From positions 1 to 64,000 of IMG/VR virus record IMGVR_UViG_3300009314_000007: 64,000 nucleotides of DNA; one strand, 5' to 3'. Each line of letters starts with the position of its first letter. Within the stretch, counting starts at the first letter, position 1. Of the stretch, positions 1-64,000 are shown in pieces. The notes under the pieces were generated by a model. The model did not search any database. It was not told where the DNA came from and saw only the letters and a program-made list of their open reading frames with translations. Made by a program: the position numbers and the translations under genes. This stretch comes from a virus.

Positions 1-345
1 GTCACGATTGCCGGGTCGGACCCCGAAGTCGAAGTCGGCACGACAGTTGACGCCACCCTTGGCACGGTCACAATTGCCGGACTCGCGGTTGTAGTCGAGT
101 CTACGATTGGCGCCACGACGGGCACTCTGGTGATCGCCGGGTTCGACGTGTCAATTGCGATTGATACGGACATCTCGGCCACACTCGGCACGGTCACAAT
201 TGCCGGATCGGACCCCGAAGTTGAAGTCGGTACAACAGTTTCGGCTACACTTGGCACAGTCACGATTGCCGGGTTCAGTTCCGAAGTTTTGGCAAACACC
301 GAGGTTTCGGCCGCGCTTGGCACAGTCGTGATCGCGGGGCTGGCA
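1..345 (+). repeat. Degenerate 60-66 bp coding repeats (ATLGTVTIAG unit, about 6 copies in window)
   Basis: gtcac(g/a)attgccgg recurs at 1, 67, 193, 259; related units near 127 and 325. Confidence 0.85.
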
Positions 346-1923
346 GCCACGGTGGAGCACCCCGTCGTGCTGCCAGAAAGTCTTGCAGCAATCGCGGTCA
401 ATCAGCCTACGGGTGGTGGTAGTGATTACCCACTGGTTCGCACCAACGCTATCAATGCGCTGCTTGCTGATATTTACTTAGCGTATGTGGACGATGACTA
501 TGACTACGAACTACCCTTCCAGATTCGCTGGATGTGTGGTTTCGGATCAAACCCTGTTGCTCCCCCGTTTGCGCCGGTTCACCTGTTCGACATGCTCATT
601 GAGGATGCCAGCGGGCGAGTTGTTTTCGATTCCCGCCTCGGTGACGCTCCTACGCATGAGTTCTGGAGTGCGGATCGGCTCATTATCCAGTGGCAGCATG
701 GGGACAACACCTTACGCGCGGTACGGTATCAGCTACAGATTGCCGACTTCGACACTTACTTTGAGCCAATCGACGCCGTGCTTGACAACCGGGTGGTGCA
801 GCAGGTGCCGTTGCGCGTTCGCTCACTGCGTCTGGATGTTGGGGGCGCGCACCAGGAGGACATTACACTTTCCGGCGGCTTCAACACGGATTTGGAGATC
901 CTCGACGCGACTCGGGTCGATGGTACTCGTTTCGAGACGGAGATACGGCTATCCGCTTCGCCTGGCGGGGGTGATGGTCGTTTTGGCCCCGCTTGTGGGG
1001 ACGAGACTTTGCGGAGCATTCGCTCGATTTCCGCAGTGCCACCGGATAGTCACGGCAACTGGAACCTCGACGCGGATGGCTGCTTTCGACTCGAACGACC
1101 GGTTTCCGCGGTGCTGAACTCCGGACCTCCTCGTGAGTTACGACTCACCGACCACACGCTTCAACTCTTTGGCGATTGCGGAATTCGCTGCGAGTGCGAG
1201 GATTTCATGGCCGTGTACGAGGGCATTCGCCGCATGCGGAACAGATACGCTGACATGATCGAGCGGACGCAAGTGGCTCGGGACCTGTTCCAGTCCATGG
1301 TGGAGCGCTTCGCGGCTCGCGCCGCTTGCACTCAGGGGGCCATTGTCCGGGCCTCCGTCGCCAAGATCGGCAGCGGCAGGCTGTCGTTCTCCGTTGGCTA
1401 CACGAACAACGGGCAGTACAATGGCTGTCTGCAAAATGTTGTGGTCCCGATCAGCTTCCAGTACCTGGACACGACCGGAAACATGGAACCGGGCAGTAAC
1501 CCGCCCGTGCCGCTGTCCGCGGTCACGACGTATGGCGGCGCTCCGGTTCTCGACACGGTTACCGTTGTCCGTGAGGGCAACTTCGTGGTCAGTCACGACG
1601 GTCGCACGGGGCAGCCAGCCGCGAGGCACACGTATCAGCTTGGAGGTGCGTGGCCGCATTACTACGTCGTGTTTGGAGCGGTGAGCGTCGGCCACACCGC
1701 GAGCGTGTTTTTCCGCCTGGACTTCCCCGGGGCCACGGCCACCGATGTTGTGGAGCTTATCGTTGACGCCTACCGGGACGGCAATGCGGAAGACGATGGA
1801 GGCGGCATTCCCATAGATGGTTACACTCCCGGCAGCGGCCCGACTGGGGCCGCGGCCCAGTTGACACAAGTCGCACCGGCCGGGCCGCAAAAGACCGTTA
1901 CGGCGATCCTTGGTGCTCCTTAG
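1..1923 (+). CDS. Putative virion/tail protein, 5'-truncated, with N-terminal TVTIAG repeats
   Basis: Frame is open from base 1 (VTIAGSDPEVEVGTTVDATLG...); shares YP and RSI..V.PD..GN motifs with downstream paralogues; structural role inferred from context. Confidence 0.6.
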   Translation, partial: VTIAGSDPEVEVGTTVDATLGTVTIAGLAVVVESTIGATTGTLVIAGFDVSIAIDTDISATLGTVTIAGSDPEVEVGTTVSATLGTVTIAGFSSEVLANTEVSAALGTVVIAGLAATVEHPVVLPESLAAIAVNQPTGGGSDYPLVRTNAINALLADIYLAYVDDDYDYELPFQIRWMCGFGSNPVAPPFAPVHLFDMLIEDASGRVVFDSRLGDAPTHEFWSADRLIIQWQHGDNTLRAVRYQLQIADFDTYFEPIDAVLDNRVVQQVPLRVRSLRLDVGGAHQEDITLSGGFNTDLEILDATRVDGTRFETEIRLSASPGGGDGRFGPACGDETLRSIRSISAVPPDSHGNWNLDADGCFRLERPVSAVLNSGPPRELRLTDHTLQLFGDCGIRCECEDFMAVYEGIRRMRNRYADMIERTQVARDLFQSMVERFAARAACTQGAIVRASVAKIGSGRLSFSVGYTNNGQYNGCLQNVVVPISFQYLDTTGNMEPGSNPPVPLSAVTTYGGAPVLDTVTVVREGNFVVSHDGRTGQPAARHTYQLGGAWPHYYVVFGAVSVGHTASVFFRLDFPGATATDVVELIVDAYRDGNAEDDGGGIPIDGYTPGSGPTGAAAQLTQVAPAGPQKTVTAILGAP

Positions 1924-1934
1924 CAATAACGATA

Positions 1935-4196
1935 ATGGCAACTCGCAATCAAGACTGGTACGACTTGAACACCGGGAGATCCTACCCGGTCGCGGACGAC
2001 GCTACGCTCATCGACAGTGCCGGGGAGCGACTGCCCAGTCACATCATTTGCGATCTGCACATACTCTTCCCGGAGTTAGCCGGGGAGTATGCGTACCTGG
2101 GCGCCGTCACCGTGAGCGACAACCTGGTGTCCGTGATCGTCATGGCTTCCCCGGGAGTCGCGGGCGGGTCTACCGTGGCCCTGGCCTCCGTGAATCTCGT
2201 CAAGCCTGTCACGAAGTATCGACACTACCCCCTCGAAGCCCTCTATCCTGGCGCTGGTGGCTGGATCGTGTTTGGCGAGGGCATCGACGAGGATTATCAG
2301 GGCCGTTTTAGCCGGGCCTCGCAAAGCCGCCTGGTGGAGAAGGTCGCCCGCAAGTACCCCGAGTTTCCGATCCCGAATGTCGGTAAGGCAGGCAACAACT
2401 CGCCGCTCACCGGCTTGGTGTTACTGGAGGCCGGGAGCGACATGGAGATTGTCAGCGAGTGCCGCGAGGTCCCGGCGTACCCCGTGCCGTCGCACAGCCC
2501 GTACTACTGCGGTAACGACGAGCTGGGCACGCAGGTGCGGGATGTGATCGTGTTCCGACTGAAGTCCAACGCCACGGAGGAAGAGAACGTCTTCGACAAG
2601 TACAAGGGCCTATGCGGGGGCCGCCCGGAATCACTGTCGTGCGGCGATCCGCAGCCCGTTCAGTTCTTGGGGCCGGTCGCCCCGGATTGCTGTGGCAATA
2701 TCATCTTGGAGTTGCAGGGCTGCATGCTTGTCTCGCGGGTCACGCGAGAGGACGCGGACGTGGCCTGCGGCGTGGTCGTGGACTGCGATCTCGAAATGGA
2801 CGAGGCTTGTGTCGATGCCAAGTATCTTCCCGGGGACGACGGTAGGCTGCCTACCGAGTACGACGATCTATGCGCAAGCGTCTCGGAGGTCTCGGAGTCA
2901 CCTGAGAGTGACTCCGTCTGGTTGTCTGATTCGTTTCGATACACAGGTGCAACTTCCAATCTCGCCGGACGGGTTCTTGATGGCTACGGCTACCCGTTTG
3001 GTGAGGCGGGTGGCGGGGACCTATGGGACAGCAGCGTCCCTGCGAACTATCAGCAACACGCGAATGACTATGTGGAGGTCACAGGCGGCGGTGCGGGCGT
3101 TCCGGCCCTGGTGGACTTCGACATCCCCAGCGCCTCGGTGGTCGTTTCGATGGTGTTCCAGACGCAACTCTTCCAGAATACGTACATCGGTACCCCTATT
3201 GCGCTGGATAACAGCAACTTCTTGAAAGGCACGGTCACACGGCTGACGGCTGGCGTAGACGTGCTGCAACTCTGGAAAATGACCGCGGGGGTCTGGGCGC
3301 AAGTGGGCGGCGATACGCCACTGCCCGAAGAATTGGATGTCACCAACAGCAAGACCTACAGGATCACCACGTTCTACGACGCGACCAACGCGAGGATTCG
3401 TTTCTACGAGGTGGTGGCGGGGCAGGCTGACCGGCTTATCGAGACCAAGGACTCCGTTCACGGTGTAGATCTCACCACCTATAACAAGGTGGGCATCTAC
3501 GGCTGGACTGCCGGGGCCCTGCTTATCCTGCGGGTACACAGTTTCTACGCCGGGGAGCACGAAGCGGCGCTCGACGCTCAGCCCATTGCCGCCGATCCTA
3601 CTCTTCCCAAATCACCGGTGGTAGTTGGCGACTGGGCTATCCAGCAAGGACAGTTCACCTGGCTCGCAGGAGTCTTCACTTCTGAGTCCTTGGCGATGAC
3701 CAACCTGGCCACCTTCGAGCCCGCTGTACCTCCGGTTGGCACGATTGGGCGCTTTGCCGAAACCGAGTTCCAGATCCTGGAGGGTGATGCCGGTGATCAA
3801 CACCATGGGGGCGTGGTGATAAACTATCGTGAGACTTTCGTGGGTTCCGGCGTTTACCAGTTCTGGTTGGTGGATATTGACTGGGATGGAATCTTCACAG
3901 GATTCAAGTCGTTTCGCGTGGCTCGCTTCAGTGGGTATCAATGGGTTACCGAACAAGCTGTTGCCGTCCCGGGCCTGGCGCTGGACAATAGGTACCGCAT
4001 CACGGCCTCGGTGGAACAGAGCGACGACGGTGCTGTCTGGCTTACCGGGCAGCTCGAAGGTATCGACGGCCCGGCGCTCGACATTTCCATTGGCCCCGTG
4101 CGGCTCACTGACTACTTACCCGACGACGAGCTTTTTGGGATCATTGCCCAGCAATCCGCGACGGAATTTCAAACCTTTGTAGTGGACAACCTCTAA
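1935..4196 (+). CDS. Putative tail/baseplate-associated protein, beta-rich lectin-like C-terminal half
   Basis: 753 aa ORF; N-terminal WYDLNTGRSYP motif, Cys-rich middle, beta-strand-rich C-terminus. Confidence 0.55.
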   Translation: MATRNQDWYDLNTGRSYPVADDATLIDSAGERLPSHIICDLHILFPELAGEYAYLGAVTVSDNLVSVIVMASPGVAGGSTVALASVNLVKPVTKYRHYPLEALYPGAGGWIVFGEGIDEDYQGRFSRASQSRLVEKVARKYPEFPIPNVGKAGNNSPLTGLVLLEAGSDMEIVSECREVPAYPVPSHSPYYCGNDELGTQVRDVIVFRLKSNATEEENVFDKYKGLCGGRPESLSCGDPQPVQFLGPVAPDCCGNIILELQGCMLVSRVTREDADVACGVVVDCDLEMDEACVDAKYLPGDDGRLPTEYDDLCASVSEVSESPESDSVWLSDSFRYTGATSNLAGRVLDGYGYPFGEAGGGDLWDSSVPANYQQHANDYVEVTGGGAGVPALVDFDIPSASVVVSMVFQTQLFQNTYIGTPIALDNSNFLKGTVTRLTAGVDVLQLWKMTAGVWAQVGGDTPLPEELDVTNSKTYRITTFYDATNARIRFYEVVAGQADRLIETKDSVHGVDLTTYNKVGIYGWTAGALLILRVHSFYAGEHEAALDAQPIAADPTLPKSPVVVGDWAIQQGQFTWLAGVFTSESLAMTNLATFEPAVPPVGTIGRFAETEFQILEGDAGDQHHGGVVINYRETFVGSGVYQFWLVDIDWDGIFTGFKSFRVARFSGYQWVTEQAVAVPGLALDNRYRITASVEQSDDGAVWLTGQLEGIDGPALDISIGPVRLTDYLPDDELFGIIAQQSATEFQTFVVDNL

Positions 4197-4210
4197 CCGA
4201 AGGACAGACC

Positions 4211-5194
4211 ATGGCCGATCAACAACAACCCGCCGACATGCTTGACACGCTTCCCATCGGGGGCACCACGGAGCCTCGCCGCAAAACGAAGATCGTGAAA
4301 AAGAAGGTCAAGAAGAAGGTCAAGAAGAAGGTCAAGAAGCGGCCAGCGCCGGAACCCGCGGCAGAGCTGCCGACCGTTCCCGATGTCCTGGCCATGCCTG
4401 GCACTTCGGACGAACCTGCCGAGCCCTCGGACTGGGACGATCTCGCCAGTGACGAGACCGATGCCGACGAGAGCGATTACTTGCCGGAGGTGCCCGCTTT
4501 CCAGGAACACGAGGAGCAGGCCGAGTCGGGCCTGATCAACGAGGACACGAAGGCGGAACTTGCGGCCTTGGCGGGAAAGCCGGACGAGGAGGATCAACTG
4601 CATCTCCTCCGGCAGGGCCCGGATTCGGACGCGGATCAGTCGCCAGCCATCTTACCCACCCCGACAGGTGGGGAGTCGCTAGAGGCCCCAGAATCGTCCG
4701 TGGAGGCCTCGCAGCCCCGGGAGGGTCAGACGCTGCCCAACGCCTTGGAGACGATTCCTGGCACTCAGACGGAGCCAGTCGCCGCCATGGCGGTTGCTAC
4801 GCCCACGGAACCCGAGAAAGGCGTGGATCTGAAGTGGGATGAGTTCCTTATGAGTCTGTCTGATCAGACAAGGGTGGCAGTTTGGGAGCTTGGGGCAACC
4901 TCCGTTACCTGGTTCTCCACCAAGTCGCGAGGAGACCTGACACCCCCCAAGGGCAAGCTAACCAGCGGGCAGCTCTTGGAGATCGAGGGCTGGCTCAATA
5001 AGCATGGCATTTTCCTGGCCGAGAAGTCCGCGGTCAGTTCTGTGCTAGGAGGGCGAGGCAGCCGAGAAGGTACAATTCGACGTGGAGGTGTTCGCGTGTG
5101 CAGACAACCGCCCCGCGTGGTGCAGCAGTCCGGGCCGCAAACCGCGGGACAGAAACGCAATGCGAGGAGTGCTCGCCGTCGCTTCACGATGTGA
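4211..5194 (+). CDS. Hypothetical protein, acidic/disordered with (KKKV)n patch
   Basis: 327 aa ORF with aagga RBS; 12-bp tandem repeat at about 4301-4339. Confidence 0.75.
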   Translation: MADQQQPADMLDTLPIGGTTEPRRKTKIVKKKVKKKVKKKVKKRPAPEPAAELPTVPDVLAMPGTSDEPAEPSDWDDLASDETDADESDYLPEVPAFQEHEEQAESGLINEDTKAELAALAGKPDEEDQLHLLRQGPDSDADQSPAILPTPTGGESLEAPESSVEASQPREGQTLPNALETIPGTQTEPVAAMAVATPTEPEKGVDLKWDEFLMSLSDQTRVAVWELGATSVTWFSTKSRGDLTPPKGKLTSGQLLEIEGWLNKHGIFLAEKSAVSSVLGGRGSREGTIRRGGVRVCRQPPRVVQQSGPQTAGQKRNARSARRRFTM

Positions 5195-5255
5195 CGCATA
5201 TACTGCATGAAACGACTCCCAGTATCAAAGCGAACCGCAGAGTATATATACTCCA

Positions 5256-6080
5256 ATGAATCGACGTGTTTTACATCCCGAATGGCAGGAGTCGCACGAG
5301 CCGACGAGGTACCCCTTCGCCGATACGGCAACGCTGACTAACGGCTCCCAGTTCATCCCGGAGAACACGTTCCTCGACGCGGTTCTACATCCGATTGGTG
5401 GGCGCGAGCGATTGTATCTAACCAAGCTGACGCTCACGCATGAGAGCTGCACGATCTACATTGGGGATGCCGGGGACAAGGAACGGGCATCCGCTTCGTT
5501 TGAGTTGCTCGACCCGCCAGACGAGTTGTTGGTGGCGGATGCGTACGGCCGCCCGGCGGGGTTGCTGGTGTCGGAGGCCGCGCGGTTGGCTGTTTTCCAG
5601 TCGTGGCCTGTAGGCTCGCATGAGTTCGCGGTAACGCAGACCGAGTTCGTGGCAACCGTGTGCGTACCGACTCCCGAGGTGGGCTTTCGGGGCTTCGTAC
5701 TGGAGGATGGCAGTGTGTTCTCGGAAGACATCTGGATTGTGGCCGAGGATGGACTGGTGCTCACGCCGGAGTTCAATCCAACCACGGGTCCTGGCTGTGT
5801 CACAAGTCCCGCGGTGGAGCAGACGCCGCAGCTCCACGTGGTAGGCGACCCACTGTTTCGTCGCAGACTTTGTGCCGGACTCTTCGAGGCCCCCAGGTTC
5901 TTGCAGACGATCACTGTGCGAAATCGCGGGAATAGTTTCGTTTGTACTCCGAACGCGCAGGGGGATTTTAAGATCACCACTGGACACCAGGATGCGACTT
6001 CACCGGTACTAAGGATTCGCACTACCCCAGAGGGCCTGCTTATCGAAGCAGCGGGCAAGAAGTTGGAAGATGCGCAATAG
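5256..6080 (+). CDS. Putative virion protein (W..RYPF paralogue family)
   Basis: N-terminal WQESHEPTRYPF motif resembling ORFs at 1935 and 6093. Confidence 0.6.
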   Translation: MNRRVLHPEWQESHEPTRYPFADTATLTNGSQFIPENTFLDAVLHPIGGRERLYLTKLTLTHESCTIYIGDAGDKERASASFELLDPPDELLVADAYGRPAGLLVSEAARLAVFQSWPVGSHEFAVTQTEFVATVCVPTPEVGFRGFVLEDGSVFSEDIWIVAEDGLVLTPEFNPTTGPGCVTSPAVEQTPQLHVVGDPLFRRRLCAGLFEAPRFLQTITVRNRGNSFVCTPNAQGDFKITTGHQDATSPVLRIRTTPEGLLIEAAGKKLEDAQ

Positions 6081-6092
6081 GAGCGATCAACG

Positions 6093-7052
6093 ATGGCGAG
6101 ACCAGGATGGTACAACGACAACGCCAACCGTTACTACCCGTTTCTTGTCGGGCAAGGCGACGGCTTCGTTGCCAAAAACGTTATTGTAGACTGCGGCTTC
6201 ATTATGGGGCCCGGCTCAGGCTACGTCGCGGGTACGCATAGCGTGTGGTTGGGGGAGATCGCTCTTGATGGCGGCGATTTCTTGTTCTACTTCCACTCGG
6301 ACGCTCCGGGGCTGGTGGGTCACCCATTGGTGTTTACTCGGAGTCCATCCGACGGCGCTTATACGCACGAGCACGCCGACAACGAGGCCGGAGGAGGCAG
6401 TATCAGTGAGAGTTCAAGTGCTTCTTGCGAAGCAATACTGTGGTCCGGTTACCTGGTGACTGGCGACTTGTTGGGGCTCTCCGTTGGCAGCGCGCGGGCA
6501 ATCGTCGAACCTGCCAATGTTCGTAGCCTGGTGAATCATTACGCTCACTCCATCAATCTGGCCAATGGGGATCGAACTCGCTTCAGCGTGCCTGATGGTT
6601 GCAATCCTCAGTGTCACACTGTCCCGCCTCAGGATGTTTGGGTTCGGCAAGCGTGTCTACAAGGCCCGTTTCGATTCCAGGAGGGCAGTAACCTGGCGAT
6701 TCGCCACGACGGGGCTCGCAACGCCTTGATTTTCGACGCCGTCGTGGGTGGCGGTTCGGGAGAACCGTGCGAGCAGATCGTGGCTTACGCGGGGGAGGTG
6801 CCACCCGAGGGCGCGGTGACACTGGATGGAGCCCCGGGATGCGACGAAGTGTTTCGATCCGTTAATGGCAAGGCGGGGCCGAATATCAACGTTATTGGCG
6901 GCGACGGGGTGCGAGTGACGGCAGACCCGGCCAGTCACAAGCTGGTCGTGAACGTAGACATGAATACGCTCGCGGTGTGCTCGGGTTCGGACGATGACTT
7001 CGACTACCCGTCGATGTCTCTGAGCACCGCATGCGCTTGCGGCGAGGTATAA
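6093..7052 (+). CDS. Putative virion protein (W..RYPF paralogue family)
   Basis: WYNDNANRYYPF N-terminus; FRSVNG motif; ggag RBS. Confidence 0.6.
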   Translation: MARPGWYNDNANRYYPFLVGQGDGFVAKNVIVDCGFIMGPGSGYVAGTHSVWLGEIALDGGDFLFYFHSDAPGLVGHPLVFTRSPSDGAYTHEHADNEAGGGSISESSSASCEAILWSGYLVTGDLLGLSVGSARAIVEPANVRSLVNHYAHSINLANGDRTRFSVPDGCNPQCHTVPPQDVWVRQACLQGPFRFQEGSNLAIRHDGARNALIFDAVVGGGSGEPCEQIVAYAGEVPPEGAVTLDGAPGCDEVFRSVNGKAGPNINVIGGDGVRVTADPASHKLVVNVDMNTLAVCSGSDDDFDYPSMSLSTACACGEV

Positions 7053-7058
7053 CCAGGG

Positions 7059-7616
7059 ATGGCTAAGAAAAACGATGGACGAGTATTCGACCCCGAACGG
7101 TGTACGCTGCCGTTCGTAGAGCCAATCCCCGCGATTCCGGATATTGAGGACTGTAGCCTTCCGGATGTTCCGGTTCCGATTATCGAAGGGCCGCGACTGC
7201 CATCTCCGATTCCAGGTCCGCCCGGGCCACCTGGAATTCAAGGACCTATTGGACCCGTGGGGCCCGCGGGACCGCCAGGGGAGGGCTTGGCTGGCGGGCA
7301 GTGTCCGGAGATCTCCGCGACGGCTACAATAGACTGCGGCGAGGTGAGCGTGGATGTGGATACCCTCGCTCCCTGCGTTTACCAGTTCAATTTCGCCATA
7401 CAGGCCTGTCAGGGTCCGCCGGGCTCGCAAGGTCCGCCAGGCCCGCCCGGAGCTTGTCAATGTCCGCAAGGGCATTGGGTTACAGTAGTGACCGACATTC
7501 GCGTGGACGGATACAGCATCCAAATCAAGAATCGAAGTATCAAGGTTCTCGACAAGGAGGATGAGAGCGACTGGATCACCATCCACACCGGTACTCAGTG
7601 CCAAGCACAGGCGTAG
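7059..7616 (+). CDS. Collagen-like (Gly-X-Y) protein, putative fibre
   Basis: GPPGPPGIQGPIGPVGPAGPPG and GPPGSQGPPGPPG segments separated by Cys-containing linkers. Confidence 0.8.
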   Translation: MAKKNDGRVFDPERCTLPFVEPIPAIPDIEDCSLPDVPVPIIEGPRLPSPIPGPPGPPGIQGPIGPVGPAGPPGEGLAGGQCPEISATATIDCGEVSVDVDTLAPCVYQFNFAIQACQGPPGSQGPPGPPGACQCPQGHWVTVVTDIRVDGYSIQIKNRSIKVLDKEDESDWITIHTGTQCQAQA

Positions 7617-7624
7617 GGGGTGCC

Positions 7625-8059
7625 ATGGGAATTCAGTTTTGGAGCGGAAAGATTCTGTTCGAGGATGGGCAGATCGCCATGGACCCTGATTGCTGCTGCG
7701 ATGAGGGTCCATGTTGTGAGAAAAGGGGTCAAGACTTAAAGCTCTCGATCACGAATTCCGACTGCCCGAATTATGGTAACGGCGATTACACCATGTTCTG
7801 GAACGCCAGCACGCAGTGCTGGCATGGTGGTCCTATATGTAGCGGAGAAGCGGACGAGACCTTCCTATGCTGTACCGGTGGCGGTGGGGGGACTTGGACA
7901 TTGAATGACGAGGATGGTTGTTTTTCGGAAGAGCCCGATTCTGTGAGTTGTGACCCGTTTTCTTTGTCAGGTAGTGTGTCATGGCCACCGGGGCCGCCGG
8001 GAGCGGATTGTTGTGGTTGTCAAGGAAAGTCATTCGATTGGGAAGTAACCGACTTATAG
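7625..8059 (+). CDS. Small cysteine-rich protein
   Basis: DCCCDEGPCC ... CCGC; start placed at ATG 7625. Confidence 0.7.
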   Translation: MGIQFWSGKILFEDGQIAMDPDCCCDEGPCCEKRGQDLKLSITNSDCPNYGNGDYTMFWNASTQCWHGGPICSGEADETFLCCTGGGGGTWTLNDEDGCFSEEPDSVSCDPFSLSGSVSWPPGPPGADCCGCQGKSFDWEVTDL

Positions 8060-8061
8060 AG

Positions 8062-8763
8062 TTGCCCACGGAGGCAGTTCGATTACCTGTGGTTTTCATT
8101 ACTGGGCCTCGTCACAGTGGCACGGCGGCCATCGGTCGTTTTCTGGCCAGGGTGACGGGAAGAGCGTACGTGGGCGAAGCTACATTCGGCGCGACCGATT
8201 ACGAACGGATGCAGCAGCGGGCGAGGCGAAAGGCTCCGTGCGTAGTGCAAGCTCCGGCCTTGGCCCCGCGGATATTGGAGCTGCCGGACAATTGGCTGAT
8301 CGTGATGGTGCGAAGGCCTTTGGAGGCGATTCTTCGCTCTGTCGAGGACGTGAATATGCCTAGCAGGTCGGGGGACCTCACTAAGCAGTACCGCGAACTA
8401 TTTCCGCATTGCGACTGCTCCGCGGATGCTTCGGACGCCGAGATGATCTATCAGATCTGGGAGGAAGAGCAAGAACCGTTGCTGAGTTACCCTTTCGAGG
8501 TGTCATACGAGGCGGCAGTTGCTCATCCCGGGATTGTTCTCGACGATCACCGGGCAGAGCGCGCTGCCAGGCGGGTTGCGGTAGCTCCGGTGGTGTCCAG
8601 CGCGGAGGCTCGCAAGTGCGAACCATGTAGCTGCTCCGAGCCCGGATATTGCGATAGGCACAAACGACAAAAAACTCCACACTTGTGGAAGCTATGTCAG
8701 ACAAGACCCGAATATCGAGCACTATGGGATAAACAATGCCTCGACCCAGCAAGTTCGTCATAG
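8062..8763 (+). CDS. Sulfotransferase-like P-loop protein with C-terminal Cys/His domain
   Basis: VFITGPRHSGT matches the PAPS-binding loop of sulfotransferases; IVMVRRP and VSYE motifs; start codon uncertain. Confidence 0.6.
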   Translation: MPTEAVRLPVVFITGPRHSGTAAIGRFLARVTGRAYVGEATFGATDYERMQQRARRKAPCVVQAPALAPRILELPDNWLIVMVRRPLEAILRSVEDVNMPSRSGDLTKQYRELFPHCDCSADASDAEMIYQIWEEEQEPLLSYPFEVSYEAAVAHPGIVLDDHRAERAARRVAVAPVVSSAEARKCEPCSCSEPGYCDRHKRQKTPHLWKLCQTRPEYRALWDKQCLDPASSS

Positions 8764-10730
8764 AATTCAAGCGAGCCCCCGGAGACTGTTTGTTATTGAC
8801 AGCACTCGTCCGCGATCTCAAGACGACGTACGGTAATCGCTATCAGGTGGACGTTCGCACACAGTTTCCCGCAATCTGGCGGCACAACGATCATCTTACC
8901 AAATTAGATCAGTATGATCCAGAGGTCATGTGGATGAACTTTGGTGATCGGAAAAACGCGGTGGACATCACCGGGTTGGAAAGCAGTCAGAAAGGTGTTC
9001 GGCGGCACTACCTGACCTACTTCCACCAGGAGTTCGAGCGGAGAACCGGCATCCACGTACCGGTGCTGCATCCGCGAGCGGATCTCTACTTGAGCGAGGA
9101 GGAGAAAGCTCACCCGCGTATTTCCGGTCGATACTGGGTCATCGTTCCCGGCGGCAAGACCGACATCTCCAACAAGTGGTGGCACCATCATCGGTATCAG
9201 GAGGTCGTGGATCAGCTTCGACTCTGGGGCGTACGCTTCGTGCAGGAGGGGGCGACCAAGAATCTTTGCCACCATCCCGCCTTGGACAACTCTCTGAGCA
9301 TGGTGGGCTTGACCAGCATCCGTGATATGATCGTTAATATCCACCATGCGGAGGGCGTGGTCTGCGGAGTGACGTTCCAGATGCACATCGCCGGGGCCCT
9401 GGAAAAGCCCTGCGTCGTGATTGGAGGCGGCCGAGAAGAGCCCTGGTACGAGGAGTATTCCAACGCCTTCAACAACTTCGGCGACAAGGCCTCTCCAGTC
9501 AACGTGCCCCACCGATTCCTGCACACACTTGGAATGCTGGGTTGCTGCAAGAAACGAGGATGCTGGAAGAGAAGAGTGCAGCGAATTGGTGATGGTCGTG
9601 GCGATTACGACAAGAGCCTGTGCAGTCTGCCTTGCAAGGGAGAAGAAGGGCAAGCGGCCGTACCCACGTGCCTGGACATGATCACGACGGACCACGTAAC
9701 TGAAGCCCTGATGAGCTATTACGAGGACAGGACATTGAAACCCATTGGCACTCCTACTGGCAAGTACCGGCAGCCACCGCCGACCGCTGTTACGGAGATC
9801 GTTCCGACCGTAGCTACTCCGGTTGAACGAGAAGCTCTGTACAATCCGCCCGCACAGCGTCCCGTTGCAGAGCCTGAGGTTATTCGGCCTACCGAGCGGA
9901 TCTCGACGGGGCAGGCTGATCCGCCAGGAGGTAATGGTCGCCGACCGACACCGGCCGCAAAGAATCCCACGGTCATCCCGACCGATGCCTGGGATAGTCC
10001 CTCGGTGGGCGGCAGGATCACTCTTGGTCTTTTGATGTTCGGTGACGATCACAAACTCCATCGGAGGTTGTTCCATTCTGTCTGTCGGACGGTCTCTCCG
10101 GACCGAGTGGAGTTGCGCATCGCGTGCAACCAGGTGCCGCTCGACACGACCAATATGCTTAACACGTTCCCGACTCGCAAGATCTACAAGGACAGCGGTC
10201 AGCGGCGCAAGGCCCAGGCGATGCGGGACATTTTCTACGATCAGGATGATCCCATCGACACGCGGTGGGTGGTGTGGCTCGACGACATCGCGTTTGCAAA
10301 AGACCCTACCTGGCTTAACTGCTTGGTGGAGGCCATCTCCAATCAGAAGCCCGGCGACGACGTGGGGCTGGTTGGATTGAAGGTGCGGTACGAGCTGGCT
10401 GGTCGTCGTGGTCGGGACCCTCGGGACTGGTTTGGAAGGGCCGCATGGTTTGCAGGCAAGGACTTCCGGAACAAGCTCGGCCGGAACGCGCCCAATGGCG
10501 ATCAAATTCACCTGGTCCACGGCAATTTCTTTGCGATCAGTCGTCGGTTGCTTCAGGCAACCACAATTCCCGACGAGCGGATCAGCCAGAGTGGCACCGC
10601 AATTTGTATCGGGGAGCAGGCTCATCAGCTTGGCTTCCGCACGAAGCAGTTCAACACGGACTATCAGTATGTCCAGGTGACGCACACCAAAGTCAAGAGG
10701 GGCTTACACGAGAAGTACCCTTGGGAGTAG
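8736..10730 (+). CDS. Two-domain glycosyltransferase: GT9 (heptosyltransferase-like) plus GT-A/GT2-like domain
   Basis: APGDCLLLTALVRDLK, PGGK..KWW, HIAGALEKPCVVI are GT9-type motifs; C-terminal WVVWLDD DxD-like motif. Confidence 0.75.
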   Translation: MPRPSKFVIEFKRAPGDCLLLTALVRDLKTTYGNRYQVDVRTQFPAIWRHNDHLTKLDQYDPEVMWMNFGDRKNAVDITGLESSQKGVRRHYLTYFHQEFERRTGIHVPVLHPRADLYLSEEEKAHPRISGRYWVIVPGGKTDISNKWWHHHRYQEVVDQLRLWGVRFVQEGATKNLCHHPALDNSLSMVGLTSIRDMIVNIHHAEGVVCGVTFQMHIAGALEKPCVVIGGGREEPWYEEYSNAFNNFGDKASPVNVPHRFLHTLGMLGCCKKRGCWKRRVQRIGDGRGDYDKSLCSLPCKGEEGQAAVPTCLDMITTDHVTEALMSYYEDRTLKPIGTPTGKYRQPPPTAVTEIVPTVATPVEREALYNPPAQRPVAEPEVIRPTERISTGQADPPGGNGRRPTPAAKNPTVIPTDAWDSPSVGGRITLGLLMFGDDHKLHRRLFHSVCRTVSPDRVELRIACNQVPLDTTNMLNTFPTRKIYKDSGQRRKAQAMRDIFYDQDDPIDTRWVVWLDDIAFAKDPTWLNCLVEAISNQKPGDDVGLVGLKVRYELAGRRGRDPRDWFGRAAWFAGKDFRNKLGRNAPNGDQIHLVHGNFFAISRRLLQATTIPDERISQSGTAICIGEQAHQLGFRTKQFNTDYQYVQVTHTKVKRGLHEKYPWE

Positions 10731-10824
10731 AGGCAAAGCTGGGGTAGGCTCTGGCCGGGTTTGCGCGGTATTATAGAGCAAGTGAGGCGAGCAGGAATCT
10801 GCGATTCGAGCAAGGAGGCGCACG

Positions 10825-11271
10825 ATGGCCCGAGGTATTTCAATAACACGAGACTCGCAATTGCGAGCCTTCGTGCAGAACCGCGGTGATGCGTTCCGGC
10901 TTCGAGTGACGGCACATGACGCCGAAACAATGCCGGTCCAGATCTTCGTCCACGAAAAGCGGCTAATCAATCCCTACACGGGGGACACCGTTGACGATTT
11001 CACGCACATCGCGTCACCGCTTGATCTGCTGCTGTACCCGGTTGGCGCGCCGGATGCTACACAGTTCCCAGCCTTTTTCCGGAAAGCGGTTGTGGATTTT
11101 CTGGTTCCGAGCCAAGCCGCCGCCGCGTATTCCTGGGAAGCGATCCAAGAACAAGTGTGTTTACTGGTAGACGCCCTAGACGCTTTGGACGTACTCAGCG
11201 AGATTGAGACCACTCGGTGCGGGGGCGATCTGGAGGAGTCAGAATCCGCAAGTGAATCGGAGTCAGCGTAA
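10825..11271 (+). CDS. Hypothetical protein
   Basis: aaggagg RBS; Ser/Glu-rich tail. Confidence 0.75.
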   Translation: MARGISITRDSQLRAFVQNRGDAFRLRVTAHDAETMPVQIFVHEKRLINPYTGDTVDDFTHIASPLDLLLYPVGAPDATQFPAFFRKAVVDFLVPSQAAAAYSWEAIQEQVCLLVDALDALDVLSEIETTRCGGDLEESESASESESA

Positions 11272-11618
11272 TGCCGCAGCCTAAACGAAAAGTTGTTCGA
11301 CGCCCGGCACAGAAAGTACCGGTTGGCGAGGTGGAGATCAACGACAATACTATTCGCATGATGCTTCACGACTCGCGGTTTCTCAACAACTTCCCTTTCT
11401 TGAGGCATGCCAAGCAACAGGCCGCCACTCGCAGAAAATGCGGCGGGTGCGGCGGCGCCCGGATGAAGGTGACTGGGCCCAACATCGCGACAATTCGGCG
11501 CAACTTGGCCAACATGCCCGCGGTCAAGAAGTTGAAGCTGAAGGCGCTGCTCGGGGCCAAGCAGGTTAAGATCAGATACATGAAACCTGTGGGCGGAGCC
11601 ATCGTGAAACGGTTCTAA
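11271..11618 (+). CDS. Small basic protein with CGGC motif
   Basis: Stop/start overlap with upstream gene. Confidence 0.7.
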   Translation: MPQPKRKVVRRPAQKVPVGEVEINDNTIRMMLHDSRFLNNFPFLRHAKQQAATRRKCGGCGGARMKVTGPNIATIRRNLANMPAVKKLKLKALLGAKQVKIRYMKPVGGAIVKRF

Positions 11619-11717
11619 ATGATGCGGCTTCTCGTGTCATAAAAACTTGCAAGGTATTAGGTACGGGACGAACCCGTGTCGCCTTGTTTCCCTCGTTCTT
11701 ACGAAAGGAGTGTTTCT

Positions 11718-12526
11718 ATGCCCGATCAACAGAGTATACTGGATGGGCCACTGGGCGATGTGCTTCGGCGACTACTGGGTTCTGAGCCTGATATACCGTG
11801 CGGCGATTCGGATTGTCCGGCTTGTGGCGCCGAGTCGGCCATCCGGACAGGTCAGATGGCTCGGCGAGCGCTGGAACTCAGCTACCCGGAACTGGCCAAA
11901 AAGCTCAGGTACAATGGAAGGTGGGCCGGGCTCTCCCTTGTCTCGCCGCTCGACGAAGGCGAGCGGTACCGCGTTCTCGTTACGACCGGCAAGGTCGCGA
12001 AGACAACGAGGAGATCTCCGTGCCGCTCGCGCAGGTGGCGATGGTTGTGGCGGCTCTGCTCGCCCCGTCCGGGAAGCCACTTGCGGTTCGGGTGAGCTAT
12101 CCCAGCGCCGAGTGGGTGCGGATTTCCAGCAATCTGGAACTCCAGCCAGTGGGTATGCTGAACCTGGAGACCGCGAAGGCGGCCGACAAGCTGTCCGAAG
12201 GCATGAAGAATTTCGCGCTGACCGTGCTCGAAATCCCGGGGGTGGAACGGGCGGTGTTCGAGCGATACACCGTGTCGATGTGTGTTGCCTCTTTCCGCGC
12301 CCCGAAGGATGTGGGGCGGGAGCTACTCCGGATAATCGGCACGAAGCTCGACCGCAACATCCAAGTGCAGGTGGATGATGATCCCCCTGCCGCTTCGGCG
12401 GAAACCGCCGCGGAGCCGCACAACGAGGAAACGGACGAAGAGGAGCTGGAACACGACTCCGATGCGGAGGGCGAGAGTAAGGCGGCAGGGGAACCCGCGA
12501 CTCGCGCCGAGGCGCCGCTCCCCTAG
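11718..12526 (+). pseudogene. Frameshifted gene (or sequencing error) with C-terminal Nfu_N-like domain
   Basis: aaggag RBS then ATG 11718; coding sense switches by -1 near 11990; FALTVLEIPGVERAVF resembles the Nfu/NifU N-terminal domain. Confidence 0.5.
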
Positions 12527-12552
12527 TCTTTTCTCCGATGTTCTTTCACACG

Positions 12553-12587
12553 AGCCCCGGCTGGGTAACCCCCAGTCGGGGTTTTTT
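12553..12587 (+). terminator. Rho-independent terminator
   Basis: ccccggctggg / cccagtcgggg stem followed by T tracts. Confidence 0.85.
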
Positions 12588-12640
12588 CGTTTTTTGATGA
12601 AAGGCACGTTGGCCTTTCACGTATAGAAAGGAGGAGACCG

Positions 12641-12952
12641 TTGACTGGGGCGCAAATCTGGGGGACCCTTTTCCGGGAAGCCCCCGGCTACAACATGGAT
12701 AGTGACTACCTCGTCGAGCAGGGCTGCCTGCTGGGGCTTGACGACGAGAATAGGCTCTCGCAGCTATGGAAAATTTGCGAAGAGCATGCGGAATCCGTAT
12801 TCGATCTCTTTGAAGCGTTCGAGTTCGGTGTGATCAATCGACAGCAGGTCGAGGAGGTGCTTACCGGTAGGCTTCCAATCGAAAGAGTTCGGCTCTTTTT
12901 GACCCAGTACCGGCAACAAACGGCTGATGCGTTGGAGACATCGGCTACTTAA
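12641..12952 (+). CDS. Hypothetical protein
   Basis: TTG start with aggagg RBS. Confidence 0.65.
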   Translation: MTGAQIWGTLFREAPGYNMDSDYLVEQGCLLGLDDENRLSQLWKICEEHAESVFDLFEAFEFGVINRQQVEEVLTGRLPIERVRLFLTQYRQQTADALETSAT

Positions 12953-12983
12953 CCTCGTTCTAACACGGAAGGACCCTCCCGCG

Positions 12984-13199
12984 ATGACCCCCCAACAATT
13001 ACAGCAGCAAGTTGCAATTCAGACCGGCGAAGACCTCGATTTTGTTCGAGGCCAGGGTTTTGATCTGCTCAAACCCGACCAGCCGCTCCCCTCGGCCGAG
13101 TCGCTGATCGCCAGTTGGAAGGAAAAAGAGTGGGGACCGCCACCCGAAGAGTCCGTATCGGCTCTTCCTGAAAAGCGACCTTCTTTGGTCCTGATTTGA
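12984..13199 (+). CDS. Hypothetical protein
   Basis: MTPQQLQQQVAIQTGE..., aagga RBS. Confidence 0.6.
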   Translation: MTPQQLQQQVAIQTGEDLDFVRGQGFDLLKPDQPLPSAESLIASWKEKEWGPPPEESVSALPEKRPSLVLI

Positions 13200-13303
13200 G
13201 CTAAATCGAGGCAATTTCTGCGTCACAATATGATGCTGGACAAGTCTATCATCCAGTATCTCGTTTTCTCGTTCCCATCGTCCTCAAAAATGAAGGAGAA
13301 GTC

Positions 13304-13789
13304 ATGTCCGAAGGTGCTGTAGATGCCGGAGATTTGGCCGCGGCCTCGACCCCGTTAGTGTCTACCAGCGAGCAAGAAGCGCCTGTCGAAAACAGGCGTT
13401 CGTTGGTCAGTTCCGCGAGAATCTGGGCCCACTCGCAGTGGAAATCCCGCGTTAGCCCCGTCGCGAGACGGCAGCGGGAGGTCGCGAGCAGGCATTTCGC
13501 TCGGGGCCGCAACTGGTCCCGGAGGCTCACCCTCTGGGTCCCTGGCGCCGCCATGGCCGCCGTGCTGACGGCCAGCGGCTTTTTGTTCGAGGGTTGGGAG
13601 TTGATGGCGCTCCTCGGTTTCTTGGTTAGCTTGATTGGCTGGTCGGGGATTGGGGGCGGCCTGATGATCCTGGCTCTCACCAGCGTGCTGCTTCGCCACA
13701 CATCCCAGTCTCGCCGCTCGCGGCAGGCCAGGGACGAAGGCATCAGCTACGAGGAGCCCGAAGACAGCGACGGTGAGGGCTACTGGTAG
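13304..13789 (+). CDS. Membrane protein
   Basis: aaggag RBS; two to three hydrophobic segments. Confidence 0.7.
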   Translation: MSEGAVDAGDLAAASTPLVSTSEQEAPVENRRSLVSSARIWAHSQWKSRVSPVARRQREVASRHFARGRNWSRRLTLWVPGAAMAAVLTASGFLFEGWELMALLGFLVSLIGWSGIGGGLMILALTSVLLRHTSQSRRSRQARDEGISYEEPEDSDGEGYW

Positions 13790-13816
13790 TGCGCTCGAAA
13801 CAGAACGAGGGGAAGT

Positions 13817-14293
13817 GCCCGGTTCCGTGCCGATCTTTGGCATCTTCACGGCATGGAACCGGGCCAACCTCTCACACACCAGGGCGCAATCCCGATGATA
13901 GTGATTTCAAGGGTGAGGCCAAGAGTACGGGTAGTGCATGGAATGCGGGGCGAGAAGGGTCCCGCCGTACTGCTTTCTTGGTTTTTCTGACACGAAGGCG
14001 GTCCGAACGGAATGTGACGGGTCGCTGCTTTCTCAAGGTTTTTATAGCCTGGGGGCCTCTCCCCCGTTGTACCATCGAACTCCAGTCGAATGTCTCTCTC
14101 CCGGAAAGGAGGACAACTCCCATACGGGAGGAAGTTTACAGGGAGAATACGAGACCGTTCGAGAGTAACCGACGAAGTACGACAGTCAACCCATACATTA
14201 CTACTATCGGGTTTGCGCCCCGGACACTCGCCCATTGGCGAGGACCAAAGCGCGGTAGTTCATAGAACTACCGTGCTGGTCCTTGCCAATGGG
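13817..14293 (+). ncRNA. Candidate large structured non-coding RNA of unknown family
   Basis: 565-bp intergenic gap; long-range stem 13882-13916 with 14186-14220 and flanking hairpins 13817-13864 and 14231-14293, with G-U pairs on the + strand. Confidence 0.55.
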
Positions 14294-14353
14294 TTCTTAC
14301 TTCCCTTTTGTTTAGGCCCTGGGGAACTTAGCTTTAGCTATTGGGAGAAACAC

Positions 14354-14869
14354 ATGACTCGGAAACAGAGAGAAGACCAGCTCGTGATCGGCGATAGCCC
14401 TTCCGGGATGCCGCCACCTAATCACCTCGTGCCACTGGATGAGTACGATGACGAGGAGCTGGGACTGCATTTGAAGTGGCCCTTGGCCTCTCTTCTGCAC
14501 GACAGCGTCGATCACGGGCAGGAGCTGGGCGTGTTCGTGGACACCGCGAAGCATAAGACCGGGGGGCGGTACGAGTGGCAGGATCACCCGCCGACCTGGA
14601 TGGACCCGCATGTCTTTGCCGACATGGTCATGGCCGACGAGCGAGTTCAGAAGATCTTGCGAGTGGCAATGAAGAAGGACGATCCGAATGCCTGGAAGAG
14701 AATCCTGGGGCTGATTGACGACATTTTCGATTCGCAGTACCTGCCGTACGTGATGAAGAAGTTCGAGAAGGCGGCGCCGCTGCTGTCGCGCTGGGTGCTG
14801 CTCTGTCATGCGTACCGAGAAACTGACCCAGGTAAGAAGTCGAAGAAGAAGACTAGGCGAACAAGGTAG
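14354..14869 (+). CDS. Hypothetical protein
   Basis: gggag RBS before ATG 14354. Confidence 0.75.
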   Translation: MTRKQREDQLVIGDSPSGMPPPNHLVPLDEYDDEELGLHLKWPLASLLHDSVDHGQELGVFVDTAKHKTGGRYEWQDHPPTWMDPHVFADMVMADERVQKILRVAMKKDDPNAWKRILGLIDDIFDSQYLPYVMKKFEKAAPLLSRWVLLCHAYRETDPGKKSKKKTRRTR

Positions 14870-14928
14870 TCCCTGTTAGACTAGCGGAACGTAACCACGT
14901 TCCTCTATTCTGCAAGGGAGAAACCCCG

Positions 14929-15234
14929 ATGGCTTTGGCAGTTGTAGGCATGGAGAATATCAGCGGAAAGGCCACTGTCGTTGTCGAGAGTGACAAGGAT
15001 GGTAAGACCGCGCAAACCTCGTTTAGTCTGGCAATCACGGAATTGCAAGGCGCAGAGGCTCGCAATATGGCCGTTCAGTACGCCACTCAGACTGGCGGCG
15101 TTTCCAACGCGAGAGTGGAGTTCCCAGGGGCTCCATACCCCGTTGATGACAAAGGCAACACGATTGGCGACCCGCAGGGTCAAACGATCCATCGCTATCG
15201 TGTAGACATTCCCGTTACGCAAGGACTTCGTTAG
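14929..15234 (+). CDS. Hypothetical protein
   Basis: gggag RBS, 101 aa. Confidence 0.75.
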   Translation: MALAVVGMENISGKATVVVESDKDGKTAQTSFSLAITELQGAEARNMAVQYATQTGGVSNARVEFPGAPYPVDDKGNTIGDPQGQTIHRYRVDIPVTQGLR

Positions 15235-15764
15235 TGCCCTTACTACCGCCGTTTACTTTTGAGAACGTCGTGGCGGCTCTGAATTATCCGCCCGATGAGG
15301 GTCGTATGATCCTTCGAGAAGTCTGTGGTGTGTCCAAGCCGGACGGCGCCACGTTAGGAGAAATGGAGATTGTGCTCCTGGCCTTGTATCTGTTCGTCCT
15401 GAGGAAGGTGACGCCCGAGTCGCTCACCGCGTTTCGGATTTGCCAGCAAGTGCGGCAATCCGGCGATCTGGTGAAGCGACTACGTGCAATCAGGGTCGCG
15501 TACGAGAAAGGCCAGGGAAACGCCAAGATACACGATGCGCTGGTGCTTGTTTACGAGGACCGCTTTGCTAGGTGGTTCGGCGGTGACAAGTTCTACGATC
15601 TCGCAACAGGGGAGATGGTGGGAACTCTTGAGCAGCCGCCCGCGCACTACGTAGCTTGGGACGCCGCAACCATGTTGGTGCGGATTCTTCGAGCTATGGA
15701 GGAAGGAGCGAAGCAGGATGCCAAGCCGACAGCAACGAGTTCGAGATCTCCTGACCAGTCGTGA
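15234..15764 (+). CDS. Hypothetical protein
   Basis: Coupled to upstream stop. Confidence 0.7.
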   Translation: MPLLPPFTFENVVAALNYPPDEGRMILREVCGVSKPDGATLGEMEIVLLALYLFVLRKVTPESLTAFRICQQVRQSGDLVKRLRAIRVAYEKGQGNAKIHDALVLVYEDRFARWFGGDKFYDLATGEMVGTLEQPPAHYVAWDAATMLVRILRAMEEGAKQDAKPTATSSRSPDQS

Positions 15765-16404
15765 CACGTTCGCCACGACGATGCTGGTCTTGGTGATCGA
15801 CAAGTACGGCACGGAAGCCTTGCAATGGGCTCCGGAGACGATCAAGTTGGAACTGGAGGACGACTTCGCCATCGACGAGCTGTCGAAGGAGAGCTTTGAT
15901 CGCTTGATGGCCGCGATTCAGGTTGTCACGAGCGACGACTTTTACAAGCGCTTGCCGACGTTCATCTTCCTGTGCAATGTTTTGGCGGGCTCCAGTCCGG
16001 ATGCTTTCGATCCGGCCGATGCTCGTGAATGCGCCTGGGCGATGACCGAGGCCATGTTGTTGTCGCCGCCCGAGGAGAACGACGAGAACCCGTACGCGGA
16101 AGAGATTCGTTACTACCTGGGGGCTATTCTGGATGACGAAGGAATCCGAGATCCCCCGGATCTCTTGCGACTGGCTATTCGGGACACAAGTACGGGGCAT
16201 GCCGATTTCTCCGACATGTCGCTCGACGAGCCAAGCATGTTTTCCGCCGAGTTCCAGATGCAGGCGGACAAGTCTCGCGAAATCAAGGAGATGCTCCAAA
16301 CGCTACTTCGCGAACTGTTCGACCAACTCGAAGCCATCGAGCTGGTCAACGGCGATAGCAGTGAGCTACTCAAGCGTGTACAGGGAAACCTGAACGCAGC
16401 TTGA
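15718..16404 (+). CDS. Hypothetical acidic helical protein
   Basis: 228 aa, typical codon usage, followed by terminator. Confidence 0.75.
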   Translation: MPSRQQRVRDLLTSRDTFATTMLVLVIDKYGTEALQWAPETIKLELEDDFAIDELSKESFDRLMAAIQVVTSDDFYKRLPTFIFLCNVLAGSSPDAFDPADARECAWAMTEAMLLSPPEENDENPYAEEIRYYLGAILDDEGIRDPPDLLRLAIRDTSTGHADFSDMSLDEPSMFSAEFQMQADKSREIKEMLQTLLRELFDQLEAIELVNGDSSELLKRVQGNLNAA

Positions 16405-16410
16405 CCTCGC

Positions 16411-16424
16411 CAATAACGTTAGTG
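16411..16424. promoter_or_regulatory. Copy of dispersed palindrome CAATAACGTTATTG (1 mismatch)
   Basis: caataacgttagtg, intergenic. Confidence 0.65.
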
Positions 16425-16432
16425 CTAACCCC

Positions 16433-16461
16433 AGCCCGGTCCGTTGCCGGGCTTTTTCTTT
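16433..16461 (+). terminator. Rho-independent terminator
   Basis: agcccggt / gccgggct stem plus ttttcttt. Confidence 0.8.
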
Positions 16462-16475
16462 GGAGGAGCAAACGC

Positions 16476-17465
16476 ATGCAGTTTGGGCAGTACAAGTCCG
16501 CGTACATGCGAGAGAGAAAGAACTTTCCCGGCGAAGACGTAATCACGTTCTACGACACGTTGTTGCACCAAGTGCAGGAGCGAAGTGGCTCTGGGCAAAT
16601 GTCCTGGCATCACCAATCCACGGCGATTGGTGAGTGCGCTTGGCATCTTTGCGAGTCGGTCTACTACCGTATTTGGCCTGCGTACTGGGATATTCTATCC
16701 AATATCAACCTGGCGATTCCGGGCAAACATTTCCGGCTACCGTTCGCCGGGTTCGTAATTCACCTACCCGAAGGGATACTGGAAAATGCGGGTCGCCGTG
16801 CCCGGGCGATTCTGATTGCAGATCGGATCGCGGCATTCAATATGATTTGTAAAGCGGACGGGCAGCCCTTGGCAGAGGACGAGTGGCCTCGCCAGATGGT
16901 TGTTACTACGCAGTGGGACGACGACAAAGATTCGTCGCTGCTTTTGCGGTACGACAAAGAGAAGACCCTGGAGGCAACGCTACAGGGTTCTCGGCAACAC
17001 AGGTCGGAAAAAAAGGAGCTTTCTGAGGTAGAGCTGAAAGAACGATGGGGAATCAACGAAACGATCTTCCGGGTGTGCGTGGCTACGGCGTGCTTGGCTG
17101 TTGGGCAGGATAAAGTAATCAAGCCCGACGTACTGAAGAAAGATCAGGCCAAGTTCGAGAAAGCCGTTGCGGATAAAGACGAGGAGAAGCAGCAGAAATT
17201 TTGGAACAAGGCTACTCGTCGGCGAGGTCAAAAAGGATTTACGGTTGGACGAGACGCCCGTATTTCTCTTCTTCCGCGAGTTGAGAAGAACCGCAATTCC
17301 AGTGATCCCACAGGGAGGGAGTTGCAGTTTCAACACCAGCGGTGCGGTCACCTGCATGGATACCATACTAATGATGGTTACAAGATCAAGTGGATTAACC
17401 AGCTTACGGTTCGCGCGGATCTGCCGCTCGATTCTCGTGAGCGAGGATATGAAGTAAGGAGCTAA
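16476..17465 (+). CDS. Hypothetical phage protein with C-terminal HxRxGH motif
   Basis: ggagga RBS before ATG 16476; HQRCGHLH...KWI motif common in phage proteins. Confidence 0.75.
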   Translation: MQFGQYKSAYMRERKNFPGEDVITFYDTLLHQVQERSGSGQMSWHHQSTAIGECAWHLCESVYYRIWPAYWDILSNINLAIPGKHFRLPFAGFVIHLPEGILENAGRRARAILIADRIAAFNMICKADGQPLAEDEWPRQMVVTTQWDDDKDSSLLLRYDKEKTLEATLQGSRQHRSEKKELSEVELKERWGINETIFRVCVATACLAVGQDKVIKPDVLKKDQAKFEKAVADKDEEKQQKFWNKATRRRGQKGFTVGRDARISLLPRVEKNRNSSDPTGRELQFQHQRCGHLHGYHTNDGYKIKWINQLTVRADLPLDSRERGYEVRS

Positions 17466-17466
17466 C

Positions 17467-17997
17467 ATGCCCCGAGTACATTTCGTGAAGAAGGCCCGGA
17501 AGAACAATCCCGTGGCCGCCAAGGGTGAGAGCTATCACTGGTGGTGGGGACCCAAACCGTTCGGCTACGGCCGCGGCGTTAAAAAGTTCAGCAAGGCGTT
17601 CCCCAAGCCCAGTCAGCTCACAGTGAGCGAGTACATGAGCCAGTTCTACGCTCTGGAGGAAGAGTTCGCTCAACTTTCTGCTGATGATCCCCCGGAGGAT
17701 GTGGCAGACGCGCTGGACGAACTGGCTTCGCAAATGCAGGAGCTGGGTGAAGAGCAGCGGGAGAAATTCGACAACATGCCCGAGGGGTTGCAGCAGGGTG
17801 ACACCGGGCAGCTCCTGGAAGAACGGGCCAGTGCCTGCGAACAGGTGGCAAGCGAGATCGAGACGGCTGCCGAGGAGATCCACGAACTCGCACAGCGCGG
17901 GGCCTTGGACGAGGACGAGGAAGATCATTTGGAAGAGTCCACGGAGGACTGTATTCAAAACCAGCTCGCCAGTATTAGCTGGGACTCGGGAGGATAA
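17467..17997 (+). CDS. Hypothetical protein, basic N-terminus and acidic coiled coil
   Basis: aaggag RBS. Confidence 0.8.
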   Translation: MPRVHFVKKARKNNPVAAKGESYHWWWGPKPFGYGRGVKKFSKAFPKPSQLTVSEYMSQFYALEEEFAQLSADDPPEDVADALDELASQMQELGEEQREKFDNMPEGLQQGDTGQLLEERASACEQVASEIETAAEEIHELAQRGALDEDEEDHLEESTEDCIQNQLASISWDSGG

Positions 17998-17998
17998 A

Positions 17999-18547
17999 AT
18001 GAATAATCTATGCTGGCCCAAGGTTGGGGAGCGAGTCGCGTACAAGGCGACAAACGATAAGCGGAGCAAGTGGCGGCATGGGAAGATCGTGGAGATAGGG
18101 ATCAAGAGCAAGCACGGGCACCCGCTGAACATTCGCGTTCAATGGGATTCTGGGAGGGTCAAGGTGATTTCTTCTGTCGCCTCCTACAACCCCCGCGTGC
18201 TGATCTTCGTGGCGAAAGAGAACTTGCCGCCCGAGGTCCGGGAGTGGTGCGAGGAGCAAGGCACTCTCGCGGTGCGGTACGTTCCGACGACTATGGAGAT
18301 GTACACCTTCGTGGAGGGCAGCGAGCCGTACCACGAGGTCGTAATCCGGGAGCGGTCCTCGTCGCTGGCGACTTTACGATACCTGCCCGCTGTGGATCTG
18401 CCGGACGATGTCGCTGCGAAGGATTCGGATGGCACGGAGGGCGGTTTCTGGTCCAACGACAGATTCGAGCAGGTCGATTGCGAGGTTGGTATGGGCGCTG
18501 GTGATGACGCCATCGACATGCCCGAAAACTACGAACCGGAGTGGTGA
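17999..18547 (+). CDS. Hypothetical protein, SH3/Tudor-like N-terminus possible
   Basis: ggagg RBS; KVGERV...GKIVEI...RVQWD pattern. Confidence 0.65.
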   Translation: MNNLCWPKVGERVAYKATNDKRSKWRHGKIVEIGIKSKHGHPLNIRVQWDSGRVKVISSVASYNPRVLIFVAKENLPPEVREWCEEQGTLAVRYVPTTMEMYTFVEGSEPYHEVVIRERSSSLATLRYLPAVDLPDDVAAKDSDGTEGGFWSNDRFEQVDCEVGMGAGDDAIDMPENYEPEW

Positions 18548-18999
18548 TGAAAGTACAGGTACTACTGGTAGCGGAGATGGAGTTTTCGGGTGAGCCGGTT
18601 GAAGGCAGCCCGGAACTAGACAGCCTCGTACAGGAAAGGCTCGATGCTTTCCGCGAGGCGGTGCAGCTCGACGAGCACGGTATGACGCTCGCGAGGGCCA
18701 CGGAGGTCACGTTGATGCGGCACGGGCCGCACGGGCCAGGTCAGGGGCTTACGAGCTTCACTTTGCCACTCGTGATGAACGATGTGTTCGCAGTGCATGA
18801 GCGCTTCAACGGGTTTGAGTTGGAGCATTTGCCGTCAGGGGACACCCACTGGCTCAGTGATGGCGTGGACTGTATCTTCGACGAGAACGACAAGGCAATC
18901 TCGCCCGGGACCCCGGGTTTCGTGGAACTGTGGACGCACCACATGAACACTGATCCCGAGGTCATGGAGGCGTATTTCCCGCAATGGTTGGGGGACTAA
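18547..18999 (+). CDS. Hypothetical protein
   Basis: Translationally coupled ORF. Confidence 0.7.
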   Translation: MKVQVLLVAEMEFSGEPVEGSPELDSLVQERLDAFREAVQLDEHGMTLARATEVTLMRHGPHGPGQGLTSFTLPLVMNDVFAVHERFNGFELEHLPSGDTHWLSDGVDCIFDENDKAISPGTPGFVELWTHHMNTDPEVMEAYFPQWLGD

Positions 19000-19394
19000 T
19001 GGCAACTATCAAAGGCAAGAGGATCTTGGAGATCCACATCGAGCATAGTGGCATCGCGAGCGAGGTCTTGACCTCGCTACTGGGTGATTGTGCTATGAAG
19101 GTGAAAACCATGCTGCAAGAGGCCGAAGAGAGTATCGACTTGGAGCTACGCGAATTCACCTACTCGATCCTCGGTGACGGGGAAGAAGAGCAGGCGGTTG
19201 CGTCTGCGGAGATTTGGGGTATCCAGAACGAGGAGCTGGACGATCTCATGCACGACGTGGCAGCCGGTCACGCCAGCGCGATCAACAATGGCAGCGTGGA
19301 GGACCAGGTTCGCTTTCTGTGCCGCCAGCTCGGTGGCGTAGGCGTAATCAAGGCCCTCAAAGAAATCACGGAGAAACGAAAAGATGACCATTGA
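18999..19394 (+). CDS. Hypothetical protein
   Basis: TAATG coupling. Confidence 0.7.
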   Translation: MATIKGKRILEIHIEHSGIASEVLTSLLGDCAMKVKTMLQEAEESIDLELREFTYSILGDGEEEQAVASAEIWGIQNEELDDLMHDVAAGHASAINNGSVEDQVRFLCRQLGGVGVIKALKEITEKRKDDH

Positions 19395-20019
19395 ATTCCC
19401 GCCTCCCGATGCGACCGGAGTGGAGGGGTTCGCCCTGCACGTGGCATGGATGCCCAACAAGGACGGCCTTGTGGGCATGACCGTGGCCGACAAGGAGAAT
19501 CCGCCGACACTTGCGGCGCTGCGTTGCGGTTGTGAGTTTCTCATGTCGATTGTGGCCAAGCAGAGCAATGCCGGGTTCGAGGCGGCTCTGGATGACTTGG
19601 TCGCGGGCGCCATACGATGTCGAACAGTTGGCGAGCCCCCGGAAGAGCTGAAGCCCAAGGATCTGCGGGACTTTCACTTTGTCGTACAGCGAGATGGTGA
19701 GAGCACGTTTTGCATCGTGCGAGCGCAGACCAAGGACCAGATCGAGTCGGAAGGGCAGTTGCTGGAGGCGATCCAGCGGGCGGTGACGGATTGGATCGAC
19801 AATACCGAGGAGGGCAAGGCCGCGTTCCGCGAGAGAGGCTGGGGTCTGAACGTCGGCGATCTTGCCTCGTATCTGGGCGACGATTACCTGAAGGCGGCAC
19901 TCAAGGATCGTGGCGTCGAATACTTGAAGATGGAGACCCAGTTTGGCACCGAGCTGGAGGGGTGCTGGGACTTCGACACATACCTGTACGGTGTTGGAGG
20001 CTTTCCAGATGAGGATTAA
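19384..20019 (+). CDS. Hypothetical protein
   Basis: 211 aa overlapping ORF in operon. Confidence 0.7.
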   Translation: MTIEFPPPDATGVEGFALHVAWMPNKDGLVGMTVADKENPPTLAALRCGCEFLMSIVAKQSNAGFEAALDDLVAGAIRCRTVGEPPEELKPKDLRDFHFVVQRDGESTFCIVRAQTKDQIESEGQLLEAIQRAVTDWIDNTEEGKAAFRERGWGLNVGDLASYLGDDYLKAALKDRGVEYLKMETQFGTELEGCWDFDTYLYGVGGFPDED

Positions 20020-20860
20020 CGCCGAACTCGGTACGAGCGGGGAGTTTGTGGACTTCGAGCTGACCGACGACGCTGCGGCCGACGTGGCCGCCGCTGTCGA
20101 AAAGGAGCATCCCGGCGAGGACTACACTTCGAGTTGCGACATCTGCGCTGCGATGAAGGCGGGCTTTCCGTTCTCCGCAGCGCACTTGCTGCTGGGGGCG
20201 ACCGAGACTCCGCTGCTGGATGCGGTGACCAAGCATCACCACGACGCGATGTATGCGGAGGAGAAGAGCTGGCCCAGGGACTGGGACGAGTGGACCGCAC
20301 ACTTCGCGAAGACTCGCAGGCCGTGTATTTGCGGAGCCTACGTGGACAAAGAGTGTGAGAGCTGTAGCAATTGCCTGGCGAAGTTGGTGCCCATCACGAT
20401 GGATGCCGACAAGGCGATTCAGCCCAACGACACGGAGGTGTATCCGTGTCTCAAGCTCAACGTGCCGCAGTGGTACGAGCGAAAGGACTTCCAGAAGTGG
20501 CTCAACGACTTCGTGGACCCGCACGAGGGCAGGCGGCACGCCACCTGGCACCAGTTTGGGGAGCCTGGAGAGTACAGTGACATCTTTGTCACTTACGATC
20601 ACGGGGAGGGCTCGGACTTCGAGGAGATGCCCGGGGATTGCTGGGAGGACATCACGCGGGTCTGCAAGGAACAAGGGCTGGAGTACGCGGTGGTCTGGCT
20701 CACGAACCTGCCCACGGAGGCCCCGAAGCTGCCGGTGTACAAGCAGTACGAGGATGGACTTTGTCCCGACTGCCACGAAGAGATTCCGCTAGACGCGAAA
20801 GATGGCCACGAGTGCTCGAACTGCGGGCACGTTTTCTGGAGCAGTGAAGAAGATGGCTAA
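20009..20860 (+). CDS. Hypothetical protein with C-terminal zinc ribbon
   Basis: ggagg RBS; CPDC...CSNC and other Cys pairs. Confidence 0.7.
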   Translation: MRINAELGTSGEFVDFELTDDAAADVAAAVEKEHPGEDYTSSCDICAAMKAGFPFSAAHLLLGATETPLLDAVTKHHHDAMYAEEKSWPRDWDEWTAHFAKTRRPCICGAYVDKECESCSNCLAKLVPITMDADKAIQPNDTEVYPCLKLNVPQWYERKDFQKWLNDFVDPHEGRRHATWHQFGEPGEYSDIFVTYDHGEGSDFEEMPGDCWEDITRVCKEQGLEYAVVWLTNLPTEAPKLPVYKQYEDGLCPDCHEEIPLDAKDGHECSNCGHVFWSSEEDG

Positions 20861-21104
20861 GAGCGAGCACTCGCGAGAGCAGTTAGACAATTGGGAGCGG
20901 TGCGGCCGAGAGGTCGAAGCGATTCTGGAGGCCCTGGAAAGGCTAGAGCGATCCGGACACGTTGTGTGGGAGTCGATGGAACAACCCCGCAAGGTTGTGG
21001 CCGCGCTATACGATATAGACCTCGTGGCCCTGGACAAAGAGCGCCGCGAGGTACTGCGGCAAGCCCGGCAGCTACATGAAGAGACGGCGGGTGCCGATGG
21101 CTAA
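20853..21104 (+). CDS. Hypothetical protein
   Basis: Overlapping operon ORF. Confidence 0.6.
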   Translation: MAKSEHSREQLDNWERCGREVEAILEALERLERSGHVVWESMEQPRKVVAALYDIDLVALDKERREVLRQARQLHEETAGADG

Positions 21105-21390
21105 AAAGAAACCCGCCAAGATCAAGAGTGTGTGGGACAAGTCTTCGTGGCCCTGGTACGTGATGCTCCAGGTCAACGACACGACGCTACAAGGATTGTG
21201 GTTTAACAAGAGCCACGGAGGGCGAGGAGTTGGAATAGGTAGCTCGTCGTATTATACGAGCGACACGTTCAGCAACCAGTACGATTCGATGGCCGAGGCC
21301 AAGGAGCACACCATGCAGTTAGCCAGGGAGGGCTATTGGGGTGAGGTGATCCGAGAGGCTGTAACAGGAGAAACCAATGAAGATTCCTGA
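21097..21390 (+). CDS. Hypothetical protein
   Basis: Overlapping operon ORF. Confidence 0.6.
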   Translation: MAKKKPAKIKSVWDKSSWPWYVMLQVNDTTLQGLWFNKSHGGRGVGIGSSSYYTSDTFSNQYDSMAEAKEHTMQLAREGYWGEVIREAVTGETNEDS

Positions 21391-21886
21391 TGAGGATTGG
21401 GTAGAGAAGCAGGTCATGGAGCGCCTGGCCCTGGTTGGAATGGGAGAGCCATTTACTTGGCGGCTCTGGCCCTTCGACGATCCGGAAACTTGCCCGCCGG
21501 ATAAGCTGAGCTGGTGTGTGGACATCTACGAACTCCCCACGGAATTTGTCGGCGGGAAGGACGATGGCGCGGAAGTCTATTCCGGGTTTACGACAGAGTT
21601 GACGACACTGATTGCGGCCATGAAACCGGAAGAAGACTCTGAACACGTTGAAGTGGGTTTGCACTGCGATGTTAGTGGCACCGATACGCCATTCGTGTGC
21701 ATCGGTGGCATTCTCGATGGAGTTCGCGTCTACGTGCAGGTGCATACTGCGCCCTCGCCGGAACTCAAAGCAGGACGGCAGATGTACGAAGACCATAGCT
21801 TCTCGTACATCGACCCCGACGCTGCGGACGAAGACAGTGACGATGACGAGGAGGAGGACCCGGAGATTCCGAATGAAACCGTTTGA
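21377..21886 (+). CDS. Hypothetical acidic protein
   Basis: aggag RBS. Confidence 0.7.
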   Translation: MKIPDEDWVEKQVMERLALVGMGEPFTWRLWPFDDPETCPPDKLSWCVDIYELPTEFVGGKDDGAEVYSGFTTELTTLIAAMKPEEDSEHVEVGLHCDVSGTDTPFVCIGGILDGVRVYVQVHTAPSPELKAGRQMYEDHSFSYIDPDAADEDSDDDEEEDPEIPNETV

Positions 21887-22175
21887 CCTATGGCCCAAAT
21901 GGGCCGCCAACAAGGCAATGGAGGAAGGCTGGATTCTCACGAACGATTCCAGCGGAAGGGTTACGATCTCCCGGCTCGACGCGCCGGGAGACGTGGAAGG
22001 GCTTGGTTTCACCGAACCCAAGTTCAAAGACGATGCGGCAGCCAATCACCATGTGGCATCGTACGCGGCTGGGGGGAGTTTCCTGCACCTACTCGCGATT
22101 TGGTTGCAGGGGTACAGAGTGGACGACGAGACGGAGGTGTTGCCTCCGCATGTCTGGCGCGTACAGCAGATGTGA
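21873..22175 (+). CDS. Hypothetical protein
   Basis: ggag RBS before ATG 21873. Confidence 0.6.
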   Translation: MKPFDLWPKWAANKAMEEGWILTNDSSGRVTISRLDAPGDVEGLGFTEPKFKDDAAANHHVASYAAGGSFLHLLAIWLQGYRVDDETEVLPPHVWRVQQM

Positions 22176-22232
22176 GGCTGAAAGATACGGGGAAGACATC
22201 AGAACATTGGAGGCCTAAGAAAGTGAGTCCCC

Positions 22233-22916
22233 TTGATTCAAAATGGCAATCAGAAACTGGGTAAGTTGATTTGGGGCTGGAGCATTCCGCCCGACATCAC
22301 CTGCCCTGGCGCGTCGCCTACCTGCAAGGAGCTTTGCTACGGTTGCGAGGGTCGTTACTATCTCCCGCGAGTGCAGCAAGCCCTGGCCAGAAATCTGAAG
22401 GCGAGCAAGGAAAAAGAGTTCGTTCCGTGGATGGTCCACGAGATACGCGAGAACTTCGTTCGGGTCTTTCGCCCGCACGTGGTTGGTGACTTCTACAACG
22501 AACGCTACGTTCGGAAGTGGATCAGGATCGTCAAACGCAGTCGAGAGACCGAGTTCTTCACGTACACGCGGACGTGGGCCGTCCCCGACTACTTCGACGC
22601 TATCGTCGAGCTTGGACGGCAGCCCAACATGCAATTGTGGCTGAGCTTTGATCGGGACATGGCGGTCCCACCGAGGCTCAAGGGTTTTAGGCGGTGCTAT
22701 CTGGCCGCTGACGACGAAGATCATCCGCCGCAGAAAGTGGATCTGGTCTTCCGAGATTATCGGCGCACGGTAATGAAACGAGCGAAGTATCGTGTGCTCG
22801 TTTGCCCGTACGATAACGGGGTAACCAATACGACCTGTTCCAAGTGTGGAATCTGTTGGAGGAAAGCAGATGAGTGCAAGTGTAAAACAGCCTCGCGCCA
22901 AGTCGCCCGAGGCTAA
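22233..22916 (+). CDS. Gp88-like protein (radical-SAM-related Cys motif)
   Basis: GNQKLG, TCPGASPTCKELCY, FRPHVVGDF, YTR and C-terminal CSKCGIC motifs typical of phage gp88 family. Confidence 0.75.
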   Translation: MIQNGNQKLGKLIWGWSIPPDITCPGASPTCKELCYGCEGRYYLPRVQQALARNLKASKEKEFVPWMVHEIRENFVRVFRPHVVGDFYNERYVRKWIRIVKRSRETEFFTYTRTWAVPDYFDAIVELGRQPNMQLWLSFDRDMAVPPRLKGFRRCYLAADDEDHPPQKVDLVFRDYRRTVMKRAKYRVLVCPYDNGVTNTTCSKCGICWRKADECKCKTASRQVARG

Positions 22917-23079
22917 ACGAGCTGCCAAGATCCGTCGTCAGGGCTTCGACAAGTCTTACGTGACGGAGGATGGCTACGTTCGTGTCTGGTGCAGTCAATG
23001 TGAAGCGCTGGTTATCAATGGGCAGCCCTCTCACGAACTCGGTTGTCCAAATGCGAGGAAGACAGCATGTCAAATCTGA
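22870..23079 (+). CDS. Small Zn-binding hypothetical protein
   Basis: CSQCEALVING..HELGCPN motif. Confidence 0.6.
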   Translation: MSASVKQPRAKSPEAKRAAKIRRQGFDKSYVTEDGYVRVWCSQCEALVINGQPSHELGCPNARKTACQI

Positions 23080-23438
23080 TCGGAACCGACGTAAGCATAG
23101 CCGAGTGTCGCAAGTCCGGATACGTGGTGCTTGATCGCCAGGGACTGGTGGATCGGAAAGGAGTGCTCGATAAGGACAAGCTGGTTCACGTCACCATTTC
23201 CAATCCCATGTTTTGGGACTGTAACGGCCACAACGAACCGGGGGTCTCCAAACAAGATCTGTACGTTTACGACAACTGGACCAGCTTCAGCGCCGTGCTG
23301 GCGCAATTCAGGGACGCTGGAGAGTCCATCAAGAGCTTTTGCGACTGGGAGAACTGCCCTATCGAACTTGAAAACCCGACCCCGTGGGACATGGCCCATC
23401 TGATTCAGACGGTTCATGCTCACAGTGGTCTCGAATAA
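23067..23438 (+). CDS. Hypothetical protein
   Basis: gagga RBS. Confidence 0.65.
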   Translation: MSNLIGTDVSIAECRKSGYVVLDRQGLVDRKGVLDKDKLVHVTISNPMFWDCNGHNEPGVSKQDLYVYDNWTSFSAVLAQFRDAGESIKSFCDWENCPIELENPTPWDMAHLIQTVHAHSGLE

Positions 23439-23449
23439 CGGAGGACAGC

Positions 23450-23854
23450 GTGGCAATAATCACGTACGCCCAGATACGGGAGAAGATGAACGGTGAGTCC
23501 TTTCCAATGACGCTCGTCGATAAGGACGAGGTTGCGGCCGTGGCAGAGGCGGTAAACCAGGGCATCGACTCGCACCTGGAGATCTGCAACTCCCCGGAGC
23601 GGGGAGACAGCTACGGACCCGTGGACACGATGGTTGGCGGCAAGGTGTTTGCTCGCAAGCTGGGCTGCGTCGTGTCGAAAGAGAGCTTCCCGACGCTGCT
23701 GCGGCGTCTTTGCGAGCTGAGAGACAAGGATAACGATGCCGCCGACTCGCTGTTGAGCAGCATCCTGGACTCCTTGGACTTCACGGAAGAAGAGACGTGT
23801 TGTGGTTGCTTTGACATCATTTCACCGGTAGACGAAGAGGAGAGCGATGTTTGA
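23450..23854 (+). CDS. Hypothetical protein
   Basis: ggagg RBS before GTG 23450. Confidence 0.65.
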   Translation: MAIITYAQIREKMNGESFPMTLVDKDEVAAVAEAVNQGIDSHLEICNSPERGDSYGPVDTMVGGKVFARKLGCVVSKESFPTLLRRLCELRDKDNDAADSLLSSILDSLDFTEEETCCGCFDIISPVDEEESDV

Positions 23855-24302
23855 ATCCGATATGTTTGAATCCGATGAGGTCCTCGACCAATCAGTCAAG
23901 GAGTTGGGGTTGGGCTGCCGAGCAAGAAAGGCTCTGGTTCGACTTGGCATAGGAACCGTTCGGGAGCTGGTCGAACAGTCCGAGGAAGCGTTTGATTATT
24001 GTCGGAACTTCGGCAAGGTTTCTCTCAACGAAATTCGTGAGAGGCTTGGAGAGCGCGGATTGCACTTGAAGGGGGAGGAGATCTGCTTGCCTGGAGCCGC
24101 GGACTTGTCATCGCTCGCGACTTGGTGTCGTATCGCGGTTCACATGGACCCCGCTCAAGAGCTTGCTCGGAAACTGCAAGCCCTGGGAGTGACGGAGCCG
24201 CAGTTGCATGAAGCGCTCAAGGGGGAGGATCTTGGTACGATTCCTGAGCCTTTCAAGACGACCCTGTTCAACCACTTTCGAGATCTCACGAGAAAGAAGT
24301 AA
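23847..24302 (+). CDS. Stand-alone RNA polymerase alpha C-terminal domain-like protein
   Basis: LDQSVKELGLGCRARKALVRLGIGTVRELV...RNFGKVSLNEI matches alpha-CTD consensus; 15-bp duplication encodes MFESD twice. Confidence 0.85.
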   Translation: MFESDMFESDEVLDQSVKELGLGCRARKALVRLGIGTVRELVEQSEEAFDYCRNFGKVSLNEIRERLGERGLHLKGEEICLPGAADLSSLATWCRIAVHMDPAQELARKLQALGVTEPQLHEALKGEDLGTIPEPFKTTLFNHFRDLTRKK

Positions 24303-24321
24303 GTATGGCAAAGGAGGACAC

Positions 24322-24591
24322 ATGAAGCGGTTTCGTCAGCTAATTTTCAGCAGAACGTATACGACCTCGGGCGAGAAGCGCGAGTTGGATTCTACGCTTC
24401 GTGCTTCTTTGCTTGGTGGCACAAGCAGCAAAGTGGGAGAGCCGGATGAGTTTTTCGCTACCGATATTGTCGAATTGGAGACACACGATGCGGTAGACGA
24501 CGAGCCCGACCGCGTAATAGTAGAATTGGAAGATTTGAGAGAGATTGTTCGTCGGGCCGATGCGCAGCTTAAACTAAAGGAGGACACATGA
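24322..24591 (+). CDS. Hypothetical protein
   Basis: aaggagg RBS. Confidence 0.65.
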   Translation: MKRFRQLIFSRTYTTSGEKRELDSTLRASLLGGTSSKVGEPDEFFATDIVELETHDAVDDEPDRVIVELEDLREIVRRADAQLKLKEDT

Positions 24592-25589
24592 AACTAACAG
24601 CTCAAGATTGTTCCGACGTGCGGAGACTTATTGATACTGTCAATCGAGCGCATGCGGACTCCCGCGCGTTCGCTGGGGGTCTTCAAACGTTTGCTTGGCT
24701 AGTGGAGCAACGACTCGCTGAGATTGCTGCTTCTTCGGAAATGCGAGAGCGGTTCCAGGATAAGAGGCTGCTTGCGGCTTTGTGGGAGAAGTGCCAGCAG
24801 ACCGGGGGATTTTCTCTGGAAGAGGTGCTCAAGGCGGCACGGGAAGAGCCGCCGGAGACCGGTGACCTGCGATCTGATTTGGGACTGACCGCGGATGGTC
24901 ATGTGCCCTACGAGCTGCCCGGGGCGCCCAACACGTCCGAGGTGATAGTCACTCTCAGTGTGGACCAGGGCCCGATCGCGCCGCACAAGGACTGCGATGG
25001 GATGTGGACGCCGTATTCGTTTAACACGAATCACAACAACTTCAAGCACCCGAATGACCCGTACTTACTGATTAGCCAGGACGGCACTTCGGGCTACCCG
25101 GGACTGAAACTGAAGCTCGACGAAGGGCTGGCATTCGTGCTGGGTTACTACGAGCATGGCCAGTGTCGCTGGTTTGTCACTGGCGAGGGGCCGCCCGGAT
25201 CGGACTGTCCTTGGGACGGTGTTTCTGTGGCAGGTGTGCTCATCTGGGAGCACGACGCCGACGATATGGGCGCCAAGACCTACGAGGACCGGAAGAAGGA
25301 CGCCGCGAGGTTCCTGGAGATCTACACGGACTGGTGTAACGGCTCGGTGTACTGCATCGCCGTGAAGAAAGACGGCGAGGAGGTCGATGGCTGTTGTGGT
25401 ATCTTCGACTCCGAGCTGGATTATTACATGAAGGAGATGGTTCATCCGCACACGAGGGGAGTGGACCCGGACAACGTAACCGTGGAGGGAGATGCAAATT
25501 GGTTAGCACAGTATCACGAGGTAACGCCCGAGATACCAGCGACGGCGGGAAGAGGCGAGCCCGCGAATGTGAGCAGAATACCCCGTTAG
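24588..25589 (+). CDS. Hypothetical protein
   Basis: aaggagg RBS, 333 aa; possible frameshifted continuation to 25846. Confidence 0.75.
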   Translation: MKLTAQDCSDVRRLIDTVNRAHADSRAFAGGLQTFAWLVEQRLAEIAASSEMRERFQDKRLLAALWEKCQQTGGFSLEEVLKAAREEPPETGDLRSDLGLTADGHVPYELPGAPNTSEVIVTLSVDQGPIAPHKDCDGMWTPYSFNTNHNNFKHPNDPYLLISQDGTSGYPGLKLKLDEGLAFVLGYYEHGQCRWFVTGEGPPGSDCPWDGVSVAGVLIWEHDADDMGAKTYEDRKKDAARFLEIYTDWCNGSVYCIAVKKDGEEVDGCCGIFDSELDYYMKEMVHPHTRGVDPDNVTVEGDANWLAQYHEVTPEIPATAGRGEPANVSRIPR

Positions 25590-25826
25590 TCAAGCTCCGC
25601 AAGGACGCGACGGGGCCGGACGACTGGGGCGAGCCCCGGGACGTTCGGTTGCAACTACGGGCGAAGGATTCGGAGACCGGGCGGACCATCAACTTCGAGG
25701 AGTTGGGTGATGGCGATTGGGGTACGTATCTGGGCAAGCACGGCGGCAAGCACGTCGTGATGCTGCTCAGTGTGTTGTTTAATGTGCTGGGCGTTGCCGA
25801 GTACGACACTGTGGAGGACATGAAAC

Positions 25827-26078
25827 ATGAGTGGTGCCTCGACTAAGAAAAAAGAATTCTACCGTACGGTAGTTGAAGTAGAGATCCTCAGCCGCGGTCC
25901 GTACGACCCGGACACACTGGAGGAGGTTAGCCACGACATCACGAAAGGTGATTGTTCCGGCAGTTGGGCGATTAAAACTAGCGAAGAAGTGCCCGAAGAG
26001 GAAATGGCCGAGTTGTTAGTGGAGCAGGGAAGCGACCCGGCATTCTTGTTTGGTATGGATGAAGACGATGAGCAGTAA
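25827..26078 (+). CDS. Hypothetical acidic protein
   Basis: Overlapping operon ORF. Confidence 0.65.
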   Translation: MSGASTKKKEFYRTVVEVEILSRGPYDPDTLEEVSHDITKGDCSGSWAIKTSEEVPEEEMAELLVEQGSDPAFLFGMDEDDEQ

Positions 26079-26726
26079 ATCCGCTAAACCCGGCTGGGAA
26101 AAGGCTCGACCGAAGGGCGGCCACCTGATTCACGCGAAAGTGAAGGATCGGTGGCATGCCATGTGCGGCTTTACTCCTTCGGCTCCGAAAGCCTTCCTGA
26201 TGAAGGATCGGAGCGGGTGGCGGCGACCTGATAATCAGGAAGACTACAAAGTGACATGCCAGGAGTGCCTCAAGCAGCTCCAGGTGGAAAAAGAATCGCG
26301 GCAACAAATGGCGGCCGAGCGGCGAAAAGCCGTGAAGCTCTTACGTGACACCAAGATCCTTCTAGGGAAGATCCCATGTGCGAAGAAGAAACCAAAAAAG
26401 GAGTATCCCAGGCGTACATTGTCGCGGAGACGCTCGCAGAGGAGTTCGCTGAGCGCACCGCAGGAATGACGAGGGAGGAGATCTGGGAAGTAGCGGACGT
26501 GCTGCTCTCGCACTGTGTGGGGGTGCAGGAGTTGCTCGACGACGGGGAAACTGAGGAACACATACTCGCCGACCCCGCGTATGGCGAGCCAGTATGGAGT
26601 GCGAGGTCTCCGCCCTCCTCTCTCAAGGTGCAGGGACTGGAAACGAGGCGCTTTTCTTGCAAGCACCCCAACAAGACGAATATAAGCAAGCAACGTACGG
26701 AGGACAATCCGCGTGACCAAGGATAA
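26068..26726 (+). CDS. Hypothetical protein(s); two ORFs (26068-26469, 26376-26726) possibly one frameshifted gene
   Basis: Coding sense switches at atcccatg near 26375. Confidence 0.5.
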
Positions 26727-27339
26727 GATCCCGATGGGGAGAGTTCAGAAGTTTAGCCAGTGCTTCGTGGTGCTGGCTAGGGCAAACAAGCCCAATCGTA
26801 ACGGGGACATCTTCACGGAAGAAGCGCTAAGAACCATGGCATGGGACAACCGTGACAGTGGGCTCCTCTATTTTGAACACAAGCAGGAGTTGGTATGTCG
26901 TCAACACAAACTGCCGGAATCGCTGCTAAAAGAGTTGGGCCTTTCCGTGGAGTCGCCTTTGACCGCATCATTGCGTTCGACACGGAAAGACCGGGCCAAG
27001 AAGCGAGGCAGGAGCCGGGGGAAGGCGAAGCCAAAGCCCGAACCGAAACTGGAGTCGGAGCTGGAATTGGAGCCGGAAGAAAAGCTGGAGGAGAAGCCGG
27101 AGGAGAAGCCGGAGGAGAAGCCGGAGGAGAAGCCGGAGGAGAAGCCGGAGGAGAAGCCGGAGAAGAAGTCGAAAATGAAGGCGGAGATCGCCGCGGAATC
27201 GGCCAACGCGAAACAGAAGGCCAAGGACTTCCAGGCTCGGCTGGACGCGATGGGGGTGAAGGAATCCGGCGATTCCGAGTCGTCACCTACCAAGCCTACG
27301 ACGCCTGCGGACTTGTCGGAACCGAGCACAACGGCGTAG
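26713..27339 (+). CDS. Hypothetical protein with (EEKP)6 repeat; probable frameshifted continuation to 27515
   Basis: ggagg RBS; second-frame domain RFRVVTYQAYDA... has no nearby start codon. Confidence 0.6.
   Translation: MTKDKIPMGRVQKFSQCFVVLARANKPNRNGDIFTEEALRTMAWDNRDSGLLYFEHKQELVCRQHKLPESLLKELGLSVESPLTASLRSTRKDRAKKRGRSRGKAKPKPEPKLESELELEPEEKLEEKPEEKPEEKPEEKPEEKPEEKPEKKSKMKAEIAAESANAKQKAKDFQARLDAMGVKESGDSESSPTKPTTPADLSEPSTTA
27088..27159 (+). repeat. Perfect 12-bp tandem repeat x6 (gaggagaagccg)
   Basis: Directly visible. Confidence 0.95.
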
Positions 27340-27511
27340 CGATCCTCGACGAGGACAATGCGCAAGTCCTCTGCGACGACATCGCCCGCGTGGATAGCGG
27401 TTGGTACGGGATCAAACCCGCGCAGACCAAGGAGGCGGAACGAATCTGCCGGATGACCTGGGAGGAGTTTCGCAATAACGTTAATGGAAACCCGAGAGCG
27501 AGACAGGAGAT

Positions 27512-27970
27512 ATGACATCACCAACGACGATAAAGGCGGGCGATCTCTTTGTCACTCGCAACTTGACCGAGGTGGGGAACACCTCGCCCGGTTATTGGAA
27601 CCACGTGGCCATCTACGCTGGTGATGGTATTGTGGTAGAGGCCCAGACCGCTCCAGACATGGTCATTGGAGCTGATTTGGAGGAGTTCTGGAATCGCTAC
27701 CCGCAGATCCGTGTCGTGCGGGGACCCGGTACGCCAGCGCAACAGGAGGCTCTGGCAGCCAAGGCCCTGGAACAGCGAGGCACCCCGTATCGGCGGGTGG
27801 GGAGCCTGCACTGGTTCTTCACACGAAGAAAGAGCCGCGGCGAGAATTGCGTAAGCACCGCCCGCCGGGCGTTCAAGACCGCGATGGGCTACGACCCGAG
27901 ATGGCGCAAGCCTGACGACGTGGCCCGGGACAGGCGGCTTGTGTTGGTCACTGCCAAGGACCCGGGTTAG
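27512..27970 (+). CDS. Permuted papain-like NlpC/P60 (YiiX/YebB-like) enzyme
   Basis: AGDLF, WNHVAIY..VVEA, GTPY and later NCVS: His before Cys as in permuted NlpC/P60. Confidence 0.75.
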   Translation: MTSPTTIKAGDLFVTRNLTEVGNTSPGYWNHVAIYAGDGIVVEAQTAPDMVIGADLEEFWNRYPQIRVVRGPGTPAQQEALAAKALEQRGTPYRRVGSLHWFFTRRKSRGENCVSTARRAFKTAMGYDPRWRKPDDVARDRRLVLVTAKDPG

Positions 27971-29220
27971 GCTCCGATGAGTCGAGACCCAGTAACACCT
28001 GTCGGCTCCGCGGTGGTAACACCGTCCCGCGGTGGCGGCAATTTCTGGAGGAATGCGTAGGTCTTGGCGAGCTTTTCCGCGTCATCCTCAGTCACCCCGC
28101 GAGCCGTCGCGTCCTTTCGGAAGGGCGGCTGCCCGGCTTCAAGCATAAGCCGGTCCAGGGTCTGGGCATCGGGAACTGGCAGGGTGGAGGCCACCTCCGC
28201 CATCTTTTCCGGATCTATGCGAAGACCTGTTGTCACCGCCTGCGCGATTTCGCTACCTAGCACTTCGCGTACGGCGGTCGGCGACAGGGAACCGAACTGG
28301 TCTCGGTCGTAAATAGAGCCAGTCACCATGCAGCAGGCGTTCTTGACGAAGTCCTCGGCGGCCTTGAGTGTGCCTCCGAAGATCACGTCTTCGGGACGCG
28401 GGATCGCCTTGGCGTACTTGCCAACCACCCCGTGTTCACGGTCGAACTGGTCCACGGTGGTGCAGAGCTGAATGGAGCTGGGCAGATCCTCGGCCAGCAT
28501 CGGGTTCGTCTCGATCTCCGAGGCTAGCTTGAGCATGCCCTCGGCGACTGCGGGTTTGACCTTGTGTCCGACTTTCACGCGATCCCGGAGCATCTGGGCG
28601 ACCTTGCCGGGGTCGTACACACCTCGACCCGCGATCTTCTCCAGCATGTCCTCCAGGTCCTCTCCGACCCCGGCCCCGAATTGCGCGGCCTTGTCGAGGA
28701 TCTTCTGGGCGATCCGCTGCCGGTCTGCGTAGTAGAGCTGGTCTCGGTACTGGCCGAGCCAGTGTGCTGCGGCCTTGACCTCCATGGTGTTGCGAAGCGG
28801 GTATCGACGTTCTTTTTGTCCACCCCCGGCCATCACCCAGGCGAAGGCAGAGTCGGGAAGCCCCGCGGTGCTGTCTGCGTGCAGTGAGGCGTGTTTCTCC
28901 TTGAGCGCCACCACGTCGGGCCGGATGCCCCAGTGATCGGCGTACATGTCGAGGCGCTTGCCGATCCACCCGGCGATTTTCGGGTGGATCTCCGCACATT
29001 TCTCGATGAAAAACAGGCATGAGACCAGCGTAGCCGCCTTGGTGTGGCAAGGAAACTTGCGGGTCCGCACGTCGCCGTAGGCGTTGGAGGGCAGCCCTTG
29101 TGGGTTGCACACTTGCTCCGTGTCCGCGGTTTTGACATACTCTGGGAGAGGATAGAGCTTTGCGAACATGTGAAAGTCGCAGTGACTCTGGTCGTCAACC
29201 TGATCCAAAATGGTAGCCAT
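27967..29220 (-). CDS. Protein with two DUF6582-like helical repeats, possibly head-associated
   Basis: LPSNAYG..RKFP and LPDSAFA..RRYPL..KAAQFG repeats; gggag RBS before ATG 29220. Confidence 0.6.
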   Translation of the reverse strand: MATILDQVDDQSHCDFHMFAKLYPLPEYVKTADTEQVCNPQGLPSNAYGDVRTRKFPCHTKAATLVSCLFFIEKCAEIHPKIAGWIGKRLDMYADHWGIRPDVVALKEKHASLHADSTAGLPDSAFAWVMAGGGQKERRYPLRNTMEVKAAAHWLGQYRDQLYYADRQRIAQKILDKAAQFGAGVGEDLEDMLEKIAGRGVYDPGKVAQMLRDRVKVGHKVKPAVAEGMLKLASEIETNPMLAEDLPSSIQLCTTVDQFDREHGVVGKYAKAIPRPEDVIFGGTLKAAEDFVKNACCMVTGSIYDRDQFGSLSPTAVREVLGSEIAQAVTTGLRIDPEKMAEVASTLPVPDAQTLDRLMLEAGQPPFRKDATARGVTEDDAEKLAKTYAFLQKLPPPRDGVTTAEPTGVTGSRLIGA

Positions 29221-31966
29221 GGCACTCCCTCGCTGTACTGTGAATGCGTCCTTACAATGGAACCAAGTTTTCAAGACGCTTGGAATCCGTTACTCCGCCG
29301 ATATTCTCCCTGCGCGGGCCGCGTGCCCTTTCTGTCGTCAGAATCGAATGTTGGTATTCGAGGATCATGTCAGCAAGGGCCAGTGGTTTTCCTGTCAACA
29401 CTGTTTGCAATCGGGCGACATAGTGCAACTGGTGGCGAGGCACTGGGAGCTTTCGGAGGAATCGGCCATCGTCAAGTTGTCGAAGATGGGTTTCTCCATC
29501 GACCCTGCCGAAAGCAATCTCCAGCGGTATCACGCTGTCACCAGTCGCTGTAACCGTTTTGCCGAGTTCTGGCAGCAGGTCCGTCAGAACCTCATTCATG
29601 GTAGCACATCCGCGATCAGTCTGGTACACGACCTGAAATTAGCGTGCGGCGTCTCGCAAGATCGGTGGAATCGGGGCCTCGGGCAACTTCTGGGCGGGGT
29701 CTCGCATAAAGAGGCAGAACAGGCCTACCATCCGCATTCCGAGAACCAGACCCGCAATTCCTCTGAACACCGGCTTTTCCGGGGAGGGAAATGGGGCGAC
29801 GTGCTCGTTTTTCCGTACTGGCAGTTGCCGGGAAAGCTCTCGGGGTTTCTATTTGTGGGTCGGGAGGGGGACCCGGAGAAAGACTTCGTATTTCGAGCCA
29901 TTCACCACAACGGATCGTCGGCCTCGTCGTCGTTCGGCAACGAGGCCGGGCTGCTTCTGCACCCCCAGGTCCCGCAAGTCGCGGTCAGCTACGGCAACCA
30001 TGTGGTGGCTATCGACGACCCGGTGCTGTCCATTCGGATGCAGGCCCGGAACTTCGAGGCGTCCGGCTGGCCGTTGCCCCTGGTGTGCTGCCATGCGGAA
30101 GACAATCGCCGGGAGCGAGCGCAGACGCTGCATGGCTGGAAGCAGTTCATGGGCATTCGCCCGGTGATCTGGATGCCGCGCTACGACCGCACGCTTGTCG
30201 AGCAGGCGATTGTCGCTGGAGCCAGGATCTCTCTCATGCGGCCCGAAGACACGTCCGACGCGGGTCTCTGGCGGTACATCACCAACTACCCGCCGCAAGA
30301 GCTGCTTCGCCGGATCATTCGGCACTCCAAGCCCTGGCCACAGGCCATGACACAACTGGTCCAGGAGCTGGACGATGGGGCTATTGAAGACCTGTTCTAC
30401 TATTTGGAGATGGATAAGCTGGAGCCCGCTCGCGTGCTAGAGCGCTGCGATCCAAAAGTCCGCAAGCACTTTCGGACCTTGTCGGCCAGCAGGCCCGTTC
30501 GTCGCGTTGTCCCTCTTTCCCCGACAGTGCTCGTTGCCGAGATCGACGACTCCTGGTTCCTGGAGGCCCGCCAAGGGCACTCGCCACTCGTGTCGGATGC
30601 GATCATCCGAATCCGCGATACCATTCATCAGAAGACGACGGGCTACACGTACTATCGTGGCGAGATCCTGCATCAGGGCAAGGCTTTCGAGTTCTGCGAA
30701 TCGAAAGAGGCGCTAAAGAAGGACACCTGGAACTGGCTGGAGGACTTCCTGGACGCGAGGGGGCATGTCCTACGAGGAAACTCCCGGCATAGCAAGGACC
30801 TGATCGACATTGCGATCCAGCTCCACTGCCCTGAGCACAGCTACGGCGTGGACTCGGTAGGCTGGGATCTCCGCAACAGTCGATTGCTGCTTCCAAACTA
30901 CTATCTTACAGCGGGCGGCGATGTTCATTCGTACGACGCACAGATACCGACGCCCGACACGCCCGGCCGGAACTTGCTCCGCCCCTGCGATTTGTCCCCT
31001 GCGGAACTGGATGCTACCGCGGAAGATCCAGACATGGCGGGCCCCTTGTGGGCTTGTTTCATTGCCGCCATGGCCAACATCGTGGCTCCTGCGTATCGAC
31101 AACCCACCTCGGGCATAGGTCTGGTGGGCGCCGGGGCGGAGCTGGCCGGGCAGGGTATCGCGGATGCTATGGGCTGCACGAACTACCAGTTCTCCGGTCG
31201 GTATGGAAAAGACCAGGCGACCGAAGCCGAGCGTCGGCACGGCTGGCCCATCTTCGTGCAGTTGCCCACGGCTTCGATTCATAAGAAGGCCATGAACGAG
31301 TGGTTGAATATCGGCGGGACGCATCGCCACAACTGCTTGGTGTCGCTCCCCTGGTTCGTGTCCCGAGCGAAGATCCTTTTTGGTGGTTGGCATATCGTTC
31401 GGGCAGATCAGCCGATTATCTTCTCGGAGACGACCGTTGATGCGTTCAGCAAGCTCACGTCTGCGTACCTGGCCGATCTGGCCAAGCGTCACTTCAAGTT
31501 GTCGCACTGGGGGTCCGGCAGGAATCCGCCCTGGCTGATCTCCGTGGCGAAAGACATTCGCCAGTTTGTTGAACCGCAACTGCCGGGCTGGTTGGATACG
31601 GTTTCTCCCAAACAATGGATCGCTCACGAGACCCGCAAGGTGACAGCGGACCCGCTGGGCTCCATGCTGGGTCATCTGGCTTCTGAGGGCAAACTCTTGG
31701 TTGGGTCCGCCCGCAGCGACGTGCGGCGACCCTCGCTGCTGCCGCTGGATGAGGGGATGTTGTTGGACAAGCTCGATCTACTCAAGCTGCTCGATAAGGA
31801 GAAGGTGACTCTCATCAATCCCGCGAGAATCACGTCGGCCCTGGCTAACTCCGGCGCATTGGTGGGCGTTCACGACCGGGGTTGGATCTTGCAGCCCGCG
31901 TGGTGGGACAAGCAGCTCGCGAAGTTCACAGCCAGGGAGCAGCACCGGTTGAAGATTGTTCGTTAG
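29219..31966 (+). CDS. Large primase/helicase-like protein with N-terminal zinc finger, apparently degenerate
   Basis: CPFC...CQHC..GDIVQLV resembles primase Zn finger; no intact TOPRIM acidic motif or Walker A seen; start uncertain. Confidence 0.5.
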   Translation: MALPRCTVNASLQWNQVFKTLGIRYSADILPARAACPFCRQNRMLVFEDHVSKGQWFSCQHCLQSGDIVQLVARHWELSEESAIVKLSKMGFSIDPAESNLQRYHAVTSRCNRFAEFWQQVRQNLIHGSTSAISLVHDLKLACGVSQDRWNRGLGQLLGGVSHKEAEQAYHPHSENQTRNSSEHRLFRGGKWGDVLVFPYWQLPGKLSGFLFVGREGDPEKDFVFRAIHHNGSSASSSFGNEAGLLLHPQVPQVAVSYGNHVVAIDDPVLSIRMQARNFEASGWPLPLVCCHAEDNRRERAQTLHGWKQFMGIRPVIWMPRYDRTLVEQAIVAGARISLMRPEDTSDAGLWRYITNYPPQELLRRIIRHSKPWPQAMTQLVQELDDGAIEDLFYYLEMDKLEPARVLERCDPKVRKHFRTLSASRPVRRVVPLSPTVLVAEIDDSWFLEARQGHSPLVSDAIIRIRDTIHQKTTGYTYYRGEILHQGKAFEFCESKEALKKDTWNWLEDFLDARGHVLRGNSRHSKDLIDIAIQLHCPEHSYGVDSVGWDLRNSRLLLPNYYLTAGGDVHSYDAQIPTPDTPGRNLLRPCDLSPAELDATAEDPDMAGPLWACFIAAMANIVAPAYRQPTSGIGLVGAGAELAGQGIADAMGCTNYQFSGRYGKDQATEAERRHGWPIFVQLPTASIHKKAMNEWLNIGGTHRHNCLVSLPWFVSRAKILFGGWHIVRADQPIIFSETTVDAFSKLTSAYLADLAKRHFKLSHWGSGRNPPWLISVAKDIRQFVEPQLPGWLDTVSPKQWIAHETRKVTADPLGSMLGHLASEGKLLVGSARSDVRRPSLLPLDEGMLLDKLDLLKLLDKEKVTLINPARITSALANSGALVGVHDRGWILQPAWWDKQLAKFTAREQHRLKIVR

Positions 31967-33858
31967 CCCCAGGCATCCCAGTTGATTTCGGAGGGGTTGA
32001 GCATTCGCAGGATCTCCGGATGCAGTGCGAGCCTCGCTAACTCCGCCATATTCGGCCAGTGGTCAACTCGCCAGAACAGGGCGCAGGCCCCCATGTTGAC
32101 CGAGTGAGCGAAGTCGTCCGGGCCTGCTTGTTCGTCGCGAATGATCGTGTACACGTCGGAGCCAAGCCGACTGTCCACCATGTCCTCGGTGAGGGACAGG
32201 AAGTCGGAGATGATCGGCGCATCCGTGGCTCCGTCCCAACGGAAGAACTTGATTTTGCCGTAACGAATCAGGTTGCAGCACTGTACCAGGCTTCGAGCCT
32301 TATCAAGCTGGTAGTGCATTCGCTCGCCCGTTCTCGGGTTGTAGTTTTTTCGACGCATGAGTGGGCCGTGGCCAGCTCGCAGGTAGACCATTGGGATGAC
32401 CCGCCGCGAGGGGTAACCGGCGTTGACGATAATGGTCTCTCGGGCATCCCCGGCTCCGTTGTAGTCGTGGACCAGGTGCGTGCAGTGCCAGGCGGCCATG
32501 ATGCGGAAGATCTCGCGGCACTCGGCGTTGTGATCGTGTGGCGTGCGACTCCTCCAGGCGTAGAGCACGTCGATGTCCCCGTTGGCTTTCATGCCCAGTA
32601 CGGACGCGACGGTGAACGAGGTCTCTTTCTGTCCACCGCCACCCCAGTCCACAGAGACCATACGGTGAATGTAGTCGCCGATGTGTCCGGCGGCGTAGCT
32701 CAGGTCGTTCGGACGATCAGCACAGGCTCGCTTCAATTCGGTTTGCGTGATCAGCCGAGCGCCTTCATCGTAGCTTTCTCCGCACACCTCGTTCCAGTAC
32801 GCTGCATCGGTGATCAAGCCGAAGCCCGCTCGCTTGCCAAGCAACACGCCCCATTTTTCGGGGTCGGCGTAGTGCATCGGCATGATCTGCTGAGGCACGT
32901 GGTAGCCCTCGGCGATATTCAGCAACTCTTCGTTGTGATGAAACCAGCGCCCGTCTCTCGGGTAAATCGGCTTGCCGCAGCGAGGCCTGGCGCACACCAG
33001 GGCAGGGTGGGCTTCCGAGATCTCGCGGTCCACGTGGTCCGGACCCGTCATCCGCGTGAGATCATGTTCGAGCGATGGAATGTTTTCGTAACCACACGCC
33101 CGGCAGAAAATGTGCCACTCGGCTTGGGAGGAATCCAGCCAGAGCTTTTCCAGCGTTCCATTCAGCGTCTTCGGGGTTCCAGTATGCTGCTCGATCCCGC
33201 CGTACTTCGAGCCGGACATTGTCTCGTTGATAATCGGGATGAAGGATGGGTCGAGATCCTGCACTTCGTCGAATGAGTTCTTGGACGTGTTTAATCCACG
33301 AGTACGGTCGCAGTTCTGGAACGCGAACGAGAAAAACATCTTCGACTCGTTCTTGAAGCCGCGCTGCAACACGTTCTGCGTGGTGTGGCTGTCCACCATG
33401 AGTCGCTTGATTGGCGACTCACGAATGAAGCCAGCCACGTAGTTCGAGGAGAACCGGCGAATCATTTCAAACAGCGGGGTCACGTACAACGTGTTGAAGT
33501 ACGGGATGCAGTTGCTGCTGATAATTCCCTGGGTGGCCAGCGACGTGGACTTGGATACCTGCCGAGCGCATTTGAGCACTATCCGGTGGATCATTCGAGT
33601 CTTGAAGAAGGGCTCGAACGGAAAGTGATCGTCGAGCGTGTACGGCTCCCCGTTCAGATTGAGCATGATTGGGAGCAGGTATTTGAGGTTCGGGAGCCTG
33701 CCGTCCTGGATGGCCCAGGCGGCTGCTTTCAAGTGGTCCTCTATGTCGAGTTTCAGCTTCCGCTGCTGGGCGATTCTGGTCTCGACCGAATCCCGGTGGC
33801 TGGAGTGGCTGCCCTTTGTGAAGACGCCCGTGTGACTCTTCCGAATTGCTATGGACAT
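31963..33858 (-). CDS. terL: Terminase large subunit (GpA-like)
   Basis: KCARQVSKST Walker A region, FDEVQD Walker B, GTPKT coupling motif, CRAC/CGKP Zn motif, VSVDWG and DDFAHS nuclease motifs. Confidence 0.9.
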   Translation of the reverse strand: MSIAIRKSHTGVFTKGSHSSHRDSVETRIAQQRKLKLDIEDHLKAAAWAIQDGRLPNLKYLLPIMLNLNGEPYTLDDHFPFEPFFKTRMIHRIVLKCARQVSKSTSLATQGIISSNCIPYFNTLYVTPLFEMIRRFSSNYVAGFIRESPIKRLMVDSHTTQNVLQRGFKNESKMFFSFAFQNCDRTRGLNTSKNSFDEVQDLDPSFIPIINETMSGSKYGGIEQHTGTPKTLNGTLEKLWLDSSQAEWHIFCRACGYENIPSLEHDLTRMTGPDHVDREISEAHPALVCARPRCGKPIYPRDGRWFHHNEELLNIAEGYHVPQQIMPMHYADPEKWGVLLGKRAGFGLITDAAYWNEVCGESYDEGARLITQTELKRACADRPNDLSYAAGHIGDYIHRMVSVDWGGGGQKETSFTVASVLGMKANGDIDVLYAWRSRTPHDHNAECREIFRIMAAWHCTHLVHDYNGAGDARETIIVNAGYPSRRVIPMVYLRAGHGPLMRRKNYNPRTGERMHYQLDKARSLVQCCNLIRYGKIKFFRWDGATDAPIISDFLSLTEDMVDSRLGSDVYTIIRDEQAGPDDFAHSVNMGACALFWRVDHWPNMAELARLALHPEILRMLNPSEINWDAWG

Positions 33859-33966
33859 GTTCGATCCTCCATGACAGGTTGGAACCAGCTACTCAATGGA
33901 GTATGATGCTGGAAGGATTCAGTATCGGGTTGCAACGATTGCATTAGTAGTGTAGAGGAAGTTACG

Positions 33967-34215
33967 ATGACGCTCAAGGTCGCGGGCAGTGCCAAGGTCT
34001 TTTTGGAGCGACTCGGGATCTTGCGGGCCAACCGCAATCCCGAGCCGCGTATCCAACCCGGGCATTTCCGGGTCCACGAGATCCCACTGACCCCGCCGCT
34101 TCCGCTACCGGAGTTACAGGGGCACTTCAGCGGGGAACCGCCGCCGGACCAGGGACAGACCCTGCACTGGCCGCATCCCGACCTGGAACGTGCCGCTGAA
34201 GAAGCAGGAGTGTAG
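33967..34215 (+). CDS. Hypothetical protein
   Basis: gagga RBS; divergent from terL. Confidence 0.55.
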   Translation: MTLKVAGSAKVFLERLGILRANRNPEPRIQPGHFRVHEIPLTPPLPLPELQGHFSGEPPPDQGQTLHWPHPDLERAAEEAGV

Positions 34216-34217
34216 CG

Positions 34218-34448
34218 ATGTCAAGTTTTGGATCTGGAGGTTTGTGGGTGGCAATCGCGGTGGGTCACGTCATCGCAGTACCCTTTGTCGGCTTTTGGAC
34301 GGCCGCGTGTTCAGCAGCTCTTGTCTGCATCATTGGCGGGCTGGCTTTGACCGGCGCCAACGACATGTATCACTCGGACGGAACTCGCCGACCGCACCAC
34401 CCCACGAGAAATCCGCATGGACCGAGGAACCATAGACGGAGACGATGA
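34218..34448 (+). CDS. Small membrane protein
   Basis: aggag RBS, two hydrophobic segments. Confidence 0.6.
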   Translation: MSSFGSGGLWVAIAVGHVIAVPFVGFWTAACSAALVCIIGGLALTGANDMYHSDGTRRPHHPTRNPHGPRNHRRRR

Positions 34449-34864
34449 TGGATAGCACTATCGGACTTTCCACTATCGTGATTCTCGGCCTGGCGGTAAG
34501 CCAAGTCGTCGAGGTGATGCGTCACTCGAAGTTGACGCTATCGTTTCGTACACGGGCCCTGAGCGCCGTCTCAGGAGGCGGGCTTCGTGGCTTCGTCGCC
34601 CAGATTCTGACTTGCCCGTTCTGCTTGGCCCACTGGGTTGCCGGTGGGCTCACCCTGCTGCTATTCGTGTCGATGTGGGCATTCTGGCCTGCTCAATTTC
34701 TGGCTGTCGTGTTCGCTGCGACTCGCGTAGCGAATCTAAGCAACGATATTTTCTACAACAGCATTCGCACATTCAAATACGAAATCGAGGAAGTGGAGGA
34801 TCTGGAAGATAATGACGGAGACCCCGACGAACCCAACGAACCCGGCGAGGGCACTTCAGTTTGA
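34445..34864 (+). CDS. DUF1360-like membrane protein
   Basis: LTCPFCLAHW motif between hydrophobic helices. Confidence 0.65.
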   Translation: MMDSTIGLSTIVILGLAVSQVVEVMRHSKLTLSFRTRALSAVSGGGLRGFVAQILTCPFCLAHWVAGGLTLLLFVSMWAFWPAQFLAVVFAATRVANLSNDIFYNSIRTFKYEIEEVEDLEDNDGDPDEPNEPGEGTSV

Positions 34865-35351
34865 CGAAAAAGCAATAACGTTAGTGGAAGATCTGCTCAA
34901 ACAGGTCTTTTCTCGGATTCCGGAGTTGCGGAGCGCCATTGTCATCTTCGATTGGCAGGGATCGCTCAACGAAGTGGCCAAACCAATGGTTTGGGTCAAA
35001 GAGAGCGGCAAGTCCGTTCAATCTGCGGACCTGGCGGAACTGAGTGGTGGCACCAAGCACACCCTCGCACTGCTTGATAGGCAGTTCCACGCCCTGGACC
35101 AAAACGCCAAAGCAGCTTGGGTCATTGCGGAAAGGAAACATCGTGAAGCGTCCGAAGCTAGTGCCCAGGCCTCGCCGCCCAGTACCGGCGAGCGAGGATC
35201 AGTGTTCCCAGGAGGACAGCGAGAGGGAAGCGGAAGCGATGCAGCTTCAGACCCTCAAGCAGCGGAAGAGTGCGAAGAACAAGCGACTCAAGGAGGCGCT
35301 GGAAGGAGTTCGGACGATTCCGGATCTGCTTCGACTGTTCAGGATTCGTGA
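34812..35351 (+). CDS. Hypothetical protein
   Basis: 179 aa ORF in operon; contains palindrome copy at 34873. Confidence 0.65.
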   Translation: MTETPTNPTNPARALQFDEKAITLVEDLLKQVFSRIPELRSAIVIFDWQGSLNEVAKPMVWVKESGKSVQSADLAELSGGTKHTLALLDRQFHALDQNAKAAWVIAERKHREASEASAQASPPSTGERGSVFPGGQREGSGSDAASDPQAAEECEEQATQGGAGRSSDDSGSASTVQDS

Positions 35352-35856
35352 GTGCGACTACGTGCTCATTGGAGACGGTTCTTGCACGGGCAACTGGAAT
35401 TACCAGGCAGGCTGGGCCTGCGTGGCAATCAACGTGCAGAACAATGAGCGACAGGAGGTCTATGGGGGTGCTAACATGGGCACCAACATCCTGTCGGAGA
35501 TGATGGCCTACATCTACGCATTTCACTGGCTGTCCCGCAAGAAGGAAAGCTCGACGATGTACGTAGACGTGTTCACAGATTGTGAATACGTAGTGCAGGC
35601 GGCGGAAAACTCGCATCGGCGAAAAGCCTACCGCGAAGTCTGGCACATGGTTGATGCCTACAAGCGAAGTGGCATGATCATTCGGTGGCACTGGATTCCA
35701 CGAGACACGCTCGATCTGAATCAGCTCTCGCACAACCTGGCCAATCTCGCCCGGGTGGCGATGAAGGAGCTGGGGGCGCAAGCAATATCGAGCATGGACG
35801 TGGAGTCGATCAACGATCTTACACCCAACCGTAACGAGGAGGTCGAAACACAATGA
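35143..35856 (+). CDS. Ribonuclease HI-like protein
   Basis: IGDGS, TNILSEMMA, FTDCEYV, WIPR...N..SHNLA follow the RNase HI motif order. Confidence 0.8.
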   Translation: MKRPKLVPRPRRPVPASEDQCSQEDSEREAEAMQLQTLKQRKSAKNKRLKEALEGVRTIPDLLRLFRIRECDYVLIGDGSCTGNWNYQAGWACVAINVQNNERQEVYGGANMGTNILSEMMAYIYAFHWLSRKKESSTMYVDVFTDCEYVVQAAENSHRRKAYREVWHMVDAYKRSGMIIRWHWIPRDTLDLNQLSHNLANLARVAMKELGAQAISSMDVESINDLTPNRNEEVETQ

Positions 35857-36056
35857 GCGCGCAGCCCCCGCAAGTCATGCGGCCGTTGACCGCCGAGGAG
35901 ATCCAGCGGCTACAGCAAGACCCGTGCCTATTGGCAAAGCGATCGCGCCCGGTCAACCCGAAGTACCCGGAACTGTGGAGAGGGTTGGTGGACTTCCGAG
36001 CCGGGGGTCAAGCTCCCGAACGCGATAACCCAGATCCAGATCCAGAGCAGGAGTGA
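35853..36056 (+). CDS. Hypothetical protein
   Basis: ATGA coupling. Confidence 0.55.
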   Translation: MSAQPPQVMRPLTAEEIQRLQQDPCLLAKRSRPVNPKYPELWRGLVDFRAGGQAPERDNPDPDPEQE

Positions 36057-36059
36057 TCA

Positions 36060-36317
36060 ATGCCACGCGCCCTATGTAAAGTTGACGGATGTTTGGTCAT
36101 CGCAGAGTTCACTCGCTGCGAGCCAGGAACAACGGGCAAGTGTCCGCAGTGCCACCCGCCGCACAGGATGCCGCGACGTGGTGACCACGGTAAGTCACTC
36201 GTCGAGCGAGATGGCTGGCTCGAATGCACGACTGACGAGTGCGATTTTGCAATTCTCGCCTCGGACTACGAGCGGGTGATGATCGAACCGCTGCCATTTA
36301 TCGGCATGGGAATCTAG
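36060..36317 (+). CDS. Small Cys-rich protein
   Basis: aggag RBS; CPQC and C...C pairs. Confidence 0.6.
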   Translation: MPRALCKVDGCLVIAEFTRCEPGTTGKCPQCHPPHRMPRRGDHGKSLVERDGWLECTTDECDFAILASDYERVMIEPLPFIGMGI

Positions 36318-36343
36318 TGGATAACTCGAACCAGGAATGAAGT

Positions 36344-36910
36344 ATGAGCGACCTAACCCGCTGGACGCAGCGCAAACACGAGAAGACCGGCGACTCGTAC
36401 ATGACGCCGGAAGAGCATGGTTGCTGGACGAATTACAGCGAGGCCGACGAAAAGATCGAGCGGCTCAAAGAAGCCCTACGAGTACGTGGTGGCTGCCGAA
36501 TGCTCAGCGAGGGCGACAAGTGCGATTGCGGTCTCTGCAAGCGAGACAACGAGATTGCTCGGCTTCAGGAGATCGAGCGGTTCGCCAGTCACGCGGGCAT
36601 TCTCAAGGCCCAGGAAGACCATAATCGGATGATGAGCGAGATGGCAGCCAAGATTGAGCGTCTGGAGGCCGATATTGCCAAGCATCACGAAGACTACCAG
36701 ACACAGAACGATGAGATAGTCCGGTGTCACGCTAAGATCAAGCTGCTCACTCTTGCCGAGGCCTGTGCGAAGGCAGCTATCGAGTGCGTTCAAGTCACTG
36801 GCGTGCCGTACGCCATCCTGAGACCGGCACTTCGCTGGGAAGAAGTCGCAGAGAAAACCGATGAGGAGATCGCGCAAGGGCTGAACGAGCGTAGCCAAAG
36901 CGACACTTAA
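36344..36910 (+). CDS. Coiled-coil hypothetical protein
   Basis: Repeated (K/E)I(E/A)RL segments typical of phage accessory proteins. Confidence 0.7.
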   Translation: MSDLTRWTQRKHEKTGDSYMTPEEHGCWTNYSEADEKIERLKEALRVRGGCRMLSEGDKCDCGLCKRDNEIARLQEIERFASHAGILKAQEDHNRMMSEMAAKIERLEADIAKHHEDYQTQNDEIVRCHAKIKLLTLAEACAKAAIECVQVTGVPYAILRPALRWEEVAEKTDEEIAQGLNERSQSDT

Positions 36911-36931
36911 CATCTAACCATAACGAGGAAC

Positions 36932-37345
36932 ATGGCTAAAAGGAGACCCGGTCGGCAAGCCCGATCAAACTTGGCGCAACCGAGATTCTTCTCTGTGATT
37001 ACTCCCGCAGAGGCTCGGCAGATTATTGAGCACCGTACCCAGGCATTCTATTTCGGGGATGGGCTGGTGGACCCCAACGAGAACAACGGGGCCGATCTCG
37101 CGAGGCTCACGGGTACGAAGTGGATTCGACGGGCCATGGCGATTGCAGCGTCCTTAGACCACGAGGACAGCCAGGACCAGTGGAAGGGCGGACTGCTGTC
37201 CACTGCGCTGGACAAGGCGATGAATTGGTGGCGATATAGGAAGAAAGCCAGGTGGGGCCTGAAGGTGCCAGTGATCTACAAGATCAATGACCGGGCGATG
37301 GGACTCCAGCTTGCCTGGGCCCGAGCACGCGGAGCGGACGTATGA
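36932..37345 (+). CDS. Hypothetical protein
   Basis: gagga RBS. Confidence 0.65.
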   Translation: MAKRRPGRQARSNLAQPRFFSVITPAEARQIIEHRTQAFYFGDGLVDPNENNGADLARLTGTKWIRRAMAIAASLDHEDSQDQWKGGLLSTALDKAMNWWRYRKKARWGLKVPVIYKINDRAMGLQLAWARARGADV

Positions 37346-37893
37346 GCGGGCAGCCCGAGCATGACCACGTCAGTGTGTCCTTCGGAGCGAGAAACGTGCC
37401 ATACGCCAACTGGTACTACATCAGTTTGACGTTTATCGACGCGAACGGGAACAGATCCGCCACGGCCCTGCACGCCAACTCGTCGGTCGGGGCCCGGGCG
37501 GAGATCGGGGTGAAGAAGATCGGAAAGAAAGTGGGGTTCGGGAAGCACACGGAAGAGACCGTGATTGGCTTCGAGGTTGTCGGTCCCACGTTCCGCAAAC
37601 ACCCGGACGGGATTGTAGTGAGAATCAAGCAGGACGCGGAAGCTCTACTGCGACGGCAGATCTTCGACGGGCAGCCTCCAACTCGGGGGCTTAGCCGCGA
37701 GGAGCAGCAATGCTGCGAGTTCTTTCGGCAGCGTGCTGGAAGGTCGTTCGACGTGATGCGAAACGAAGACGTGCCGCAGATGAGCACGTTACAATTCTGG
37801 AACACCATGCCCACCGATGACGCCTCGGCCGGGTTCTTCCTGCCGCGAGGTTTGTGCGAAGTGGTAGAAACACAGAAACAGGAGGCCGTATGA
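37342..37893 (+). CDS. Hypothetical protein
   Basis: ATGA coupling. Confidence 0.65.
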   Translation: MSGQPEHDHVSVSFGARNVPYANWYYISLTFIDANGNRSATALHANSSVGARAEIGVKKIGKKVGFGKHTEETVIGFEVVGPTFRKHPDGIVVRIKQDAEALLRRQIFDGQPPTRGLSREEQQCCEFFRQRAGRSFDVMRNEDVPQMSTLQFWNTMPTDDASAGFFLPRGLCEVVETQKQEAV

Positions 37894-38645
37894 GCGTAGA
37901 AATGACCCGTGAGGCCGCAGCCTTGCTCGGGATTCCCGTTGAGCGGGAAGACCGAGAGGGCTGGGACGACGAGGCGAGGGAAGACTCGTACCAACAGGAT
38001 CGGTTCGAGCGGCAGCAGATTCGAGAGAGGTTGCGTCGGATGGCGCAAGTGAGAATGGGGATCTTGCAGGACGAGGCCTTGGCCCTGTACCTGCTGAGCA
38101 TCGACGCGGGCGCCATCAACAGTCACATTGGCTTGTTGCGGGGTGTAGCGAATCGAATGGATCGGAGTGCCAGCGACACAGTTCACGGACAGCTTCAGTC
38201 GTTCTTGGACGGGCAGTGCGACGAACTGGCGACGGACCGGGAGCGGTTCAACAACATTGTGAACAAGTACCTCGGCGACCGGCGGCGGAAGGAACTTGCT
38301 GGGCTGGAGGTGACGACGAACGTTAGCATGTACCAGACACTTCGACACGGAGAGCCGACCAACGTGGATGGTGAACCGCTGCAATACGATCACCAGAAGT
38401 TGCGCGAACTCATCGCGGACGTGCAGACCAAGGAAGCCTACGACGGCAGCAAGTGTCCGAATTGCGGCGCTGGGCACGTTCACGGCGAGGCCTTCGAGCC
38501 CTCCGGGGACTCCCTGGCCTATCGCAATTGCCACTGCGGCGCATGTGACGCGAGGTGGACCGAGGAGCTAGTCGTTCGAGGGTACGATCATCTGGAGGTG
38601 CCAGAGAAAGGAGAAACACCGGATGAAGAATCTGGTAAACACTGA
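37890..38645 (+). CDS. Hypothetical protein with C-terminal zinc ribbon
   Basis: aggagg RBS; KCPNCG...CHCGACDARW, paralogous to domain in 39203 ORF. Confidence 0.7.
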   Translation: MSVEMTREAAALLGIPVEREDREGWDDEAREDSYQQDRFERQQIRERLRRMAQVRMGILQDEALALYLLSIDAGAINSHIGLLRGVANRMDRSASDTVHGQLQSFLDGQCDELATDRERFNNIVNKYLGDRRRKELAGLEVTTNVSMYQTLRHGEPTNVDGEPLQYDHQKLRELIADVQTKEAYDGSKCPNCGAGHVHGEAFEPSGDSLAYRNCHCGACDARWTEELVVRGYDHLEVPEKGETPDEESGKH

Positions 38646-39219
38646 GAACCGATCCGTGCTACAGGACTGGGTTCACGAGCTGCCGTTCATGCAGCAGTCC
38701 GTGCTCATCACGGCCTGCCGCGGACCGGATGGGCTGCCCAAGGATCACGTGGCGAAGCTGATCTGCCGCTGGTTGCGGCGGTGCTTCATGCTGTCTGCTT
38801 TTGAGGGCCGCGTGATCGACACCCCGGAGCATCCGGGGGGTGGAAGTTTCACGGGACCGTCGATCCCTAGAAGTCACCCGGAGGAGCCCGGCGACAAGCC
38901 GCTCAGCTTCCGCATGCGAGAGCACTTGCTGGCTAAGCTGGTTGGGGAGTACCTGCGACAGGTAGACGAGATGCCGCACCACTTCCAGTTGCACATCCTG
39001 CATGCGGCGGAGATCCTTGGCTACCACCACCCGAAACAGTGGATCAGGCGGTGGTGGCACGAGTTCTATTGCGAGCTGGTCGGCGACATGCACCTGTACT
39101 TGGAGCGGCAGAGCGACATGGACAGAAGGCTGTCCGATCAGAAGGAATTTTGGGAGGCCAGCGAACGCACCCCGGCGCGCCATCCCGGAGAGGAGAGGAC
39201 AGATGCCGACACCGAGTGA
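38623..39219 (+). CDS. Conserved-looking phage hypothetical protein
   Basis: aaggag RBS; SVLQDWV..QQSVL..RGPDG and HFQLH motifs. Confidence 0.75.
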   Translation: MKNLVNTENRSVLQDWVHELPFMQQSVLITACRGPDGLPKDHVAKLICRWLRRCFMLSAFEGRVIDTPEHPGGGSFTGPSIPRSHPEEPGDKPLSFRMREHLLAKLVGEYLRQVDEMPHHFQLHILHAAEILGYHHPKQWIRRWWHEFYCELVGDMHLYLERQSDMDRRLSDQKEFWEASERTPARHPGEERTDADTE

Positions 39220-39655
39220 AAATTATCGGGGAGACAAGTGTCCAGAGTGCGGGTCCACTGAGACTGAGGCGGGAGAAGATCCCAGGCTGCCTCGCGTAAA
39301 CGGCCGCGTGTTCGTGCGAGTCCGTTGCAAGAGCTGCGAGGCTCAGTGGGTTGAGAAGTACGAACTGGCCGGATACGGCGAGCTGGAAGTACCTGGGAAG
39401 GCCAAGGAGGCCAAGAGCAAGAAACTGCCCGTCTCGCACGTCGTGGTGTGGCGAGGCGGACAGGACAGTGATAACGTCCGCGTAGCTGATCGGAACATGG
39501 ATACCGAGTTTGGACGGCAGCGGACGAAGGCTCTTTGCGATTTCCGTGCTGGGAACGTCAACGACAAGCTGACCTTCTGGTACGTGCCACCCGACGGGGC
39601 TAAGGCAGCGACAAGGATCACGGACCCCGACGAGATCGACTGGTCCGGTCTCTAG
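39203..39655 (+). CDS. Zinc-ribbon protein
   Basis: KCPECG...CKSCEAQW. Confidence 0.7.
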   Translation: MPTPSENYRGDKCPECGSTETEAGEDPRLPRVNGRVFVRVRCKSCEAQWVEKYELAGYGELEVPGKAKEAKSKKLPVSHVVVWRGGQDSDNVRVADRNMDTEFGRQRTKALCDFRAGNVNDKLTFWYVPPDGAKAATRITDPDEIDWSGL

Positions 39656-40023
39656 CTCAGCATAGTCTGAGCGTCCCTGTGCTCCCTCTGAGCAGCCTCC
39701 CGAGCGAAAAAGGGACTCGGAGTCGCCTGAGGGGCCCAGAGGGCTCGCACGGCGGCTCTGGGCCCATCGGGGTTTTCTGGCAGCGAATTGGACAGCGACA
39801 GGCATTTGCGCAGCGAGTTGGTCTTTGATTTTTTCGTGACAGCGGAGGAGGAACCCCAGGAACGAAGTGGATGGGGTTTCCTCCGTGAGCTGTAATGGCG
39901 GTAGCCACCGGATACACGTCTTTTGATACTGGGGGGTTGCATTATCATCAAAAGATAAGGTAGACTGGAAATCCTGGTCGCTGTTTTCCCACTTAATGGG
40001 GTCGTTATTTTGGAGGTTGAAGC

Positions 40024-40968
40024 ATGACATCGCTGGTGAAATCGGGCTTTCGGAAGATCGAATTGACCCGGGTGATGCAAGGTCCGGCCGCTTCGGCTTG
40101 TCGTTACGCTCTGGCCCCTCTTACTAGGGGGGTGGATGTGGAGGTTTCGGACGATAGCAAGGTGCGAGCCGCGTCCCTCGGGCTGATAAACACGTGGCGG
40201 GCCCGTCTGCTGGTTCTTCAGCAGGCAGGCTGGGAGAGTATTCGGGAGCCGGAGCAACTCAGTCGGCTGGGGAATTGCCCTCCGGCTGGTGTTGCGGAAA
40301 CGAAGGGCGGGACGTTCTCCTGTCGCAAGTATCGGATCTGCCCGTTTTGCTGGTGTCGGCAGTACGTGTTGGAGGTGTTCGCTCGGATCTATGCGATCTC
40401 GTCGCGGTTCGAGGCGACCCGCCAGCCATTTGACCTGGTGGAAGTTCGGACCGAGCGAAAGTACCCGATCAAGAGCTACTTGCTGGCGGCTCCGCTTGAC
40501 TGGATCAAGCACTGCAAGTCCGGCTACTATCGAGAGTACATGCCGGACGCTTACGGGGGTTTCGTGCTTTGCACCATCGAGCCCCCCGATTACTCCGCTA
40601 GGGATCGGAATTACCGGCTCTTGCAGCGAGTGCTGGCGCTTGTCCCCAAGCGAGCGCCGACGCCGCCTGTCGAGCTGGCTCGGATGGACAGCGACGAGCT
40701 TCAGCAGGAGTCTCGCAAGGTGCGTCGGACGAGCAATCCAGCCTTGGCGGCAATCACGGCCGCGGTAGGTCGGACGTGCATCTATCCCAAGCAGTTGATG
40801 CAGGGCAATGCCAAGGAGACGGTGGATATTCTGGATGCCCAGGCGATGACCTGGAAGTCGGAGTCGGAGGGGCGAGCGCGGAAGCAGTTCCCGGTCCGGA
40901 CGAGTGAGTTTTACGGAGTTTTACGTCAGCGGCGGGCGCCGACGATACCAGAGGACGGGATGCCCTAG
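40024..40968 (+). CDS. Rolling-circle Rep-like protein, probably inactive
   Basis: ggagg RBS; FSCRKYRICPFC Zn motif and C-terminal FYGVLR resemble pC194/Rep_1 family; HUH absent. Confidence 0.45.
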   Translation: MTSLVKSGFRKIELTRVMQGPAASACRYALAPLTRGVDVEVSDDSKVRAASLGLINTWRARLLVLQQAGWESIREPEQLSRLGNCPPAGVAETKGGTFSCRKYRICPFCWCRQYVLEVFARIYAISSRFEATRQPFDLVEVRTERKYPIKSYLLAAPLDWIKHCKSGYYREYMPDAYGGFVLCTIEPPDYSARDRNYRLLQRVLALVPKRAPTPPVELARMDSDELQQESRKVRRTSNPALAAITAAVGRTCIYPKQLMQGNAKETVDILDAQAMTWKSESEGRARKQFPVRTSEFYGVLRQRRAPTIPEDGMP

Positions 40969-40984
40969 TCGAACGGAGGAGCGT

Positions 40985-41335
40985 ATGCTAACCGAGCGGA
41001 AACTGGCGGAGCTGATAAAGACCCCACTGGCCGATACGGCGTTGAGTCTGCGGACGGTCAATACCTTGGAGGATCATGGGATGCTTTATCTACATGAGCT
41101 GCTTCAATGTTGTGGGCGGCCCAGGAAGGCGTGCGACGATTGCAGGTGGTTCGTAGACGACCGTAGGACTTGCGGTCGAGAGACCAAGTTGATAGAGATT
41201 CCCAATTTTGGAACCAAGACGCTTGCCGAGGTGTTCAAGGTCCTGGAGGATCTGGGATTGCATCGCAGCAAGGAACACCCCACGCTGAAGAAGAAGAGAA
41301 GAAGGAGGAGAAAGAAACGTGTCCGACGCAAGTGA
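40985..41335 (+). CDS. Second RNA polymerase alpha-CTD-like protein with Cys-rich insertion and basic tail
   Basis: LSLRTVNTLEDHG..LHELL and IPNFGTKTLAEV motifs; ggagg RBS. Confidence 0.75.
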   Translation: MLTERKLAELIKTPLADTALSLRTVNTLEDHGMLYLHELLQCCGRPRKACDDCRWFVDDRRTCGRETKLIEIPNFGTKTLAEVFKVLEDLGLHRSKEHPTLKKKRRRRRKKRVRRK

Positions 41336-41687
41336 GTCGCCGACCTATTACATCCTGGTCAAATTTGTTGGGCAGGGTAGGCGGAAGAAGCTGGAGTGGT
41401 ACAAGCCGCGAAACGCGATAGTGCCGCTCGTGTCTATCGAGGCGCATGTGGTACGCTTCGCGAGGATGTGTACCAAGATGCGATTGTACAAGCTCAGCGA
41501 GGACTTGCGGGACGCTGCACGGATTGGGGCGGGCGATGCCACGTTCCAGTATCCGCTAACGTTCCGGCTTACCCAGGCGCAGACTCGACTGGTGAAGCGA
41601 GCGCTGAAGTGTAAGGTGAGTCACTGGCTGAAACCTTCGCCGAAGGGCCTGGAGGGTCGTGGTGAACTACCAGGCGATGAGCACTGA
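41319..41687 (+). CDS. Hypothetical basic protein
   Basis: Overlapping operon ORF. Confidence 0.6.
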   Translation: MSDASESPTYYILVKFVGQGRRKKLEWYKPRNAIVPLVSIEAHVVRFARMCTKMRLYKLSEDLRDAARIGAGDATFQYPLTFRLTQAQTRLVKRALKCKVSHWLKPSPKGLEGRGELPGDEH

Positions 41688-41937
41688 TGATTTGTGGGAT
41701 TACGTGGAGCAACACCCACAGGAGATGGAGGCGCGCTTTGCGCTTCTTGATCGGATGTCTGACGAGCACACGGATGAGGTGCAGCTTATTCGGCAGCACT
41801 TGCGATCAGGGAGGATAGCGCACGTGGACGCACTGCGGGTTGTTATGGATTTCGAGATCGACTGGGCCATGGTGACTGAGGCTCCGGATGAGCAAGCCAC
41901 TCGGGAGATTTTTCTAGCAGATATAGAGGAGGACTAG
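41677..41937 (+). CDS. Hypothetical protein
   Basis: Operon ORF. Confidence 0.6.
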   Translation: MSTDDLWDYVEQHPQEMEARFALLDRMSDEHTDEVQLIRQHLRSGRIAHVDALRVVMDFEIDWAMVTEAPDEQATREIFLADIEED

Positions 41938-42159
41938 ATGAGCGCTATTGAAGCGAGTCAACAGTGTGACACTATCGTCGAGCTGATCGACGAGGAGGTG
42001 CCGGAGGAGGCTTTCGACAAGGCGGGCGAGATGTTCGAGAGCATTCGCAAGGGGGCTGTCGATATGCAAGAGAAGATCCAAACTTGGGGATCGGTGACCG
42101 AGGGACAGCAGACGGCTCTCGATAACTGGGAGGAGAATGTGCGGAAGTGGATTCACTGA
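41938..42159 (+). CDS. Hypothetical protein
   Basis: gaggagg RBS. Confidence 0.7.
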   Translation: MSAIEASQQCDTIVELIDEEVPEEAFDKAGEMFESIRKGAVDMQEKIQTWGSVTEGQQTALDNWEENVRKWIH

Positions 42160-42195
42160 TGAAGATCAACTTGCAACAACCTTAGGAGATCGAGT

Positions 42196-42816
42196 ATGGC
42201 GAGATACGCGGAGTCCTCCCGGGCCGCCTACAACATTCTGATGAACGGATTCTCACACGGGCAGCGAATCATTTCCGCGGCTCGGTTGGAGTGTTTACGG
42301 TTCGTGTTGGAGAACTATCAGCGGCATCCCTACAACGGCATGATCTGCCGGGGGGATATTGAGAAGGACTACGCTCGTTGGCGTCGGCAACACGACTCGC
42401 CGATTCCTGGGGCCTCGTCCGATCCCAATACGATTGCCCGCCGGTTGACCGACTGTGTCAACATTGGCGTGTGCGCGTACATCGGGAAGAAAGCGGGGAG
42501 AAGCGCGAGAAGCGTGGACGTGCAGGCCGCAGTGCCAACACGACTGATTACGCCGCTGCGATTGCCGCAGCACGGAGACGGTACGAAACCGCCTGAGTTC
42601 TTGCTGCTCGTGCAGCACGGCACGCCGCAGATCTTTGGGCCGTTCGGTACGCAACGGGCCCTCTACGAAAATGCAGTCTACTTCATGGACGAGATGGAGT
42701 ATCCTGATACTGCATTTCTCATGGTGATTCGCAAGTTCGAGAGCGGGTCATGGTCGTATTCACTGAAGAGACTACGGAGGAGGCAGAGGGATGGCGATTC
42801 GCAGAGGACGAGCTGA
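42196..42816 (+). CDS. Hypothetical protein, possible winged-helix N-terminus
   Basis: aggag RBS; NTIARRLTDC helix pattern. Confidence 0.6.
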   Translation: MARYAESSRAAYNILMNGFSHGQRIISAARLECLRFVLENYQRHPYNGMICRGDIEKDYARWRRQHDSPIPGASSDPNTIARRLTDCVNIGVCAYIGKKAGRSARSVDVQAAVPTRLITPLRLPQHGDGTKPPEFLLLVQHGTPQIFGPFGTQRALYENAVYFMDEMEYPDTAFLMVIRKFESGSWSYSLKRLRRRQRDGDSQRTS

Positions 42817-43321
42817 TACCCCCCGAGAGGCTTGGGACCATGTTCTGGCTTCTGGAGAGCTGAAGCCCGACGAGGGGGTGTGTGGTCGTTTCGCTTGGGA
42901 CAACTATTTTTGTCATGGTCGCGACGTGACTCGGGCAGAGATTGCGTTTCATTACCGGGATCGCGAGGGCAAACGCCAAAGGGCGAGGTCAATAGCCCGC
43001 AGACACGGGGAGCTAGTGCAGCGGGGTATCTGGCGAAAGACCGTGGAAAGGCCTCCGGATTACGACTCGAAGGCTGAGCCGTCTTGGGCGGCGGAGCCAA
43101 CGCGATTGGCGGTTGTTCGCCCGTTGCCGTCCGCCGAGAAAGGCCACTGGGTTGGGTGGCGAGACGCCGAGGGCGCTCACACGTATCCTGGGCGGTTCGG
43201 GGAATTAGCCGCAGCTCGGAGCTTCGCCGAACAGATGCGGCGAGAAGACGGGCATTCTCGTGGAAGTATGTTCATCCTGATCGTGCTACCCAACTGGGAG
43301 ATGCGGTCGATTCAGGTATAG
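42791..43321 (+). CDS. Hypothetical protein
   Basis: Overlapping operon ORF. Confidence 0.6.
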   Translation: MAIRRGRADTPREAWDHVLASGELKPDEGVCGRFAWDNYFCHGRDVTRAEIAFHYRDREGKRQRARSIARRHGELVQRGIWRKTVERPPDYDSKAEPSWAAEPTRLAVVRPLPSAEKGHWVGWRDAEGAHTYPGRFGELAAARSFAEQMRREDGHSRGSMFILIVLPNWEMRSIQV

Positions 43322-43336
43322 CCAGGAGGTAACGGC

Positions 43337-43963
43337 GTGGCCCAGAAATCCGGATGCGTGTGTTCGGGTCACTGGGCACACAAGAAAGAACACTATGTCG
43401 TCACGCGGCGAGAAAAGGCCACGTCGCTGGACGGCAAGGAGGTGACGAGTAAATACTCAGAGATCAAGTGCATGCACTGCTACAGGAAGTGGCGCAGCAA
43501 CGCAGGGTACATAGCCAAGTTGCCGGATCACGTCGAACGGACGTGGGGGATGCTCACCGACGCGGATGTTCTCAAGCTGGTACGGGCAGGCCGTATCGAG
43601 GTGGACTTCGAGAAGGGCGTGATCTGGAAAGAAAGGCGGGCGGGCAAGACGTGGATGGGCTATATGATCAAGCTCACCGCTCGGACGAACCGCGGTGGCG
43701 AGCGGTGGGAGAGCGACAGGCCACGGGGAGATCCCTATAAGTTCGTGGTCGTGGTGAATAACGAGTGCCGTAAGGAGATCTCGGTGTCTCGATTGGTGTG
43801 GATGGCTTACCACGACCAGTTGATACCGGAAGGCTTTGACGTGGACCATTTCGATAGAAACAAGGAGAATAACGCCATCGACAATCTTCGCTTGCTGGAG
43901 GCGACTCACAACAGGAGTGATAATGGTGACGGCGAACGAGAGTGGGACGAAGACGACTTCTAA
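43337..43963 (+). CDS. HNH endonuclease-domain protein
   Basis: RLVWMAY..IPEGFDVDHFDRNKENNAIDNLRLL..HN, HNH_3 pattern; aggagg RBS. Confidence 0.85.
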   Translation: MAQKSGCVCSGHWAHKKEHYVVTRREKATSLDGKEVTSKYSEIKCMHCYRKWRSNAGYIAKLPDHVERTWGMLTDADVLKLVRAGRIEVDFEKGVIWKERRAGKTWMGYMIKLTARTNRGGERWESDRPRGDPYKFVVVVNNECRKEISVSRLVWMAYHDQLIPEGFDVDHFDRNKENNAIDNLRLLEATHNRSDNGDGEREWDEDDF

Positions 43964-44666
43964 GCGAACGGACCTGCCCCCGCCGAGGATTGAGAATCGC
44001 CAGCTCCAACTCTTCGAGACTCGCTTGTTGAACCACGGAGCCTGTCGCCACTTCGCTGGTGACTTCTATGAGCTGGCCACGGTGGCGCTGGTGGGTGGAC
44101 AGCGGTTGCGGACAAACAGCCAGTATGCGACGTGCCCCGACATTCAGTGGCGGGACGAGATCTGCTTCGAGTGCAAGAGTGTGGGTAATACCAACTCTGC
44201 TATCTTGTACGAGATTCGCGTTCAGCGGGACATTGAGTTCGTGCAGCGCGGGTATCAGCTCTACTACTGGTTCTGGCACCATCGGCACCAGGTGGCACAG
44301 TCCCAGTTGATCTCCGAGTTGAATCGCGGCTTGGCGGAGAACATTCGCGAGGTGGTCGTGATTCCCTTCGACGCCATGGCTCGCTGGCTGCGAGGGCGGC
44401 CGGTTAAGGTGATGAACACCGGGCAGGTTTCGAGTAGGGGGAAGAAAGTTGGTTGGGGCAGCAGAGGCTACGGAATGGGCTGGGGAGTGCCCGTGAGCGC
44501 AATGAAAGAGCTGACCACAACGAAGTGGTCGGTGCGGGGATTGAAAGCGGAGGGAGAGAAGTTCCCGGACTTTTCTTTGTTTGGAGACTCTAACATGGAG
44601 TTTCTTGCTTGCCCGCTGAGTGGCGCAGGCACCCGTACGTTTTCGAGAGATGAGACCACAGACTAA
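43923..44666 (+). CDS. PD-(D/E)xK nuclease, restriction-endonuclease-like
   Basis: GDFYE...CPDI...FECKS motif order. Confidence 0.65.
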   Translation: MVTANESGTKTTSKRTDLPPPRIENRQLQLFETRLLNHGACRHFAGDFYELATVALVGGQRLRTNSQYATCPDIQWRDEICFECKSVGNTNSAILYEIRVQRDIEFVQRGYQLYYWFWHHRHQVAQSQLISELNRGLAENIREVVVIPFDAMARWLRGRPVKVMNTGQVSSRGKKVGWGSRGYGMGWGVPVSAMKELTTTKWSVRGLKAEGEKFPDFSLFGDSNMEFLACPLSGAGTRTFSRDETTD

Positions 44667-44700
44667 TCTAAGCAATCGTTTTTCAAATGGAGACGCACAG

Positions 44701-45111
44701 ATGGAGAAACCTATTCAATTCGCACTGTCCTCACCCTTCAATCTTTTCCCGGATGGACCCACGGCGACTCTCGTGGTCGGGGTGGGGCTTGCGGAGTACG
44801 CGGATGGCAAGGGCCGCGCCGTGTTCCTGATCTTCAAGAAAGAGAAGCCCGAGGACCAGAGCGGCGGCAAGCAGTTGAGTGTCAGCCTGCCGCAGCACGC
44901 GGGGCAGCTCGACGCGACTGCGGACGAGTTCTTCCTGAAGGACTGGGCCGACAACGAGCAGGCCGCCCAGGTCTGCTTGCGAGAAGGACTAATCGTGGAC
45001 ATCGGCAAAGCACCCGTGCAAGCTGGTGATCGGCAGGTGAAGGCATGCCGGATCGACCGCAGCAAGCTGCGAGAGATGACGCCCGCGGAGCTGGAACTGT
45101 ACAAGCCGTGA
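44701..45111 (+). CDS. DUF4313-like hypothetical protein
   Basis: Y.DG..AV.L...LSVSLP...EFFLKDW.DNE pattern. Confidence 0.5.
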   Translation: MEKPIQFALSSPFNLFPDGPTATLVVGVGLAEYADGKGRAVFLIFKKEKPEDQSGGKQLSVSLPQHAGQLDATADEFFLKDWADNEQAAQVCLREGLIVDIGKAPVQAGDRQVKACRIDRSKLREMTPAELELYKP

Positions 45112-45842
45112 GTGAAGCGAACAAGCTCTACGCTCGGTGGTATCGCAAACAGTGGTCTGCGGTTGGCGCCTACTTGCGGGAGCAGGACCGGGTGATTTTC
45201 GCGGAGCAGTCGAGGTTGATTCGAGCCGCTCAGAAGCGGCGACAACCTCGACGCCGGAAAAACTTCGATAAGCTGCCGGAGGATCTTCAAGAGGAGATTC
45301 ATCAGCAGCTACTGAAGCAGTTCGCCGATGTGATCCGGATTCGTGACGCGGTGAGAAAAGCACGGAGGGTTCGAGCGGCGAGGCTGCAAACACTGTGGCC
45401 GCGGGTGACCTTCGAGCCGCTTCCGAACATCTGGCAGCAGGTGGATTATTGCAGCTCAAACACCTACCGCTCGCAGGGATGGGGGAAGAACAAGTACGCC
45501 CGGGGTTCGCTGCTGATGTACGAGGAGCTGTTGAAGGAGCACGGGTACGACTGCGACGTGTATCGCGTGTTCGAGAGTCGCGTTGAAGGGCGGCACTATC
45601 CGGGGGCCGGGTACTTGCCGTCCGAGACGTATTATGGGTATGCGCTGTATGCCAACATTGAAGATTGGCGGTATCATGCTTTGATCCGCCGGGGGCTTTC
45701 GACGGAAGAAGAGATCGAGTTGCTGGAGAAACACGGCAGCTTGAACGTGATGGTGTACAACCCGTTTCTTAACCCCACCGAGGTCATGGAGTTGTGGGCG
45801 AAGATTCGCGAGAAGCGGCGGAAAGGAGTAGGACAGGCATGA
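45108..45842 (+). CDS. Hypothetical protein
   Basis: GTGA coupling. Confidence 0.65.
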   Translation: MSEANKLYARWYRKQWSAVGAYLREQDRVIFAEQSRLIRAAQKRRQPRRRKNFDKLPEDLQEEIHQQLLKQFADVIRIRDAVRKARRVRAARLQTLWPRVTFEPLPNIWQQVDYCSSNTYRSQGWGKNKYARGSLLMYEELLKEHGYDCDVYRVFESRVEGRHYPGAGYLPSETYYGYALYANIEDWRYHALIRRGLSTEEEIELLEKHGSLNVMVYNPFLNPTEVMELWAKIREKRRKGVGQA

Positions 45843-46027
45843 AACCACTGCGACAGATCGTGAAGAGAGAGCGGTACTTCCCAATGTCAGCTCCCACCGG
45901 CACCGGGTCGGTGATGCTGACGTTGGAGTGCGGCCACGAGGTGCATTGCAAACAGAGCAAGGAGCCCAAGTACCGGGCGAGGTGCTGGTACTGTCCAGAC
46001 AGGGAGACGAATGATGGCGACGGTTAG
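45839..46027 (+). CDS. Small Zn-binding protein (LECGH...CWYC)
   Basis: ATGA coupling; Cys/His motif. Confidence 0.55.
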   Translation: MKPLRQIVKRERYFPMSAPTGTGSVMLTLECGHEVHCKQSKEPKYRARCWYCPDRETNDGDG

Positions 46028-46472
46028 TCTATACACGTTTCAGGACCGCGAGGGCTGCGAGCAGACTTTCACCACTTTCAGCGCCAGGGAGGCGAAGGAA
46101 GTGGCGGAGAAGAACAACTGGCTCTGTTTCGACAACGAGTACGAATACTCGGATCGGAACGTAGCTTGGGATTGCACGGGTAATCACATCTTGTGGGCGG
46201 CGTGCGAATTGGGGTATATGGTTCAAGTGTTCAAGGGCGGCGAGGAGGAGCCGGAGCACGAGTATCGAGCTGGAAATAGCCCGCGGTGCTCGCAGCCCTA
46301 CGTGCCGCTGGAGGGTCGGCAGGTGTCCTTGGAACAGCTCCGCAGGTTTGCCGAGCAGACTGCGGTGGAGCTGGCACGGGAGTACCATGTGACTCCGTTG
46401 GAGAACATTCACGAGGACGCCGAGGTGCTTGAGCGATTGAAAGAGGAGCTTGGCATAGCAAGCGAAACGTGA
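46011..46472 (+). CDS. Hypothetical protein
   Basis: ggag RBS. Confidence 0.65.
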   Translation: MMATVSLYTFQDREGCEQTFTTFSAREAKEVAEKNNWLCFDNEYEYSDRNVAWDCTGNHILWAACELGYMVQVFKGGEEEPEHEYRAGNSPRCSQPYVPLEGRQVSLEQLRRFAEQTAVELAREYHVTPLENIHEDAEVLERLKEELGIASET

Positions 46473-46501
46473 TATAAGCCGACAGCAACAAGGAGGTTGC
46501 G

Positions 46502-46723
46502 ATGAAAGCGTCAGGACCCCGGGCGAAGCAGAAGTATGCCGATCTTCCGGATCACATCAAGCAGGTGGCCAGCGTTCCGGGCGTTGTCTCCTGCTTGAAG
46601 TGCCGGAAGTTGTTCAAGTCTCCGGACCGTATTCGGATTCGCCTTTGCGGGAAATGTGGCGACGAGAACCTGGACGAGTTTTGTAGCCGGTCAACACCTT
46701 TGACGGAGGGTACTCTTGAGTAA
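46502..46723 (+). CDS. Small zinc-finger protein
   Basis: aggagg RBS; CLKC.KLFKS....RLCGKC. Confidence 0.7.
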   Translation: MKASGPRAKQKYADLPDHIKQVASVPGVVSCLKCRKLFKSPDRIRIRLCGKCGDENLDEFCSRSTPLTEGTLE

Positions 46724-46726
46724 CCA

Positions 46727-46740
46727 CAATAACGTTATTG
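46727..46740. promoter_or_regulatory. Perfect 14-bp palindrome CAATAACGTTATTG upstream of replication/recombination operon
   Basis: Directly visible; five more copies with one mismatch elsewhere. Confidence 0.7.
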
Positions 46741-46761
46741 CTAACGAAGTGAGAGGAAAGC

Positions 46762-54617: not shown

Positions 54618-56341
54618 TGCCAAAGAAACGTGAGGTACAGAAGACACGGGTTCCCCTCAAAGCCGGGGAGAAATCTGTTTTGTTTGCTACGCTCATTCGA
54701 CAGCCGGAGGCGTTCGAGGCGGCGCAGTCGATACTGAGTTACGAGCAGATCGCCGAGGTTGATCGGATGTACGCCGTCGTGTGGCAGGTAGTCTGCGACT
54801 ACTACGCTGAGAACGATAGGCTGCCGGAAGAGCACTACGTGCAGACCGGGCTTTCGAGGTTCCTGGCGGAAGACCCGGACGTGCTGACTGACAAGGAGCA
54901 GACAAAGCTGGCCGCCTTCTTGGGGTTTGCTTTCGATACTCCGGTGGAATCGCTTAGACCCAGGATGGGCGAGAGGTATCTGTCGAAGTACATGGAGGAT
55001 CGGCTTGCGGACGAGATGCGGTCACGGCTGACGGGTTACACGCCTGTCAACATCTACGAGCTATTTCAGGACGCGGTGGCTCGAACGGAAGATCTGACCG
55101 TGGTGGGCTCCGCGACCCTTCCGGATGCGTTCGAGGACGACTGGCTGGAGGAGAACGAGTTCCTTGATCTTCGGGACACCGGGATAGACTTCATCAACCG
55201 ATTTCTGGGTGGGGATGATGAGGACGAGGCGGAGTTGGTGGGATTCGGGCATGGCTGCACAGAATCCTTTGGACTGCTCGGTCCGTATGGTGGTGGAAAG
55301 ACGACCACTGGGGTAATGCTCAGCACTATGGGCGCCAAGCTGGCTTATAACGCCTGGGAGCAAAGCGGTGGGACAGGCCCGCTGCGGTTGTCGTACCACT
55401 TCACATGGGAAGAGCCTAAACCGTCCTTACGCTTGCGGGCGCTGGCGTTCCTGGCGGAGGTGCCGCACAAGCGGATCAAGCTGGCGGTCAAGCAGAAGGA
55501 TCTCCAGGGCGTGCTTAGTAACAGCGACACCCTGCTGGACTACGAGCAGACGAGATACGCTCACAAGATCCGGGCGGGGGAGGCTGTGGGGGGCGAATAC
55601 GAGAGGGTCCGGCGGGCTATTGAATTGCTGAATGCGTGTTGGAGGGTGGTCGATCTAACTGGCAGCGACAAGTCGTTGGGGCTTCGAGGGACGAACCTGG
55701 TTGACGAAGTGGCAGCCGTTATCCGTAAGGACCAGCGGAAAGTTCGTCATGCCCACAGTGATTTTCCGACTGGCGTGCAGATGGTGGTCGCAGATTACGT
55801 GGGCGCCGCGGCGGAAAAGCACCTCGATGCAAACGGGATGGACCACGGTTCAAACCTGCGGCACATTATCAACCGCTGGCCGCTGCACATGAAGACCAAA
55901 GTCGCCGTGCCGTTTTTCTGTCCTGTGTGGTCGCTACACCAGTTGAGCACGCAGGCGAACACACTGATGGCGGGGAGCGTTCCCAAGTACACCGACTCGG
56001 CAGAGGGTAAAGCGTTTGCCGAGAACCTGGACTTTTGTGTGATGTACGGGATGAAGGACAGTGACGACCGGATGGTGTGTACTTGCAACAAGGCTCGGCG
56101 GGAAGCGGCCATGCCGCCGATCATTGTGCGGCTGCGGGGCGCCCAGCAGAGAGTTGTGGACGACTCGTCGAATTACACACTCAAGAGTCGTAGGATTACG
56201 TCTCGCACACTTGCGGAGACTGTGCAGGGAGGGGCCTCGCCTGCGGCGCCGACAGATGATGAGGGGCAATCGCCCAACGAGATTCAGCGGCAGAACCAGG
56301 ATGTAAGGGGTCGCCGCGCAAGAGGAGCGCGTACTATATGA
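54617..56341 (+). CDS. DnaB-like (SF4) replicative helicase
   Basis: GPYGGGKTT, FTWEE, VVADY, HQL, NKAR motifs; adjacent to primase. Confidence 0.8.
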   Translation: MPKKREVQKTRVPLKAGEKSVLFATLIRQPEAFEAAQSILSYEQIAEVDRMYAVVWQVVCDYYAENDRLPEEHYVQTGLSRFLAEDPDVLTDKEQTKLAAFLGFAFDTPVESLRPRMGERYLSKYMEDRLADEMRSRLTGYTPVNIYELFQDAVARTEDLTVVGSATLPDAFEDDWLEENEFLDLRDTGIDFINRFLGGDDEDEAELVGFGHGCTESFGLLGPYGGGKTTTGVMLSTMGAKLAYNAWEQSGGTGPLRLSYHFTWEEPKPSLRLRALAFLAEVPHKRIKLAVKQKDLQGVLSNSDTLLDYEQTRYAHKIRAGEAVGGEYERVRRAIELLNACWRVVDLTGSDKSLGLRGTNLVDEVAAVIRKDQRKVRHAHSDFPTGVQMVVADYVGAAAEKHLDANGMDHGSNLRHIINRWPLHMKTKVAVPFFCPVWSLHQLSTQANTLMAGSVPKYTDSAEGKAFAENLDFCVMYGMKDSDDRMVCTCNKARREAAMPPIIVRLRGAQQRVVDDSSNYTLKSRRITSRTLAETVQGGASPAAPTDDEGQSPNEIQRQNQDVRGRRARGARTI

Positions 56342-57468
56342 CAATTGAGGTGCTCAACCCGGCTCTTTACGGCGGGCTGGTCCGTCGTTATGGGCGGGAA
56401 TCTATTGAGATCGTCGCACCTGGCGAGCGCATCGAATGGTCGGTGCGTAAAACGCGGCCGGGCGAGGCGGGAGAGCTGAAGCGCGAGGTGGAGCATTCCG
56501 GTGAGGAGTATCGGATGCGGTGTCCGTTTTGTAAGGATCACCGTCCGAGACTCTATGTCAATCACCGGTTTGGTGTGGAGGACCCGCGAACGGGCTTGCT
56601 CAACTTGTGGCTCGCGCAGTGCTTTAACGAGCGGTGCTTTGAGGATTACGAGAACTGCGAGCTGTTTTGGGATTCCGTTTACTCGATTTCACGGGACATG
56701 GCGGGGACCATACGGATTGGAGAGGGGAAGAAGGCGTCGAGCGAGGTTCGGGAGGTGGCGCCACCAGGTCCAATGTGGCGACTTGACGAGTTGGCAAGAA
56801 ACCATCCAAACCACCACGCGGTGCAGTACCTGGCGGGCAGGCATTTCGATCCCGGTAAGATTGGGAGGCTTTGGGGTGCCGCGTACTGTCCGCGGGCCCA
56901 TGTGTACAACATGGCGTCCGACAAGATCATCATCCCGATTTACTGGCGGGGCGAGATGGTTGGCTGGCAGGCTCGATACATCGGAGATGACGTGAAGGGC
57001 GTGCCGTTCAATAAGGCAGGCGTGGCCAAGTATTGGTCGTCCCCGGGCTTCAAGCGGAGTCGGGTGGCTTACAATTTTTGGAGAGCAGTGCAACACCCCA
57101 CTGCGGTTATCGTGGAGGGCATGACCGATGTATGGAGCATGGGCATGCAGTCGATGGGTGTATTTGGAAAGACAATGAGTGCCCCGCTTCGGCGATTGTT
57201 GTTGCAGGAGATGTCGGATAGGCATCGGCCGGAGGAGGCGGTGATCGTCATCTTGCTGGACCCCAAGAAGGATAAGAAGGACAAGGTTCACCACATTGAG
57301 AGACTGTATGGACAGCTTGCGAATCAGGGAGCGGCTGTCCGCGTGCTGAAAGTGTATCTTCCCCCGGAAGTGGACCCGGGGAGTAGCGAGCGTGCGTGGT
57401 TGCGAGACTACATTCGCGAGAAAGCAGACGAGGTAGGTTACCCCGTCAGTTTTAGGAAACCGACATGA
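56338..57468 (+). CDS. DNA primase (Zn finger plus TOPRIM)
   Basis: CPFCKD..C Zn finger, IIIPI..GWQAR..KY, IVEGMTD, LLD, DPG. Confidence 0.88.
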   Translation: MTIEVLNPALYGGLVRRYGRESIEIVAPGERIEWSVRKTRPGEAGELKREVEHSGEEYRMRCPFCKDHRPRLYVNHRFGVEDPRTGLLNLWLAQCFNERCFEDYENCELFWDSVYSISRDMAGTIRIGEGKKASSEVREVAPPGPMWRLDELARNHPNHHAVQYLAGRHFDPGKIGRLWGAAYCPRAHVYNMASDKIIIPIYWRGEMVGWQARYIGDDVKGVPFNKAGVAKYWSSPGFKRSRVAYNFWRAVQHPTAVIVEGMTDVWSMGMQSMGVFGKTMSAPLRRLLLQEMSDRHRPEEAVIVILLDPKKDKKDKVHHIERLYGQLANQGAAVRVLKVYLPPEVDPGSSERAWLRDYIREKADEVGYPVSFRKPT

Positions 57469-60400
57469 CAAAAGAACGCAGAAAGCTGATTCGCAAAGGA
57501 GGCCCCGGGCTTGCCGCGAAGACGAAAGAGCCGGTCACCACTAACGTTATTGGAGAGGCTGACAAGAAGCCGAAGAAGAAAGCGGTGTTGGCGAAACGTA
57601 GGGACCAGCCAGCTCCGACGAGGTCCCGGCAACCCGCCGGAAATCTGTTTCCTTTGAACGCTCCGGGGATGCCGCTACCTGGCCCGGACTTGTTGGAGTA
57701 CGCCGCGGCGCTTGGCGGAACTCACGAGATAGTCGGGAAGAGCCGAAGCGCTCGCCTGACGCAGGCGGGTCAGACGCTGCCAGCCCTATTCAGGAAGATC
57801 CTTTATTCGTTTGGCGACATAGCCGTCCCGTTTAAGCACAAAGGTAAGCGTCACGACTTGTCGGTGGTAAGTGGCCACGTGTGGGGAGATCCGTTTGGAG
57901 AGTGCCGCGGGCCTCGTCAGGCGGACGTGATGGTGATCGCCAAGATGCTTGGTGACGAAGAGAACAATCAGGGAAGGAACATGATCGGCAACTCCGGGCA
58001 GTTATTTCTGGAGACCTGTCGAGAGCTGGGACTCCCTCGGATTTCTCGCTGGTACGTTACCAACCTGATGAAGACCCTGCATCCGGAGGCGGATTCCGGG
58101 GGCACGAGATTGACTGCGGCGATGATCAAGGAGTGGCTACCGTTTCTGCACCAGGAGATCCGTATCGTGCAGCCCAAGTACATTCTGTGCTTGGGGGCTG
58201 ATGCGAGCGCGGGTCTGTTGGAGTACGAGGGCGGGTTCAAGAGAAAGGACAAGTTCCGAGCCTCGATCAGTAACATGCAGGGCCGCATTGTCGAGTGGGA
58301 GTACCCGATCAGTCGCAAGGATGAGGGCAAGATCCAGTACAAGCAGGCACTGGTCATGTCCATCACGCATCCCGCCGCCGTGCTGCACGCCCCTGAGCAG
58401 GAGGACGTGTACGTCAACGGCGTAGCCAGGTTCGGGCAGATGATCAAGGGAATGCGGTGGGACAAGGAGGAGGAGGGTCTTGATCACAGGACGATTACTT
58501 CGCTCGTCGAGTTGAAAGAGCTGTACCACGAGATCAGAGCGGACTGCGAGGATAACTTGCTCGGGATCGACGCCGAGTGGCACGGGGATCACCCGCAGAA
58601 CAAGGGCAGCTACCTGCGCACTATACAGATTTCCTGGAAGCACAAGGCCGCGGTCTGCATCAGGCTACGTGCCCCAGGCGGTGCCTGGGCTTTCGCGGGG
58701 TGCGGCCGAAAGACTGTCGCGAAATGGGTTAAGAGGATTTGTAAGGGAAGGAGGCTCGCAGGGCACTTCTTCTCTGCCGACCTCGAATGGCTGATCGACT
58801 TCGGTATTGATCTTCGCGAGGAGTTCATGGTCCCGGACACTTGGACGGAGTACATGAAGCGGTGGCGGCGTAAGAAGGGTTGCGGGTTCGATACTGGTCT
58901 AGCCGCACACGGCATAGCAGAGACCGACGATTTCAGCCTAACATCACTCACGCTGCGACATACGACTGCTCCTCGTTACGATGTAGCGCTGGTGAAGTGG
59001 GTTGCGGATTACTGCAATGAGCACAAGCTGAAGAAGGAGGAGCTGGAGGGTTATGGGGAGTGTCCTGACGATGTGCTGATTCCCTACGGCATCTACGATG
59101 CCGACGTGACTCGGCGAATCGCGGTGAAGTTCGCTAGGAGGTTATTCAAGGATCGTTTCAACAACAACTGCTGGGAAGCGTTCTGGATGTCCATGCGGGC
59201 CCAACCGGCAGCTTTGGAGATGAATATGAGCGGCGTGCAGATCGACCGGGAGCGACTTGATCGTCTCACGGAGACCTACATGTCGGCCAAGGCCAAGCTG
59301 GAGAACACAGTGCGCACTTGGGCTCGGTGGCCCGATATGAATCTGAACTCGGTGTTTCATATTCGCGAGTTTCTCTACGGGGAGCGGTACAATGGGCACG
59401 AACACCCTGAGGGTACACCTCCCATTAGGAAGCGTCCGGCAGACGGCAGGTCCCTGAAGCTCAATCCGATCCTCACTACGGATAAGCGGCCCATGCGGTG
59501 GTCCGAGGTGGTGCAGAAGGGATTGGAAGACCAGAAGACGCCGAGCACGGACAAGATGTGCCTGGCCATCTTGGCGCAGGACAATCAGGCGGTCCGGAAA
59601 TGGCACCCTACGAAGCTGGATTACCGTACGTACGATTTCAGCAAGCAGGTCACCTGGGTTCGGGATTACCGGTTCATCAGTCAGGTGCTCAAGAGCATGC
59701 TGAGGACTCCGAAGATCGAGAAGCTGCCGGACAAGACCGAGGCGTTCTTGAAGAAAGACGACTACTACGTCTACCCTGGCGGGCTCCCCGCCGCGGTTTG
59801 CGACGATAGCCGGGTGCGAACCCACTTCTATCAAACCAAGGAGACCGGTCGATGGGCCTCGGCCCGTCCGCCGCTGCAAAACCTGACTAAGCGAAGGGAG
59901 GTGGATTACAAGCGGATTCTGGGTCCAGATTACAAGTGGGCACTTAGGACTATCATTACGGCTCGGCCGGGGCACTTGCTTCTGGAGGCGGATATTACCG
60001 GCGCCGAGCTGGCGGGCATGGCGATTATGTCTGGCGACAAGAGGATGATCGAGCACGCGCAGAGAAACGTGCTGGCGGAAGACGATCCCAATTACTACGA
60101 CATCCACAGCCACGTTGCCGTGCTGGCGTTCCGCTTGGACTGTGAGCCCACCAAGGGCGGTCTGGAATTGATTGGGATGAAGCACATGCGGCTCGTGGCC
60201 AAGAGTGTGATCTTCGGTATCGCTTACGGGCGGGGAGCCAAGGCCATCGCGTTGGCTGCGAAGGAGGAGGGAGTCAATATCACGGTCGAGGAAGCGCAGC
60301 GGGTGATCGACACGATCTTCCGGATGTACCCGAGACTGGTGCCGTTCTTCGAGGCTTGTCGTGCTCGCTCCAGAGATCCTCGGTGGATCTGTGGTTGTCT

Positions 60401-60914
60401 TGGTCGTTTTCGTCGTTTCCCGGTTGCCCGAGAATGGGTAGTCCAGGGCGACTTCGAGCGACAGGCGATGAACTTCCCGATGCAGAACATGGTGGCAGAT
60501 GTAATGAGCAGGGTTGTGGATCACCTGTATCATTATCGAGAAGAATACCCGGACGTGACCTATCGCATGGTGGCGCAGATTCACGACGCGGTGTTGTTGG
60601 AGGTTCCGTACGCGCATGTGTCGCGTGTGATCGACGAAGTGATTCCCGAGTGCATGGTCAATCGCGTACCGATCTACCCGTGTACGCTGGACGGAATGCC
60701 GACAGGTAAGGGCCCCTACTATTTCGGTGCGGACATCGACCCGTATCATCGGTGGGGGCAGGATATGGCTCCGGATGAGTGCATGAAAATTGGACTCGAT
60801 CCGAAGTACGCGCACTGGACGCAGACCGCGAATGGTTATCTGCATCCAGAGAAGAAAGACAAGATTTGGGTTGGGGACATCCATGGAGGAGAACTTGTGT
60901 CTCTGGCGCCCTAA
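57465..60914 (+). CDS. polA: Family A DNA polymerase with N-terminal uracil-DNA-glycosylase-like domain (SPO1-type architecture)
   Basis: UDG-like YVTNLMK, PKYILCLG, HPAAVL; exonuclease GIDAE, YDAD; polymerase TGRWAS, ADITGAE, R..AK..FGIAYG, QIHDA. Confidence 0.93.
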   Translation: MTKERRKLIRKGGPGLAAKTKEPVTTNVIGEADKKPKKKAVLAKRRDQPAPTRSRQPAGNLFPLNAPGMPLPGPDLLEYAAALGGTHEIVGKSRSARLTQAGQTLPALFRKILYSFGDIAVPFKHKGKRHDLSVVSGHVWGDPFGECRGPRQADVMVIAKMLGDEENNQGRNMIGNSGQLFLETCRELGLPRISRWYVTNLMKTLHPEADSGGTRLTAAMIKEWLPFLHQEIRIVQPKYILCLGADASAGLLEYEGGFKRKDKFRASISNMQGRIVEWEYPISRKDEGKIQYKQALVMSITHPAAVLHAPEQEDVYVNGVARFGQMIKGMRWDKEEEGLDHRTITSLVELKELYHEIRADCEDNLLGIDAEWHGDHPQNKGSYLRTIQISWKHKAAVCIRLRAPGGAWAFAGCGRKTVAKWVKRICKGRRLAGHFFSADLEWLIDFGIDLREEFMVPDTWTEYMKRWRRKKGCGFDTGLAAHGIAETDDFSLTSLTLRHTTAPRYDVALVKWVADYCNEHKLKKEELEGYGECPDDVLIPYGIYDADVTRRIAVKFARRLFKDRFNNNCWEAFWMSMRAQPAALEMNMSGVQIDRERLDRLTETYMSAKAKLENTVRTWARWPDMNLNSVFHIREFLYGERYNGHEHPEGTPPIRKRPADGRSLKLNPILTTDKRPMRWSEVVQKGLEDQKTPSTDKMCLAILAQDNQAVRKWHPTKLDYRTYDFSKQVTWVRDYRFISQVLKSMLRTPKIEKLPDKTEAFLKKDDYYVYPGGLPAAVCDDSRVRTHFYQTKETGRWASARPPLQNLTKRREVDYKRILGPDYKWALRTIITARPGHLLLEADITGAELAGMAIMSGDKRMIEHAQRNVLAEDDPNYYDIHSHVAVLAFRLDCEPTKGGLELIGMKHMRLVAKSVIFGIAYGRGAKAIALAAKEEGVNITVEEAQRVIDTIFRMYPRLVPFFEACRARSRDPRWICGCLGRFRRFPVAREWVVQGDFERQAMNFPMQNMVADVMSRVVDHLYHYREEYPDVTYRMVAQIHDAVLLEVPYAHVSRVIDEVIPECMVNRVPIYPCTLDGMPTGKGPYYFGADIDPYHRWGQDMAPDECMKIGLDPKYAHWTQTANGYLHPEKKDKIWVGDIHGGELVSLAP

Positions 60915-60934
60915 TCTCTCAACATCTTGTACCG

Positions 60935-60962
60935 TTGACTTCCCGGTGTGCAGTAGTACACT
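60935..60962 (+). promoter_or_regulatory. Possible sigma70-like promoter
   Basis: ttgact - 16 bp - tacact in the polA/SSB intergenic gap. Confidence 0.35.
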
Positions 60963-61015
60963 GGGGATGGTCGGTAAACCTGATTTTGTTTCAACCCATT
61001 GGAGGTCTGTTTATT

Positions 61016-63004
61016 GTGAGTAAGAAGAAAACGACGAAGAAGAAAGTAGCCAAGGCAGCCGTGAAGACGCGAGTGCCCGGGGCTCCCAAGGCAAGGAAGC
61101 GGACCAGGGACGCGCAGAAGGGCATGACGGCGCCGACGCTCGCCCCGCCGGACGACCGCACGCTGATGCGTGCAGGAGGGCGGTTGCCGCATGGTGGCAC
61201 GGTGCCGGAGGTGCAACTGTTGCGGCCCTCCTGGAAGGATGGGCACATGATCGTGCGGCCCTTGCCGACGTGGAATCCCATGAAGCCCGGCGAGGAGCTG
61301 GACCCGATTCGGAAGAGCGCCGAGCCGAATGGTTTCCGCGATTGGATTCGGGAAGTCACGGCTGTGTCCTATTGGGGCTCGGACGACGATGCGGTCACCT
61401 TCCTGTTGTACGACAAGGAGAACAGCACGCCGGACGAGTGGAGGGTCAATCCGGCCGTCGTGTTGTTTAGGGCGGTCAACGCGATAGCGAATCCGCAGAA
61501 GCCCACTTCGCAGTCGAAGTACATCGCGAAGTGGGCGAAGCTGATTGTGGGCAGCAAGAGGCTCATCAGCCCGCCCACGTCGTTGCTGTTCATGGGTGGC
61601 CTGGTGTTCAAGCGGGGCAACGACGTGTACTTCGGCAAGGACGCCCTGCGCGTGCCGGTGGGTTTGGCAGACGACGACGCCCCGCCGATCATCCAGCTCA
61701 AGGGCTCGCCTCGTTTCAAGGGTTCCTTGGTGTATCGTGTCAAGGAGGCCCTCAACGCACTCAATCCCGAGTGGGAGGGGGACCTGAGCGACTGGGAGAA
61801 CTCGATGCTCCATGGCGACGTGGTGGCTCCGGAGCACGGGCGATTCCTGACCATTTACAACCCGAAGGCCGAGGGTTTTCTGGCGAAGTCCGACGGGGAC
61901 GACGACGATGACGACGGCGAATTCGGTGTGGGTGGTCAGGGTGATGGTTCGCGAGGCAAGAAGGACGACGCCGAGGATATTCAGGGCTACCAGGTTCGTG
62001 TGGACAGGCACCTCCACCGCAACGGCAAGCTGCTGAAGAAGACGGCGACACTGGAGGACTCGTCCAAGGGTCCGTTCTTGACCACGGCGAAGCGGCAGAT
62101 CGTTTTCCTGGACGATATTCTGTACTTCCCGAGTGTCGAGGAGCAGTGCTTGCTGATCGCCAGGGCCCTGCGGCATTATCGGGAGCTGGTCGAACTTGGT
62201 TGGCAGCGACACCCGGAGTTTCTCACCGACGAGGTGCGGGCGGTGTTGGCCGACGCTACGCAGGCTGCGGTTGGTGGGGACGTTCCGGAAGACGAGGAGG
62301 GCGACGACGAGGCGTTGGACGAAAGCCTGACTCCGGGTAGCCGCGAGCGCCGACGTTCTGCCGGGGTCCCCGCGGCTGAAGTCGAAGAGGCCGAAGCCGA
62401 GGAGGGCGACGACGAGTACGAGACGGTCGAAGAGATCGACGCCGAGGGCGAAGACGAGGCCGAAGTCGCCGAGGGTGAGGAGGGCGACGAGCTTGAAGAG
62501 GACGAAGAGTACGAGGTGGTGGAAGTCGAGGAGGAGGTCGAAGTCGCCGAGGGTGAGGAGGGCGACGACGAGGAGGGCGAGGAGGCTGAAGCCGAAGACG
62601 AGGAGGTCGAAGCCGAGGCTGAGGAAGGCGACGACGAGTACGAGTTCGAGGAGGTCGAAGTCGATGAGGAGGACGAGGCTGCGGAGGAGGGAGAGGACGC
62701 TTCCGACGAATACGAGGACCCCTCTGATGTAGACGACGAGGAGTACGAGGAGGTGTCGGAAGAGGAGCCCGAAGCGGAGGCTGAGGAGCCCGATCCGGAC
62801 GAAGAGAACTTCCAGGAGCTTGCTGAGCAGGCGGAAGCGAGATCGGCTGCTCGTAAGGCCCCGGCGGCGAAGAAAAAGGGCGCGCCGAAGAAGAAGAAGG
62901 CCGCATCGAAGGCCACATCGGAGGCCGCACCGAAAAAGAAGGTGGTCAAGAAGAAGGTGGTCAAGAAGGCTCCTCCGAGCCGCAAGAAGAAGAAGAGCAG
63001 CTAG
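61016..63004 (+). CDS. Putative gp32-like single-stranded DNA-binding protein with very long acidic region and basic tail
   Basis: ggagg RBS before GTG 61016; GHMIVRPLP resembles gp32 G.A.IRFLP; position between polymerase and RecA. Confidence 0.5.
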   Translation: MSKKKTTKKKVAKAAVKTRVPGAPKARKRTRDAQKGMTAPTLAPPDDRTLMRAGGRLPHGGTVPEVQLLRPSWKDGHMIVRPLPTWNPMKPGEELDPIRKSAEPNGFRDWIREVTAVSYWGSDDDAVTFLLYDKENSTPDEWRVNPAVVLFRAVNAIANPQKPTSQSKYIAKWAKLIVGSKRLISPPTSLLFMGGLVFKRGNDVYFGKDALRVPVGLADDDAPPIIQLKGSPRFKGSLVYRVKEALNALNPEWEGDLSDWENSMLHGDVVAPEHGRFLTIYNPKAEGFLAKSDGDDDDDDGEFGVGGQGDGSRGKKDDAEDIQGYQVRVDRHLHRNGKLLKKTATLEDSSKGPFLTTAKRQIVFLDDILYFPSVEEQCLLIARALRHYRELVELGWQRHPEFLTDEVRAVLADATQAAVGGDVPEDEEGDDEALDESLTPGSRERRRSAGVPAAEVEEAEAEEGDDEYETVEEIDAEGEDEAEVAEGEEGDELEEDEEYEVVEVEEEVEVAEGEEGDDEEGEEAEAEDEEVEAEAEEGDDEYEFEEVEVDEEDEAAEEGEDASDEYEDPSDVDDEEYEEVSEEEPEAEAEEPDPDEENFQELAEQAEARSAARKAPAAKKKGAPKKKKAASKATSEAAPKKKVVKKKVVKKAPPSRKKKKSS

Positions 63005-63050
63005 AGGAAGCGCAGCTAGAGTTACTATCCCGCTTGGTTGTCCGCTCCAC

Positions 63051-63088
63051 GCCCGCCCCGGTCACACGGGGCGGGCTGGGGTCTTTTC
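63051..63088 (+). terminator. GC-rich hairpin, terminator-like or RNA-stabilising
   Basis: gcccgccccg / cggggcgggc perfect 10-bp stem; T tract offset by several bases. Confidence 0.55.
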
Positions 63089-63100
63089 CAGGAGATGCAC

Positions 63101-64000
63101 ATGGCTAAAGCTAGAGAAGCGCCGAAGGCACGACCTCGACGCGAACCCGCGGCCGATTCCCCCGGGGAGGCACCACGGCCCCCGGCCGCTGTGAAGAAGA
63201 AGGTGGTGAAGAAGAAGGTGGTTCGTAAGGTTGCCAAGAAAAAGAAGAGAAAGACCAAGGCCCAGGTGTTCAAGGAGGCCTGGCAGCCCGAGCGGGTTGA
63301 GCAAAGCGCTGGCGCCTACGTCGATGCGATCATGGATCGGCTACAGAAGGAGAAGGGCGACCCGGACATCGTGATGGTCGGTAGCGACGACACCGTGGAC
63401 GTGGGCATTCCATTTCCCTCGTTCTGTCTGGAGTATCTGTTTGGCATATCCGTGTATCCTTTGGGGCGCATAGTGATGGTGGTAGGTCCCGAGGCGTCCT
63501 TGAAGAGCGGGTTCGTGTTCGAGATCACGAGGTGGTTCAAGGAAAGTTCTGGGCACGCCTTTACACTGGAACACGAGTCCAAGTTCTCGAAGACGCACGC
63601 GCAGTCCATTATTGGGCACGAGTACAAGCGAGCTACCGGTCTCGTGTGGTGCGACTCCATTGATGACTGGCAAGACAACATGCAGGCGATCTTTTCCGAC
63701 ATCAAGCTCAAGATGATCGGGACCAAGACCAATAGGGGTTCAGGTATGGTCTTCCCGGTTCACATGACCGTGGACTCGATCATGGGCAAGTCCCTGAGGG
63801 AGTCGCAGGATCGAATTGAGAAGAAAGGGCACGCTGGGCGGGATCACCCTGTTGAGGCTCAGAGCATCACCAAGTTCATGCGAAAGATCCCGCAAGATAT
63901 TCGTCGGTGGCCTTTCGCGATCACCATGGTGAATCATCTCAAGGCGAAAAAGACTGAGCAGGGTTTTCTGATTCGCGACAAGGCAGGTGGTAAGGGTCTG
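63101..64000 (+). CDS. recA: RecA/UvsX-like recombinase, 3'-truncated (absent from the ORF track)
   Basis: My translation gives YPLGRIVMVVGPEASLKS, LEHE, VDSI, VNHLK, AGGKGL; aggag RBS. Confidence 0.88.
   Translation, partial: MAKAREAPKARPRREPAADSPGEAPRPPAAVKKKVVKKKVVRKVAKKKKRKTKAQVFKEAWQPERVEQSAGAYVDAIMDRLQKEKGDPDIVMVGSDDTVDVGIPFPSFCLEYLFGISVYPLGRIVMVVGPEASLKSGFVFEITRWFKESSGHAFTLEHESKFSKTHAQSIIGHEYKRATGLVWCDSIDDWQDNMQAIFSDIKLKMIGTKTNRGSGMVFPVHMTVDSIMGKSLRESQDRIEKKGHAGRDHPVEAQSITKFMRKIPQDIRRWPFAITMVNHLKAKKTEQGFLIRDKAGGKGL

Follow-up and report, generated by a model that had tools for sequence, protein, structure and literature searches.

A candidate family of large structured noncoding RNA with a narrow distribution in an uncultivated large-phage lineage

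To our knowledge, large and highly structured RNAs without a known function are rare, and each of the few described classes (ROOL, GOLLD, OLE, and raiA) has opened new biology; ROOL and GOLLD are often phage-borne. ROOL, GOLLD, and OLE are large orphan structured noncoding RNAs (ncRNAs) for which cryo-EM is available (bioRxiv 10.1101/2024.12.08.627333). In TIGR systems, Tas is a Nop-domain protein whose gene usually flanks or overlaps a TIGR array, and stem-loop tigRNAs are hairpins that carry guides in internal loops and occupy variable positions around tas (PMC12045711; bioRxiv 10.64898/2026.09.09.750476); a compact viral TasR branch that is array-less has also been noted (bioRxiv 10.64898/2026.09.09.750476). 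The IS110-family bridge RNA, of ~177 nt, lies in the noncoding end of its element beside the recombinase (PMC12045711).

The locus described here lies in the first 64 kb (the window, i.e., the whole stretch of DNA that was analyzed) of a 107-kb IMG/VR record with a CheckV completeness of ~51%. A ~560-nt gap between the genes for a 161-amino-acid (161-aa) and a 171-aa protein probably holds a new, narrowly distributed family of structured phage ncRNA, encoded on the plus strand. A new phage RNA class had been proposed in the initial annotation of this DNA and is still the best reading, given the plus-strand structure, the covariation, and the lack of an Rfam match, with three instances known.

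The phage, the flanking genes, and relatives of the locus

The record represents a tailed phage of an uncultivated large-phage lineage. Nearly all genes of the window are carried on the plus strand; the large terminase gene (31963-33858) is on the minus strand, and its product had 29% identity to the terminase of the 181-kb Salmonella phage Arash. The window further encodes an SF2 helicase, an SbcC/Rad50-like protein, and a fusion of UDG with PolA. The 1149-aa ORF at 57465-60914 (plus strand) comprised a uracil-DNA glycosylase domain, a 3'-5' exonuclease, and a family A DNA polymerase. A classical intrinsic terminator, with a 14-bp G+C-rich stem followed by TTTTCGTTTTT, was observed on the plus strand at 12552-12584; it falls within a nominal ORF (12375-12626) that may be miscalled or may have its real end earlier.

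Among the genes around the RNA element, almost no Pfam or PHROG matches were found (Table 1). Searches of both collections with the 161-aa upstream protein gave no match, and its homologues precede the element in all three related loci described below. The 171-aa downstream protein was likewise negative in Pfam and PHROG and assignable to no family; it had eight relatives in a large protein collection, all of them metagenomic, and its AlphaFold2 model was weak (pLDDT 59) with the exception of the C-terminal helices. The protein atlas gave no usable lead for either this protein or the TasR-like protein considered below.

A metagenome scan with an alignment of the relatives of the 171-aa protein yielded three loci (L002, L003, and L004), in all of which the gene order around the element is conserved. 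In L002, the downstream protein was 84% identical and the full intergenic region had 89% nucleotide identity. In L003, with a downstream protein of 58% identity, the gap was 600 nt long and had no blastn similarity to that of the window, and a shared-6-mer chain between the two was uninformative; nevertheless, its layout matched that of the window, with a 5' hairpin ahead of a domain of several branches that is closed by a 23-bp stem, and a long hairpin on the 3' side (fold z -15.2). In L004, with a downstream protein of 44% identity, the gap was only ~160 nt and consisted of a small 5' hairpin, a 27-bp hairpin, and the same pre-gene motif; the core was absent. The flanking hairpins are thus either older than the core or independent of it, and the core, which L004 manages without, is dispensable or accessory and constitutes an indel relative to a conserved framework of hairpin, hairpin, and motif. 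L004 is the most divergent of the four loci, and the indel is compatible with both a gain and a loss of the core.

Further homologues were found neither by blastn against GenBank phages nor by protein-guided scans of IMG/VR (using the 171-aa protein, its alignment, a GT9 protein, and a 354-aa protein), by a scan of genome contigs with the 171-aa protein alignment, or by tblastn of the 354-aa protein against phages. A scan for the motif TCGAWCTCCAGTCG-N55-85-CCGRCGAA gave 1 viral and 47 genomic matches, none of which extended past the pattern. Elsewhere in the record, the conserved motifs recurred only by chance, e.g., within a coding region at 100943. Two readings as a repeated sequence were rejected: the element does not recur as a promoter or terminator, nor does the downstream motif CTTAGNTTTARCYAT as a phage promoter.

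Table 1. Positions in the window of the elements of the gap, its flanking genes, and the distant TasR/IS110-fold gene
Feature	Positions	Strand	Description or basis
161-aa ORF upstream of gap	13304-13789	+	Hydrophobic, membrane-like C-terminal half
Purine tract GAGGGGAAG	13807-13815	+	MFE; RNAalifold columns 8-16/571-579
5' hairpin	13817-13864	+	16-bp stem, 16-nt loop
Pyrimidine-rich linker CAACCUCUCACACA	13865-13878	+	Alignments; C/U-rich equivalent in L002 and L003
Core RNA domain	13879-14223	+	345 nt, multi-branched, closed by P1
P1 closing stem	13879-13905 with 14197-14223	+	24 pairs; one mismatch shared by all three sequences
P2 arm	13915-13985	+	Three-part hairpin: 13915-25/13975-85, 13930-37/13967-74, 13945-51/13959-65
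P4 hairpin	13994-14032	+	
P5 (AGGUU/AGCCU) and P6 (GGGGG/CCCCC, loop CCUCU)	14036-14065	+	Small hairpins
P7 arm	14066-14183	+	118-nt hairpin
3' hairpin	14230-14294	+	~30 bp; then U-rich UUCUUACUUCCCUUUUGUUU
Conserved spacer before 171-aa gene	14295-14353	+	TGTTTAG 14309-14315; CTTAGCTTTAGCTAT 14327-14341; RBS GGGAG 14343-14347
171-aa ORF downstream of gap	14354-14869	+	GGGAG RBS in front; basic N- and C-termini; invariant HPPTWMDPH
TasR/IS110-fold protein gene	50642-51703	+	AlphaFold2 model

A structured, noncoding plus-strand element under purifying selection

The noncoding gap spans 13790-14353, and a comparison with the ORF list was consistent with the claim that it is the largest noncoding gap. 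The plus-strand minimum free energy (MFE) of 13790-14355 was -262.8 kcal/mol, compared with -193.9 +/- 6.3 for dinucleotide shuffles (z -10.95), and the plus-strand fold was more stable by 30 kcal/mol than that of the minus strand (-232.2 kcal/mol, z -6.54). When folding energy was regressed on GC for 364 windows (350 nt each), the segment 14015-14364 was the top plus-strand outlier of the 64 kb (z -4.06), although windows of this length cut the closing stem. An inverted-repeat search returned arms of 38 nt at 13879-13916/14186-14223 (74% complementary), arms of 16 nt at 13817-13832/13849-13864 (94% complementary), and two sets of arms at 14231-14247/14277-14293 and 14249-14261/14265-14277 that together make ~30 bp. 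Every helix listed in the initial annotation was located by this search; one of its sub-helices (agtacgg/ccgtact) is nonetheless not the supported one, as the changes in L002 keep GGUAGUGC/GUACUGCU (13930-13937/13967-13974).

Between the window and L002, differences were found in 25 of 328 paired columns and in 33 of 160 unpaired columns. All 20 changed pairs were still paired (5 by compensatory change, 15 via plus-strand G-U, none broken), a count made on a structure derived from these same two sequences and for which the addition of L003 provided an independent check. Each of the 15 one-sided changes passed through a G-U on the plus strand and would be an A-C mismatch on the minus strand; the plus strand is therefore the functional one, and the earlier impression of a G-U bias toward it proved real. 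In a three-way MAFFT alignment of P1 and the 3' hairpin (51 pairs), 94.1% of cells were paired and 10 double compensatory changes were counted, versus 3.4 +/- 1.5 in shuffles (0 of 500 reached 10); controls in which the register was slid by 1 to 3 columns had at most 2 double changes. For the P7 arm, the best L003 match to a covariance model built from the window and L002 (model R1) was collinear (2373-2468, 11.3 bits, E 0.022), and the inner helix of P7 in L003 was rebuilt with different bases. As only three instances are available and two of them are close relatives, this covariation rests on few independent events, and the instances that were scored are also those from which the structure was built.

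The helical elements differed in how far they were shared. The purine tract upstream of the 5' hairpin has two possible alternative partners, namely, the CCUCUC linker (13867-13873) and CUUCCCUUU (14300-14308), and pairing with the latter would enclose the entire ~500-nt unit. The stem of the 5' hairpin was retained in L002 via wobble and compensatory changes, and its apical loop and upper stem (13833-13848) had only 31% identity to L002, compared with ~72% at nearby third codon positions; judging from this alignment, the segment may have been replaced or may turn over faster than neutral. Within P2, the pair 13922/13978 showed an A-U to G-C compensation. P5 and P6 could not be matched one to one with hairpins of L003, in which two other small hairpins follow P7. 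The only sequence blocks in common with L003 lie in P7, namely, UCGAWCUCCAGUCG (14075-14088) and CCGACGAA (14169-14176), which make two short helices flanking a conserved internal loop of ~7 by 7 nt. In the base of the 3' hairpin (16 bp), 100% of positions were paired in all three sequences, with 4 compensatory pairs. When L003 was included, 12 of 22 pairs of P1 and 11 of 16 of the 3' hairpin base were invariant. Given that the peripheral hairpins differ between the window and L003, conservation is demonstrable for no more than the overall layout, P1, the flanking hairpins, and the base of P7. Two of the L003 hairpins (2319-2348 and 2513-2534) share the arms CGGUGCGU/ACGCACUG, an internal hairpin duplication by which the peripheral branches of the RNA are seen to turn over. 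The motif of the spacer that follows the 3' hairpin was retained in L002, L003, and L004 and occurs once in the window; this spacer probably serves the downstream gene as its promoter or 5' leader.

Identity to L002 was 91.4% in the core and 92.3% in the 3' hairpin, while third codon positions in five flanking genes had 70 to 75% (four genes) or 85% (the fifth); the rate of evolution of the core is about one-third of that at third codon positions. Every long ORF on either strand is shifted by indels, of 1 and 2 nt in the core and of 1 nt in the loop of the 3' hairpin. Translations of the core ORFs from the window and from L002 agreed except where the frame is shifted, and a protein-coding test of the core found no open frame conserved between relatives. 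The core is noncoding and under purifying selection.

Class membership, a proposed mode of action, and competing explanations

The claim that the element belongs to no known RNA class held when it was checked against Rfam, with no match in the window at the gathering threshold and no tRNA or tmRNA detected by ARAGORN. Even at E <= 10, Rfam 15 gave no match in 13600-14500, including to ROOL, GOLLD, OLE, raiA, HEARO, 6S, RNase P, SRP, Y RNA, introns, or ribozymes; L002 and L003 had only sub-threshold matches to generic hairpins, which fell on the 3' hairpin. Protein partners of several RNA classes were absent from the 107-kb record, which is ~51% complete: there was no RVT_1 for a retron, no PF07282 for a TnpB/IscB omega RNA (HEARO also being unmatched in Rfam), no PF05731 (TROVE) for a Y RNA/Ro RNP (likewise without an Rfam match), and no PF02371 (Transposase_20) for an IS110 bridge RNA, the genes beside the RNA having no family matches.

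The reading that we prefer, and to which we would give an even chance when all of its parts are taken jointly, is that of a plus-strand ncRNA carried in the tail of the upstream transcript, delimited by stems, ended by the 3' hairpin, and acting in trans through its core. The RNA would most likely be made as the tail of the upstream transcript. No promoter-like site was found upstream in the gap, including the 14 nt that separate the 5' hairpin from P1. It would fold into the 345-nt multi-branched domain with a closing stem of 24 to 27 bp between two long hairpins, and P1 and the two hairpins, being long double-stranded stems, could define and protect it, e.g., if they are substrates for an enzyme of the RNase III type. 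Transcription may then end at the 3' hairpin and its U-rich tail. This hairpin was not called in a consensus terminator scan, the tail at this position in L003 is UCCUUUUUGUU, and it is not a textbook terminator, whereas the phage has a classical one at 12552-12584; the hairpin is possibly a terminator or a processing site. Once released, the core would act in trans during infection, either as a stable RNA or as an RNA-protein scaffold, and contacts would most likely be made at P1, with its conserved sequence, and at the internal loop that is conserved in P7.

The main rival is a boundary element that acts in cis: an intercistronic or 3'-untranslated module that sets how the upstream transcript decays, is processed, or terminates and that insulates it from the downstream unit, a role with parallels in the RNase III sites between phage T7 genes and in the lambda sib retroregulator. 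Such a role is suggested by the position of the element at the boundary of transcription units, where the stop codon is followed by a hairpin, the core, a second, long hairpin that leads into a U-rich tail, and then a conserved motif resembling a promoter or leader and the RBS, and by the failure to find a promoter of its own. L004, moreover, has both hairpins and the motif without the core, so that this framework would form the regulatory boundary, to which the core may have been added as an elaboration. On the other hand, a closed, self-contained domain of 345 nt that has a conserved closing stem and internal loop and evolves about 3 times more slowly than third codon positions far exceeds what known sites of processing or termination require. 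We therefore regard a purely cis-acting module as rather unlikely, although not to be set aside lightly.

A second alternative follows from the suggestion in the initial annotation that the RNA is the partner of Nop/RAMP proteins, and would make it the guide or scaffold of the distant TasR/IS110-fold protein (50642-51703). The AlphaFold2 model of this protein was confident (pLDDT 88.8, pTM 0.85, from a 22-sequence alignment), and its best match in VIA-align, which spanned the full length, was TIGR-TasR (9mty_B: Z 11.0, rmsd 4.9, 238 residues), ahead of the IS621 recombinase (Z 7.6, 7.3) and ISCro4 (6.9); in Foldseek, these structures had probabilities of 0.91 to 0.95 with weak E-values of 0.02 to 0.07. 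By these matches, the "Nop/IS110-like" part of the suggestion is structurally supported. Its "RAMP" part was not borne out, as there was no Pfam match at E <= 1 in 50642-51703 or 51682-52284 and PF03787 is absent from the record. A profile of the TasR-like protein found no solved relative by sequence, and no acidic residue was invariant among 22 homologues, an alignment-based hint that the nuclease site is dead.

A link between this protein and the RNA was not supported. In its favor, the gene has no adjacent noncoding space, so that the modeled protein would fit the array-less compact viral TasR branch (bioRxiv 10.64898/2026.09.09.750476); the RNA occurs on the 69.8-kb L002 contig together with a homologue of the protein at 85% identity; and the internal loop of P7 is conserved between two helices. 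Against it, the gene and the RNA are 37 kb apart, and the candidate loop sequences are conserved rather than variable. A search for the grammar of stem-loop tigRNAs (regular expression plus stem requirement) found neither tandem units nor the dual-spacer arrangement of box C and box D in any of the three cores (window, L002, and L003). The sole match lay in the downstream spacer (14305-14343, plus strand: CUU, 12 nt, UG..CUU, 12 nt, UG, with a 4-bp stem UUCC/GGAG) and was rejected as a tigRNA: its boxes were not kept in L002 or L003, it had no dual target in the 107-kb record, and it is probably a chance match or part of the promoter or leader. The tightly packed module to which the TasR-like gene belongs (an Mre11-like gene, Rad50, the TasR-like gene, a ~180-aa gene, and a helicase) is common to at least six other large IMG/VR phages (L062-L068), and five of these module-bearing records lack the gene that adjoins the RNA. 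A fold scan of a complete 226-kb phage (G004) found no comparable closed RNA, its top structural outliers being a coding stretch and a strand-symmetric, palindrome-rich regulatory region. Partnership with the TasR-like protein is for these reasons improbable, and its most elaborate version, in which a large distal scaffold or guide RNA directs a catalytically dead RuvC-Nop protein within the Mre11-Rad50-helicase module and so serves as the partner of an array-less viral TasR, is a long shot; if true, it would represent a new RNA-guided architecture tied to phage recombination or replication.

The palindrome-rich region of G004 (L069 11800-13200) is a low-GC stretch of ~1.3 kb, rich in perfect palindromes and in hairpins arranged in tandem (GCUACUUCCGARGUAGC twice; GTGAACG..CGTTCAC repeats). 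Both of its strands folded equally and it had no tRNA or Rfam match; it looks like a DNA-level regulatory or origin region.

According to a third alternative, the core was inserted between pre-existing hairpins as a selfish or accessory sequence, e.g., a mobile element without ORFs, the remnant of something like an intron, or an RNA cassette of the moron type, and its structure would serve its own mobility. At a locus that is otherwise conserved, L004 lacks the core that the window, L002, and L003 share, the closing stem joins both ends of the insert, and the duplication in L003 indicates that hairpins turn over. An insertion of this kind is nevertheless improbable: the element is single copy in the 107-kb record, and motif scans of the viral and genome collections gave only chance matches, which also speaks against a MITE or insertion sequence (IS); no transposase, reverse transcriptase, or homing endonuclease gene adjoins it; no group I/II intron or ribozyme was matched in Rfam by the window, L002, or L003; and the stem ends covary between relatives instead of staying fixed as terminal repeats, with the core under strong purifying selection.

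A DNA-level element (an origin of replication, a site of packaging or recombination, or a structure in single-stranded DNA) would account for inverted repeats on both strands and for a minus-strand fold that also beats chance, but is highly improbable in view of the more stable plus-strand fold, the G-U changes that would be A-C mismatches on the other strand in 15 of 15 cases, a GC skew without a turn near 14 kb, the lack of an adjacent replication or terminase gene, and the strand symmetry of the DNA-type palindromic region of G004, which this element does not share.

Comparison with described systems

The preferred reading, a trans-acting plus-strand ncRNA, concerns a clean candidate, with strand-specific covariation, selection stronger than that on neighboring third codon positions, and no family match. 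Its setting is an uncultivated large-phage lineage in which nearly every neighboring gene is also without assignment, and the same genome encodes a TasR/IS110-fold protein without a recognizable guide array. The narrow distribution, at three instances, limits the weight of the find.

With TIGR systems, the locus shares a TasR-fold protein encoded by the same phage. Unlike tigRNAs, which come as tandem units of ~36 to 54 nt with box C (CUU/CCA), box D (UG), and two 8- to 12-nt spacers, the element is a single closed domain of 345 nt, and unlike TIGR arrays it lies 37 kb from the TasR-like gene. The IS621 bridge RNA (PDB 8wt6, 8wt9) is likewise a structured RNA in which helices surround internal loops, and its recombinase is similar in fold to the phage protein (Z 7.6); in contrast to IS110 bridge RNAs, the element has no IS ends, no adjacency to the protein gene, and no Pfam IS110 domains. 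The long imperfect stem that joins its 5' and 3' ends and the hairpins between cistrons recall RNase III stems, such as the stalks of rRNA precursors, the intercistronic sites of T7, and lambda sib, an analogy that extends to the proposed processing only; the domain enclosed here is neither rRNA nor mRNA. Compared with ROOL, GOLLD, OLE, and raiA, the element matches none of their Rfam models, is smaller than GOLLD, ROOL, and OLE, is represented by three instances in one narrow phage lineage, and is not located beside tRNAs; it is like them in being a multi-branched RNA of several hundred nucleotides that is supported by covariation and has no known protein partner, and it is phage-borne, as is often true of ROOL and GOLLD.
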